A model generated the notes under the pieces. The model made no database searches, was not told the DNA's origin, and was given only the letters and a program-made list of their open reading frames with translations. A stretch of 64,000 bases of DNA from Lepidodermella squamata. Taxonomy: Eukaryota > Animalia > Gastrotricha. The translations under genes and the position numbers were made by a program. Positions 1 to 64,000 of the stretch are shown here, in pieces (the first letter of the stretch is position 1; the number at the start of each line of letters is the position of its first letter). The stretch is from the NCBI GenBank assembly GCA_047495785.1, contig JBLDXI010000024.1, forward strand, positions 4,712,001 through 4,776,000. The letters run 5' to 3'.

Positions 1-77
1 AAAGTTGCCGCTGTCAGTACTTCAGTGTTTCAGCCGAAATTAAAGGTTTTTTCGCCGAGTTTCAGCAAGTTTCAGCC

Positions 78-634
78 ATGGAAAGCAAGGATGGCCAAGC
101 TCCGCCCCCGCCGCCGTATGCTGACAACAAGCAGCAGCCACAAATGACTTACTCCCAGGCTCCTCCAGCAGGGTACCCGCAACAGCCACAGCCTGCTGGA
201 TATCCTCAAGGGCAGCCTGCAGGATATCCCCAAGGACAACCCGCTGGATATCCCCAGGGGCAGCCTGTTCAGTACGCCCAGCCTCAAGGATACCCACCAG
301 GGACTCAATTCGTCCAGCCTGGGGGTCAACCAATGGTACAGGTGCAATACCAACCCGCGCCTACCGTAATTGTTACTGGAGGCACAACCATCTGCCCCCA
401 TTGCCATGCCTCAATCGTCCCGGCGATTCACGAGGAATTGACAGGCGGCGCTATTGCTTGCTCGATCCTGTTGTGCTTGTTGGGTGGCATGTAAGTTACG
501 ACTGAAAATTTCATTTGCCATTTTAATATATTGGTTTTGTCAGACTTTGTTTCTGGATTCCACTGGTCATGGACTCGTGCAAGGACAGACGCCAAGTTTG
601 CCCCAACTGCCACGTTACGATCGCACATTTCTAG
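78..634 (+). CDS. LITAF-domain protein 1 (exons 78-490, 544-634)
   Basis: PPPY motif and GYPQGQP repeats, then CPHC, a hydrophobic stretch and CPNC. A 53-nt GT-AG intron joins the exons in frame to give FWIPLVMDSCKDRRQVCPNC. AATAAA near 707. Confidence 0.9.
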
Positions 635-1846
635 AACAAAGCGTTGGGATGACTACCATTGCATCAAACTATAATATTTGATTTCGCTGAATATTCCGGC
701 TTTTAAAATAAATACATATAAAATGCACATGTAAAGAGACCATAAAGCCGTTGTAATTGCCACAAGTCGGTGAATTTTTCACTGTTCCCAGCTGTTGCGA
801 CATATACAAAGCGTTGAAATTACGGATTTCGTCAGGAAGAATACCTTGAATGAATAGAATATAATTTCTTATGCTCAGCTGTGAAAGAAACTCTGTCAGA
901 TTCCGTCCTATTTATTGCCCGCATTGCAACGAATGGATGGCACCTAGAAGGAAATTAGCACTGTTCGGTATTTTTTACCCTAGTATGTAACTTGAAGGTG
1001 GAATCTTACTGAACTTTTTTTAAATCAAGCCTGCTTTCGTTTTGCCAGTTGTTCTTCAAGCCAGAGCCGATTCTATTCCGAGAAATACGAATGTCCTAAG
1101 TGCAAAGGAGAGCTAATTATAATAAAAAATATTAAATAGAGCGTTCTAACCAAATAGAAATCCGAAAGAATGCTGGGCGAGGTAGATTTGGGGGAGAGTT
1201 CACGACAAACTAATGAAAATCCTATTATATCTAGTAATATCTAAACAGAGCGATATTAGCAAAAACCAGAGAAAAAGTCATTGTCAAGGATGTGATCGAA
1301 AGTGCGAAGTGAGTCGGAAAGTTTTCGAAGCGGTGATTCTGGCGGGCTCATTTTTCTAAAACAGGTAATTCTTTGGGCTCGGCTGACGCCAGTTGAAATT
1401 TGGCTCTTTTCGGGTCGTTCATTGTTGCGTAAGAAACTTCGCACTTCTCGAATTAATAGTAATTTGTATATTGCGGGCACAAATGCTGAAATTATCCGAA
1501 CAGCTGGAGCTGTACTTCACGATGCAAATAATTTATTCTATATCTCAGGCACTGACGGCTACAAAGATTTGGAATTCAGACACAGTACTGAACATCTTGT
1601 GATGCCATTCTCCTTTTCTACACACATGCGTAGCCGTGTTAATCCAGTTGAAATCAAACTAATCCAGAGGGCAAAGTACCGCTAGAGATGGTAGGGATCA
1701 ATCGGTCCGCAGGGTGCACTCAGTCAAAGACCAAAGGGGGAACCCATATGTCGATTTTCCTATCCCAACCAGTTCGGCTGTCCTACTTCGCTCTCTGAAT
1801 TAATTCTTCAATAAATAAATGAGTTTGCATCTATGAATTTATAGAT

Positions 1847-2328
1847 ATGTCTACCTACACTATAACAGTCCAAGAACATCAAAATGTCTCGCGTTCTCAA
1901 GGGCGTGTAAATCAAAGATATGGCTCCACTCGTGAACAACCGATCGATGTCCAACCGACTTCGGCTGGTTCCGGTGTAGTGGATGCGGATCAGCCGCCCC
2001 TGACGCTCTCAAACCGAGCAACGACCTGTCCGCACTGCAGAAGGAAAGTTATCCCGTTGGAAGTCGATGTCATCAGGGCTTCTAACAACTGCTGTTGCGG
2101 GTTCCTATTCGCAATTTGGATGTGAGGCTAAATTTCTTGATTATCATACAATTTTACGTGTATGCTTCAAGGTTGCTGTCTTGCCATCCCAACGCAATGG
2201 ACTCTTTCTGTTTTCAAAGGAAGAAGTGCCCGAATTGTAGCGGCACAATTCCAGCGGATTGGAGAGGGGATCGCAGCGGCTCTAATGTTGAAGTCATACC
2301 CCGCCCACAAACCGTCCAGCTCCGATAG
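1847..2328 (+). CDS. Divergent LITAF-domain protein 2 (exons 1847-2121, 2172-2328)
   Basis: CPHC and CPNC knuckles flank a hydrophobic segment. Intron at the same position and phase as paralog 1. No PPxY motif. Confidence 0.8.
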
Positions 2329-3135
2329 CAAAACAGAATGACTCAAGTCCACTAGTACAAAAACATTTCCGTCCTCAGAAATTCAGCATTTGAATTTTGA
2401 ATTCCATGAAAATTGAATGTCGGAAAATGTATGCTTGCATATATGTGTCAAAAATCCATATATTTTATTTTAACAGATTAGAGTAAAAAATTTAACTAGG
2501 AATAATAATCGCTGATTTTGTGAGCATTTCCGTAAAATCAATCCTCGAAAGAATGAAAAAAACAACGTAGCATTGCAAATGGCAAATCACGGAACGTTTT
2601 TGTTCGAAATATCTCCATCTTCCAAACTATCAACGCCTATATTCAACGCACGTCCGTCTGAAGAATGAAGTAAGCTACTAACAAACCTGCTGATAAACCT
2701 GGAGAAAATTGCTGCTCATTCCTGTACATTTTCCATAGAAGATAGTCGTTATCTGGGCTTTAGACCGTTTCCGCATGTATTATGCTGGAAGCTGCCAGTC
2801 TAAACATGCTAATATTGGTATTTCCGATTTCGCTTCATCTTGTGTCACTTTCTACGCCGGTATGATTTCTTTCATCTCTTGGGTTGCTACAACTCGATCA
2901 CTTAGACTTTCAATGAACGGAAAATAATGAAGAGAAGATTATGCCTTCTCCGCATAACCTCCGGTTTGACAACAATTTGGTGACTAATGGTTGAACGAGC
3001 TATTGAGCTTTTTATACGCTAACTTGTTACGTATAAGTTTGCCAGGTAATTACTCACCTTTTTTAGAGTTTTTCTATCCGCACCTTATATGCAAGCTCGT
3101 TTGGCCCGAACAGTCACATTTTCAAGCTCTCATTC

Positions 3136-3528
3136 ATGCAGCAACAAGAGAAGCAGCATTATTGCGAACCCCCTCCTGCATATCAGGAGCCAGTCAGTGT
3201 CCAATCTGCATATCAGGAGCCAGTCAGGATCCTACCTGCACCAGTGCAACCGAATGTTGTTATTGCGACGACTGGAGCCACTGTGTGCCCCCATTGCCAA
3301 ATAACAGTGGTTCCCTTGGAGGATAGAAGCCTAGGAGGATGTGGTATAGCTAGCGTTATCCTTTTATGCCTAGTATGCACGTAAGTAAATGGAATGAGTA
3401 ACCGTTTGAAATGGCTGAAAGATTTAGCCTAATACGTATATAGGTTGCTTATGTGGATACCTTTTGTTATGGACAGCTGCTATGATATTAGAAAAGTATG
3501 TCCACGATGCCGTCGAACCATTGCTTAG
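3136..3528 (+). CDS. LITAF-domain protein 3 (exons 3136-3380, 3444-3528)
   Basis: PPAY motif, CPHC, then MWIPFVMDSCYDIRKVCPRC after splicing the GT-AG intron. Confidence 0.88.
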
Positions 3529-4477
3529 GGCGAAAATATCGGCTCACGGCAATTGTATCATTGAGCCGAACCGCATCTAACATCATAAGTGTTGATAATT
3601 TTTATTTTGGTTCTAGATCATTCAAGATTGATGTAAATAAACTGTACATTCAGGCTCGTTCTGCGAATTCTTCAGGCTTACGAAGAACCGATAGCAATTA
3701 AAGGTTGATTTAGATATTTATTGCGTGAATCTGTTTTTTTTGTCTCTATTGCGTGTTCCGCAAGAGATCAGCACAACTGTTGCAGTCATACCCCGCCAAC
3801 AGACCGTCCAGCCGCGATAGTGGCTTTCTTACACTGGTCCGAAAACTCTAAAGCATGAAGTGGTACGTATACGTCAACAAAGAATGCAGCTTTTGAATTT
3901 TGAATTTCTTGAAAATTGAAAGGCGAAAAACGGCTTACCTGTCACTCGAGAGTAGTAATAGACCTTACATCAGGATAAAAATAGAAATCCTGAACATTTT
4001 CCATTAAAAAAAGGCATTTCTCACGACTTAACTATGATCGTTTTCCCATTGATTATGTTGGAACCCCGCAATCGAGTGACCCCCCACTTCGACTTGATCC
4101 ACTGATTCGTGTTGCCTTATTACTTCCGTTTTGAAAGGTGCCTCGTAAATTAGGTATACTTTTGAGATTTCCGATTTCGAATCCTCGTGAGTCACTTTCT
4201 ACGCCAGTATGATATATTTCATTTCTTGGTTACAACCTACGCGCGGAAACCTCTCATCAACGGAAACGATTGAAAAGAGAATCATGCTTCTCCGCAAAAC
4301 CTCCCGTTTGACAAAACTTGATGAATAATGGTTGAATGAGCTTTGTGAGCTTTTATAACTTAACCTGTCACGTATAAGTGTGGCAGGCAATGATTCACCT
4401 GTTTCAAAGCTTTTCTATACGCACCTCAACATGCAAGCTCGTTATGCCAGAACAGTTACATTTCCAAGCTTTAATTC

Positions 4478-4890
4478 ATGCAGCAACAGCAACAGCAGTA
4501 TTACTACGAACCCCCTCCTGCTTATCAGGAGCCAGTTAGGATCCAAGCTGCATATCAAGAGCCAGTCAGGATTCAACCTGCTCCAGTTCAAGTGCACTGC
4601 GTCACACAGCCGAATGTTATTGTTTTGACGACTGGTGCCACTGTATGTCCGTATTGCCAGACAACAGTGGTTCCTTTGCAGGATAGAAGCCTGGGAGGAT
4701 GTGGTATAGCCAGCGTTATCCTTTTATGTCTATTTTGCACGTAAGTAAATGAAATGAGTATTAACAGAAGACATGTTTTATCTCAATACTTGTTTACTAC
4801 AATAGGTTGCTTATGTGGATTCCTTTTGTTATGGATAGCTGCTACGACCAAAGAAGAGTATGTCCACGATGCCGTCGAACCATTGCTTAA
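4478..4890 (+). CDS. LITAF-domain protein 4, recent duplicate of protein 3 (exons 4478-4740, 4806-4890)
   Basis: PPAY, CPYC and CPRC. High nucleotide similarity to 3136-3528, including the flanks. Confidence 0.88.
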
Positions 4891-5335
4891 GGTTAAAAAT
4901 GTCGACTCGCGATATTAGTATTCATCGAGCCGAATCATCTAACATCATAAGTGTTGATAATTTCTATTTCGGTACTGGATCATTTAAGATTGATGTAAAT
5001 AAACTATTAATTCAGGCTCGTTCGGCAAGTTTTTCATCCCCTACGAAGAACCGATAGCAATTAAAGGTTCATTTTAATGTTTTTTTTTGCTCTAATCGGT
5101 TCTATCATTCCCGCTATTGCAAGTTCCGAAAGAGACGAGCGTATTTACTGCCGAGGAACAATTACATCTCCTTGAAAAAAATATTTCAATTTACAAAGCA
5201 GATCCAGTCGAATGCCGATTTGTTTGAAGTAATTTGAAGAGTATGCATCTAGTTATATATCATCGAAATATTTTTTAATCAGTCTTTTCCTGCATGCTCG
5301 AAACATTTCCTGTTCAAGAAGTATAGGATGCAAGC

Positions 5336-6199
5336 CATAGACAACACTGTAACAAGTAGGACGCAAACGATCTTCCTATAGTGAATTAATTCGAGCTGTT
5401 ATTGCAAAGAGTGCGGCACGCGACCACTTTTTATGCCACTCAACGCCCTATCCACCCATTATAATTTTAATTAGTTTCAAAAATCGACCGACCGAATAGT
5501 CCCTTTTCTAATTTTTTAAGTTTCGGTAGATAAATACTAGATTTCAGGGTCTATCGAATGAGCCCAGGTACACCTTGTAGGCTCGCATGGTTATTTTTCT
5601 AGAATTTAGTGAAAATAGCTATTTTTGCTGGTTTTCGGCAAATCTGCCATTCTTCTGCCACGGTTGGCTCTTCCGGAAAATGTTTGAAAATTGTAGAAAA
5701 ATTAGTTTATCCATATTGAGACTTTTCTCTATCCAACGATATAAAATTTGTGCGGTAATTAATTGATTTTGGTTTTCCGATTTCCGATTTTCCGATATTT
5801 TTTGGCTTGAATAACGATTTTTCGCTGCGAACAACTCTGAAAAAAGCAACGCGGCGAGAGAATCCAAAGTCCAAGTTGCATGAAAAGAAATCGTTATTGA
5901 AGCCAAAAAATATCGGAAAACCAAAATCAATTAATTACCGCACAAATTTTATATCGTTGGATAGAGAAAAGTCTCAATATGGATAAACTAATTTTTCTAC
6001 AATTTTCAAACATTTTAAATTAACTATAATGGGTGGACCAACCCATTTAAACTAATTAAACTAATTAAAATTATAATGGGTGGATAGGGCGTTGAGTGGC
6101 ATAAAAAGTGGTCGCGTGCCGCACTCTTTGCAATAACAGCTCGAATAAATTCACTATAGGAAGATCGTTTGCGTCCTATCTGTTACAGTGTTGTCTATG
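5336..6199. mobile_element. Non-autonomous foldback DNA transposon (P- or hAT-like MITE)
   Basis: About 140-bp terminal inverted repeats CATAGACAACACTGTAACA...TGTTACAGTGTTGTCTATG. Flanking 8-mer ATGCAAGC/ATGCAAGT (TSD, 7/8 match). A second internal inverted repeat at about 5677-5781 and 5912-6016. Confidence 0.85.
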
Positions 6200-6864
6200 A
6201 TGCAAGTTTGGAGAAAACAGAATGAAAAAATAAACAATTAATTAACCATTGGAACATCAAGTCTTTTGAATTTCCGAGTTTTTTAGATTCACAACATCGG
6301 GGCTTGGGCCAATGTCCGATGAAGCTAACATGAGACAGAATTAATTAGCTCACTTTTCCATAATTAATGACCAGGAATGATGCGCATACGCAGATCGATT
6401 TCACATTAATTATACAACGAGATAAGACTTATTCGCATTCATAAGGAGGGCGAAATCAGGTTAACATTGCCGTGGCTTCTCGCAGAGACTGCTCGCACGA
6501 TCAATCAGCCTATAACGTAATCCTATCGCACTATGTTTGAGCTGTGAGCTTAATACCCAGATGAACGGTTTCTACTAATTTCGGACACATTTTGAAGTGA
6601 TTTGCCCTAGTATAAATTGTTGACAGGCCTATAATAGCAGGCGCAGAAGTAGCATTTAATATTATCCGCGCAATGTCGCAGCCATTAATTTTCCTAATAA
6701 TATTGCTTATGACCCCTTAGACTTCCTAAATTATAGAATAAATCTCAAGAGACCCTCTGATCACGCACTCAAGTCGCAGAACGGAATGTAGAAGTGTAAT
6801 CGATAGAACTAAATTTCTTGGTCAAAAATATCAACCTCAACCCTTAGTTTCTCAGTCCTAAAAA

Positions 6865-8409
6865 ATGGCAATGCATATCTTACTAATCATTACATTGGCT
6901 GCGCTTTCCAAGGCCAGCCCGCCAGACCCAACTTACGTGCCGCCAGCGGATGAGATTTTGAGATGGTTAATTGACAAATGCTCCCTGCAGTCCAAGGCGA
7001 GACCTGCTGCGTCATTCCAAGAGACTGTCCGGGTATCAATGACCCTGCTAGCCTTTGGCTTTCGAGGAATTGAAGGGGAATTGTAAGCTTTGAGATCATT
7101 ATTCTCAGTTGCGCTTGAATGTTTTCGCAGTGTGTCTTTCGTTGGACAGATAAACATGGCCTGGAATCATCCATGCGTCACGTGGAACGAAAGTTATCCG
7201 TTCGAAAACTCGGTCGAATCCATCGAAGATTGGATGTACAACTACTGGAACCCAAATTTCTTGTTCATTAACGCGGCGGATGATGCGGAATTTATCATGG
7301 ATATGACCAAGCGAACAACTGTGGTTATCAGGCGAAGTGGCGCCTTCGAATGGAATATCTACAAGAAATTCGAATTCAAATGTACTATGAAGTAAGTTGA
7401 CTTCTTTCTTAGAATGGCAACGTAGCCGTCAGAGTTACTGAACTTCTCGTAAGCTCTAAATAAATGTCAGGGTATGGACAGTTCATTTTAGGACCTGGCA
7501 ACGTATCTCAATGACCTTGTCAACTCAGGTACTGAAGTTCCCTTAACCCTTATTCAAAAAATTACATTTTAATTCAGGCAGGTGTACTAGCATTCTAACA
7601 GAAGGAAACAAATATTTAAGCCAGTTTTCAGCTTTCAGATCCCATTCTCCGTTTTTCTCGATGCTGTTACTTATGAAACCCAGAAATTAATTCATCAGTA
7701 TTTTTCATATGAAATAGTAATCTAGCGTCTACTTTACAGTTTCCGGACTTTCCCGTTTGACACTCAGAACTGCACTCTTCACGTTGAGGGCTGGCGTGAA
7801 AAGGGTTACATGGTTTTTCTGGACAATGACCCATCGCAGGCCATCCAACTCGAGCCTGTAAAATTTATCGAAAAGAACAGCCTATGGACATTGCAATCGT
7901 ATAACGCCTCCATTTACAACGTTACTTACGCCGGCCTACCGTTATCTTACGACCACATAACTTTTTCTTTTTTCTTCAAACGACAGTATCAGGTCTATGT
8001 CACTTCAATTTTCTTGCCATCTTTCGGGCTAATGATTCTGCAACTTGGTTCAGGATTTGTACCGCCGAGGGAACCGGAAAGATCTTCAATTGCGTTGACC
8101 ATTGTCTTGGCTTTCGCGGTCCTGGAAAGTTCGATCGATGATGATCTACCAAAAAGTGCTGAAGTTCCTCTGATCACAATTTTTCTCGCTTTCCAGCTAG
8201 CGGCTAGCTTGATGTGTTCACTCTACTGTCTGGCAACGTGCCAGCTCGCCCGAGTTGAATTGTTCAAACGGAACATCCCAATCAGATGCTTCATTAACTT
8301 CAAAAACGGAATCTCAGCCATTCGACTGTTGGATCTTGTGTTCTTCGGAGCTATGTCTACATTGGTTCTAGTAGTTGATACTATCTTTATTGTACTAATG
8401 CATCAGTAA
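6865..8409 (+). CDS. Cys-loop ligand-gated ion channel subunit, nAChR-like non-alpha (exons 6865-7082, 7131-7391, 7740-8409)
   Basis: Signal peptide, RP motif and WNPNF. The spliced Cys-loop reads CTMNFRTFPFDTQNC. Four TM segments, with PER before M2 and LPKS in the M2-M3 loop. Confidence 0.88.
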
Positions 8410-8730
8410 CGTGTGATGAACTCGTATAAGCTTTCAAAAATGAAAAGAAATATATGGTTTTTCCATTTTTTCTCAGCAGTAAACTGTTAACAACGCGTTT
8501 TTTTCGGTTGTTTGTTTGACAAGTGCCTTATAGTTAGGGCGCATATATCCAGGCTGTATGAAGTGCCCGAAAACAAGCACGACGCAATAAAAAAATTAGC
8601 GAACAATTGCGAGCGCTGGATTTTTTTCTCGCACGGCAAAACAAATGATAATGCCACTCATCACATTTTGAGCGTAAACAAAAATTTAACACATACTAAA
8701 TTTCATTAAGCTTTCAATTTTAATGCAGCA

Positions 8731-9789
8731 ATGTTACAAGTTATTATTTTGCTACTATCGGTATACTTCGATCTCGTGAAATCTGAGGGAGTTGGCTGCC
8801 GATTGCCTTACATCGATGGTGGTTACATGTTGGACCCACACGAGCGCTACCTAGCTCCGAATTCAAAAGTCCTTTCCTGGACAAGGGTTACGCTTGTTTG
8901 CTCGAAGGACCGTTTCTTCCACGCAGTTTGCGGGCATGATGGCACGTTCGTGCCAAATTTTGAGCCGTGTAAGGCTGCGCAAGCTGTTAAGGTTAAATCA
9001 GCCTCTACGCCTCAATGCACATTACCTGAAGTCGAAAATGCCAAATTTACACTAGCTGGGCGGCAAGTTGCAGCTGGTACTAATTACCCTCCAGGAGCGG
9101 TTTTATACCTGAATTGCAATCCGAATTTTGAGGGGAGTGGGCAGGCCATATGTTTGAGTAATGGCACTTGGTCTCAACTTGGAACCTGCAAACCGGAACC
9201 TACAAGTTGCAATCCGCCTGTTCCTGAAGTCGAGAACGGAGAAGCAACTGGGCTGGTCGGGAACAACTCGATAGGCTCTTTATTGACAATTGTTTGCAAC
9301 GAGAATCATTTCGTAATTGGCGCCCCGTTTTCTTTATGTCAAAACAACGGACGTTGGTCTGAGCCGGGGAAGTGTGTTACTGTCACTGAAAAGGGTCCAG
9401 TAGTTGTTGAGGATGACTCCCAGGGTGCAATCGCAGCTTCAGCTGATCAACCTCCTCCTCTTTTCATACAAATCCTGAACGATCCTTTACCCCAAGCCCC
9501 TCAAAATAACCCAATAATGCAAATTCAGGAGGATCCTGTTCAGCCTCCAGATATTCTCAAGAAAGAGGATTCAGTGATAGTGAAAGCTGCAATGGAACCT
9601 GGTGGTATGGATGCTCCCGCTAGGTTCATAGTTGTCGAGAAGCCGCCGCCGAAGGAAGAGGAAATCTATTCGCAAACTTGGTTCGCAGCTCTAGCTGGCA
9701 TAGGCGCAGTCGTTGTAGCGTGCGTGGCCATCGTTATTCTAAGCCTTTTGGTTTGCCTATGCATCAACATGAACAGACCTCTTTATTGA
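8731..9789 (+). CDS. Type I membrane protein with 3 sushi/CCP domains
   Basis: Single-exon ORF with a signal peptide, three C-P..C..C..W..C modules, a Pro/Gln stalk and a C-terminal TM helix. Confidence 0.85.
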   Translation: MLQVIILLLSVYFDLVKSEGVGCRLPYIDGGYMLDPHERYLAPNSKVLSWTRVTLVCSKDRFFHAVCGHDGTFVPNFEPCKAAQAVKVKSASTPQCTLPEVENAKFTLAGRQVAAGTNYPPGAVLYLNCNPNFEGSGQAICLSNGTWSQLGTCKPEPTSCNPPVPEVENGEATGLVGNNSIGSLLTIVCNENHFVIGAPFSLCQNNGRWSEPGKCVTVTEKGPVVVEDDSQGAIAASADQPPPLFIQILNDPLPQAPQNNPIMQIQEDPVQPPDILKKEDSVIVKAAMEPGGMDAPARFIVVEKPPPKEEEIYSQTWFAALAGIGAVVVACVAIVILSLLVCLCINMNRPLY

Positions 9790-9896
9790 AAAAAACTAGC
9801 CGCACGCATATCTTTTAATACTCGTCACTCTCGCCTATTCTCGCTCATTGTAAACTACAAGAACTTTTCGCATCCGTTTATTCATTGTTATGTAAA

Positions 9897-10888
9897 ATGT
9901 TGACTCCGGTGATTGAAATCGCGGTTTCGCTTATGATTTTTGTGGTAACGGTTGCGTCCAAGCCATGTCCAGTTCCTGGCCGAGCTTCCGGAACCTTTTG
10001 GGTCGATTCTAAACCAGTAGTTGCTAATGATCCAATCGCCGTTGGGAAAACGCTGACTCTGGAGTGTGCTGATCCGAAATTCCTTTCCTTAGAGGACGGT
10101 CCATCAGAGGTGATTGTCAACGCAAATAGTAATAAAGTTAATTGTTCCTTTAACTAATTCAGGTAAGATGCCGCAGCACAGGACTGTGGAGCCAAGAACT
10201 CGGATTCTGTCGCGAGACTCCTCCCACGAGGTCCACAAGACGTACTACACCAAGGCGCCGAATAACTACGACCACCGAGGAAACTCCAGAACCAGACCTA
10301 GAGGTAGAGGAGGAAACCACAACACGAGCATCGAAGAGAACAACAACACCATCCGGTCCAAGCCCCGGCAATTGCGGTTCGCCTCCCGAGGTCGAAAACG
10401 GCGAGCTAGTGGATAACACAACTGAGACCGGGTCGACCGCAACCCGCTCAGTTCGCTACGTCAAATGCATGGATGGATACGTTTTGGCTGGGAATCCCAG
10501 GATTGTATGCTTGGCAAGCGGTCGATGGACGAATGCGCCAAAATGCTCGCCTGCGTCTACAGATGAAACGTAATTGACTGCCAATCTATTACTTCGTCTT
10601 ATTCATCGATATTTTTCTTTTGTTTGCGTTAGTACGGCACCTCCTTCAGAAGGAGAAACTCCAGCAGATGGGGGTCCTGATGCGCCTCCAGGCGAGACCC
10701 CTGCTCCGGAAGCCCAGACCGATGAGACTTTCGCAACCAATGCTAACGGTCAAAGGAGGACGACCCTTCCAATCCTAATAATGACGACCAAAAAAATCTT
10801 AACGCCAAATTATGGCCGAGCAGCTGCAATGAATGCCCCAATGGCCCTGACAGCGTTCGCTTATATCACAACTCGTTTGATGTGGTAA
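9897..10888 (+). CDS. Sushi/CCP (2 domains) plus mucin protein, possibly GPI-anchored (introns about 10110-10162 and 10570-10632)
   Basis: Spliced product: signal peptide, CPVPGRA..C..CRSTGLWSQELGFC, Thr-rich linker, CGSPPEVENG..CMDGY..CLASGRW..C, hydrophobic tail. Confidence 0.78.
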
Positions 10889-11070
10889 AAGCCTTCGTTA
10901 ATAAGTTTATCATTTCTAAATAAAACGCCATTTATGAAAAACAGCTGCTGGTTTTTTTCTTGCTTTTCTTGATCTTTTGTTTGGTCAGTGGGAGCGGATT
11001 AAACGACGCCCTATGTTCGTATCGTGGTGCCGTGCCATTCGTTAGAACGAGAAAATTTTAGTTTTTTTAC

Positions 11071-11466
11071 ATGTATAACCTTATGCTCTTGCCACGTCTG
11101 ATTTCAGCTTTCAGCCTCGTTACAGTGGTCGAATCAGCCCTTGCTGATCTTTTCGAGCCAGGGGTTGGTTTCAGCAATCAGTTTTCAGTTGATTTTATTA
11201 TTCATTTTTCCAGACGGTTTATTGCTACGTGCCACGTCGCCAAAATGCGATAATCTACGTTAACGATGTTCCGTCGACGCCAGACACTCCCGTTACGCCT
11301 TACTCCCGTTTGAGGGTCGAGTGCCCTGAAGTGGGGTACATTCTTGACGGCTCCATTGTAGCTCGTTGCGGTCTCGATGGGCAACTCAGCGCTAATTTGG
11401 GAAATTGCCTACGACTGCAGTCCTACAGGACGATGCGGACGAATCCAACTACAACAACAACGACTG

Positions 11467-11500
<34 letters not shown>

Positions 11501-11955
11501 AACCACTACTACAGCGACTGATACTACTACTAAAAAAGGTATCAAAATATTTCAACAAATGTTCACGCTTAATGATTTTTCTCATTTGACAGCTAGACGA
11601 ACGACAAGACGAACAGCAACTCGATCGACCAGTAGAATGAGGACCTTGCGAATCACTGCTAGAACCCCTGCAAGGACTACAACAACTACTACGGCTTCAC
11701 GGCCAACCACTTCTGAAGCAACGTGTGAGAAATAGTTAATTTTTTGTTCATATTTTGATTTTTTCCAAATTTTTTATAGTGATGAGATGGACAACAACTT
11801 TATGGAACTTATTTGAAACTGACCCAACAACGCAAGCGGTCGTGGCGCCGAAACGAGTTCCCAACAATATAGTTACCTCAAAAGCCTCAAGTTTAACATT
11901 AAAATTATCAATTTATTGTCTAAGCGTTGTAGTCAAATTAGCTTACGAAATGTAA
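11071..11955 (+). CDS. Single sushi domain plus poly-Thr mucin protein, likely GPI-anchored (several short introns)
   Basis: Signal peptide exon, CYVPRRQN..CPEVGY..CGLDG..C module, (ACT)n-encoded Thr run and hydrophobic C-terminus. Intron boundaries are approximate. Confidence 0.7.
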
Positions 11956-12272
11956 ATAGGAAGATACTTTATCTAATAAAATTCTAAAGCGGAATTCCCG
12001 TTTTCTTCTAACTGACATCTTTCTGACTATTTTTTGCGTAAAGATGCAAAAAATTAAGCGTAACCTAAGAACATGAGGCTACTTTTTCATCTAACATTTT
12101 TTCAACGAAAAGCCGCCTCCAATATGAATGCATGCGCAGTTGAAGCCGGCGGCGTTGAATGGCTATAACTGATGCAGCATTACGTATTTAACACGGATAC
12201 ATCCGTTTTCAGTGGTGACGTTTCGTGGGCACTATTTTTATTACATTTTTATCACGGAAAACCGGTTTATTT

Positions 12273-13464
12273 ATGATTCACCTGATTTTCCTCTGCCTGG
12301 CAGGGGTGTGGCGATCTCATCACTTGGCAAGCGGCCAACAATTGGTAAGCTATTTATATCTCCCCAAATGGCATCGAATTCTAATAAACACATATTCTTC
12401 CCTAGTCTGCCAATTGCGTTGTCCCAGGAAGGGCAAATGCTGTGTTCACTATTTCAGGCCAGTCAGTAGTTGCAAATGACCCCGTACCAGCAAACGCTAC
12501 ATTGCGTCTCTCATGCAACTCTGGCTTCGAATTATCAGGTTACGTTTCAGCTCGATGCGGGATAGATGGAAATTTCTCACGAGAGCTTGGAGCATGTATA
12601 GGAAACTCTGAATCAACAACAGAACCCCCAGACCCGGCGGAAAATTCTATCAATAGAAACGGATGTATATTCGACCAAGGTCGGTCGAACGCAGTTTTCA
12701 CGGTCGGTGGCCGAAAAATTGTTCCTGGAGACCGGATAGGAACCGGTGAATTCGTGACAATGGGCTGCAAAACCGGTTTCACTCTGAAAAATGGTGATTC
12801 TACGTCAAAATGCCAGCGAGACGGGACGCTAGATTCTGTTCTTGGGGTTTGCCAAGCAGCAAGTACAACAAGATCGACCACCCGTAGGACAACCACGACA
12901 ACAAAGACTACAACGACAACTGACAGTTCGCAAAATCGACGCCAATCGGTTGATTGCGGGGAGCCGGCCGAAGTACCAGATGGGAAGTTGACCGAGGAAG
13001 AAACAGGTTCGCAGCTTGGATCTCGAAGAAGCGTCGTATGCAACGACGGCTTCGAGCTGAAAGGGTCTCGGCGAATCTTCTGCCAGGCCAGTGGTACTTG
13101 GACATCACCTGGAACATGCGAAGCTGCAGCCGGCCAGACCGTAGAACCAACCACTGAATCTACAGCCAAAACTAGAACTACAACAACTCGACCTAGACCC
13201 TCGCGAAGCACTACAACAGTTCAAGTTACTGATCCAAACGATGATTACCCGGTTCCAACTGAGAAGCCAGGTTCAACCCAGATTCCTACTTTCACATTTC
13301 CTCGGCCGTCGCCCGAGCCAAGAGTTATCACCGAAGCGCCCCCAGATCCCGGCCCTGGAATAGCCGGCGCGATCGTCGGAATAATACTGGCAATAGGCCT
13401 CTCAATTTTAATGCTATGGCTTTGCGGTGGGCTGAATGCTTGTGGATGCATGAAACCTTGCTAA
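12273..13464 (+). CDS. Type I membrane protein with 3 sushi/CCP domains and mucin linkers
   Basis: Signal exon MIHLIFLCLAG spliced to CVVPGRANA. Three CCP modules and a TM segment IAGAIVGIILAIGLSILMLWL. Confidence 0.83.
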
Positions 13465-13595
13465 ATTTCCTAACGTCAAACTATGAATAAAGCTCAATTT
13501 AATGAGTAATAACGAGTTTTTGCTTTTACGTGGAATTCTTAAACTTAGCGTGACCCTGTGGGGCTAGTCATTCAATTCTTATATGATATAATAAT

Positions 13596-15538
13596 ATGGC
13601 CACGTTAGCATCAGTATTATTACTACTCTGTCCACTGATCGTGAAATTCATCCAGGTTTGAAATCTCTATTGGTATTTCTCCTTGTATTCAGCAATTTAT
13701 AGGCAGAAGAAAACTTCGAAGGCTGCGTAATTCCTAACCGTGAACCAGCGACTCTTTTTACTTTGACTGACGGCGACGTTCGAAGGCTTGCCTATGGAGA
13801 TTTCGTCTCGCCGGGTAGTGAGGTTAACATGGAATGTTTATCCCCTAACATGCCAATTCTCGACGGGCCCCTTCTCAGTACATGTCTTCCAGACGGAACT
13901 CTAGACCCACCCTTGGGGAGATGCACGAGAAGAGGGACGGCCAGAACTAGACCGCCTGTAATTTCGACAACAGAAATTCCTAAAGCAACACTTGCTGTAA
14001 CTTCTCCAGAGCCAGCCATGTGTGAAGTTCCAGATCCGAGCCCAGGCCAGATCGTAACGTCAAGCGGACAGTTCATTTCTAAAGCCGGCGAGCAAGTGGC
14101 AGAAGGGACGCGGCTTTTACTGACTTGCCTCCGTTTGATCAGCGGCGGAGCGTCCGAAACCCGCTGCCATGGTAACGGCACGCTCTACCCGCCATTAGGG
14201 AAGTGCTCAGCTCCACTGACAACTCGATTGATAACCACCGCATCAGTAAAAATTACGACAGGGTCGACAACTACCCAAACTCCTAGGAGAACTACAAAGG
14301 CCGCGGCTACAATTGTTCCAGCCAAAAGAACAACCGATGTCGTCGACGTTTTGTGTATATTACCCAATGTTGAAGCGAACGCTGGTCTTTTCTACCGGTC
14401 AATGCGTCTATCCCCGGGTGACTTGATGCCGTTCGGTTTTGCTGTCTCGCTACAGTGCGCTAATGGAGTGGTCTTAGGAGCGAACTCCATTCGATGCTCG
14501 GCTTCTGGTGAATGGCAGCCCCGCCTAGGCCGATGTGTTTCGCCTACAACAACAGCTCAACCTATAATAACGACCACTGCCGGCCAGACAGCGTGTAAGG
14601 TGCCTCTGGATCCAAATTCAGGAGTGCTTTACCAGGGAAAACTACTTTTGCGGGCTAGCGAGCTAATTCCAAGTGGTTTCGAGGTGAAGCTCAAGTGTCC
14701 AGCTGGCCTCGTTGTCCTAGATGGAGCTGATTCGTCAACATGTGATTATACTGGTAAATGGATTCCTGGGTTCGGAGCCTGTCGTCCCAATGTCACAACA
14801 CCCAGCAGGCCTCCAAGCACGACCTACTCGCCAAATAAACTACGCCTCCTCTACTGTGATGAATCACCACCTGTTCCAATCAACGGGGAAATTGACGAGG
14901 GCGACTTCACAATCGGTTCGGTTCGGATGGTTTTCTGTGATCCTGGATTCGAGCTGAAAGGCTCGTTTCGAATCAACTGCCTTCCTAATGGAACGTGGTC
15001 CCAACCTGGGAAATGTGAGCGAAAAAATGAATTACTATGCCCATCTGTTCCTCAAATTGCAAACGGCCGTGCCGATGAAGGAAACGGCTCACTGGGTGAT
15101 ATTAGGCCTGTAAAATGCGACGATGGCTTTCAGGCTTCTGCCAACCAAGTTATCTGCCAAAGCAACGGTACTTGGACGCCAAGTGTGACCTGCTCTAGGA
15201 AAATTGAGAAAATCATTCTTGTTACCCCAACGAGACTTCATTCCAGAACAACTACTACCTCTGCTATCACTACCGCTACAAGAGAAAGTATCACCACTGC
15301 GAGTGTGCCCAGTAGAGTTACTTGCTTGATACCTGAGGAATCCGCACCTGGAAGTCCTATGTACCTCATGCGAGGAGCGATAGAAATCGAACCTGGAGCA
15401 TCTGTCAAACCCGGCGTTGGCATAATTATGGTATGCAGCGAGGCTGATTATTTTGTTCGCGGTGCGTTTTCTTCAACTTGTTCACCGGATGGTTCGTGGT
15501 CGCCAACTTTAGGAATTTGCCAGCTAACATCTGATTAA
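13596..15538 (+). CDS. Secreted protein with 7 sushi/CCP domains (intron about 13657-13702)
   Basis: Signal exon MATLASVLLLLCPLIVKFIQ, then seven 4-Cys CCP modules separated by Thr-rich linkers. No TM segment. Confidence 0.85.
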
Positions 15539-15779
15539 ATGGAAAGCTTATAGGGTACCGATAATCCTTCAATATTTGCGCTTCGAGGTATATTATAGCC
15601 CGCATGGTGAATTTGTTGATTGCTGATTGAATAAAAATGTATTATTCAGCTAGAGATGTCTCAAGTTGAAACTTTACACCAGTTAAATTCCCACAAAAGC
15701 TATTGACACCAAGTGTCAAAATATGTTTATTTTAGCTTATCTCGAATAACAGTGAACATCAACGTTTACCTACTGACAT

Positions 15780-16723
15780 TTAGCTAGCATTAACTGGCTT
15801 TTCTGTACTTATTTCCGCCTCATCGACAGATAGTGGCTCGCACCTCGGCGCTGTTGTCCACATACCAATGGACAAGCAAACAATTCTTGGATTTCCAGTA
15901 AGAGCATATCCATCCGTGCATTTTACATAACGAACTGAGCCGATTGTGGTCGATCCAGCCTCTGTTGAAGCGTCCAAAAGCTCGCCAAATTCGACTCGAG
16001 GTGGTGGGCTGCAGCCAGCTGTAACTCGTGTTTTCCTGAAATAAATTTTCGTTTAAGTAACAGTTGAATCAAATGGACCTATGTGGCTTATGCTATCATC
16101 GTTTTCTAGAAATTTACGGTTCTTCAGTGATCACAGGCTCGCAAGTCGGAGCAGTAGTCCATTGACCCGTAGCCAAGCATATAACTCTCGCATTTCCCCG
16201 CAGGACATATCCATCCGTGCATCTGACGTAGCGGATGGAAAGTGTGAAGGTTGATCCTGTGTCTGACGTATTATCCAAAAGCTCGCCGAATTTGACTTTC
16301 GGCGGCGGACCACAGCTATTGACGGTTGAGGCTATGGTGAATGTTGGCTCGTTTATAGTGCTTGGCTCACTCGGGGTTGTGTCTATTATTCGGCGAGGCT
16401 TTCGAGTGGCAGTTTCTCGACAAAATCCCAACTCCTCGTTCCAACGTCCTGAGTTAAGACATCTAACCTGCATTGCGTGATGAATTATAAACGTCACAGA
16501 AAAAAATTATCACCTGGAAAGCGCCATTCTCGAAAGACAAGAAATCCACGTCATTGCACTCCATCATAAGCGTTTCACCGACTTCAACGGCATCGTTAGC
16601 TAACACTGGCTGAGAGTCGATCCAAAACGTCGCATGAGCTCTGCCAGGAACTAAGCAATGTTTACTTGCCACTATCACTGCCCAGATATTGATCACAATT
16701 GCAATGCTAATCATGATTCTCAT
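15780..16723 (-). CDS. Sushi/CCP protein (3 domains), inverted paralog of the 9897-10888 gene
   Basis: VASKHCLVPGRAHATFWIDSQPVLANDAV aligns with VASKPCPVPGRASGTFWVDSKPVVANDPI. Same first-intron position and a duplicated second module. Confidence 0.8.
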
Positions 16724-17447
16724 TCTTTCGCCGCGGGAAATTGAACGGATGTAGATGGATCCTCTACTTGACGTAAACAATGGAAAACTCGAGATAAAAG
16801 TATGCCGTAAAAAACGTGTGGCGTATTCTCCTATATTTTTCCTAGTTATCACAGAGCTTCATTTCATTTTAAACAGGCATGCGTCAGAGCTCACCCACCT
16901 GATGTTAGATGTGCATTCGAATGTTTAGTAAGTATACAATTGAGAATCAGCTCCTCGATACTACTGGAAAATTAGTGCTTGCGTTGGGCGCAAATTATTA
17001 AGCCTGATCTTATCTCGGTGATATCTCTGAAGACAGAGAATCAACATAATTTGTCGCAATCCATTCGCAGGGATTTTCAGGCACCACGTTAGCAGTGGCA
17101 GTGTGAGAAAAAATTGGAAACCGCTGCGTGAAATATGAACGGCCCCAGTCAGTTTCCGCCATTCAACTATTATAATTAAAATTCTCAACTCGGTCAGTGG
17201 TTAACATACTGAGAGTTGGCTTCCTACGAATCTACGAATCTACGAATTGTGGGCTAATTTTGGAAAAATTCATAATAATATAATGCTCAATTTTTATTCT
17301 TGCTAGGGTCAGCAATACTTATTCTTCTATACAAGCAAGGATGGGCAAGTTTTCAAGCAATAAATCTGCGATTAAAGCGAATTGTTGATACATTCATTAA
17401 AGCAGTTGTCATTAAATTGATCGGATTCTGAAACAAGCCTAGAGGCT

Positions 17448-17714
17448 TCAGCCGGAGCGTGATGGCAGGCAGACGCGGGCCCAGTCAGTAATTCCGTAGC
17501 CACACCTACCACTCTGGCACTCTGAAGAGCTTGTGCAGGTAGAGTAGTCACTTTTCAGTTCACTGCTGTCGTATCCGTCATCTCCAGTCGACGCGATACA
17601 CTTCCTATCATAGTTAGTCGAATAGACGGTATAGCAAATGCCACTTTGACACTCCTCGGACCCGCTGCAGCTGCTGCCATTCGTTTGGCAGGAAAGTTTC
17701 AGATAGTTTGGATA
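17448..17714 (-). pseudogene. Terminal exon encoding two Cys-rich C-x4-EC-x-SG-x-C repeats, from a gene interrupted by the CACTA-like insertion
   Basis: An 88-aa open exon follows a TTCTAG acceptor. A 53-nt intron leads to a GTAAGG donor at 17767, five bases from the element end. AATAAA lies downstream on the minus strand near 17292. Confidence 0.65.
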
Positions 17715-18520
17715 CTAGAAGTAGATTTCTGCGTGATTTAATATGACTCCAGTGTTAAGAACCTTACCTCTACACTGTAAAAAATAGGGGGGTGATTACC
17801 CCGAATTTACTCCATTCAATTGTATGGCGCTTGGGGGGTAAAATACACACGGGGTGCATTGAAATTACTCCTCTGAGTTTTTTTCGTAAGGATTATTTAC
17901 CACAGAGAGGGTAATTATCTTTCAGCTTATCTTTCATTGCTGAGGGGTAATTACCCTGAAATTATTCCTAATTATTTCAATTAAATTGTTAGGAATTATT
18001 TTTGAATAAATATTCAAATAAATTATTTTTAATTATTCAATTAAATAATCAATTAATAAAATTAATAAGGAGGGTCCCAAGGTATCCGGATGGCATTTAA
18101 GGCCACCAGGTTACCTTAGATAACACCGAAAACCATTTCACCTGAAACACACCTAACTGATACCTGCAACCTGACTTACGCGCGATTATAAACTTTTAAA
18201 ACTTTTAAATTTTTTTTTCCAACGGTCTTGTTTTATTGGAAAAACGGTTTCTTGTTAACAACCTTTGACCGACAATAGTAGCAATGATATCAATAGCAGC
18301 AATTAGTAACAATAACAGCATATGTTATGCGTTTCATCTTTTTATAAAAAACAAGAAATATATATGACAACGCACACACTCATTTACAGTCGTGGCACAT
18401 GGCTAAAGTGGTTTTGTTTTTTATTTTATTTTGTGTATATATGTGTATTGTGTATGGGTTTTGTTTTATTTTCTGTATAAAACTGACTGACGCTCATATA
18501 AATACATAGATAGCCAAGGC

Positions 18521-19144
18521 CTAACGGCCCACAAAATTGATGAACTCTCCGAGCGGGGTACCAGCCACGCCCCACTCTCGACGATGGTCGGCGATCATGG
18601 CGGCGACTGGTGGCACGAACTGCATAGCTCGATCAGCAAAGCCGACTGCTAGTTTCAGCCAGCGGCGTTCCAGCGGCTCCACTCCAGTTAGGCGGTAGAG
18701 CTCAGATTCGTCCTGCTTGTCCAGAATAGACGAGCCGATGATCGCCCGCAAACAGTTGTTCTGCAGCACGATCAAGCGCTTTTTCTGCGCATACGACGCA
18801 TCCAACCAGGCCACACAAGAGTACTCAAGAACCGGTCTCACGATCGTCAGATACAGCAACTTCCGCGAGGCAAAGCCAAGCGGCGAACCAGGGAAGCAGA
18901 CCCGGCGAAGAGCCCCGAGTCGAGAACGCGCATCCGCCTCGATGTTGTCGAAATGCGGCTTCCACGACCCGATCGCGTCAAACGTGACACCAAGGTACTT
19001 CGCCGTAGCGACCTTCGGCAGCTTCTCGTCACCCACAAACAGCCGGTCGTCGTCGTTGACTTGTCCGCCAAACCGCAGCATTTGGCACTTCGGCGGACTA
19101 AGCGGCAACTTCCAGAGTCTGCTCCAACGAGAGACCCGCGTCAA
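18521..19144 (-). mobile_element. 5'-truncated non-LTR retrotransposon (C-terminal part of reverse transcriptase)
   Basis: KYLGVTFD..W..H and LYLTIVRPVLEYSCVAW motifs typical of Jockey/CR1/L2-group RT C-termini. GC-rich intact ORF followed by an A-rich 3' region. Confidence 0.88.
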
Positions 19145-20557
19145 AACGAGAGACTTTTAAATTTTCTTCTTTTCATTTCACAATGTAAATGAATGATTTG
19201 AGCTGGTTTTTTGCAAAGAGGCCTTTCTATGCAGCAGCGCTTACGAGCGTATCGACTGATTTGCATATGCACAGGGCTGAGTTCAGCCATTTTGTAAGAT
19301 GCAGCTGATTTGAGTTGAATGCAAGTAATTTGCAAGTCTAAGCTGTAAACTCTAACGTTGCGAAACCGAATAGCTCCACCAATTTGGAAGCCATATTGCT
19401 AATAGGGTAGAGGTGATATTATTTTGTAAAAAAGTTACTTGTCTCGACTCCAACTGGAACTTCCCAATTGTTTTGATTGACAACTTATTGCAGTTAAATT
19501 AAGTTAAATCAGTAATTTCGCCGGAAAAAGAAAACCAATAAGAAAAATAAGGTCAAGGATAAGAAAAATAAAACCACTAAGAAACGAGAAAATAGAAAAA
19601 ATCCCGGCGAAAAGGATTTTGAGATCAAAATTATAAATTATTCCCGATGTCCAACTAGCGGAATCGGTTTCTTTCGAAAAAGATGAATGGCGCATGGTTG
19701 TAAACTCGATTTAAAATTACGAATTCTATACAAAAAGCAGAATCCTCGACTGTGGGGGTGGGTGAGGATCATTCTTCGCCTGCCTTCGCCCTCTTCAAAA
19801 CCGGAAACGGTACACGACGCTCAGTCTCGAAGAGGCAAAATAAAACTATTATTATTATTATTATTAGTAATTTCATATCAATTTAAGATTTATGGAGAAG
19901 CCAGTTTTTTGTTCTCCATACATCTTTGAGAGCTGGATTCTAATGGAAGAACTGTTTTAGAGAGTTGGGAGTACCAGTCACATTGCCTGCATTAAAATTC
20001 GCTGAACATTTGCATCAAAAGGAAAATCCCAAAGGTCTTGAAAGTTGAATGTCGGCTGCGATCGAATCTGATTGGTTGTTATGCTTAAAATCCAGCCCTG
20101 ATATAACGGTTGGTATACCTTATATACCGTATTATCAGGGAGGGGCTTCGTATTTATTAAGAGACGATTTTTGCCTGGCTTAGCTGGCGGCAAAATCGAT
20201 ATCAAACTCTCTGAAAGGATCTGACTGCGCATCGTATACGCGCAGCGTTTACGAAGGTATACGGTAAATAATGACCTCAAGATTAGCGCTGTTGCTTGTC
20301 AAAAAATGAGTATTATGACGGCCCAAGTTCTATGATTGTAATCAGCAAGCATTGTAATTATGAATTAGGACGACTTAATTACTATTAGCATCATGAGAAA
20401 GTTTGGTTGCAAAATTCAGACTCAGGATGGCATGGTGCTGTGACCATTCTTGACCATGAGACATTTACAAGAATTTATCCTAAAAGTTATTTATGCATGC
20501 TAACATGTTTTGGAATAATTATAAATTAATTTTTCATAATTAAAAATCAAATAAATA

Positions 20558-21036
20558 CCGTATTTGTTCCAATAGCAGCCCGGGCTATTAGATTTTCAAC
20601 CCCCAAAAAAGTCCTAAAAAGTGGGCTACTAATAGAGATGGGCGATTATTAGAGATGGGCGATGTGTTAGATGTTACACTGTGTTACACTGGATGTTTTA
20701 TTTGGTCCGAGCCACTCAACAGACCCCTTGAAAACAAAATTCGGCCCCATTTTGTCTTTTACCAACTGCACAGCTTTTGAAGTGTCACTCAAGTTGTGCT
20801 TAAACGAGTACTCGACCACTGAAAGTTTCTCAAGAATTTATTACATTTTGTACCGCATAGGGTATACCGCACAAAAACACGCGACCGCACAGGGGTGCGC
20901 GACACCTAGCAAGCATGTGCAATAGCCCGGGCGATTGTTAGAGATGGGCGATTTGTTTGACCCTGATGCCTTCACATGGGCGACTATTAGAGATGGGCGA
21001 CTATTGGTGAATGGGCTATTATTGGAACAAATACGG
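20558..21036. mobile_element. Tc1/mariner/pogo-type MITE nested in the CACTA-like element
   Basis: TA-CCGTATTTGTTCCAATAGCAGCCC...GGGCTATTATTGGAACAAATACGG-TA, with internal TTAGAGATGGGCGA repeats. Confidence 0.8.
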
Positions 21037-22094
21037 TAAATGTTTCTTTAAAAATAAAATTAACAAATTTGCACGAGGGTGATTGCCCTTTGATTGCCAC
21101 CCAAGAAAAGAATTGCCACAGTTAATTACCACCCAAGGATATTTACCCCAATTTTACCACGGAGCGAATTACCACAAAGGAATAGGCGAGAGCATTTACC
21201 CCTCAAAAAATTGAACAAGGGTAAATACCCGGGGTAATCAACACCCTATTTTTACAGTGTAGTGTTATTTTCTGAGAGCAGATCAATTTTAGAGTATTTT
21301 TTGATAGGGCGGGTGCAGGATTGTCTTCAAGAAAATTGCAACTTTTGCTTGTAAAAAGTATATTTTTGAAAACTTGCTGTCTCAACCACTTCAGCAATTT
21401 ATGCGTTTAACGGATCACGCAATCGAATTCAGCAAAATGTTGTCTCTAAACAATATTACACGCAGTTTTTCTCTACTCTACAAAGGTTTGAGTAATTCCA
21501 GCGTGTATCTGTGAAAACCATGATTTGAAAACGTGTTGTCTTAGCCATTTCATCATTCTTTGATACACGAATTCCGCAACCTAATGATCACAATATATTG
21601 TGGTAAATTCGGTCAATTTAAGATGTTTCAGCTTTCTCAATTTTGACGCTGTAGGGATGAGAATAGGTTCAAGTTGTAGGGAAACCTCGATTTTTATTGT
21701 GTATTTTCAACTGAGAATTAATGCAGCTGTTATCTCAAAGTTCCAGGCATTCGAAATAAATATACCCAAGCGCACTACATGTTTACATTACAATTTCTAT
21801 AAACCTTATTCTTTGATCACGCAAAGATTTGTAACAAAAATGGTTAAAGCATTAGTTCATATAGAGCGTAAGCTCGCGATTTTCTCACTAGCTCCGCTTT
21901 ATGGCGAAAGCTTGAGTCCGTCAGGGCGAGGAGAACTCGTAATTCCTGATCCTGATCCTGATTAGCACAAGCTCTGATGGCGTTGAAATCCCTCGACAAG
22001 CTCACCATCTCAGCTTTCGATTTCGTGTTATTCGCCACGTTAAAATTTAATTTTGGTTCTGCAGCGATTTCAGGCATCGGACCTGTTCACTTAA

Positions 22095-22952
22095 CCCTCT
22101 AAGTCCGACTATGGGTTTTCGTCAATTGCAACTTCTCGGCGTAGGTGTGGATTGCTTATTAATTTTCGGCATAAAATTTTTATACCACGGTTGAGCCCCT
22201 TACCTGAGCTTGCAGCACCCAGGCGGGCGCGTCCGCAACGTGCGATTACGCAACACAGTAATTAGGTAAATGTCCCTCGACTCTTAAACTCGTCGAAACA
22301 CATGTGCCATTATGTGTGCACACATGATGAGGGGCAATTTTTTGTCGCTCTGATTGCCATTCGAACACACGAACGTGTTTTGGAAACCAATTAACATGCG
22401 AAAACACATACGATCTTTTAATCACTGTTTTCAAGGCCCTAAATTGAGTTGCGCAGCTGTGCTTATAAAAATGTTGTCAGCAACATCTGGTGCTTACGCA
22501 CTCTAGTGACAGCCATTTATCACTTGACAAGAAGTTATCAAGTGATTTTGTCGGCCCAATTCCGATAAATTCGATTGCCGCCGCTTCGATATAGATTTTC
22601 ATGGGCTAATAGGTCGTAGTTAGGGTGTGTGACTGTAATACCAGCCGGTTTATCAAGGTGCCACTTATTTATCAACTAACCCTGATCGATAAATCAAAGT
22701 TTTGTCAATCACCTTCATTGATCACTTGTGTTTCGACAAGCGAAAAATTCGGCTATCTATCGAATCACTTGTGTTTCGGCATGTAAAAATGGCATTTTTG
22801 GTCAAAATGAAAAAAATTGGTGAAAATATTTCAAGACTTGTGTTAACGCAAGCATTTTTTAAAGTTACAATAGTAACACACATTTTTGGCATTTTTTTGA
22901 AACTTTCCAAAACACCAAGCGACTTACACATACACCAGCCGGACTTAGAGGG
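22095..22952. mobile_element. piggyBac-type MITE
   Basis: TTAA-CCCTCTAAGTCCG...CGGACTTAGAGGG-TTAA: TTAA target duplication and CCC/GGG termini. No transposase ORF. Confidence 0.85.
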
Positions 22953-25900
22953 TTAAACACTGATTCCTTATTGTTCTACCGTTCGATTCGTCAAAATTTG
23001 GAAGAAATCTGAGCGGATGCTGGCTTCAGATAAGTGGTCGCGGGGTTGGTAACTGCGACCATATCCGTCATTCTTTACCCCCAAAAAATGAAGCGCTCTT
23101 CTTGCTGCGAGCAGCAATTATCATTATGGACTACCTTATGACCAACTTTTTGTTCACGCAATGAGTTTTGCTCAGTAGCTAAGGACTACACTGGCATCAA
23201 CCAATGCGATGAACGTTCTGCTACGTCAATGGCTGGCATGATGCTAACGTGAAAAGTAAGATCGAAAATCGCCACGATCGCAAAGCCACGTCGAACACTC
23301 GGTATCCATGACAACAAGGCACCCGAAGGCGACTTCTAGCCACCCTCTATCCGACCAGATATTCTCGAATAATTTATAAATTTCCAAATTTGTCAGAAAT
23401 TGATTTGTTAAATTTTGTTGTTGTGACTATTGTTTATCAGAGTGAAAACGCATTTTCCTTATATTTTCAAAAGGTCAACATGTCGCTTTTATGCGCAGGT
23501 AACACCAGCGCTGTGTACCTGATGATGGCGGGTAATAGCGGTTATAGCGGTTATCTCTCTTTTGTTACACATACCTTTTTTTATGTCCCCTCTCATTTTG
23601 GAGAGATGAGACCTCGTCATAATGCGCAGTATGGGCCGCATTGCTTACTGCAGATTGCTATCTCCTTGAGTTGAGGGCTCGGAAAGTTTCTATGCTTTAC
23701 CAAGAGTTTGGAGTAATGATCTGTGTTACATGTTAGATTCTAAACTCTAATTTTCATCTGCTGGGAGATAGTGCATTTAGCATTCAATGTTGACTCTGGA
23801 GACTAGATATGATTCCACACATCAAGCTTTCAATATTTTAGGAAGTTATCATAAGATGCTTTGGATTTTTCACTGCTCGAAGAAACCTGCAGTCTATGGG
23901 TCGCCAGCGTCGATTGATTGTTTGCATGCTCTCTGTCTACTCATGATTTCTCTGTCACCATTCTTTAGTGCTCTCTCGCGGGTTCACTTACTAATTAGCT
24001 TCGTCGCGATATAGTGATGTCGAGAATTCCAAGTTTCGCTTTACCCTGAAGTTGTTACTCGTTACTCTATGGTTTGTGTTTGAGAAAACTGTCCAATTTC
24101 TGATTTGCATTCTGTAGGTATGAATTCTTTTTGAAGTTGAATTATCGCTTTCTTGTTTCGCCGTCTTATTGCGATCTGAATGATAAATAGTTCAGGGAAA
24201 TCAATGGGAGTTGACAACTCAAAAATTCGTAACCTGTGCCACACTTCTGCCTTCTGCATCACTTTGTTGGCCCTGGTCATATGTTCTGCTAGTGGACGGC
24301 AATATTTGTAAATGTGTTGGTTGTTGGCACTGCTTATTAACTCTCTCCTTATTAACTCGTTCTCGACTTGCGATTCAAGCCGTGAACATTGGTGAAACAT
24401 CTTGTAAAAATCAAATCCCTATCACATTAACGTGGTCTAAATCACTCAGCATTTCAGTTGCAATGTTTACCAAGCATTTGGCCAACGTGAATGTCCGATC
24501 CACTAATCCCAGACACTGGACTTTTCCACTTGATCTGGGAACTTCGAACAGTGAGCCGTAGTTGCAAGCATGTCAGTTTATACTATCTATCGGTGCCTGG
24601 CAGATTTCGGTTCACTTAGCTGTAGCAGATAAGGACGAAGAATTGCTTTTCTTAACCTCGATATCGATCAGATAAAATGTTGTATCCATTTGCATATAAC
24701 CTGATTGTTAGAATATGCTGCATTTCAACTGTTAGAACAATGTTAGAACAACGCTCTTGTGTTTTAAACAGTCTGTTGAACAGACCTTTTCAGAGTTTGA
24801 AGCAATCAGCAACCGGGTCTCGCATCGCCTATAACGAGACAATTTTTCAGTGCTTGCAAGTTCAAGCATGAATAATTAATTGACCCATCTGTCGGCACCC
24901 ATGCTGTGCTATTCGAGGTTGTTGTCATCAACACTTCCTCTCGCCGCGTAAATAAAGATGGAAAAACTTGCGAGATTAAGTTGCGCATCGGTGCAAAGTT
25001 TACTAGCCGTTTTTTTCTCGGCTCTTTATCGGCGATATTAGCAATAAACGCATGTTTTCGGGTGTGAAGTAATCGAGCGGAAACTTGTTGTGCACTTGGC
25101 CGGCTTGATGGATAGATAGCCAGGCGCGTCTGTTATTCCATCGCCGGTTAATTAGATTGTCTGTCTGCGAAGGCTTCTTCTTCATCTTCCGCTCACAGCT
25201 TACAAACAGCCACTCAATTTACAAGTCATTTAGTATCGAATAACATTATCAACACGGATCGATGGGTTGTTTTTATTTTGAAATAGCACTTCTCGTCTTA
25301 TCATTTATTTACTCGTTCGATTTGGCGCGAGGGGCGGTAGTGATATCAGGGCTAATATGCCTGCTGGTATAGGTGGATTTTTTCGCGTTATTATTTTACG
25401 TGTAGTGCCAGCAGCGGGGCATTGTTTACGGGTAAATGCCGCCGGCTTTTTGTGAAGCGCCAAAAACACAGTAGTAATGAGAAGATGCGGCGATCTAGTG
25501 CTTGCCTCGTGTGTTTTCTGTTCCGCATTTGTCTTCGGCCGTGGCCTAATTGTAAACAGAGAACGCTGGTGATGGTGGCGCTGAGCTCAACCTACGAGGT
25601 AAAGTATAAAGTAGTACGCAATTGGCCACTAGAGCTTACTGGCTAACTAACTGCGATGCAGCATTGTTTCCAAGCAGGTCTAGCGCGCAAAAATCTCGCG
25701 CAGCCACGACATCAGCAGCCGCAGCAGGTCGTGCGCTCTCTCGGTCTTTATTGAGCGGCGGCGCGCGCGACTTTTCACAGTTCAATGGCGCGCGTGTTGT
25801 TGTTTGTTTATTAATACCTGTGTGTGGTGATGCATTTTTCAAGCCGTGCTAATTTAGCGCAATCAATGAGACAACGCCTAGCGGTAAACCGATTCGTGTC

Positions 25901-26114
25901 TTGTTATTGAGAATTACGAAAAATTATCACGTCGCATCTCCATTTTTTCGCTCACATTTCAACACCTGCAAGATTAGATCACAAAGCAAGATCAGCCCTT
26001 TAATTTTTATTAAGGTGGAATTTTTAGAATTTTTTATTTGTTCAATCTAGATGCCGGCTATTATTATTAACAATGACGAATTTAATTGAAAATTGGTGAA
26101 AAATCAACGAGAAA

Positions 26115-29100
26115 ATGTCATCGATTTTCTTGGTTTTAACGCTATTTACCTCGCCAATTTTCGGAGTTTTCGTGAAAAATGAGCCGACAACCGGCAATTT
26201 ACTGCAGTCCAGCAATCGAATAGTAGCCGGATTCGCGTCAGATTCGCCCGACGAGTGGTTTAAACTGCTCGGCTTTGACGATTCAATCGCCGGGATGACT
26301 ATGGTGAACATCGGCGGGAAAGAGCGATTACTTCAGCTGAAACTGCCATCGCTTGAGGTCGTTAACACCGTAACAATGGCGGCTGATGAAGAGGCGGCCA
26401 GGCGGTGCCAGGCCGATAGAAACGGCCAGTTGTGCTCGAATTGGGTGCAAAATTTGATCGCATTCAAAAACGGCTCGCTGTTAATTTGCGGGACAAATGC
26501 GCGGCAGCCGCTATGCCAAGTCCGCCGGTCGGATTTCATTTTCTCCGGCACCCAGTTTTCTGGGGTAGGCCTCGCCCCGTTCGAGCCAACTACGAATTTC
26601 TCGTCAATTTTTGCACCGACTGAAAATCGAGTTTATTCGTTGATTCTCGAAGATGAACTCGACTCGCCGATTTTTTCGCCCGCGATTGTTGCCTATGACG
26701 TCGATGGGTTGAACCCGTTGAATCCATTTGCCTCGAAAGCTTACGTCGCGTCGAGGCGGCACATGTTATGGCCTCGTTTCGCCTCGAAATCGTTCGATCT
26801 GGGCGATAAAATTCTGAATTTCTGGACGGAACGTGACGACCGCGGCGAGTGCCCGCGTCGCTTAACGCCCTACGTCGGCCAATTCTGTAAGGACGACGCG
26901 GCAACTGCGTCTGGAAATCTCGGGTTCATGTCGTTTTTCAAGGCGAGGCTGTACTGTGCTCGGTCTCAGGATCGCGATCTATTCGGGCAGCGGCAGTCGA
27001 CGCAGACTTTAACGCATTTACTCTTCGATGAAATCGCCGGGGTTAGCGACCGGTTTGGCGCGGATAACGACCTGTTTTACGTAGCTTTCAATCGAGACTA
27101 TCGTGATTCTCAGGTGAGGAATAATATTCGGAAATTTTCTATTTTTTCGTCATTTTTCTAGGTTCCCCGATTAATTTTATTATTCTAGAAATTAAAGTTA
27201 TTACAATTGCAAAGACGATTTTTTTCAGTTTAGAAATTTTATTGATTTTTCCAATAAATTTCTTTAATTTTGGCTTTAAGGTTATTTCAAATTTCAAATG
27301 GTAATTCGGGTTTTATTAATATTTCTTATATCTATCCTATTAAATTTCGTTTTTTCAAACTTGAAATAATTATTTAGCCTGAATTCAAATTTTTTTTGAA
27401 GATTTTGCTTTATAACGATTTTTCTTAATTTATTTTCGTAATTAATCTTAGGGCGTTGCCGTTTGCCTATTTTCCGTGCGCAATATCACTGAAACGTTCC
27501 GAACATCGCGATTCCGGGCCTTCCGAGCCCCGAGCGCCGATGCTGACGCCGTGGTCTCCGGCCTGCCCGTCCTCAGCCCGAAATACCCGAATATTCGGCC
27601 CACAGAGTGCGGCCGAACGTACTCGGACGAAGAATTATACACGCTACGAGCCAACAAATCGGCTTACTTTTCAATGCTGGACCGTGTCCAGATGGGCGGA
27701 CGGGGCGCTGTGTTCCTCGACACAGTTTTCCCTGATCGATTGACCGCGCTAGCCGTTGATTGGAATGTGCGAGCCGGAAATCAAAAGCAGTACGATGTGT
27801 TGTTCCTCGGCTCAGAAACTGGTCGATTTTTGAAGGTGGTAACGCCGCATTTACTCGCCGCATCCGACCTGCTAGCCGGGAAGGGTTGGCTAGTCGAGGA
27901 ATTCGACCTGTTCTCCCGCGAGAATGTCACCGAGTTGAGGCTATCAGCCGATAATCAACGATTACTAGCCATTTCTGCGTCGAAAATCGCCATTTTACCA
28001 TTTGCGAATTGCTCCGCCTTAATCAGCTGTAAATCATGCGTTGAAGCGCGTGATCCTTACTGCTCGTGGGATGTTTCGTCTTACTCGTGCATTTACGCGA
28101 ATCACGGCCTTCAGGACGTTGAAAATGGCGACTGGAAACCGATTTGCCCGCCTGAGACTACGACGAGTAGTACTACAACGACTACGACGAGCACGACCAC
28201 TTCGACGTCGACAACTCAGTCGACGACCGTGCTGACTTCGACGGATTCTTCGTCGACGCAGATCGAGTTGGTGAATGGCAAAATCGGTGCCGAGTGCCAG
28301 CCGCAGCAACCGGCGGCTGCTCACACGGCGGCGTGTAAAAATTCAGATCGAAGTGCTGTTGTAGGCAGCGTAGTCGGAGTTCTCGCTTTCATAGCCGGCG
28401 GTGTTCTAGGTAAGCTAAATTTTCAGGAAAAAAATGTCATAATATTCTTTTTAGATATTAATTATTAATCGAAAGAGCCTATTAATTATTTTCGTGGTCT
28501 AAAATGGGGTTGAAAAAAATTTGGTGTTGATAATTTTCCTGAAATTATGCCGTTTGTCTAACCCCGATTTTTCTAGATTTTCCTGCTTGTCATCTCATTT
28601 TTCGATCCTAATCCACAATTTCAAATAAATTCTCTATTTTTACGTGATTTTCGAAATATTTTCAATTCTATACTGACTTTTTCGATATTTGAATGTCGAG
28701 TGAGAACAGCGAAAAATCTTCACGCTAAAAATGCAAAAATTGACAAATTTAAGGCGGATTTTTTTCATTTTCTGGGAATTATATTTTAAATAATTTATCT
28801 GAATTTTCTTCGAATATTTTTCTTCAAAATTTCAATTTATTTGCTTGAATTTTTCACTGTAAATTTTGTAGGCGCCGTCGGTTGTTGGTTTGTGTTACGC
28901 CAAGGCAATTCCGGCTCAAAAGTAGTCAAATCTCTGCGATGCGGTTCATCAGGCGGCGGCGACGAGTCCGGCTCGTCCGACATCGGCGGCGACGCTGAGC
29001 TCATCACAAACGCGTTTAGGTCAAACGCCTCGAACGGCTCGAGTTCGCATCACAGCGGCGTGACGGGCAACAACGGGGTGATGACGGGGGGCATGGGCGG

Positions 29101-29320
29101 GCTCGGCGCCTCGTCGACGACCACGTTCTCGTCCGGCCTCACGCCGCAGTCGGGCGTGGCCGGGGTGCGGGCGCTGGGCATGGGCGCCTACCACCAGTCG
29201 ACCCTGCCGCACCCGAAGCCGTCGGGTCTGCAGCCCCTGCCGCCCCGGTTGCCGCCGCAGATGAGCACGGGCACGTTGCCGGGCCACGGCTCGGGCGCGG
29301 CGAAGAAAATCTACGTGTGA
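26115..29320 (+). CDS. Transmembrane semaphorin, class-1-like (exons 26115-27113, 27452-28409, 28872-29320)
   Basis: Sema motifs LICGTNARQPLC, FFKARLYC and VLFLGSETG. PSI domain CKSCVEARDPYCSW, Thr stalk, TM and a C-terminal KKIYV resembling Sema-1 tails. Confidence 0.9.
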
Positions 29321-30071
29321 TCGAGACGTGGCGCAACATAGATTGAACAGCTCGCAAGTCTTTCGCAACCGACCTATATTAATTATACCTAGAAATTATA
29401 TTGATAAGGCAGCTCGCCTTTATTCATAATTATTATTATTATTTGTTAGAAAAATTGTTGTTGATTGTGAAGAAAAAATTGATGATGATATTTACAGCAG
29501 CAGCTATATACTTACGGAATGCAATTTTTCACGCATTTGAAACACGCTCATTACACCATTTTTTCTCGCTCCCTTGATATTTATTGCTGTTAAATTTGCT
29601 CCAAAATTATATCGTTATTATTGTTTTAAAAACACCTTAAAATTGCACGACCTGCTTTTTTACATTTTTGCCGCCTTGTTAATCACGTGCTTCTAACATG
29701 GAAACTACTAGCCTCATCATCATTATCAATCCACGAATTGCTCCAAAAAATGAAAAATTGAAAATAACCGCAATCTCCGTCTTCTTTCATGTGACCACCG
29801 TGGAAAACTAAAATTGAGAATATTCAGTTGTAAATAATACGATGTCTCGCGCTCATCCTTACAGTTTTTACTTTTACTCGTGTATATATAGCAGCTAAAT
29901 TTTTCTTGATCTTGATGAAAAATAGTCTATATAATAATGTCGTTTGTTGATTGATTGAATTCGTCGGAAAATTGAGTAAAAACTGCGCGACTTTTGACTG
30001 AGTTTCATCATCATAATCTTGATGTGTTTCAATTTGTTTTTCAATAGAGAAGAAATTGTTGTTTGATTGAA

Positions 30072-32887
30072 ATGCTGTTGACGCCGGAATTCGCCGTGTC
30101 GCAGAGCGAGACGCACGTCGAAGTGGCGATAAGAGCGCCGTTCGCCAAGGTGAGTTGTACAGTCTGGTCGCTAAGATGGTCTAATTAAACAAGCGGCGTC
30201 GTGTTTACCCTTCTGCTATAGCCACAGAGCGGTAGTTGTTATTATTTTTCATTACTTGGCCCGCTCATTCTTTCTTCCATACGCGTAAATTGCAAGCGAG
30301 GCAGCAGGCGTGTTTACCCAGGCCTGAAACCGGGGCCATGTGATGCGATGTGTGTGTGTGTGGATATTATGCGGGGCTAGGGCGGGCCAAGCGCAAATAG
30401 TTTGCGGGTGCTACATGCGTACCACCTTTTCGCCTGGCCCTAATTGCGACTGACCGGCTAATTAACGGGCTGTTAAACACTCGATGAAAAAACTCGTCGG
30501 CTGCCGATGGATGATGATGATGACAGCTGATGATAACTTTTGCACTGGCGAGCGCAAATTGTTATTATAATAATTGCCCAGCCGAGTTAAAGCGTGCGTT
30601 CTTGGGTCAAATTGCGCGATGATGTAGTCTTTAATCGCAATTTAGCTCATCATCATTATAACAGAACATATGGCGAGAAAATTGAAAGGTACTAACAACC
30701 TAATTATTGCATTAATCAAGAAATTTTGTAACAATTTTGAAGATCGAAAGAAAAATGAGTGAAAATTGAAGATTAGTTTTTTCTAAATTAGTAAAAATTA
30801 TGTTCATAATTTATTCGTTTCTTTTTTCTGATCGGAATTTTCAATTATTTTTACGAATTTCAAGAAAATGAGAAACATTCTGAAGATTGAAAGAATAAAT
30901 AGAATAAATTAAAATGAGAATAAATTTGATTTTTATAAATTATTAGTAAATTTATTTTCACAATTTATTCGATTTTTTAGAATTTTCAAGGCAAACAATT
31001 TCAATTATTTTTGGCACTGACTTTTTTGCAGTGCAAATGTCAAGTTTTGGCCGTGTTGTTATTTTTGATAATTTAATAACATTTATGTATTCCTTTTGTA
31101 TCTGCCGCCTCGCTTTTTCGCAGCCGCGCAGTGATTAGTCGCTAAAAGCCGTGTTGTTAGGACATTCCTTGTTTACGCGAGCTACACGTCAAAAGCCAAA
31201 ACGCGTGTTTATTAAAAAGCCGAGCGCTTTTTCGTCGTATATAATTGCTTATTTATTACCCTTAGCGAGTATATATTTTTTGAAAGAATAATACGCATAA
31301 TTTCACGTGGGATTGATGAAAAATATATCTTAATTATTTTTTATTATTTTTCTCGCGCAGTTGCAAGAGACGGAGATAAACGTTCACGGCAACGAATTTT
31401 ACTTCTTCTCCCGGCCGTATCATCTGCATTTGAAACTGCCGGGCGATCTCGTTGATTCAGCCGAAGAAATTCCAGATGAAAATGACGATGAAAATAGGGA
31501 CGCTACTAGCAAGAGTTCTGTCGTCACGTACGACGTGGATGCGGCGGCGTTCAACGTGCGTCTCGAAAAGGCGCAGCATGGTTCGTATAATTAGTAATTA
31601 ATCAGCGTTTTGTTATACATATATATATTACAACAATACTCATTGGATGTCATCAATTATTCATCTTAAGGTCAGCATTTCGATGGCCTCGCGTTGCTTT
31701 CTTCGCTTCTGGCCACGCCACAAGCCGCGTCATCGCATCGCCCGGGCACATTAATCGAAGAAATGACTGATAATGGGGCAGCAGATCGATCGAGTACCGT
31801 GCTGGTACCAAGCGAGTTTGAGTGGGCCCTTGAGCCGCGCCAATTGAGCCGCCCTTCAATTAGTTTTACGCGCAACGCCGCGCCGCGTCTCGAACAGCTT
31901 CAGGCCGCGTTTCCTGACATTGTTGATTTCCGCGAGCCGATTTCATCGCTCGATCTCGCCTCGCGTCTCGCGCTCAAACTCGATAAGGAAAACGCCGATT
32001 TCGCCGACGAGCATTATCTCGCGAATTTATTCGACAAAAACGACCGAGACTGCATCGCGAAACTCATCGATTTCACGGTGCCAAACCGCAGTGGCGATTT
32101 ATCTAGTGAAGATCGAAAATATTTGGTTGAAAAATTGAAAAATCGAGAATATTTGTTCGATTTCGAGGAAAAAGTCGAAGCGTTCCTAAATCTAGTCGAC
32201 GTGATTTTCGCGTTTAATTACGACTATCGAATCAACCAGGGCGAACACTGCGCTGAATCGTCGTGGAATATCGCCAAAATTTCCTCCGTCCTGTCGTGGC
32301 TTGTTGATTTTCGGTCGATTTACGACGTTCAATTGTCGTGTTATCGCAGGTCTTTGCTTTATCCACTTTACCGAAATTACGAGTTGAGTTGCGCAGTTTG
32401 GCGCGATACGATCGAAGTGTTCCGCCAGGGTCGTGAGGCTGTTCTGAAAATTTTACTCGAAATTCGGCGAATTTTCTCGGCTTTCGACTCGGCAATCGCG
32501 CCGAGGTACATTTTGAATGAGCTTTACATCGATCATTTCGCGGTTTGGATCCAGAAAACAGCCGCGTCCGAGCTGGAATCGCTCGTTAAAGCGATGGAAA
32601 ATTTAGGGGATTTGCCGAAAAGTGAAATCGGGTTCGATCTGCCGGCTCTCGAAGACGCGGCCCTGTTAACATTGGAAGAAGATCTGCTCGACGAAATCGA
32701 CAGTGATGATGATGAAAATAATGAAGAGGAAGAAAACGACGAAAATATAATTACAAGGAGTGAATGGGAAAAATTGCGAAAAATCTGTGAAAAAGGTCGA
32801 GTGACAAGAGTAAAATCTGCTCAAGATTTACCCGATGAAGTTGATGACATTGTAGCGGTTTCTTTCCGCAAGCTCACCGTCAAGTGA
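30072..32887 (+). CDS. SHQ1: SHQ1 H/ACA ribonucleoprotein assembly factor (exons 30072-30149, 31361-31580, 31671-32887)
   Basis: N-terminal MLLTPEFAVSQ CS domain, FYFFSRPYHLHLKLPG, GQHFDGL, and SHQ1-domain motifs GEHCAESSWNI and YRRSLLYPLYRN. Confidence 0.93.
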
Positions 32888-33165
32888 TATGGCTCAACTC
32901 CGCTTTAATTTGTTGACGATTTTTGAAATAAATTTTTTATTTCTGCGTTTTAAAAATTGATAATTTTCTTGAATTTTCCCCTTGAATTTTATTGTAAATC
33001 GGGGCAAAAATTTAAGAAATTTGAAATATCATCCATAGTCTTGATAGGAGACAATTCTTTTCAATTTTTTTTTAGAAAGACTGTTTTAGATTTTTTTCGT
33101 TTTTTTGTAAGCCTTCGTTCATCAAATTTTTTTCCTATTTTATAGGAATTTTATTCGTATAATTG

Positions 33166-36100
33166 ATGTCTCGTCACTGGGGCAAAGCGGCGCGGTATTC
33201 GTCGCGCGACGGCTCGCCGGGCAACGACGGCAACGACAGCAACGAAGCGTCGAACCCTGGCCCAGTGACAGCGACGACGCATCACAGCCACGGCAGCCAC
33301 CACCACGGCTCGCGAGCCGCCGACTCGGAGCACGAGGAAGAGGACACGCTCGAAATCCGGCCGAATCTGCCGTCGCAGTCGCGGCCGCGGCGCGATGACC
33401 CCAGGTCGGCGGCGGGTCACCGACGCGCTAACGGTGAGTAGCAACTACAAAGTAGCTAATTCTCTCTCGCTCGCTCTATTATGCTTCGAAAATGTAGCTG
33501 GCTGTTTTATTATCTCATCGTTTTTGCGGGTAATCTGATAGTATATTATGTGTCTGCGTGTGCGCGGGCGCTAAATTAGATGCGCGTAATTGCGCTCACG
33601 CGTGAGTTCACGTTGATAATTGGCACAGGCCGCGAGAGTTAGTGATGGTTGGTGGTGGAAAAATGACCCTTTGAAAGCGAATATCACAGTGCGATAGAAA
33701 TGAGACACTCGCTGCCTTAAATTTTAAGGCGGCGCTGACAGCTGCGACCGGCGACTGGGTTAAGCCTGCCTTTGATTAATTTGATAATAGAATATCTTTA
33801 TATTCATTCGGTCGCGAAATGCTAATCACTTGACCGCGACTTGTATTGAGAATTTAAGCCGCCGGTTGCTAATGACTAAGCTTTCAGCGTACTTTAGCGA
33901 CCCGGCTTCTTTAGGCCAATTACAAGGCGTTTCAATGCTCGGATTATGCCGGATAATTGAATTTATTTCACATCAATGAAAAATGAAAGACGCTGAAAAT
34001 AATTTGAAAATTATTCAAATTTTGTTGACAGCTTGTTTTTGGTGTTATTTCCCAAGCAAAACTTGTTGACTAATGCGTGTTTATAAATTATTCAACGAAA
34101 ATAATAAGCGATGATTACAAAGTGAGACAAGCCAGGTAAAAAAATCGCAAAACGAACACCTTTGAGGGTGCAAAATTATGTAAAATCACCGGACTAGCTA
34201 AAGTGTAATATTCGGGGCAGGTATTTCCTGAAAAATTCATAGAAATTCGAATAAAATGGAACTAATTTTTTTCGAAATGTGAAAATTTGAGAATAAAACA
34301 GGTGACGGAGTTCGATTTTAACGTTTTCTCCTAGATATTCTCGGTTTTTTTTGAATTTAAGCTCTTCTTAAGAATACGTTTTATAGCCATGAAAAATGTA
34401 TGAAAAATGAGAAAAAGAAAATTCTGCTCAAACAGAATCCAAATTCCTAGTTTTGATCAAATTTTTCGATGTTTTTTCTAATTCCATAATTTTTATTTTC
34501 TCCAACTATTCTTCCTTTTTCCATCATTTTCGCACCTGGCGTACCGATTTTCGTACTCTGACAATTTTAGGAAAAACTGTAGGCGGGGTTTTATTTCAAC
34601 TTTTTCTCCTCGTTTCTCGGATTTTCGGATTGAGCTCATCCCACAAAAATTGTATACCTTATGTGGTCAAATTTGCTTCTGAAAAGTGAGAAATATGGAG
34701 GGAACTGCCAAAGAGATATCAAAAAATCCATATTTTTGATCAAATTTGTCGAGGTTTCTTTCAGTTCTGTATTTATTCTATTTTCTGTAATTATTTCTTT
34801 TTCCGCAATTTTCGCACTTGGCGCACCGATTTCTGGTCCGAAATAATTGTTGTGAATACAATATATCTCGAGTGTTTTGATATTAGGGCGCTGTAATATA
34901 TGAGATTTCCGCTCGTTATATTTTTCCAGCGCTCCCGAAAATTTATTTTTTCTGCCGCTCTTGTTATTTCTGGCCGCATTTCACATGGCGTTACAAAACT
35001 ACACTCGCATTTTCCGCACAATTTGCTGTGAGCGTTTTTGCCACGCCATATTACTCGCTATGTTTACGAGTGGGCAGTGAAGAGGTTCCGCCCGCCGGCC
35101 GTCGTCACAAGTCAAGTGTGAACACGCTCCTGTGGACGACGCTTCGCCACCTAGCCGCACCTCATCGAGCGAGTAGCGTCGCGTAGAGTGCCGCCATGTT
35201 AAACACGCATGATACGCGGCCTGTTTCTTTGTCATGTCGGCGGCGCATCACTCGCCTGGCTTATTGTATCAACCACGAGAGATGAGCGTAAAAGACATCC
35301 ATCGAGGCAATTAAGTGTCATTATCGTCATCATCATCATCGTTTTACGGTGGTGTGTGTAGTAATAATACCGAGTCAAAAAGCGTCGTGTTTTGCATCTC
35401 AGCAGCAGCTGTTTATACATTGTTTATTATGAAAATACAACCAGAAGCTAAATATCGCAATTTGACGTGTTTCAAGTGGCGGTTGTTAATGGCAATAATT
35501 ACTCTCGCAAGGTGATGTTGTCGCAAAATTACTATCTAGTGCTGCTATCGACAATTGTTGTCGCGCATCTCGGCATATTGCGGCAAATAACAAAACAGGC
35601 GTTAAAAATAACACGTGTTGGCCGGCTGGCATTAAAGTCATTTGCGGCGGCGGGTTGATGTTAATTATTATTAATGCTGAAATAACAGGCCTTTTTATTT
35701 TTTTCGGGTTTTGTATTTTTGCAAGCTCTGCAAAAAGTGCTAGGCAATTGTTATTTATGAAGACTGCTGATGACAAGGCTGCGAATATTGTTATTATTTA
35801 TCACGTCCCGAAGAAATTAATGCAGATTTGTTCTACGGGATGTGGATGAATTATTACTGCTTTAAAACGAGGAAAAGATTGAGTTGGTGTGCTTTATTTC
35901 CACTAAAAATACAAATTCGTTTCTGAAGCGAGGAAATTGAGAAATTAATGGACATGGGGAATAAACCTTTTTGAACTGGGCTGAAATTTCTAAAAAGCTG
36001 GTGACTGAAAATGAAATATTGCTTCATTTTAGCTTCAGAATGAAGTGCAAATTCCACCCGGGATTACCACGGAGAAATTAATCGATTTAAAACCGCCTTC

Positions 36101-39100
36101 GTTGGAACCGTTGGAAACCATTCAGGGTACCCCATTTGGCGACTCGACTGAACCCATCCTCATTACCAAATTTTTGAAATTTTCGTCGTTAAACGGGCAT
36201 CCGATCGGTCCGGTCCATCCAATTCGATGAGAATTAGTTACCCTCCGTTGTTCATCGTCTAGTTTTGCTTCGCGGATTAGGGCGAATTCCTAAATATTAA
36301 ATATTCTCTCCGAAGAAACAGGCCTGGAAATCGGGGAATAAACGCGACTTTTATCCAAGAAAGCCTCGGATTTTTGCTGAGGTATGGCAAATTTGATAGA
36401 TGATCATTATGACCGGCCTAACAAGTGCGAAGGTTCATATCTGACACGCCGTCATGGTTCTTGGCGTATCCTACAATGCGGGAGGCGAATATGCAGCGAA
36501 TGAGCTTCAATATTTCGAATTTCCGATCAGCTGAAATTTCCGTCCGAAACATGAAGATCCAAATGAGAAAAAGGAAGAAGAACATTTTTAAGCCTAGGAT
36601 CAAATATGTGGGATTGAAAATTTTCGATTTTGCATCTATTTTTAATCGAAAAGCTGAATGGAAGCATCGACAATGTGATCCGAGTTCTAAGCTTTAGCAC
36701 AAGGTTGGCATTAATAGCTGCTAGATGTCGGCTTTTAGTACTGTTATATTGTCATGAAATGTGAAGAAGTGCGAAGTTTCACGGACATTTTCCACCCTAC
36801 TAGTCTACTAGTCTTGCTTCAAGAGCTCTAAATCTTGATTTTATCTCATTTTTCAAATCGAAATTCATGAAAAAATTGTGTTTCTATTGCAGACCTTCGA
36901 TCGACAATAAAAGAGCGGCGTGGTGGCGATAAACGAGACCGGTCGAACGAACGGCGGCAAAAGCGATCGCGCCACGACCGGGAAGAAGGCGAGCGGGACG
37001 ACGTATCGTCATCGGACGGCTCGCGAAAGCACGCCGCCTCGCCCAGCGTCGCGCCATCGAGCGTTGTCGAGGCTGTTCAGCACGAAACAACGCAGGCTGG
37101 TCCGGCCCAGGAGAAGGCGATGCGGGAGCGGTTGGAAAAGGCGAGGCTCGAAGCGCTGGCCCGGGAGAAGCAGCTGCAGGAGGAGTTGAAGAAACTCGGC
37201 CAGGCTGATTTGTTGAGTCCGGCTCAGAAGGCGAAAGCAGCGGCTGCTGCGGCTACGGCTTCGGCCAATAAAAAGACTGCGGCTGCTAATAAGGTTCGTT
37301 TTTATTGCGTTATTCAAATTTTATCGGGGGATTTTCGAACAAAAATGCTTTGGCACTAAGCTTTGAGTACTGAATATCCCGCAAATATCGAGTCACTATT
37401 AGCCCCGAAACGTCATTTTTACGGGTATCCCTAGTCGGTCGAACCTGATCGAAGATTTTCAGCTTGGTCTAACTTGGCCGAAAATGTCCGAAAATGATTT
37501 CAGGAGTACTAAATGACTGCCGAGTTATTGAGCAAATAGCAAATCCGACCAAAAGTAACTGCTGCCCGGCGGGGCTTGTGTCTTCTCCCGTTTCGGTACT
37601 TCCTAAGTCCTAAGTAGCGACTCCAAAATTATTGAAAGGTAGCTGGCAGTTCAAAACTCGAATAGAAACATTGATGCCTATATTTTTCTTACGAGGCATT
37701 GATATTTTCCGCTAGTCTGCGATAGCTGGATACAGCTGAGAAGACTGGCTGAGATCGGCGCAGGTCCAGATCCGAGCCGACTTGCGGCTTCATCCGACCT
37801 CACCTTTCTCTTGTAACCCGAGTTCGGTTTGCCATGTGACTGAAAAGTTCGCTATTCAAGTGGAAAAATAGATCATTTATATTTTCAGTGGTCATGGTAC
37901 TTCTTCCGATAATTTGCTTAAGCTGTTAGAGCTCCGCATTTACGTGTTGTAGTTCAGCCTCGAAATTGGCGAGTTTGACCTAATGACCTCAATTTCGTTA
38001 AGGTTTTTTCCGAACCTTCGAATGCGTCGGATCCTGACGGCCCTCAGGGCAGGGTTTAGCTGTTTTCCCGGAGGTGGGACAGACCGTGTTACTGTTTAAG
38101 GACCACAGTTCGTTCGCTGCGCCAGTGGGAGATAGCAAACTGCCTTGGAAGCTGGCGTCGACTGTTGGATTCGGGGCCGAAGAGATCGGCGCAAGTCCAG
38201 ATCCGAGCAGACTTGCGGCCTCATTGCGCAGATGTCAGCTGCCAACCGGCCCATCGTTACAGAGAACAAATTGTAGTGGAATTGAAAATTACGCCCGGAC
38301 ATGATCTGAAATTCGTCCATATCCTGCTCGTCGTTGAAAAATATTGATCCTCATAACGAGGAATCGACCACAGATTGTCGGTGCGCTGATAGAACGGGTC
38401 GTTATTTAAGGAGGCTGACCAATTCTAACATCCAATTCTAACTTCCCAACCGCGCTATGGAAGGGATGGGCCAGATTTACATCATACTCCCCCTTGTCCC
38501 GGGCACCCACGTTTCCATTCACTATGCTGCGTTTGTATGAAAATAAAATGTGATCGATGGCCACAAACTTGCCGCGTGAGTTCGCTCGCTTTTTCAGCGA
38601 AATCCCTGCGCCCGCGAAGCGAACAGAGAGAATGTTGGATGGAACCGAGGGAAAATTCAACGGCTTGTTTCTATTATAGAGCCTCGTACGTTGTTTCGTA
38701 GGCGGTGTTGTATTCGGCCATGTGTAACTACACGAAAGTGACTCGAAAATGATTTGAAAATCTCTTCGCTCTCCGACTAAGAGCTTCTTTTGGACCGATA
38801 ATAAATCTAACGAGGCGACCATAGTAGCTTTCGAGACCAAATTCGTCGTAGCCAGATAGAACTCCGTGCCTTTGGAGAAATCGGCCAAAATGCATGAACA
38901 GCGTTCGAGATGTGCTTACGGCCGAATAATCGACCGAAATCGAAGACGAACTGGTTGAATCATTTGTCTTGCCAAGTGGACAGTAGTGCTAACACCTCAG
39001 TCCTTGGTTTTTCTCACCATGTATGACACCGCACGAGCTCGATCATTATCGTTCAAAGACTTCATTTTTCTCTTGAAAGGATTCAAACCGTAGGCAGCAA

Positions 39101-42100
39101 CATGAATATCTGAGAGTTTCCATGTAGAGGCAATCTCGTTATGGAGAGCTGAGCTGCCCAGGAGCCATTTCAGTGAAGGTTCTTTAACAACTTCGTAGTT
39201 CGGTTATATGCTCCTGGGTCGGAAAAGTGGTAGCAGCCTCAGAATATTTGGTGTACCTGATGTTATTGCTGTTGAGAAATTCGGTTTTCTTCACATTATT
39301 GTTCATTTTTGAGAGTTTGATCGCCAAAGCGAATGAGCAAATATTCACGAAAAAGGTCAGTGGTTATTATGTAGTTTGATTCCGATAATATATAGCAGCA
39401 ACTATGCTATTAAAAATTCAATTTTTTTATTCGTCCGGACATGGAACAGTGTCGAGTGAAAATATGATTATGAGTAAAACTTTAAAATTTGATATTTTTT
39501 GTATTTATAGGCTAAAGCAGCGACTGCGGCCGCGCAAGCTAAAGCAGACGAAAAGCCACCTGCCGATGAGAAAAAACCGCTGGTTCTACCAAACCGAGGC
39601 ATGTCAACCTTCGTGGAGGACGCTCAAATCAGCAGCCCCGAGTCGCGATCGCCCAGCCCGGTCGCCCAGCCGCGAGCCGAGGCCGCCGAACCGCCGGCTA
39701 AAAAGTCGTACGGCTACTCGAAATTCGGGGATCTGGACGCGTCATCCGAGGAGGACGACGTGAAATCAATCGGTAGCTCGCCGCAATCCGACAAAATCGA
39801 CCAGCCAATGTCGACCATGCAGCGGTACCTGAGCGAGCGGTTGGACTCTGGGTCACGTGACGGCATGTCCCCGGCCGCCATTGCGAGACGAGCCGTTGCT
39901 GAGATGAACAAAGCGGCGGCTGCGTCGCCGAGTGAACGCATCGACTCGCCCGGGTCGTCGACCGGGTTCTACACGGCCAAGTTCTCCGACCTGTTCACCG
40001 ACCGACCGTATGAAGACTCGCCGAGGGAGTTGCCGCCCGATATCGCCTGCCTGCCGCCCTACCTACCCGCGCTGTCCGGGTGTCGCTCCGTCGAAGAATT
40101 CGAATGTATGAATCGAATTGACGAGGGAACGTACGGCGTTGTGTATCGGGCGAAGGAAAAGAAAACCGGTGAAATGGTGGCGTTGAAGCGGTTGAAAATG
40201 GAGAAGGAACGCGAGGGCTTCCCGATAACGTCACTGCGAGAAATCTCGACCCTCCTCAAGGCGCAGCATCCGAATATTGTGACAGTGCGTGAAATTGTTG
40301 TCGGGTCGAATTTGGATAAAATCTACATTGTCATGGACTTTGTTGAGCACGACTTGAAGGCGCTCATGGAGTCGATGCAGAGCCCGTTTTTACCCGGCGA
40401 GGTGAAGACGTTGATGATCCAGCTGTTGCGGGGCGTGGCGCATATGCATGACAATTGGATTATTCATCGCGATTTGAAAACTTCCAATCTGCTTCTCTCA
40501 CATCGCGGTGTTCTCAAGGTGAGTTATCGAAATTTTAATTTTTTTATCATTTTTCGGGGAAAATTTGAAATTTTATTCCAAAATCCGCTGTGAGACGGGA
40601 TTTTTTTTTATGAAAGCTTGGTTTGACTAATTTTCCAGATTTTTTCTCGATTTTTGATGTTTTAAACTAGGAAGAGATACTCATCAAATTCTGGAAATTG
40701 CAGATGCATTTTTCTGTTTTAGTTATCCAATCTGAAAGTCCAAAACAATTCCTCTGAAATATGGGCTCTGAATCGCATTATTTACTCGAGAAATATAATC
40801 TACATCTTTCCATGAACTCCTGAAGTGAAATATCCTCAGAAAAATTGTTTCAAGTTGACCCAATTTTTCCTCCGAAATTTAATTTTTTTTCTCATTTTTC
40901 TGGAATTTATTCCGCTGTTAGACCTCGAAATAAGCGTTTAGTTTGACCTAAATTCAGACTATTTTCGGGAATTTTTTCTCGACTTTTCACTCTGAGAATG
41001 GATTAATTTGTTCAATTTTTTTAATGAAGAGTCGCCAAATATTTTCCTTTCTATGGCTTTCCTTCAATCAAGTATCAAATGAAACAAATATTCTCCGTTG
41101 AGTTTTGTTTTCCCTAAATTGTTTTTATTTTTTTGAATGTAATTCTGTTGGCAAAGCTTTCTTTCATTATTTTTCCGGCGGTTTTTTCAATTATTTGTAG
41201 TTTGAAACTCGAGATTTTGAATGGGATTATAGCTGGCCGGTTTATTCCGAGTTCATGTTTATTCGCAGCATTGCGTTGTTTTTCTGTATCAACCCCGGCC
41301 CTAGAGACTCCTGGTTTTCTTATCACAAAGCTGGCCCACTCGTAAATAGCACGATTGATGACGTGCCATTTCATTATTATCCCCTCATTGCCAAGTGAAT
41401 GACAGGCCGTAAAACATAAATACTAGTCGTAAACAAACAGAAAAGCAAGTGCGAGGGCGGTGCTGTTTTTTGCGACCACGTGGCCGAGTGCGCGGCGGCG
41501 TGCTCGCCACGTGGCGCGCATCGCAATAAAAACCCAGCTTAATATTAACAAAAATGAACAATTATTGATTGTTGTTTGCAATCTTAGATCGGCGATTTCG
41601 GCCTCGCTCGAGAGTATGGCTCCCCGCTGAAGCCGTACACCCAAGTTGTAGTCACCCTGTGGTACCGGTCACCTGAGCTGCTACTCGGAACAAAGGTGAG
41701 ACTTTTTTCGAATTTTTTTCCCAAATTTTTTCTTGCTTCGTCTGTTGCCGCCTGTTCATAATTCATATAATTGAATCGGGTGGTGTATTAGGAGCGTAGA
41801 ATGAACCGTGGTGGTTTGATGTAATCGAATCACCGCGCCCGGACACGCTGGTTCTCAGACCCTGTTCTGATTTCCTTGAACATCCGGATTACATTTTTTT
41901 CAATAATTTTTCAGATGTACTCTACCGCTGTTGACATGTGGTCCGTCGGCTGTATTTTCGCTGAGATGATCAATCGAAAACCGCTTTTCCCGGGCCGCTC
42001 GGAAATGGAGCAGCTCAACAAGATTTTCTCAGTGTTGGGCACTCCGTCCGAGAAAATCTGGCCCGGTCTGTCGCAGCTGCCCGGCTGGAAGCAGGCCGCC

Positions 42101-43006
42101 TTCGCGAATGTGGCCTACAACTCGCTGCGGAACAAATTCGAACAGGGCGCGCTGTCGCCGGCCGGGTTCAAGCTGATGAATGGTCTGCTGACGTACAGCC
42201 CCGATAATCGCTTTTCGGCCGCCGAGGCGTTGAAGCACGAGTATTTCACGGAGAAGCCGCACCCGGTGCCGCCGTCCATGTTTCCGACGTGGCCGGCCAA
42301 GTCGGAGGGCGGGTCGAAGCCGGGCATGAAGAAGGCGCGCAAGCAGACGACGCCGCGTGCGCCCGAGGCCGGCGTTGGCGCCTACGCTAAACTTCTCGTA
42401 AGTTTTCAATTTTTTTATAGCAATAGGAATTTTCGATTTTTCGTTAAATTCTTTTCTCGGAAAATTTGATATTATAGTTTTTTTCAATTTTATTTATCTT
42501 CTATTGCGGTTTTCTATCATCGCTTTGCTAGTTTGTATTTTCGATTCACTATGGCGTAAAACCAAATATTTATTCAGGCTTTATTTTTCCAATATTTTCA
42601 TCACGTGCAAAAAAATTCCTATTGACATTTATATACTGTCATTTTTTCCTTTTCCCTGACCTTTCAGACCTATAATTAGGTTTCTCTTTCATCCAATGTA
42701 ATTTGAATTCTTCAATTGCGCTAAATTTTATTGTCGAAACAAGATATATTTTCTAAATTTTCAAATTCAATTCAAATTTTTTTAATTCTCATTTTACATC
42801 TTTCCAGTATTCGCGAGCCCCCATTTTTCGCTTGAAATTCTTGAAATTTTTGATAAAATTTTTAGCAATCTTCTTTAATTTATTTCTTTAATTTATAGCA
42901 ATTTTTCTCTATGTTATTCATATATTTTCAGGGTGAGGATGACGATGAAGAACGGTTCAAGCTGAATGTTGCTCAAGGCCCATCGCTGTTCCAGATCAAG
43001 CCGTAG
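33166..43006 (+). CDS. CDK11: Cyclin-dependent kinase 11 (PITSLRE). Exons about 33166-33433, 36893-37293, 39511-40518, 41588-41695, 41915-42397, 42932-43006
   Basis: [54 protein letters not shown] and FPTWPAKSE motifs. R/D/E-rich N-terminus. N-terminal exons are less certain. Confidence 0.93.
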
Positions 43007-43554
43007 TTTCTGTTGTCGATTGTTCTGGATCGCCGAATGGCTGCCATTTAATATCCTTGCTATACATACAACCTTAATTTTTACATTCGGTCAATCAACG
43101 CGATTTCAGCGTTAAAAAGTGAAAAAACCTGTGAAAAATTCTTTTGAATAAAAAATCTTTTTACGTATAAATATTGAATTTTTCTTCCTGAAAAGGGTTA
43201 TATTTTTCCACTATTTTTTTAGATAATAATTTTATTGAGTAATTGCATGTTGTTGCTATGAACTGAACCGCTCTAACCCTCAAGCACGCTTTTAACAATT
43301 CCCGGTTAGTTGGTTGCTTTTGTTATCCTTGAATTATTCTAATTCTTCTCCTTTGCGTTCTCCTTCGGTATTTAGCAAATGTCGCAGAACTGATCGGTGT
43401 TGAAAATGAACAGAGAAAATGACGACCGGGCAAGAATCAAGTGGCTGCGTATATTTCAAAGGTACGAAACTTATCAAAGATCGCCAGATAAATCAAGCTG
43501 ATGAGCTGGAATTAAATCCGAATTTTCAACGATATCGAATTTGATTCTGCTATC

Positions 43555-43703
43555 GTGCTCTTGTGTTATTCCTCTTTGTGCTTTACACCACTCGAGGAAC
43601 GTCAACCAGAGCATAAATTACATTCATAACCAGTCTCTACGGGTAGCCGATTTAAACTCTTCGGACAAACAAATCGATTATCTACTAAACTCTGGCTACA
43701 TTT
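43555..43703 (+). ncRNA. H/ACA snoRNA, SNORA13/snR35-like (copy 1)
   Basis: Hairpin, H box AAATTA (43615-43620), hairpin, ACA-TTT. The 5' pocket GTGTT/GTCAA is complementary to 18S UUGAC-U-C-AACAC and lies 14 nt from the H box. Confidence 0.82.
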
Positions 43704-43800
43704 CTTCTTTCAGATTGCGGCGGTGAAGCAGCGTCAATTACCTGAAAAACTGGTTTCATTGAGAGCAAGGTAAATGAGATTTCTGAATCGAAATTGTGGC

Positions 43801-43873
43801 TGTTTATTAATGATGAACATAACCGCTTAGTGTTTGAAAAATCATGATTCAAGATCGCCTTGGCTGAAAAATA
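43801..43873 (+). ncRNA. Candidate C/D box snoRNA
   Basis: Box C ATGATGA (43810), putative D' TTGA and C' ATGATT, box D CTGA (43864), weak terminal stem. Located in a short intron of the host transcript. Confidence 0.55.
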
Positions 43874-44111
43874 TTTGTTATCTATCTTAAAATTCAAAAT
43901 CTTTCGCGTTTTCTACTATAGCATATTTTTGTTTAACAGTTTGTCCGCCGTTAAGCGTGACGAGACGCTGTCAATTGGCCACGGCAAATTTACGGCTAAA
44001 AGGTGTGTACAAAATTTATATTCCTTACATTATTTGTTGTAGCCCACGCTTAAAGCGTGAAAAATTAGGATTGGTTTAGATGGTTTTAGATAGTTTTCGG
44101 GCGACTTTTGA

Positions 44112-44252
44112 ATGCTTCGGTGTTACCTGTTCTCGCTGTAAATTAGTCGAGGACATGGTGTCATGAGAAGCACATAGCAAAGTGAAGAGTGTCTACGGGC
44201 AGTTCAATTTTTACTTTTTCACTCAACTGCCAATAATATCTCTGTTACATTT
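44112..44252 (+). ncRNA. H/ACA snoRNA, divergent SNORA13-like
   Basis: TGCTTC..GAAGCA hairpin with a GGTGTT/GTCA pocket 14 nt from H box ATAGCA. Second hairpin GGCAGTT..AACTGCC, then ACA-TTT. Confidence 0.75.
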
Positions 44253-44701
44253 TACATTTGTGTTTCTCTACTCTTTTCACAGATTATCTGGACCAAGAAG
44301 AAGCTCGATGAATGAGAATCCACATATTCGCCCTGATAATTTTCATCTTTATAAGCCTTTATAAGCCCTTGACCTTGTAGTTTTTTCTGGCTTCGTGCTT
44401 TTGTCTTGACGTGACGTATTTTTTGCTCTACACGCGTATAGCACAGGTATAATTCACGTCATTGTTACAAAGGTTTAGCCATATAGTAAGGGCAATTCTT
44501 TTGTGCTGTTTCCTTTTTTTGCCGTACACTAATTTTGGCCAAAATTCCTGCGGCATTAGGGGCCTCGTAACTGAATTCCAATTATTTTCCTTTGGTAGTT
44601 CTCCTAATGCTCAGTTAGTTTTTCTCTCGAAACTTGGCTTTTAACTGGAGGATTTATTTGCTATAGCGGCTTGACAGTTATTTAAATTAAATCTTCGAGA
44701 G

Positions 44702-47700
44702 ATGAAGGCGTTGATTCTGGTCGGTGGTTATGGCACGCGTCTGCGTCCGCTGACCCTGACTAAGCCGAAGCCGCTGGTCGAATTCTGCAACAAGCCGATG
44801 CTGCTTTTCCAAATCGAAGCCCTGGCAGAGGTTAGTTCACGCCAAATTTCGAAAATTTAGGTCAAAATGCCAAAAATTCAGTGACTAAATGAGAAGTAAA
44901 CAAGGTTTTTAATTTGATTGAAATTCTACATTTTTAAATTATTTTGGTGAGCTTAATTCTAGAATTAGAGATTCAACTTTGAGAAAATAACCAAAATTCC
45001 CTTGAATTTCTTTGAAAATTGAAAATTGATGAATCGTAAATCTGAACTGAAATCGAATTCCGACCCTTGTTTCTTGGAATATTTGTCACAGCGGCTCTAT
45101 AAATTCCGGACTTTGCTATATAAATGCAAATTTCGTGCCGTAAGAGCCGTAAATCGAAATCAGACCCGACGCGGGAAAGTGTCGAGGCTGCACGTATAGC
45201 CTAGATTTCGATCTCTACAGCACAGACTAGTCGGTTCTACATTTTCACTCAAAAAATTTCAGGCTGGCGTGAAACTGGTCATTCTCGCCGTTTCCTACAT
45301 GTCCGACATGCTGGAGAACGAGCTGCGCCACGTGGAGAAGGAGCTCGGCATCCGCATTGTCACCTCGCTGGAGAAGGAGCCGCTGGGCACGGCTGGTCCG
45401 TTGGCGCTGGCCTCCGAGCTCCTGCTCGCCGACCCGTCGCCCTTTTTCGTGCTCAACAGCGACGTGATCTGCGACTTCCCGTTCAAGGAAATGATCAAGT
45501 TCCACCAGTCGCACGGCGGCGAGGGCACGATTGTCGTCACCAAAGTGGACGAGCCGTCCAAGTACGGCGTGGTTGTGTACAAGGAAGAGACTGGTCTGAT
45601 CGAGCGATTCGTCGAGAAGCCGCAGGAGTACGTGTCGAACAAGATCAACGCGGGGCTGTACATTTTTTCGACGTCGGTGCTGAAGCGCATCAAGCCCGTG
45701 CCGACGTCGATTGAGAAGGAGATCTTTCCGCAAATGGCTGCTGATAACAAGCTGTTCTGCCTACAACTCAAAGGTTAGATTTACACTTCTTGCTTACTTC
45801 TCAGTCTCAAATTCAAAAATCGAGGAATGATATATTTGTTGAATCTGTCGAATTGTTCAATCAAACAAGGTGCCGCTATTTTTGTTAGCACTGAAAATCG
45901 AAAAAAATCGGAAATTTTTATTTATTTCTGGCAGATGAGAATTTCGAACATTGAAGTAGCTAAAATAGGAATCTCAAAATTAGCTTTATTTCATGGTTAA
46001 ATATTGCATCCCACATTTTGATTCACTTTTACGGTATCGAAAATCGTTGGTGATGAAAAATTTTCCATCGGGAATTGAAAAAAATGAATAAATGAAATAT
46101 TTTTCTCTGAATTTGCTAAAAATCATTCGATAGTAAGAAGTGAGGAGTTCGTCTTCAAATTTAGAATTTGCTATCAAATTTCCTCAAATTTTAGAATTTG
46201 AATACAATCCAAATCCGCAAGCCTTAGCGTTGGGAAATCGTTATATTCGATTATTGATTTATTTTCTTTAAGGGAGTTGAAATGGATTGGAATTCAAGTT
46301 TTTTATTCAAAATCACTATTTTTTGAAAAAATTAAAACATGTCTAAAAATCGAATTGTTTTTCGAAAATTTTCTCCGAAATTTGAAAATTTGCAAAAATT
46401 GAAGCGCTCATCTTGTATGAATTTTGACAATAGTGATTTATCAACGAATATTTTAATTTCTCGATATTTGTGTCGTGCTCTTGTGTTATTCCTCTTTGTG
46501 CTTCTCACCACTCGAGGAACGTCAACCAGAGCATAAATTACATCACAACCAGTCTCTACGGGTAGCCGATTTAAACTCTTCGGACAAACAAATCGATTAT
46601 CTACTAAACTCTGGCTACATTTTACTATTTTTCTTAGGCTTCTGGATGGACGTCGGCCAGCCGAAGGACTACCTCATCGGCACAGCCATGTACCTGGCCT
46701 GGCTGCGCGAACGCAGGCCGCAGGAGTTGTACGCGGGCGAGGGCGTGGTCGGCAACGTCCTCGTCGATTCGACGGCGACCATCGGCAAGAACTGCCGCAT
46801 CGGTCCGAACGTGGTGATTGGGCCGGGCGTGGTCGTCGAGGACGGCGTGTGCCTGAAGCGATGTGCAATTCTCCGCGGATCTCGCATCAAGTCGCACTCG
46901 TGGCTCGATGGCACCATCGTCGGCTGGTCTTCAATCGTCGGTCAATGGGTGAGTCGATTTTTTTTCAAATCGCCTAAAATAAGTAGACCCCTGCTCTGCC
47001 GTTGCAATTCCACCCTACCAACTAACGTTTATCTAACGTGTGCTCGTGCTTTTTAAACACTCTTGTTGTGTGTTTTAATTTTCTATTTATTTTTCGATCC
47101 GTTTGCCGTGGCTCTGTCACTTGATTGCGAGTATATTAACATTTTGAATGTAACGAATGATTCGAAGTTTTCTCACCTGAATGATTATCGTTTAGTTTTG
47201 TTTTATCGCACTTCGATAGCAATTTGGGCTTGTAATTTTAGTAAAATCCCATTTTTCATCCACATAGAACTTTCCATTTTGACATTTGGTCATCCTTTCT
47301 CGTCAGAGATCGAGAACTTATTTTACCCAGTGTGAAGACATTTTTTCGAAGTAATGTTTTAGTTAGCTTTTTTCATTTTCATACTTGCCCTATTTTTCGT
47401 TTAGTATTTCGCCGTTTCATTCTTATTAGCTTGAAAAAAACGAGAATATAATGAAACAGGAGCTATTTCGATTCTACCATGAAATGATGGGATAATATTA
47501 TCCTATGAATATCGATATCATTAGCCCATTAGCATCAGGACCTATATTTTTGCCACTCAATTTTTCAAAATATTTTTTCCATTTTTTAGAAAAAAACTAG
47601 CGCGTAGAATGCAATTATTTTTCTTTTATTCAATTTACCTTTTCTCAGTCCTAATATTCTTATTAGTCTAATATTGAAAATTTCCACCGCAATATTTCAA

Positions 47701-48881
47701 CTTAACCAGAGCCAAAAAGTTAAAGTGGTTAGAGTAGCAGGAATCGTTGCCAATTTTGTTTATAGACGTCCGATCTTGCTAATTTTTGTAGGATTGGCCA
47801 TTAATATTTCGAGTTTTAGAGCTTTAATTGTACGATTTTTTCTTAAGCTTCCCTCTAATTAGCGCGAAATTCCCACGTGATCTCTAACACTTTTTGAACT
47901 AATATTTTTGCCCGTTTCCCCCATTTTAAGGCTCGGTTGTTTGTCTAACTGTTTGAAAGATCTGTTCAATGTGCCTCGTAACACGTGTTTAGCATCCTTT
48001 TCCTCTCACAATAATAACGAGATCTTGTGGTGTGTAAAAATCAAGAACCAAGAAGATGCCGGAGTGGCTTTGATGACATTGATTGACCTGTGTGTGTAAT
48101 TATTGCGGTCGTCTAGGCGCGGCTCGAGAACACGACGGTGCTGGCCGAGGACGTGAATGTCGCCGACGAGATGTACGTCAACGGCGTGCGAGTTCTGCCG
48201 CACAAGTCCATCACCGAGTGCATTGCCCACCCTTCGGTCGTACTCTGAATCATACAAAATCATCATCACATTCATATTGCATCTACCTGAGAAAATCAGA
48301 AGCAAAAAATGTAGTATATGAAATTATTATGTTAAAATAATATTATATATTCTTTCACCGAGAGCGAGTGAGTATGGGGCTGGCCCATTTCTGAACACAC
48401 CATGCATTATATTATTACTATTATTCCTAACTAATTTTTCTATTCGTTCAACAACTTCGACTCTCATTCGACTCGGTTACTATTTTCTGATGAGTGTGAA
48501 ACGATTTTCCCGAATTTCGTGGCCTTCTTATCTATTTATTTGCTTGATCAACTTATATTAATGAAATTATATCCGTGAAAATTCTTTTTTTTACGTGTTT
48601 TTCTATGTGTCTTGATTTTATGATGAGCCTGAAAAATCAATCAATCACTATGCATATAATAATAATTCTAGCCGAAAAAAAGAAACAAATTGTTGTTGAT
48701 TGCGATTGATGATTGTAAAATGTTATTATAATTTGACTACAAAAAACAGGCGCGCCTCAGCGATGCGACGGTGCTGGCCGAGGACGTGTTTGTCAACGAC
48801 GAGATCTGCCTGACGGGCGCCAAGGTCCTGCCGCACAAGGCCATCAGCGAGTCGATCCACGTGCCTCAGGTGATTCTGTGA
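44702..48881 (+). CDS. GMPPB: Mannose-1-phosphate guanylyltransferase beta (exons 44702-44830, 45263-45773, 46638-46948, then 48117-48248 or 48750-48881)
   Basis: [45 protein letters not shown], and a left-handed beta-helix C-terminus with VLPHK. Confidence 0.96.
45090..45244 (+). ncRNA. Candidate H/ACA snoRNA in GMPPB intron 1
   Basis: GCGGCTCT..AGAGCCGT hairpin, AAATCA H-like box, CCGAC..GTCGG hairpin, ACA-TTT near the intron 3' end. Target not identified. Confidence 0.55.
46475..46622 (+). ncRNA. H/ACA snoRNA, SNORA13/snR35-like (copy 2, GMPPB intron 2)
   Basis: Near-identical to 43555-43703, with differences only in the loop and hinge. The flanks are unrelated. Confidence 0.82.
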
Positions 48882-49318
48882 AAAGGCAAAAAAATCGCTG
48901 GAAATAATTCGTCATTACCACGTGAAAAAACTGTGTTATTTATTATTATCTTTATTGCGTTTTTTGGATCGTAATTAATTTAATATTATTATTCTACTAC
49001 GTCGTGTCTTATGTTGTAACATCTCGGCGAGAAAATAAATCCGGATTTTTTCTTGAATTTGTGTTGTGTAGTATATAGACATGGAATTTCGGCGAAGCTG
49101 TGAGAGAACTTTTTCTTCCATTTGTTTTTTTTCGAGTCGATGTTACATTAAGAACTGCTTTTTCTGTTTCACTATGATGTCTGACTGACTTCGAGATATT
49201 ATTATAACGTCATTAAAATTATTTATTATTTCTGCGACGGAGAAAAATGAGCAAATAAAACACGTTTCTGGGTGTTGGTAAACAATTTTTCATTTTTTTG
49301 GTAATTTAATTTTTTAGC

Positions 49319-52300
49319 ATGGTAAAATTGATTTTGTTGCTGTTTTTCGCTGCCGGAGTGGCCGCCCTGGACAACGGCCTGGCCCGCACGCCGCCGATGG
49401 GCTGGCTGTCGTGGCAGCGGTTCCGCTGTGAAATCGACTGTAAAAACTTGCCGGATGACTGCATTTCCGAGAATTTGTACATGGCGATGGCGGACCGGCT
49501 GGTTGCGGATGGCTACCGCGATTTGGGCTACGTCTACGTGAACATCGACGACTGCTGGTCGGAAATGGCGCGCGACAACACAACGAAGCAACTCGTGGCG
49601 GATCATGTTCGCTTTCCGCATGGCATCAAGTGGCTGGCTGATTACATGCACCAGAGGTCCGATTATATTTCATACACATTTTGGTTGAAAAATCTTTTTT
49701 CGGTTAAAAAAATTCAGAAAAAATTGTAAAAATTGGAATTTGAAAAGACAAGATAGGATGAAAATTGCAGATGGCAATAACAATTTTGGAAATTTTCACA
49801 ATATACTTTGATTTTATTGAAAATACTCCAAGGAATTGGAAAATTTCGACATCAAAGTGAAAAATGAGAGTGGGATGGGTCGTTATGGAATGGTAGCGAG
49901 GCCCTTACATTCTGCACTTGAAAATGTTGGGCTTATTAATCCATAGGATCAATCATTTGATTATTCAGATTCTAAGCTATGCTAACAAAAATGATTTTAT
50001 TGCAATAATTGTTTGCACTCGTTAAAACGAAAGAGAGAGAGAGAGAGAGAGAGTTCAGCTGGAGTGTGGTTCCACCAGGCTACCTTTTTTCCGTAGTCTG
50101 ACCCTAGTAAGTTTTTCCGTTCTAAGAAAAGCAGTGGTTTTTTACCGTAGTCGCTACGAAAAATTGTCTGTTCAGGCGTGACTCCTCTTACTTTTATCAG
50201 CTTGCAACGAGTTGAGACATTAAACTACGGAATCGGCGGCTTCAATAACTCGGCTATTCAATTAAAAAGACATAACGCGTTACTCTTGCACCATCATTCG
50301 GTTTTTATTCTTTCGATAATTAAATTCGAAAAATACGGCTCATCAAATCGGCTATGCTAATTACCACAGAACCATCAAATCACGGATCACAGGAATCAAA
50401 TATCATCAAATGAATCAAATACTATATTAAATTAAATGCAGTTCAAAAAGTTTTCCAGAATTAGCAGCTTTTGCTGCGGGAATTGGCGTAATCAACGCTC
50501 TACCAAATTCAGAAGAGCCAGGGACGTTCTTCAACGACGCGAGACGCGCTGATTCGGGAGCACTTTCGGCGTCACTTTCGCTAGTTTTTTGTTTTCCAGG
50601 GGCATGAATATAAGCCTAAAACTTTCCAACAACGCCTTAAAGTCAATCGACGTATCAGCTCTCCACAATCTTGATGGTAAAGACGTCGTGGGAGCTGATT
50701 GCACGCTGATAAGCATTTATAATATTTTGAAATATATTTTGAAATATTTATTTCCATGTTTAAATTAAATTAATTAACAACATTTATCGCAGGAAAACTG
50801 GCTGCTTTTTTGGTTAATTGCATCACGCTCAGACATTGGATACTCGTTGTTTTTTCTGCCGTAGTCTTTACCGTACTTTTACCGTACTTTTACCGTACAA
50901 TTACCGTTGTGCTACGGAAAAACTACGGTTCAAATCGTGTGTAGCTGGAAATTTATTGAACCTCGTCAACGTAAAAAAAAAGAAAAAATCAACAAAATTC
51001 ATTTGTTCAAGCACGCCGCCGCGCCAGCAGCAGTACCACCGTGGAATTTTGACTCGGCAAACGCAACGCTTAGTGCACCTCTTTTGACAATCACAGACGT
51101 AGTATTTTCAAGCTGTAGCTTCGGCATGGTCAGACGCCTGCTGTCGGCCTCGTCATCGCTAGAACTTTCGAGGACTGCCCGTCTTCGGTTTTTCGACGCC
51201 TTCTCCTGGGGTTTCTTCTTGTCATAGGGAATAAAGAGGAGGATACAAGCGAAACACAAAAATTGAAAAAATTGATTTTTCGTAATACTTAATCAACTGC
51301 AACAGTACTTGAATTTGTTAATGATAATTTTATTCAAAATGTTTAGGGGCCTGAAACTGGGCATCTACGCCGATTACGGCCTGTTCACCTGCGGCGGCTA
51401 TCCCGGTTCAATGGGCTACTTCGACATTGACGCCCAGACGTTCGCATCGTGGGACGTCGACTCGGTGAAATTCGACGGTTGCTTCAGCGACGCTTCCACC
51501 GATAAAACCGGCTACCCAGGCTTCGGGGCTGCCCTCAACAAAACCGGCCATCCTATGCTGTACTCGTGCGAATGGCCGCTCTACGAATGGGTCAATGGCG
51601 TCGCGTCCAACTACACAGCTATCGCTCAGACGTGCAATTTGTACCGCAATTTCAACGATGTTGACGATTCGTTCGAGTCGGTGAAATCGATCATCAATCA
51701 TTATGCGGATAATGGCACGTCATTCCTGAATTCGGTGGGTCCCGGCAATTTTCTCGACCCGGACATGATTATCGCGGGCGATTTCGGGCTGTCGTACGAC
51801 CAGCAGAAACTGCAACTCGGCATGTGGGCCATTTTCGCAGCTCCGCTTTACATGTAAGATTCGTTTCTCTATTATGAAGTGAATGCTGAAAAAATTCTAA
51901 AAATCCCGAGAAATATGTTGAGCTTTATTAATTTTCCAAAAAATAAATGAAAAAATTTGCAAAAGCCTACAAAATGTAAAAAACATCCCATCCGTTATCT
52001 GCGATTTCAGCGGAGGAAATTGATATTCAGCTGTCTATGAGGGTAGTAGAAAAATTGGTTAATCTATAGGCTCTGTATAAGGCCCTGCTTTTTCATTTCG
52101 AAAAGCGATTCCATTTTTTTAAATATCAACTTCTGATTTTTTTTAGGTCCAACGATTTGAGAAATATGCGCCCGGAAAGCGTGACTCTGCTGCAGAACAA
52201 GCTGCTGATTGCGATCGACCAGGACCCGCTTGGCACGGCTGGAAGTTTGGCTTATAGGGTAAGAAAACTCTCAGCGTTTTCATCATTGCTGCGTTAATTA

Positions 52301-55300
52301 TTGATTTATTTCGGCGATGAATAAGCAATCAATACAGCGCGCGTATTCTATTTAATATGAATAGCCCTTTTGACATCTTTACAACGTCTCTGACAGTATC
52401 AAATATTAAGCTGGCTGTTGATATTATTTATTCACGCGGCGTGCGTTATCATATAGTACGAGTACACGTGTGTAGTTGGTGTGAGCTCGTTAGGTCTAAT
52501 GCTGTAGTACGTGAGCGCGTATAATTGATAGGCGAGAAAGTGCGCGTTGTATATCGCCTGACTCTGTGGCGCAATTGGTAGCGCGTCTGACTCCAGATCA
52601 GAAGGTTGCGTGTTCAAGTCACGTCGGGGTCAACTCATTTTTCGTTTTTTTTATTTTTATTTTTTATTATTATTTTCTCGACCCGCCGATCCCGCTAATC
52701 CGCAGTAGATATCGTTAATATTCAAATACAAGCCCAGGCGGCTCTACAAAGAACATCAACGTGCCGACAAAGAGTGCTGCCTGGGTATTTCGGAATTTAC
52801 GATATTTAGAAATTGCTGGTAAATTGATGTGTTATACTTATCATAAGTAGAGAAGATTAAAATAGGGTCCTCCTGTTACCGGAACCTTTACGGTATAAAC
52901 CTGATCCTTTATATATGGTCTGAAACCACAGGATACAATTTTGTGCAATTCAAAAGTTATACGTTGTCTCAAATTGTTCGAATTATTTGAAAATACCGTA
53001 AATGTTGAAGTAATAATAGCCCGAATAATAGTAATAATGAGTCAACCGAGTCACTTTGTTAAAGCCGTACTAATGTGCGTAATAGCCCGGGCTTCTATTC
53101 GAGATGGGCTAGCATGTCGTAGTTTTATTTATATAGGCCCTCCGCCGGACGAGATATAGGCACATATGGCTAACATCAGAGCATGAACATATTCTGATGC
53201 CCCCATGGGCCCGGAATTGAGCCCAATTTTGTCGGTCTGGAAAATATCGAGGTAGTTAGCTGCAATTTAGAGGACTTACAGGCAGGGCAGGGTTATTCCA
53301 ACTCATTCATGCAGACAATGCTCAGGTTCAGCAAGGCTCAAGGGTCAGGCTATGACGGTTCAGGTTCAGGCTCCGGGCTCTGTAATGCAAGGTGATGATG
53401 AGAACAGCTTATAATAAATGACAACTGGCCTAAAGCCTAAACTATTATGGTATAAGGCGCATGGCTAGGAGCACATGGCAGAGCAGGCCGCATGACAGTC
53501 ACGTGACAAGGTGAATCATAAGCGTTGCTAAAGGAAACGACATTGACACGTGCTGCAACGACCTTGGGTTGGGGTTAGGGTTAGGGTTAGGGTTACTATA
53601 TAGCCATATATACTATATACTATACTATACTATACTATATACTATATAGCCATACTATATAGCTAATTTACTATATAGCCACCGGCCACATCCCTCCTTT
53701 TTAAAAACCAGAAACACATATTGTTAGCGACGTTGAATAACTCGGATTTAAGCTTGTTCTCATCTGTTTCAAAGTGAGAGGTTGCAAGTAACAAGTCATT
53801 TGTTTTGCCTCTTCATTCACGTGAAAAAACGCCGCTTTTTATTTGTCACCCGTTGCCTTGAAAAGGCTGTAAACAAGCCTAAATCCGAGTTATTCAACGA
53901 CGCTAACGACATCCCTCCTTTTCAAGATTGAATAATGAAAACGGAACAGATAACGGAACAGATAACGAAAGAGACAGATGAAATGCTAAATCCAAAACAG
54001 TAATGAACAACTAAAATGTCAAACATGAAGCAGCGAAATGAAATGAAATGACTAATACGAAACGATCACCACATACTCATGATAAAATCCTTAAAGCGAC
54101 CTGGCAAACCTGCATTACGTTTTGGGCGAACACTCGTACTGCTAGCACCAGATTCTGGCTGCCACGAGGAAGAAGAAGAAACATCGATGTGGTTAATAGG
54201 CAGATTAGGACTAAGAGCGGTATATACAACAGTCAGAAGTAACAATACCAACAGGAGTAGGTGATTAGTAAAAATAGATTGATTACCTATTTACCACAGG
54301 TTGATCGATGATAGATGCAGAAGCAACAGAAGATTCGGAAATAACATGGTCAGTAGAGTTAGTCGAAACAGTAGGCTGTGCAACAAATTTTGGCGCTATG
54401 TCAGGCTTTAGCTGCCAGATAGATTTTGTTTCGATCTCGCCATCTATGTCAATCATAGAATTTCCACGTACAGTGCCTACAATTTTGTACGGACCATTAT
54501 AGCGGAACTGAAATTTGCCGCTATGAACCGGAAGATTTTCGACACAAAACAAATCACCTACTGAACTACTGTCGTATTAGCGATTTAGCTAAACAGCTAG
54601 CTATTATTTCTTGAACACCCTGTATTATACGACATTTGTTATACCATTGAGCACGAGTTCAGCAATAATTCAGCAAGGCATGGTGATGCATGTTCACCCA
54701 TGGGAACGCCTTCAGTGTGTCGAAACCACACGCCATCAAATCGACATTACCGACGAAAGCGACATTAAAGTTGCTCTCCTGTTTGTCGCCTGACTAACTT
54801 ACGGATTAATGCCTCAGACTGCAGAAGCAGCAAGGTGTTGCGCTGTTGACTATTCACTTGTTCGTCGCTTTAGGTAAACTGAAACACGGAGAAACACGGA
54901 GAAAATAAAGAAAGAGCCTTGACAATTAGTAAGAAATGAGACCCTTCTCTAAAATTCTCAGAATTTGGGCTAATGCCATTTCTAGTCTGTTCTAATTTTG
55001 TCGGATTTTGACCCAATATGAGAAAAAAGATTTTCTTAATCCTTAATGGAAAACTTGAAGTAGCGAGTTTACTTAGAAATAAAATTTGCATTAGCTTTTT
55101 GGTTACTATAATATAATTTCGTTGCAGCTTATGCGATAAAGATATAAGCCGCAAAATATACTGTAATTTGCTCTTTTTCTCTATTTTCGAACCCAGCAAT
55201 CAAAAATGAACATTTTTTATTTTCTTAGAATGGCAACATTCAAATTTGGACGCGAACACTGTCGAACGGCCGTTACGCCATAGCCGCGATAAATTTCGAC

Positions 55301-55492
55301 ACGGCTGGTACGCCGACTCGAGTGCCGAAATCGCTGGCTGATCTCGGAATCCCGGTGCAGCCGAAGACCGTCTATTCAACTCTGGAAGTTTTCGAGCAAT
55401 TCTCCCTGGGGCTGTACTCGGCAGCTGACAAAATTCCGATTCGAGTCAACCCGACTGGCATTGTTATGCTTTTGGTTGAGGAGCTGCCCTGA
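49319..55492 (+). CDS. GH27 alpha-galactosidase-type enzyme (exons 49319-49656, 51347-51853, 52147-52258, 55229-55492)
   Basis: [27 protein letters not shown] and DPDM motifs. SCEWPLY is the GLA-type E/L motif. Confidence 0.92.
50032..50053. repeat. (AG)n microsatellite
   Basis: About 11 AG units read directly from the sequence. Confidence 0.9.
52560..52632 (+). tRNA. tRNA-Trp(CCA), intronic
   Basis: GACTCTG..CGGGGTC acceptor stem, TGGCGCAATTGG A box, TCTGA-CTCCAGA-TCAGA anticodon arm, GTTCAAGTC B box, downstream T-run. Confidence 0.95.
53564..53645. repeat. Short (TTAGGG)n tract followed by (TATAC)n
   Basis: Three perfect TTAGGG units plus degenerate ones, then a TATAC array. Confidence 0.85.
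53688..54570 (-). mobile_element. Ty3/Gypsy LTR retrotransposon remnant (integrase C-terminus, PPT, LTR start)
   Basis: [12 protein letters not shown] (GPY/F motif) and [15 protein letters not shown]. Polypurine tract AAAAGGAGGGA followed by TGT on the minus strand near 53910 and again near 53690. Confidence 0.75.
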
Positions 55493-55732
55493 ATGGGACA
55501 TTTTTGCGACTATCATCCAATTTTTGTCTGTTTTATCATTTCAATGCAATGATTTTATGCTCAATTTTCGATTCGCTAAAATTGTGATGGTTTAATTTAA
55601 TGATTCCGCAATGTTTTTCCATCCTGCTTTCATTTTGTTTTGCAATCCTTGGTTCAACGTTTTAGCCAGTGTTACCATGCTGAGTTTTAATAAAATTCCT
55701 GTTTTTCATTGATTTAGTCAGTTATTTTCGAA

Positions 55733-58700
55733 ATGCATTGGCCGGTCACTTCGATTTTAGTGGTTCTCGGCCTTTTCGCGGCTGTGAATTCATTGAATAA
55801 CGGCCTGGCTCGGACGCCGCCGATGGGCTGGTTATCGTGGCAGCGATTCCGCTGTCTAATCGACTGCGATCAGGACCCAGACGAGTGCATCTCCGAGAAT
55901 TTGTACATGGCGATGGCGGACCGGCTGGTTGCGGATGGATTCCGCGATTTGGGCTACGTCTACGTGAACATCGACGACTGCTGGGCGTCGCACCAGCGCG
56001 ACAATGCGACGAAAAAACTCGTCTCGGACCCGGTGCGCTTCCCTCATGGCATCAAGTGGCTCGCTGATTACATGCACAAGAGGTAAAATTTTCCAAATTT
56101 TAATTACTATGCAAATCATTATTAATATGGATGATATGCATAAGTAAGCAAACTATTTTCTCAAAGTGAAAACCAAAAATAGACTGAAATTTTCGAATTC
56201 CCACCGGGTTTTCTGTGATGATCTTGGTAAAACCAACAACTAATCGCCATTGGTTGTACTAATAATTACTGAGGTACGCGATTGACTAAATTTTTCAGCG
56301 TCTTAGGATGTTTTTCCATAAAGAGTAGAAAAATCATCGAAAATCGATGTTCGATCACCGCGAATTGAAAATATAGCATTTTCTTAGTTTTCACGAGACA
56401 AAATGATAAGGCTCTAAAAATTGCTACCCCATCGCGTGCTGCAATATTTGTTAGTACAGCCAATTTTCGTGAATTCGAATATCATGACATTCCGGATTTG
56501 CATCGAATTTCAGAGATTTTTCTAATTTTCATGAATAATTTACCAAGATGCTGTGAAATCTAACCAATTGCTTGATTCCATAATGCTTCTTGGCCCACCC
56601 AATAGAGACATCTGTAGTTCCACGAACAAAAATTATGGTTCTACTTTTTTTAGGGTAGAAGCGATTGTTAAGCCTAATATGAATTGTTTCTAATCAGGGG
56701 ACTGAAATTGGGCATCTACAACGACTACGGTACTTTGACATGCGGCGGCTACCCCGGTTCGCTCGACTATCTTCAGCTGGACGCGCAGACCTTCGCCGAG
56801 TGGGGCATAGACTCGGTGAAAATGGACGGCTGTTACTCGGATCCGAAGTCGATGGACAAGGGCTATCCGCTATTTGGCTCGTACCTGAACGCAACCGGCC
56901 GGCCGATGCTGTACTCGTGCTCGTGGCCGGCCTACCAGACGGGCGATCCGAACACGACTGTCGACTATCCGAGCATTGCCAAGTATTGCAATATCTGGCG
57001 CAATTATGACGATATCGATGATTCTTTCGAATCTATTAAAACTATTCTAGGTAAGATAACACAATATCAATACATAGAAAGGCAAGAGTATCTAAGTATC
57101 TCACTTCGGTCAAGCTTTTTGCTCTTGGTCTCTGCATTGTTTAATTATGGTTTTTGAATATGAATTTTCCATCCATTGGCTGATGAGATGTTGGGAATTG
57201 AGCAAAATCAAATCAAAGGCTGGCCTCGCTATCTCTTTGAGTAGCAGAGGCAAAGCCATTATTTGCCGAATGATATGATGAATTTCGCCTTCAACCTGTA
57301 AATAATCGTTTCACAGGCCGTTCTCGTGAACCCATCGAAGAACAGATGGATAATAATGAAAGTGGCAACCGGCGATTTCGCTCAGGAATACGAGACACAA
57401 GGCATTTATCGTTGCCAGATCGTAGTCAAAAGTCATCAGAGGTCATTGTTACCAGATTCAGCCAGCATTCCAGCCTTGAGATATTCGAAAACTTCAAAGT
57501 ACAGGCTAGCATGTTGTAGCTTATTTGGATAGGCCCTTTGCCGTTTGGCGCTGTTTGCACAGAGCTTAAGTTGCTGACTGATTGAAGGCGAGCGGAACGA
57601 GGCTTGGTCACCCGTGATTTTGAATTGTCTAAGCTGATGATAACATTGAGAGAATGGTCGTTAGTCCGGATTCCGGATTTCACATCACAGCATCGCTGTG
57701 GATGAGCAGACCGCATAATCTCCGCCTTAGCGTTTGACAGAGGGGGTTCAACGCGAGTTCAACGCGAGCGGACACCATGGCAGCAAATTCATAGCGTGGA
57801 AATGTAAGCCTCGCTTATCCATTGAAGGAGGATCGACATAGGGCGTGAGGTGCTAATTAATGCCCAGAAAGTTTGCTCGAAAATTAGTAGAATACGATGG
57901 GTCCTTTTTGAGTGAGATAAGCGGAATGTCAGTATGGGAAATTTCTTCATTATAGCAGTTATAAATTTGCGATTTTCGACCTTGTGTTCGTTATGCAGTC
58001 CTGCATTGCTTTCAGAATCATTTTTTCATCTCGCTCGGTCGTATCCCTCATAGAAGTCTTTATTTCATGCAGCTGGGTTGAATACCCACTGGCTCCTGGA
58101 ATTCGCTAACTACAGACTTTTGGCAAAATAACTAATTTTATATTAGAAATTTAAATTCTGTGTTCAGTGGCTCTTCTATGGAACCAGAATCATTTGTTGA
58201 TCCTGACGAATTTGACGTCTTTATACCAGACGTGACCGAATCAGACCTGTTTGGAAAAGTCAGCGACCGACTCCGCGTTGGGTATCTCTCCGAAGCACTA
58301 GAAAAGCCTAAGTTCCCAGTAACTGGAATACTGCTTGGCAATTATCGTCGCCCGATGGTGTCTCTCACTGTCGCAAAGAAAAGCGGAGGAAAGGGCATAC
58401 ATGTTATTTTTGCTGTTGACACTAATTGTCCGACTACTTACGTAACGAAACGTGTTTTCGACACGCTGCTCGGAGAAGGATTGGCGGTTCCTCAAACGAC
58501 GTGTCTGAATGTTCATGGTTCAGTTTTCGAGGTTTCGTTATCCCGTGCACATTTTTCCAACATCAACTTGGTTGGAGCTGATTTTTTCTATCGCAACAAT
58601 TGCAAAGTCCTCTTGGATTATTCGATGCTTGATGTTACCATTTTTCAACCAGATATGGAACAAGCATAGTTTGAATAGCAAACCAGATTAGAATGATGAT

Positions 58701-59351
58701 AGCGAATAACAGTATACTAAAGCGATTTACAATTTGAAAATTTGAAAATATCTGATAAAATCAGCTGAATTCTGATCAATTAAAAATTACTCGAATTTTC
58801 TAGATTTCTATGGCGACAATAAGGACAGCTTTCTGGACGTTGCCGGTCCCGGTAATTTTAACGACCCTGATATGGTCATCGTAGGCGATTTCGGCCTCTC
58901 CTACGAACAACAACGCGTTCAAATGGGCATGTGGGCCATGCTAGCCGCCCCGCTCTACATGTCCAACGATCTGCGAATGCTGCGCGAAGAATCGAAGGAT
59001 CTTCTCCAAAACAAACGCCTCATCGCAATCAACCAAGACCCGCTCGGCATTTCAGCTCGGCGCATCTACCGCTTGGAGCAGAATAGCGTCAGTGTTTGGA
59101 CCCGAAAACTGGCTGTTGGCGCTTGGGCAGTTGCCGCTGTGAATTACGGCATTTACGGCACGCCGTATCGATTCAACGACACGTTGGCGCATTTGAATGT
59201 GACTGGCGCGTCGAAGTTCGTTGCTTCAGACGCGTTTACTGGCGAAATGGTGGGCACTTTTGGCCTGAAAGATGCCGTGCCGTTCGTTGTCAACCCGAAC
59301 GGTATCGCCATGTACGTTTTTGTACCGGCGGCTGGGCTTGTTCAAGCTTAA
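55733..59351 (+). CDS. NAGA: GH27 alpha-N-acetylgalactosaminidase-type enzyme (exons 55733-56082, 56698-57050, 58804-59351)
   Basis: [25 protein letters not shown] (NAGA-type S/A motif), NDPDM and [11 protein letters not shown]. Confidence 0.9.
58178..58669 (+). CDS. Retropepsin-like (aspartic protease fold) ORF nested in NAGA intron 2
   Basis: 163-aa intact ORF with [14 protein letters not shown] and a C-terminal NLVGADF, matching the clan AA pattern. May have upstream exons. Confidence 0.6.
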   Translation: MEPESFVDPDEFDVFIPDVTESDLFGKVSDRLRVGYLSEALEKPKFPVTGILLGNYRRPMVSLTVAKKSGGKGIHVIFAVDTNCPTTYVTKRVFDTLLGEGLAVPQTTCLNVHGSVFEVSLSRAHFSNINLVGADFFYRNNCKVLLDYSMLDVTIFQPDMEQA

Positions 59352-59744
59352 ACGCGAATTTTATTGACTAACTTGCCAATTTTGTGTTTCAATTTGATGA
59401 TGATATTATTATGCAATATGAGTTGATTGCGCGGTTGTGATCGCGACTTGTGATTAAGTTATCTTATCGATTGTTTCCAGCTTGCATTTGACAACCATCG
59501 AATTTTAGGTTTGCGGCTTTTCCAGTCTGATTTTTGTTACTTTTCTTTCGTTTTATGCTCAATATATTCCGTCAAATGACCGGCGATTCCACTGTTTTAC
59601 CAACATGTTGTTTCGGAATAAAAGACCATGGTTCTTACCTTTTGTTTTTTACCCTTTGAACAACACAAAAAACAAAAACGTTATTTCACCTGAATGGATC
59701 TCGAAGTAGACCAGAGCAGACTTAATAAAACGTAATTTGATTTA

Positions 59745-60398
59745 TTAGAATAAGCGACTCGATAAAGGCGAGTAAAAAAGACAAGCAAAAATGACAGCGG
59801 GCATATACAGCAGGAAATTTGCGAATGGGGCGAAGCGTGCAGCATGAGACCGTGCGATAAGAACTACGCGGTTCGGTTTCGCCTCGGATTTCGCTTTGCC
59901 AGGTGTCTGCGCTTTCGTAGGCACCGTCACGACGCGTGTTGTTGTTGTGCGACCTGGTTCGCCATTGCAGTAATCCGATCGCTATAGAAAAGTAACTCCA
60001 TGAAATTCAAACGTCAGTAGTGCTGGGAAAACTTACGCAGCATGTGCATGAACAGACAGTTGATTTGGGCGCATAGACAGCACAGTACTGGTTGAAGTTC
60101 CGGCATCCATCGTCACAATTGTCACTTGTGGCGCATTGCTTACGGTAACCCACGGTTCCATCTGTATGAGCTGCCATTAGAAGGTAGCAACCGTAGCACG
60201 CGGATGCACGGCCTCCTACAGCATCTGATGCATCATCAAAACACGCTACTAGACCTGGGCTATTTTGCGTCGACGAATCTGCAAAAGCAATAAATTTAAG
60301 CCAAAATTGTATACTTGGTGTTTGGGCTAACTTTTTACTAGCAACAGCAGCGTGAATGGCGGGAAAATAATCGACCAGAGTTTCACGTATAGCGGCAT
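59745..60398 (-). CDS. Ly6/uPAR three-finger-like protein, likely GPI-anchored (3 exons)
   Basis: Signal peptide MPLYVKLWSIIFPPFTLLLLV, a Cys-rich domain ending CTCC|RSDYCN after splicing, a Thr stalk and a hydrophobic C-terminus. Confidence 0.75.
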
Positions 60399-62433
60399 AT
60401 GGAACAAGGAACTTGAAAATTAGTTCCGACTCGCTTTGCCTGGATTCATCGATTTTTCTTAGATTCAAATTAAAAAGTTAGCATATCTGAAAAATAAATT
60501 AAAAATTATCCGGTAATGCACCTAGGCTGTCTATTTTTAAAGAAGAGCTTGTATATGGGAACTAATTTTTTAGGCTATTTTCGGATGTAATTTGTTGCAA
60601 TCTACTGCGGCTGTTTACGATAACAGCATCTAGGAGCAAATAAAAACACGGATCTGTGACATTCACGACTGCCTACCATCCATCGCGCAGCCAAAACATG
60701 CCGCTAGTGCGGGCATCTGTGTAAACGAAAAGGCGCGCTCGCTGATAATGCTTGTTATAGCGGCTCGATAACGCGACGCTTTTGTGTTGTTTTGTGACAT
60801 GCTTGACGCTCGATTTATGCTAATCAATGGCGATTGTAGGCTGGCGGCGCTCGAATTCCTGCTGCGATAATCGTTTGTGAGTAGGGAAAAACAATAAGCG
60901 AGATGGTGGTCTGCGGATTTGCCGAGTTGATAAAACAACAAACGGTGTAACAATAAACTAAGCTTGTTTCTAACCTGCATACCAGGAACGGTTATCTGCT
61001 TTCTCGGTTCGATTTAAATATGTGCGGGTCGTTGAAACAAGTTTTCGCGGACCCGGCCTGTTTTCGAAAAATCATTCTCATAGGGACTACAACCTCAAGG
61101 TGTCTAAAAACTAAAACCGCATACTATATTTCTTGAAAAAAAGTTTTACCAGCGTCATGCACCGTTGAGGATCAGTCAAGGACGCATTAAAGTGTTCACA
61201 GATCGATCATGAAAATCATTTTCCGGCGTAAGGAGTTTTAGATCTTGCCTTGCTGATTCTTTTTCAGAGCTTTCGATGTTTATTAGGGTCAGGGAGACAT
61301 CAGGTACGCAATTTCGGCTCTGCAATATGGTATATATTACCTATCTCCTTAACACCATGCATTATGTATATATAATATTCCCTTTTTGTAACAATTACCG
61401 CGTGGTGAAATAAGAAGGGAAAAACCTAGATTTTCTCAAAAGTAGAATTTAATGGATTACAGTGTTCCGATTTTTGCCCACTGGACCACGCTCAGTGGCA
61501 GACACAAAAAAATATTCCTTATTAAAACCGTTGAGAAAAGGGGTAGGGGTATATTTAATCGGCGTACACTTTCAGACCTTGGAAGCCAGCCAGGTTTAAG
61601 GATTTTTGAAGTCAGAAATTCGCAATTTTCGTGCTTCTATAAAAAAAATTTCGCTCGCTTCGCTCGCAAATATCTATTTTCTATTCTCTTAAGCCAGCAT
61701 TTCCCATTCTCATTGGACCCAATTTTAAATGATCTGGAATCTAGAAGCTGCCTGGAGGTAAGTTTGAAGGAGATTCCTTCCCATTTCGAGAAAAAACCAG
61801 CTTCGAGATGCTCATTTTTCGCATTTTCAGCGGCGAATCACCAAAAAATCGGCTCGCTTCGCTCGCATTCTCATACTATGGACTATTTTTGTTTCCCTGA
61901 TGTAAGACAGCTACAGCAATATAAAATATAAAAGACCTTACTCCCCTAGAACAGCATCGAAGACTCAGGCTTTAAGCTTTAGGAAATAACATCTCTGATT
62001 TTTAATCGCGTGTTAACTAGTTTTTGCGAACTTCGAACGAATTGACAGCAGCTAAGAAACAAATCGAAAAAATTCCAAATTGGCGTACACTTTTCTGCAA
62101 CTTATTTCCAGTGGCAGACACTTTCGAGTTACGAAAAAAAATCGGAGGACTGATGGATTAAGGTGACACAAAAGTTTCATGATGACGGATTGACGACTCA
62201 ATGTGAGCGAAACGTTTTTTTCCTTCAGCTTTTTCACTTGACGTATATTATTTGATGACAGTGGTGAAAATCGTGAAAAGGCGAGCACAGGCACCCAAAT
62301 TAGCGCCGACTTCAAACCATGAGCCCCCAACTGCGTGCCCGGCAATTTAGCAGCGGCGCCTCGCTTTATTGCCACCCGCGCCTCGACTCTCTTGCGCCGG
62401 CCATATTATTTCCTCCTGTTTCACAACACCGGA

Positions 62434-64000
62434 ATGCCAGTGTCAGCTATGATTACAAAGAATCGCGTGATTATCCTTGTAAGTCTGATATCTTTCCACA
62501 ATGGCATCCATGGTCAAGTAATCAGAAGTTCTCTGAATGAACCTCCGACCCCGGACCGTCGTTGTGTTATACCGAGGGTTGGTAATGGCAACCTTCTCAT
62601 GAGGACGCGTGATGCGGCTCCTTTAGTGGTGATACCAGGCGAGTCAGTTCAAGCCGGCCGTTATCTCGACCTACGATGTGACGGCAGTCGTACGCCATTC
62701 GGTGCAGCCAGATCGCTGTGTCTCGTGAGTGGGAGATGGAGACCACCACTGGGTACTTGCAACCCGGGTGGCAGAATCGATGACGACTATGATGTTTCAA
62801 ATCTGAAGAAGCCAGTGACTACCACGAAGACGACAGCAAAACCTATAACGACCACACAGAATAAAATAGGAAAGTCTACGCCAGATTATTACGACTATGC
62901 AGACGATAGAGCACTTAAGACGTCATCTGCTCCTACCACAAAACGGCCGTTGACCATACGAACGACCTTGAAAACAACCACAGTAGTAGAATACTATTAC
63001 GAGGATGAGACAACTGTCAAAACGACCCGTGCGCCTATTCGAAGTTCAAATTTAAGCACGGTTTGTGTACCTATAGATCTAGTTATACCTACTATCTTGT
63101 CTAAGGTCAAAATGATAACTTACTAAGCATTTTTTAAGAATTCAGCCAAAACTTAGTTAGCAAGTTTCAGAAACTGGTATGAAATTATTGTTTTCCTCTC
63201 AACTTTTAAGACGGCGAAAAAACCGTCAACAGCAGCCTCGAACGATTATTACGACTATTACGATAGCGACAAGATCAAACCTACCCCTCGCCCGCTACCT
63301 AGACCTGACCGCGTAACCAACAACTCAGTAAAACTTTGCCTTCTACCTTTCGCGTCGCTAATAATAATCCTGCTTCTAGGTAAATTGGGATTTGGCACCA
63401 CCAAGCGAATGTGGAGAGGCAACGGTATCTAATGTGATGCCATGGCTAACTAGGCTAGAGGTTTTTTACGATTCTATTTCATCGACCCGTTGCACCGGGG
63501 TACTGATCGACTCCAACTGGGTCCTTACGTCATCTCGATGCTTAAACGATGCTTCTCGCATTCAAGGGTTAGAAATTTGATGTCAGTCTATTATGGCTTA
63601 TTTCTCGATATTACAGAATTTTAGTTCAACTTGGCCAAAATGACTTTACCAATGGAAATTCATTTGGCGGTCAACAGCGGATAAGTGATGAGTTCTTCAT
63701 TCACCCTGCAGCTAGATCAGCGAGAGGGCCTTTGGATGTGTCGAACGCTGTTGCCCTTCTCAGGCTTAAACTGCCAGTAACTGTTTCTTCAACCGTTCGA
63801 CCGATTTGCCTCCCTGATCCAGCAAGTGAGAGATACGCCACGGATTTTGCTGGAGCAAAAGGCAATGGCGACTGCTCGACCGTGGGAACTGCTGGTTGGC
63901 CATCATCCTCGCCACAACGACTCGTCCTTCGTGATTTGACCAGCAGTTTCGGCAACACTTGCCGGCCTAGTGATGCTGCGCCGCCGTCTTCGCCCGTTTT
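62434..64000 (+). CDS. Sushi/CCP plus mucin plus trypsin-like serine protease homolog (non-catalytic), truncated by the window end
   Basis: Signal peptide, CCP module and Thr/DYYD linker. Protease motifs PW..CTGVLIDSNWVLTSSRC, NAVALLRL and VRPICLP. Confidence 0.8.

Follow-up and report, generated by a model that had tools for sequence, protein, structure and literature searches.

Does the GMPPB gene of the gastrotrich Lepidodermella squamata end in two alternative coding segments, how is one or the other chosen, and are both maintained as protein-coding sequence? All protein mannosylation draws on GDP-mannose made by GMPPB (mannose-1-phosphate guanylyltransferase beta), and in humans a defective enzyme leads to muscular dystrophy and myasthenic syndromes. 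The question was raised by a prediction made from the letters of a 64,000-nt genomic stretch (hereafter the window, to which all coordinates refer unless another contig or locus is named), which proposed that GMPPB carries two duplicated, mutually exclusive last exons. We consider it probable that the locus is an expressed GMPPB gene in which one donor is spliced to either of two acceptors and both transcripts share a 3' end, and we infer that the two resulting tails are functional.

An intact GMPPB gene with two copies of its terminal coding segment

The locus is an intact, expressed GMPPB gene (Table 1). Searches were run exon by exon, with the exons left unjoined. Exon 1 carries the pyrophosphorylase signature in the form GGxGxRLxPLx5PK, exon 3 scored 103 bits against the Pfam GMPPB_C family (PF25087), and the two terminal segments, here called 4a and 4b, scored 46.4 and 43.2 bits against the same family, whose cut-off is 39. 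The best solved match of 4a was human GMPPB residues 319 to 359 (entry 7D72). Judging from homologues, the three upstream coding exons plus one terminal segment amount to ~360 residues. The joint between exons 2 and 3 (45773>46638) was found spliced in cDNA contigs with GT..AG borders.

TABLE 1 Features of the GMPPB locus in window coordinates
Feature	Position	Strand	Description
GMPPB coding exon 1	44702-44827 (in-frame part; donor approximate)	+	From tblastn of homologues P0057 and P0067 and the ORF list
GMPPB coding exon 2	45263-45773	+	NTP_transferase catalytic domain (PF00483, E 3.7e-31)
GMPPB coding exon 3	46638-46948	+	End of catalytic domain, linker, first beta-helix coils; shared donor 46948
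Intron of 4a form	46949-48116	+	GT..AG; depth 0-10 except in bins with flanking exon bases
Copy 4a	48117-48248	+	43 codons plus TGA; coding only with the proximal acceptor in use
Spacer	48249-48749	+	29% GC; 3'UTR in the 4a form, intronic in the 4b form
Copy 4b	48750-48881	+	43 codons plus TGA; coding with the distal acceptor, untranslated in the 4a form
Shared 3'UTR	48882-49282	+	AATAAA at 49034 and 49254, ATTAAA at 49212; poly(A) tail at ~49282

Sub-threshold Rfam matches to H/ACA small nucleolar RNAs lay in introns of the gene on the plus strand (43555-43703, 44113-44241, and 46475-46622), with scores of 43.1 and 43.7 bits for snopsi18S-1377 and 40.3 bits for SNORA13; Rfam gave no match in the last long intron (46949-48116) or in the spacer between the copies. 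A plus-strand gene for a protein resembling GH27 alpha-galactosidase or alpha-N-acetylgalactosaminidase, with a signal peptide, begins at 49319, 37 nt past the GMPPB poly(A) site.

The original prediction described two 132-nt, phase-0 segments, each with an AG acceptor and its own stop; its positions proved exact and its translations correct letter for letter. Each copy has an AG directly 5' and a terminal TGA, and the phase of both is set by the common donor GG|GTGAGT at 46948/46949. The copies are identical at 93/132 nt (70%), 25 of the 43 residues, and 26 of the 44 codons when the stop is included. Their alignment score lay 17 standard deviations above that of shuffled sequences, and a repeat search of the window recovered them as a direct repeat (48115-48249 and 48748-48882, 71% identity, 633 nt apart). 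Neither copy contains a stop or an indel and both exceed the family threshold, which bears out the further claim that both are intact despite their divergence. The likeness ends at the acceptor AG and 1 base beyond the stop, and flanks of 60 and 150 nt on either side of the copies aligned at the level of shuffled sequence (z = -1.0 to 1.3). Since the likeness ends at the exon borders, the noncoding part of the duplication has decayed past recognition. A search of the whole 121-Mb genome found just these two copies.

Within the repeat, 48133-48155 and 48766-48788 are identical over 23 bases, comprising seven whole codons (...TVLAEDV...) and the two preceding bases, with no synonymous change. 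Codon bias, local gene conversion, or an exonic splicing signal required for both acceptors might explain this run.

One donor is spliced to two acceptors within a single terminal exon

The RNA data came from one public run of whole animals (X1, 2015) in the form of short assembled contigs, from which strand, true ends, and reliable levels cannot be read. X1 behaves as cDNA: introns had depths of 0 to 10 and exons of 100 to 750, and its loose ends included SMART-oligo and poly(A) sequence. Both predicted junctions were present in X1 contigs at the exact positions and with GT..AG borders: 46948>48117 at a depth of 198.7 and 46948>48750 at a depth of 153.5, each in one contig with 24 letters on its shorter side. 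Both forms are thus made, since the shared donor is joined to both acceptors, and the possibility that only one copy is ever spliced, raised together with the original prediction, is answered by depths of ~199 and ~154. Contig depths put the ratio of the 4a to the 4b junction at ~57:43.

The copies could be true alternative last exons, each cleaved and polyadenylated at a site of its own, so that 3'-end processing would make the choice. Homologous 3'-terminal exons are usually interpreted in this way (PMC3228551), and RNA ends are invisible in contigs whose loose ends were only partly listed. However, a 472-nt contig (48307-48778) ran unbroken from 3' of the 4a stop into 4b at a depth of 224, no lower than at the 4a junction; a signal scan found neither AATAAA nor ATTAAA between the copies (48249-48749); and the sole poly(A) loose end among those listed, 18 A, lay behind 49282. 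Because the contig reads through to 4b, the interval between the copies lacks these signals, and poly(A) was found only at ~49282, we conclude that GMPPB uses a choice of acceptor within one terminal exon rather than a pair of last exons that each have an end of their own, and we hold the reading with two cleavage sites to be very unlikely. No separate poly(A) site was seen in the contigs, which a minor site may escape. Depth 3' of 48750 was 361 to 533, approximately the sum of both forms.

The tandem pair has the equal length, phase, and homology by which mutually exclusive exons are recognized. Strict mutual exclusivity was nevertheless not found, since the copies lie at the 3' end of the gene and transcripts that use 4a continue through 4b to the common poly(A) site; the description as mutually exclusive last exons is therefore not supported in that wording. 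What the gene has instead are the marks of an alternative 3' splice site, namely, one donor, two acceptors, and a common 3' end, the last of these as read from contigs. The 4a form has a 3'UTR of ~1 kb that holds untranslated 4b; in the 4b form, 4a is removed with the intron and the 3'UTR is ~0.4 kb long.

In X1, the exon 1 region (44564-45219) had nearly no depth, compared with hundreds over the 3' exons. This low depth is probably due to 3' bias of the library, and it may reflect an alternative start.

An assembly artefact, in which a single last exon was placed twice in tandem from different alleles or haplotypes, was also considered. The DNA run X2 does hold two haplotypes, several percent apart in introns. 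However, 4a and 4b differ at 30% of their bases, far above the haplotype difference; X2 DNA contigs spanning 48047-48591 and 48598-49050 are colinear with the window; and the cDNA contig described above physically links the 4a flank to 4b. The chance that the tandem arrangement is artificial is accordingly negligible, and we take the duplication to be real. Variation in X2 comprised no differences within 4a or 4b and a few in the spacer. At 44400-44640, 46261-46502, and 46950-47030, one X2 haplotype matches the window and the other is ~7% different, with small intronic indels. Heterozygosity in the sequenced individual or population is thus very high.

Divergence of the copies argues for selection on both

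We compared 4a and 4b with a family reference of 56 distinct orthologous C-termini, in which columns were called conserved at a threshold of at least 80%. The copies agreed with each other at 22 of the 28 conserved columns, compared with 3 of the 15 variable ones (P = 0.0003, Fisher's test), and each copy kept the family residue at 19 or 18 of the conserved columns. When changes were polarized by the family majority, 4b alone had changed at five sites and 4a alone at four; the two copies have thus moved away from the family equally fast. GC3 was 0.84 and 0.89 in the two copies and 0.825 in the remainder of the gene, in surroundings of 29 to 35% GC. Differences toward AT and toward GC were balanced (9 versus 11 sites), so AT drift was absent. 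In a simulation in which 39 random base changes were made, 0.5% of the outcomes kept as many residues without a stop. Neutral decay of one copy fits none of the border, column, rate, GC3, and simulation results, and this pattern argues that both copies are under selection as coding sequence.

Pairwise dN/dS was high, and its estimate depended on the method (NG86, 0.68; LWL85, 0.93; YN00, 0.22), with 43 codons and a GC3 of 0.85 in the comparison. Since the 4a/4b differences fall about equally on the three codon positions (12, 12, and 15), the protein appears to have evolved fast after duplication, although the even spread alone would fit relaxed constraint too. As to where the copies have changed, 4b altered the first and middle coils (positions 4, 5, 20, 22, and 31), replacing two almost invariant residues (Tyr20 to Cys and Asn22 to Thr), and kept a tail more canonical than that of 4a; in 4a, the changes are in the free tail (positions 33, 35, 37, 38, 40, and 42), and the coil is still canonical. 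This complementary divergence would fit two specialized surfaces.

The same values leave room for a reading in which one form matters and the second junction is splicing noise that does no harm, directed at a duplicated segment that is drifting or was only recently released from constraint. Pairwise dN/dS of up to ~0.7 to 0.9 and the even distribution over codon positions would be expected on such a segment; in addition, 4b lacks Tyr20 and Asn22, two residues that hardly vary among the 56 orthologues, and the duplication was seen in no other organism examined. Weighed against this are the abundance of both junctions (~57:43), the equal rates of divergence, the avoidance of conserved columns by the changes, and the lack of AT drift, stops, or indels in copies whose flanks have lost all similarity. 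Given these observations, we regard splicing noise as an unlikely account, and we proceed with two retained coding tails as the preferred one.

The duplication appears to have arisen within the lineage

Synonymous sites are unsaturated: among the 25 residues common to the copies, 20 use the same codon, compared with 13.4 ± 2.3 expected from codon usage. Both copies also carry several residues seldom found elsewhere in the family (Ala1, Ala10, Ile36, Val41, and Leu43). From these two features, we conclude that the duplication arose within the Lepidodermella squamata lineage and is of middling age.

The comparison with other organisms covered eight genomic loci (Rotaria, Brachionus, Elysia, and five more eukaryotes), each with a single terminal segment. 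A scan with motifs common to both copies added 54 metagenome loci; all had a single copy, at most 70% identical. The phase-0 last intron, which follows G(Q/R/K/N)W and lies 43 codons before the stop, was in the same position in 8/8 genomic loci. The loci that keep this position range from those of rotifers and a mollusc to those of marine eukaryotes whose introns are very short, and the preceding exon of 103 codons has identical borders in most loci, including that of Brachionus. A word search with exon 3 covered proteins of 106 to 337 residues, a range outside which full-length GMPPBs of ~360 residues fall, and its nearest match was 73% identical; a search with an alignment of both copies among proteins of 24 to 75 residues returned no candidate, a blank of little meaning.

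In the Elysia marginata GMPPB locus (L070), 21030-21272 holds several tandem degenerate copies of the ~20 last codons of the penultimate coding exon. These partial copies (IKSHSWL...VGNW) lie directly 3' of that exon, and some contain stops. They resemble partial duplications of an exon that are now decaying, and they occupy the intron in which Lepidodermella has its duplicated tail.

The two tails may confer different subunit contacts

The original prediction also held that this segment completes the left-handed beta-helix involved in oligomerisation and in the GMPPA/GMPPB complex, and published structures agree. The C-terminus of a Leishmania GDP-MP subunit lies against its neighbour's catalytic signature motif, and the enzyme is inactive upon loss of the last three residues or mutation of the preceding Pro-Asn (PMC9424295). 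For the human GMPPA-GMPPB complex, the beta-helix is described as the main or sole contact in all three kinds of dimer interface (PMC9168903, citing Zheng et al. 2021).

The genome was searched for GMPPA, as had been suggested when the duplicated tail was first noted, and a separate GMPPA gene is present on contig C13. Its 376-residue open frame matched human GMPPA (7d72_A) at E = 1.7e-103, compared with 1.1e-32 for the beta subunit, and it has a single last exon. The gene (1230-2493 of the contig C13 locus, minus strand) is nearly intronless, and its GC3 is, by eye, far below that of GMPPB. In its last exon, LPDK replaces the LPHK of the family.

In the account we favour, an old tandem duplication copied the terminal coding segment of GMPPB; as the contigs show, donor 46948 is now spliced to 48117 or 48750, with both transcripts ending near 49282. 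Both proteins would work as enzymes and would be distinguished by the free tail and last coils of the left-handed beta-helix. This region of solved relatives makes dimer contacts and reaches the neighbour's signature loop; we therefore expect both forms to be active but to touch neighbouring subunits differently, and so to differ in assembly. The differing tails could affect self-assembly, pairing with or sensitivity to the inhibitory GMPPA, stability, or activity, and tuning of GDP-mannose synthesis or its feedback by isoform, as originally suggested, would be plausible. The unequal lengths of the 3'UTRs might also allow separate posttranscriptional control. A more specific proposal, which we put forward as speculative and think improbable, is that the tails act as a regulatory switch: one isoform would pair with GMPPA and be sensitive to GDP-mannose, and the other would form homo-oligomers that escape feedback. 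If this were true, one gene would yield a GDP-mannose pyrophosphorylase under regulation and a second one free of it.

Relation to known systems and significance

Homologous alternative terminal exons are already known, and the GMPPB pair adds a case. The last exons of human CAPZB and Drosophila Mhc likewise include a tandem, stop-bearing copy that encodes homologous C-termini of equal length, and there too the downstream copy is untranslated when the upstream copy is used (PMC3228551). Unlike in those genes, the upstream copy in GMPPB is, on the present data, the start of a longer terminal exon and has no donor or poly(A) site of its own. With substitution isoforms produced by tandem duplication, and with mutually exclusive exons (PMC8373072, PMC9741552, PMC9013439), the pair shares equal length, phase, homology, and the one-for-one replacement of a structural element. 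Classical mutually exclusive exons are internal, with one copy per mRNA, whereas the GMPPB pair is terminal and its long mRNA holds both copies. GMPPB also differs from them in having no convincing competing RNA stems: among stems that could loop out 4a, only short AT-rich pairs were found (e.g., 47132-47145 with 48717-48730), and the spacer folded no better than shuffled sequences (z = -1.0).

Single-tail GMPPBs, such as those of human (7D72), Arabidopsis (VTC1, 7X8J), and Leishmania (GDP-MP, 7WHR), have the same domain order and signature motif. Those of animals, fungi, and plants share with Lepidodermella a phase-0 intron 43 codons from the end and a separate GMPPA paralogue; unlike Lepidodermella, all eight genomic and 54 metagenome loci examined have one terminal segment. 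Human GMPPB isoforms of 360 and 387 residues differ by an insertion and not by homologous substitution. We found no description of homologous alternative tails in GMPPB in the literature.

Since the pair belongs to a single invertebrate lineage that has been little studied and its proposed function is conjectural, we attach moderate weight to the finding. It is a clear case of a duplicated terminal exon resolved by acceptor choice with a common 3' end, an arrangement that gene predictors normally miss. The last residues of GMPPB hold the catalytic loop of the neighbouring subunit and sit at the contacts for feedback by GMPPA, and a natural pair of isoforms differing only in this 43-residue tail would be a ready-made experiment on the role of the tail.

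Follow-up and report, generated by a model that had tools for sequence, protein, structure and literature searches.

A conserved tandem pair of GH27 genes with galactose- and N-acetylgalactosamine-type pockets in Lepidodermella squamata, and a probably independent origin of its Glu/Leu pocket

The window (the whole 64,000-nucleotide stretch of Lepidodermella squamata DNA that was analysed) contains two intron-bearing GH27 genes, G1 and then G2, arranged head to tail on the + strand. The pocket of G1 is of the Glu/Leu type found in human alpha-galactosidase A (GLA), and that of G2 is of the Ser/Ala type found in alpha-N-acetylgalactosaminidase (NAGA). Taken as a whole, the two genes are probably a conserved tandem pair of galactose and N-acetylgalactosamine types, the Glu/Leu pocket of which arose independently of vertebrate GLA. 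The gene structures, the pocket residues, the conservation of the pair in a relative, the family tree with its approximately unbiased (AU) tests and the conversion tract, on which this explanation is built, are direct observations.

G1 (49319-55489, + strand) has four exons and encodes 406 residues; G2 (55733-59351, + strand) has three exons and encodes 416 residues. The ATG of G1 stands at 49319, and the stop codon of G2 ends at 59351. Database searches were run with single exons or with the intronless gene of the relative, and the spliced proteins were used for alignments and trees. The exons are the following:

49319..49656, + strand: G1 exon 1, encoding the signal peptide and the first part of the GH27 barrel, in an ATG-initiated frame (PF16499 positions 1-87)
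51347..51853, + strand: G1 exon 2, the catalytic core, which carries the nucleophile Asp and SCEWPLY (PF16499 positions 92-258, E 1.4e-68)
52147..52258, + strand: G1 exon 3, end of the barrel, splice sites present (PF16499 positions 259-284)
55229..55489, + strand: G1 exon 4, C-terminal beta-sandwich and stop codon (PF17450, E 6e-12)
55733..56082, + strand: G2 exon 1, encoding the signal peptide and the first part of the barrel (PF16499 positions 1-89, E 3e-40)
56698..57050, + strand: G2 exon 2, the catalytic core, which carries SCSWPAY (PF16499 positions 90-204)
58804..59351, + strand: G2 exon 3, remainder of the barrel, beta-sandwich and stop codon (PF16499 positions 202-284, and PF17801/PF17450)

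In G1, a GT donor follows exon 1 at 49657, exon 2 is flanked by both an AG acceptor and a GT donor, the AG acceptor of exon 4 is found at 55227-55228, and the joined frame is open. Exon 3 is colinear with the G1 ortholog of the relative, and exon 4 is similar to the C-terminus of the same ortholog; the joined frame of G2 is colinear with the relative's intronless gene. The barrel exons of G1 and G2 belong to the GH27 catalytic domain according to PF16499 (E 1e-32 to 1e-68), all of them far above the 23-bit cut-off except the 37-residue exon 3 of G1, which reaches 20.2 bits alone. The motif-bearing exons match this profile (Pfam Melibiase_2) with E-values of 1e-68 (G1) and 2e-49 (G2). Among solved structures, the top match of G1 exon 2 is human GLA (200 bits), and those of G2 exon 2 are chicken and human NAGA (158 and 142 bits, vs 125-129 bits for GLA). 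The C-terminal beta-sandwich is recognised in G1 exon 4 and G2 exon 3 (PF17450/PF17801), and hydrophobic N-terminal signal sequences are found on these proteins. Both would be secreted or lysosomal-type GH27 retaining exo-glycosidases, their lysosomal location and expression being presumed. A search of sequencing runs returned two that contain matching sequence words: X1, possibly RNA, with 16% of the words, and X2, with 76%. A synteny scan of the window did not find the kinase and p450 genes that lie downstream in L011.

The original prediction had read SCEWPLY in the first gene and SCSWPAY in the second, and a six-frame search returns one match of each, both within PF16499 exons:

51564..51584, + strand: SCEWPLY in G1, its Glu and Leu matching GLA positions 203 and 206
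56915..56935, + strand: SCSWPAY in G2, its Ser and Ala matching NAGA positions 188 and 191

It had also equated these residues with human GLA E203/L206 and NAGA S188/A191, and the structure-sequence alignments agree. Residue for residue, the G1 motif corresponds to CEWPLY of human alpha-galactosidase A (1r46) and the G2 motif to CSWPAY of chicken and human NAGA (1ktb, 3h53), the two switch positions being numbered 203 and 206 when aligned with human GLA. Besides these two, 13 active-site residues of GLA were checked (W47, D92, D93, Y134, C142, K168, D170, C172, Y207, R227, D231, D266, and M267), and all are kept in G1, G2, their paralog G4, and R1 and R2, the counterparts of G1 and G2 in the relative; the catalytic nucleophile and acid/base Asp (D170, D231) are thus present in each. 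Glu/Leu, the GLA type, is found in G1, G4, and R1, and Ser/Ala, the NAGA type, in G2 and R2. G1 resembles human GLA in its GH27 fold by Pfam, in ~50% identity over the core exon and in every active-site residue checked, Glu203 and Leu206 included, and G2 resembles the chicken and human NAGA in its Ser/Ala pocket and otherwise identical active site. A human GLA chain with the SCSWPAY sequence is deposited as PDB entry 3lx9.

Sharing the catalytic Asp pair and the residues that bind the sugar, G1 and G2 would differ only at the two residues walling the pocket next to the sugar C2. The Ser/Ala pocket of G2, with room for the N-acetyl group, predicts an alpha-N-acetylgalactosaminidase with some alpha-galactosidase side activity; the pocket of G1, filled by Glu and Leu, predicts a dedicated alpha-galactosidase. 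These two residues suggest different substrate preferences for the neighbours. It is unlikely that the difference is functionally minor, i.e., that both enzymes have similar or broad specificities, as proposed for GANA-1 of C. elegans, and that the pair was kept for dosage or differential expression. GANA-1, also an invertebrate GH27 enzyme of the GLA/NAGA group, is encoded by the only GH27 gene of its species, to which both activities are attributed (PMC548690), and position 206 varies widely in S-type animal enzymes (A, V, D, F, Y). In the human enzymes, however, the same two substitutions (S188E/A191L) suffice to abolish GalNAc-ase activity and raise alpha-galactosidase activity (PMC5478728). 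Moreover, Glu/Leu and Ser/Ala have each been retained in both species across saturated synonymous divergence, and in all its other residues the pocket matches GLA and NAGA exactly. Unlike C. elegans with its one dual-activity gene, L. squamata has four GH27 genes, with the pocket types split between neighbours.

The diverged relative, represented by ENA metagenome contigs, shows the same gene order: GMPPB, a Glu/Leu gene (R1), and a Ser/Ala gene (R2), the latter intronless. Sampling of the phylum is thin and consists of this one relative, with R1 and R2 only. The orthologs (G1/R1 and G2/R2) share 67-73% protein identity, with dN of 0.22-0.26 and saturated dS, a divergence pattern that indicates purifying selection. 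Since the Glu/Leu and Ser/Ala pair exists in the relative at saturated synonymous divergence, the pair is old and its duplication not recent. Further GH27 genes were seen in metagenome assemblies. Contig L014 holds two of them (Ser/Asp and Ser/Ala) with a Pao retroelement in between, one of the genes having frameshifts. The partial sequence P0287 falls, in a quick tree, outside the clade formed by the L. squamata genes and their two orthologs, and was for that reason left out of later analyses. The exon-level hits P0301 and P0135, with 65-68% identity over half of exon 2, fall within large multi-exon eukaryote genes from ENA assemblies.

The four GH27 genes counted in the genome are G1, G2, G3, and G4, the last two unlinked and located on other contigs. 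G4 has a Glu/Leu pocket and an intact active site. G3 has a degenerate active site (D170E, D93N, Y134N, D266G, and M267V). The AAA codon for its Lys differs by one step from GAA, which encodes Glu in G1, G4, and R1. The original prediction had described adjacent and similar paralogs that share intron 1. The first intron of G1 and G2 lies at the same codon and in the same phase (phase 2, within the Arg codon before GLKLG). Adjacency and the shared intron both stand; the intron is, however, present in all four paralogs, G3 and G4 included, and is ancestral to them, and therefore provides no specific evidence for the G1-G2 pair. The overall intron pattern differs among the four. The similarity of the pair also needs qualification: exon 1 is strongly alike, but this likeness is the product of gene conversion.

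49373..49658, + strand: gene-conversion tract in G1 exon 1, with 55799-56084 of G2 as partner

The tract displays 84% nucleotide identity and perfect runs of 43-44 bases, and it ends at the exon-intron border. Between G1 and G2, dS is 0.47 in the tract vs 1.68 in the rest (ortholog dS being saturated). Outside exon 1, the orthologs are closer to each other than the paralogs are, and the comparison of dS and of orthologs with paralogs makes no conversion visible there. Conversion at a later stage homogenised exon 1 of the two genes and did not extend to the specificity residues in exon 2. As conversion acts in exon 1, older, eroded conversion elsewhere could inflate a clade of paralogs.

The careful GH27 tree was built without the converted exon 1, with vertebrate GLA sequences as anchors, which were the only sequences given by a word search with P0011. 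In this tree, G1, G2, G3, G4, R1, and R2 form a single clade (100/100) nested in a lophotrochozoan clade (100/100). Within the six-sequence clade, G2 groups with R2 (98/89) and G1 with R1, G3, and G4 (100/98). Vertebrate GLA and chordate NAGA, in separate starred clades, and the gastropod Glu/Leu clade all stand apart from it. The branch of vertebrate GLA is long and its placement poor. In a quick tree, a long branch with a fused tandem GH27 protein from Fasciola joins the six-sequence clade, and the GH27 of the bdelloid Rotaria stays outside. G1 does not belong to the vertebrate GLA orthologous group in either the careful or the constrained trees: forcing the G1-type genes to join vertebrate GLA is rejected by the AU test (p 0.021, 30.8 log-likelihood units worse), and G1 groups with its own Ser/Ala neighbour. 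Orthology of G2 with chordate NAGA is likewise rejected (AU p 0.0015, with a log-likelihood difference of 53.1). The grouping set beforehand as the refutation of the original prediction, gene 1 with vertebrate GLA, is thus absent from the phylogeny made without the converted segment, and the proposed convergent origin of Glu/Leu gains support from both the exon-1-free clade and the AU test.

Two other histories could be read into these data. In the first, G1 would be the true ortholog of GLA and G2 that of NAGA, following a pre-bilaterian duplication masked by repeated conversion that spared the specificity residues. The best scores of G1 exon 2 against human GLA and of G2 exon 2 against chicken and human NAGA fit with it, as do the occurrence of conversion between the two genes and their adjacency, which favours conversion. 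Those scores are, however, partly due to the motif region itself, the six-sequence clade keeps its full support without exon 1, and the unlinked G3 and G4 also fall inside it. With both forced groupings rejected and no conversion visible where paralog dS is high, ancient orthology is very unlikely. In the second, the duplication would have occurred at the spiralian level, the G1-type genes belonging with the gastropod and nemertean Glu/Leu genes and G2 with the mollusc and annelid Ser/Ala genes; the Glu/Leu pocket would then be convergent with that of vertebrates without being an invention of the animal's own lineage. The "alpha-galactosidase A-like" genes of Gigantopelta, Littorina, Biomphalaria, Haliotis, and Lineus do provide spiralian Glu/Leu pockets with Ser/Ala paralogs kept, and the lophotrochozoan clade around the six sequences holds separate Glu/Leu and Ser/Ala groups on basal branches that are short and partly unresolved. 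These genes nevertheless form a clade of their own, and constraining the L. squamata Glu/Leu genes to join all lophotrochozoan ones costs 33.3 log-likelihood units (AU p 0.021), which, with the 100/100 six-sequence clade, makes this scenario quite unlikely. In the two AU tests that bear most directly on convergence, the alternatives are rejected only at p ~0.02.

The history that we favour is that G1, G2, G3, and G4 derive from duplications in the animal's own lineage, starting from a Ser/Ala ancestor. This direction of change is suggested by the pocket of the protist outgroups and the cnidarian, which is Ser/Ala as in G2. Glu/Leu would have been gained once, on the stem of G1, G3, and G4, independently of vertebrate GLA and of the gastropod and nemertean Glu/Leu genes. 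Since gastropods, a nemertean, ticks, and mites have Glu/Leu pockets too, the convergence is recurrent and not special to this animal, which represents one case of a repeated switch. At least three origins of Glu/Leu are counted on the careful tree, and possibly at least seven with ticks and mites, a count of seven changes that comes from a quick version of a 70-row tree. On balance, we lean towards a Glu/Leu, galactose-only pocket that is highly repeatable, reached several times through the same two substitutions, after separate duplications of a dual-activity Ser/Ala enzyme. The paper on GANA-1 had already raised independent insect duplications as a possibility (PMC548690). A description of repeated origins of the Glu/Leu pocket in animals was not found in the literature searched, the coverage of which is incomplete, so that novelty is not proven.

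The two pocket residues are among the best-validated specificity determinants of human lysosomal enzyme pairs, and the same two residues have been used in engineering a NAGA-based therapy for Fabry disease. A natural and independent Glu/Leu and Ser/Ala pair, still adjacent and kept in two diverged species, offers a clean test of the repeatability of the switch, and it also lets the sufficiency of the two changes be checked in a different protein background. For invertebrate genes, annotation as "GLA-like" or "NAGA-like" reflects the type of pocket, not orthology. If repeatable invention is true, animal "alpha-galactosidase A" would be a polyphyletic functional class, and the GLA-like genes of invertebrates would not be orthologs of the Fabry gene.

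Two GH27 genes lie head to tail in the window: G1, with an E/L pocket, and G2, with an S/A pocket (residues at positions 203/206 of GLA, alpha-galactosidase A, or 188/191 of NAGA, alpha-N-acetylgalactosaminidase). Their models are based on open frames, Pfam coverage, and GT/AG sites. A PF16499 scan of the whole genome (121 Mb, 151 contigs) adds two more GH27 genes, G3 and G4:

49319-49656, 51347-51853, 52147-52258, 55229-55489, + strand: exons of G1 (406 aa)
55733-56082, 56698-57050, 58804-59351, + strand: exons of G2 (416 aa)
C23 ~217900-218900, - strand: G3 (locus L002), reading SCKWPYE, open frame of 409 aa, active site degenerate
C2 ~788800-789800, - strand: G4 (loci L006/L008/L010), unlinked, E/L type reading TCEWPLY, 5 exons, active site intact

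Both G1 and G2 start with a hydrophobic signal sequence. The last exon of G1 lies 3 kb past exon 3, just 244 bases ahead of the G2 start codon; it is attributed to G1 because of its frame, its PF17450 match, and its likeness to the C-terminus of R1, the G1 ortholog of a diverged relative. The intervening intron 3 (52259-55228, 3 kb) is unusually long for G1. Intron 2 of G2 holds an open frame of 169-177 aa (58160-58666, + strand, as G2) without a Pfam match, and the genome contains five further, diverged copies of it (identity 34-55%, mostly stop-free). By language-model similarity, its neighbours are eukaryotic clusters without names (0.96-0.98), and retroviral-like aspartyl proteases are weak leads (0.88). 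Absent from R2, the relative's intronless G2 ortholog, it may be a nested gene from a small family.

In a six-frame scan of the window, SCEWPLY and SCSWPAY each occur once (51564-51584 and 56915-56935, both + strand), within exons that are strong Pfam Melibiase_2 matches. The former aligns with CEWPLY of human GLA and the latter with CSWPAY of chicken and human NAGA, both gap-free around the motif, and alignment with the human precursor places the variable positions at GLA 203 and 206. The scan and alignments thus confirm the original prediction that the pair carries the two-residue GLA/NAGA switch. In the human enzymes, Glu203/Leu206 occupy the room left for the N-acetyl group by Ser188/Ala191. 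According to PMC5478728, the NAGA S188E/A191L mutant loses 4MU-alpha-GalNAc activity while its alpha-Gal activity increases (citing Tajima 2009 and Tomasic 2010). PDB entry 3lx9 is a human GLA chain reading SCSWPAY. G1, G2, and G4 keep each of the 13 further GLA residues checked that bind ligand or act in catalysis; their only differences are at 203 and 206. Since the rest of the pocket is identical, its residues suggest as likeliest an alpha-galactosidase role for G1 and G4 and an alpha-N-acetylgalactosaminidase role for G2, the latter predicted to retain some galactoside activity. G3 displays K/Y at the specificity positions and has lost or changed W47, D93 (D93N), Y134 (Y134N), the nucleophile D170 (to Glu), Y207, D266 (D266G), and M267 (M267V); judged from these residues it is probably catalytically dead, a candidate pseudoenzyme or young pseudogene.

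Intron 1 of G1 and G2 interrupts, in phase 2, the Arg codon preceding GLKLG. The sharing of this intron, cited in the original prediction, holds, but it says nothing on the G1/G2 pair in particular, as its presence in all four paralogs makes it ancestral to the family. A second intron position is common to G3 and G4, a third to G1 and G4, and a fourth to G1, G3, and G4; G2 has one private intron.

An exon-level word search led to the relative through a protein fragment that shares 85% identity with half of G1 exon 2; the contigs carrying it come from three ENA metagenome assemblies. Along them, an NTP-transferase gene (GMPPB) is followed first by R1, a GH27 gene that has SCEWPLY and a single intron, and then by R2, an intronless GH27 gene of 413 aa that has SCSWPAY. 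The upstream synteny is real, since the relative's GMPPB exons match positions 45269-45694 and 46646-46909 of the window with 87-89% protein identity. Outside exon 1, orthologs are closer (G1-R1 67%, G2-R2 73% protein identity) than paralogs (G1-G2 53-54%), with ortholog dN of 0.22-0.26 and saturated dS; the pair is therefore old, with both pocket types under purifying selection in both species. In the relative (L011:3996-6700, L012:3649-6353), intron 1 is gone from both genes, and the single intron of R1 occupies a position present in G3 and G4 and absent from G1, so that introns have turned over between the two species. An ENA contig of another eukaryote (L014) also carries two GH27 genes, of S/D and S/A type (9741-10879 and 19586-20836), ~9 kb apart with a Pao-type retroelement between them and frameshifts in the first copy.

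Exon 1 reverses the pattern of the remaining gene, with G1 and G2 84% identical in nucleotides, whereas the ortholog pairs reach 71% and 74%. The G1-G2 dS is 0.47 in exon 1 versus 1.68 in the remainder, and the exon 1 alignment contains perfect runs of 43-44 bases, with similarity ending at the exon-intron border. Identity, dS, and perfect runs delimit the following tract:

49373-49658 (G1) and 55799-56084 (G2), + strand: conversion tract

This is gene conversion postdating the split of the two species. It stops short of the specificity residues, located in exon 2; conversion being active in these genes, older and now invisible events may also have occurred.

Sequences for phylogeny were gathered by running G1 exon 2 exhaustively against 50%-identity representatives, by cluster look-ups of names, and by a word search with R2, the queries in database searches being single exons or an intronless gene. 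Named taxa include vertebrates (GLA, NAGA), a tunicate, echinoderms, arthropods, molluscs, annelids, a brachiopod, a nemertean, a coral, and protists, with only one relative standing for the phylum of the animal itself. The careful tree (IQ-TREE, LG+C20+F+G4 by PMSF, 45 rows) uses 291 columns from GLKLG on, which leaves out the converted exon. In it, G1-G4, R1, and R2 form one clade (100/100), divided into (G2,R2) (98/89) and (G1,R1,G3,G4) (100/98) and nested in a lophotrochozoan clade (100/100). Vertebrate GLA stands apart as its own clade (100/100), Styela joins vertebrate NAGA (99/98), and gastropod E/L genes form a clade (95/93). The paralog clade also appears in FastTree and quick PMSF trees (100, 70, and 55 rows). 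The GH27 of the bdelloid Rotaria falls outside the six-row clade in a quick tree; a Fasciola protein in which GH27 copies are fused in tandem lies inside the clade there, on a long branch. The Fasciola gigantica entry P0349, annotated "alpha-N-acetylgalactosaminidase", comprises in its 716 aa two GH27 copies (residues 1-300 and 304-715) and probably represents two tandem genes that the annotation joined.

Grouping of G1-type genes with vertebrate GLA is rejected (log-likelihood difference 30.8, AU p 0.021), as is their grouping with all lophotrochozoan E/L genes (33.3, AU p 0.021), these two of the three AU tests rejecting at no better than about 0.02; G2/R2 with chordate NAGA is rejected as well (53.1, AU p 0.0015). 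Protist outgroups and coral possess Ser/Ala, which is therefore likely the ancestral state. At least three E/S changes are required on the careful tree, and seven on the 70-row quick tree, which adds tick and mite E-type genes. A single step separates the Lys codon of G3 (AAA) from GAA, which encodes Glu in G1, G4, and R1; this fits an E/L ancestor of G1/G3/G4. With corrections, the tree and AU tests support the proposed convergence of the G1 pocket with vertebrate GLA, and an E/L pocket arisen convergently within this animal's own lineage is, with fair confidence, the best explanation as a whole.

G1 and G2 themselves are ordinary GH27 members. In the 2005 gana-1 paper (PMC548690), the genes of C. 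elegans and insects fell outside both vertebrate clades, GAL and NAGA, and one possibility it raised was that insects had duplicated the gene independently; within an incomplete coverage of the literature, no paper was found that describes the E/L pocket as having arisen more than once in animals. What is new is the evidence for regarding this E/L and S/A pair as a reinvention in its own right, specific to its lineage, and for such reinventions looking common.
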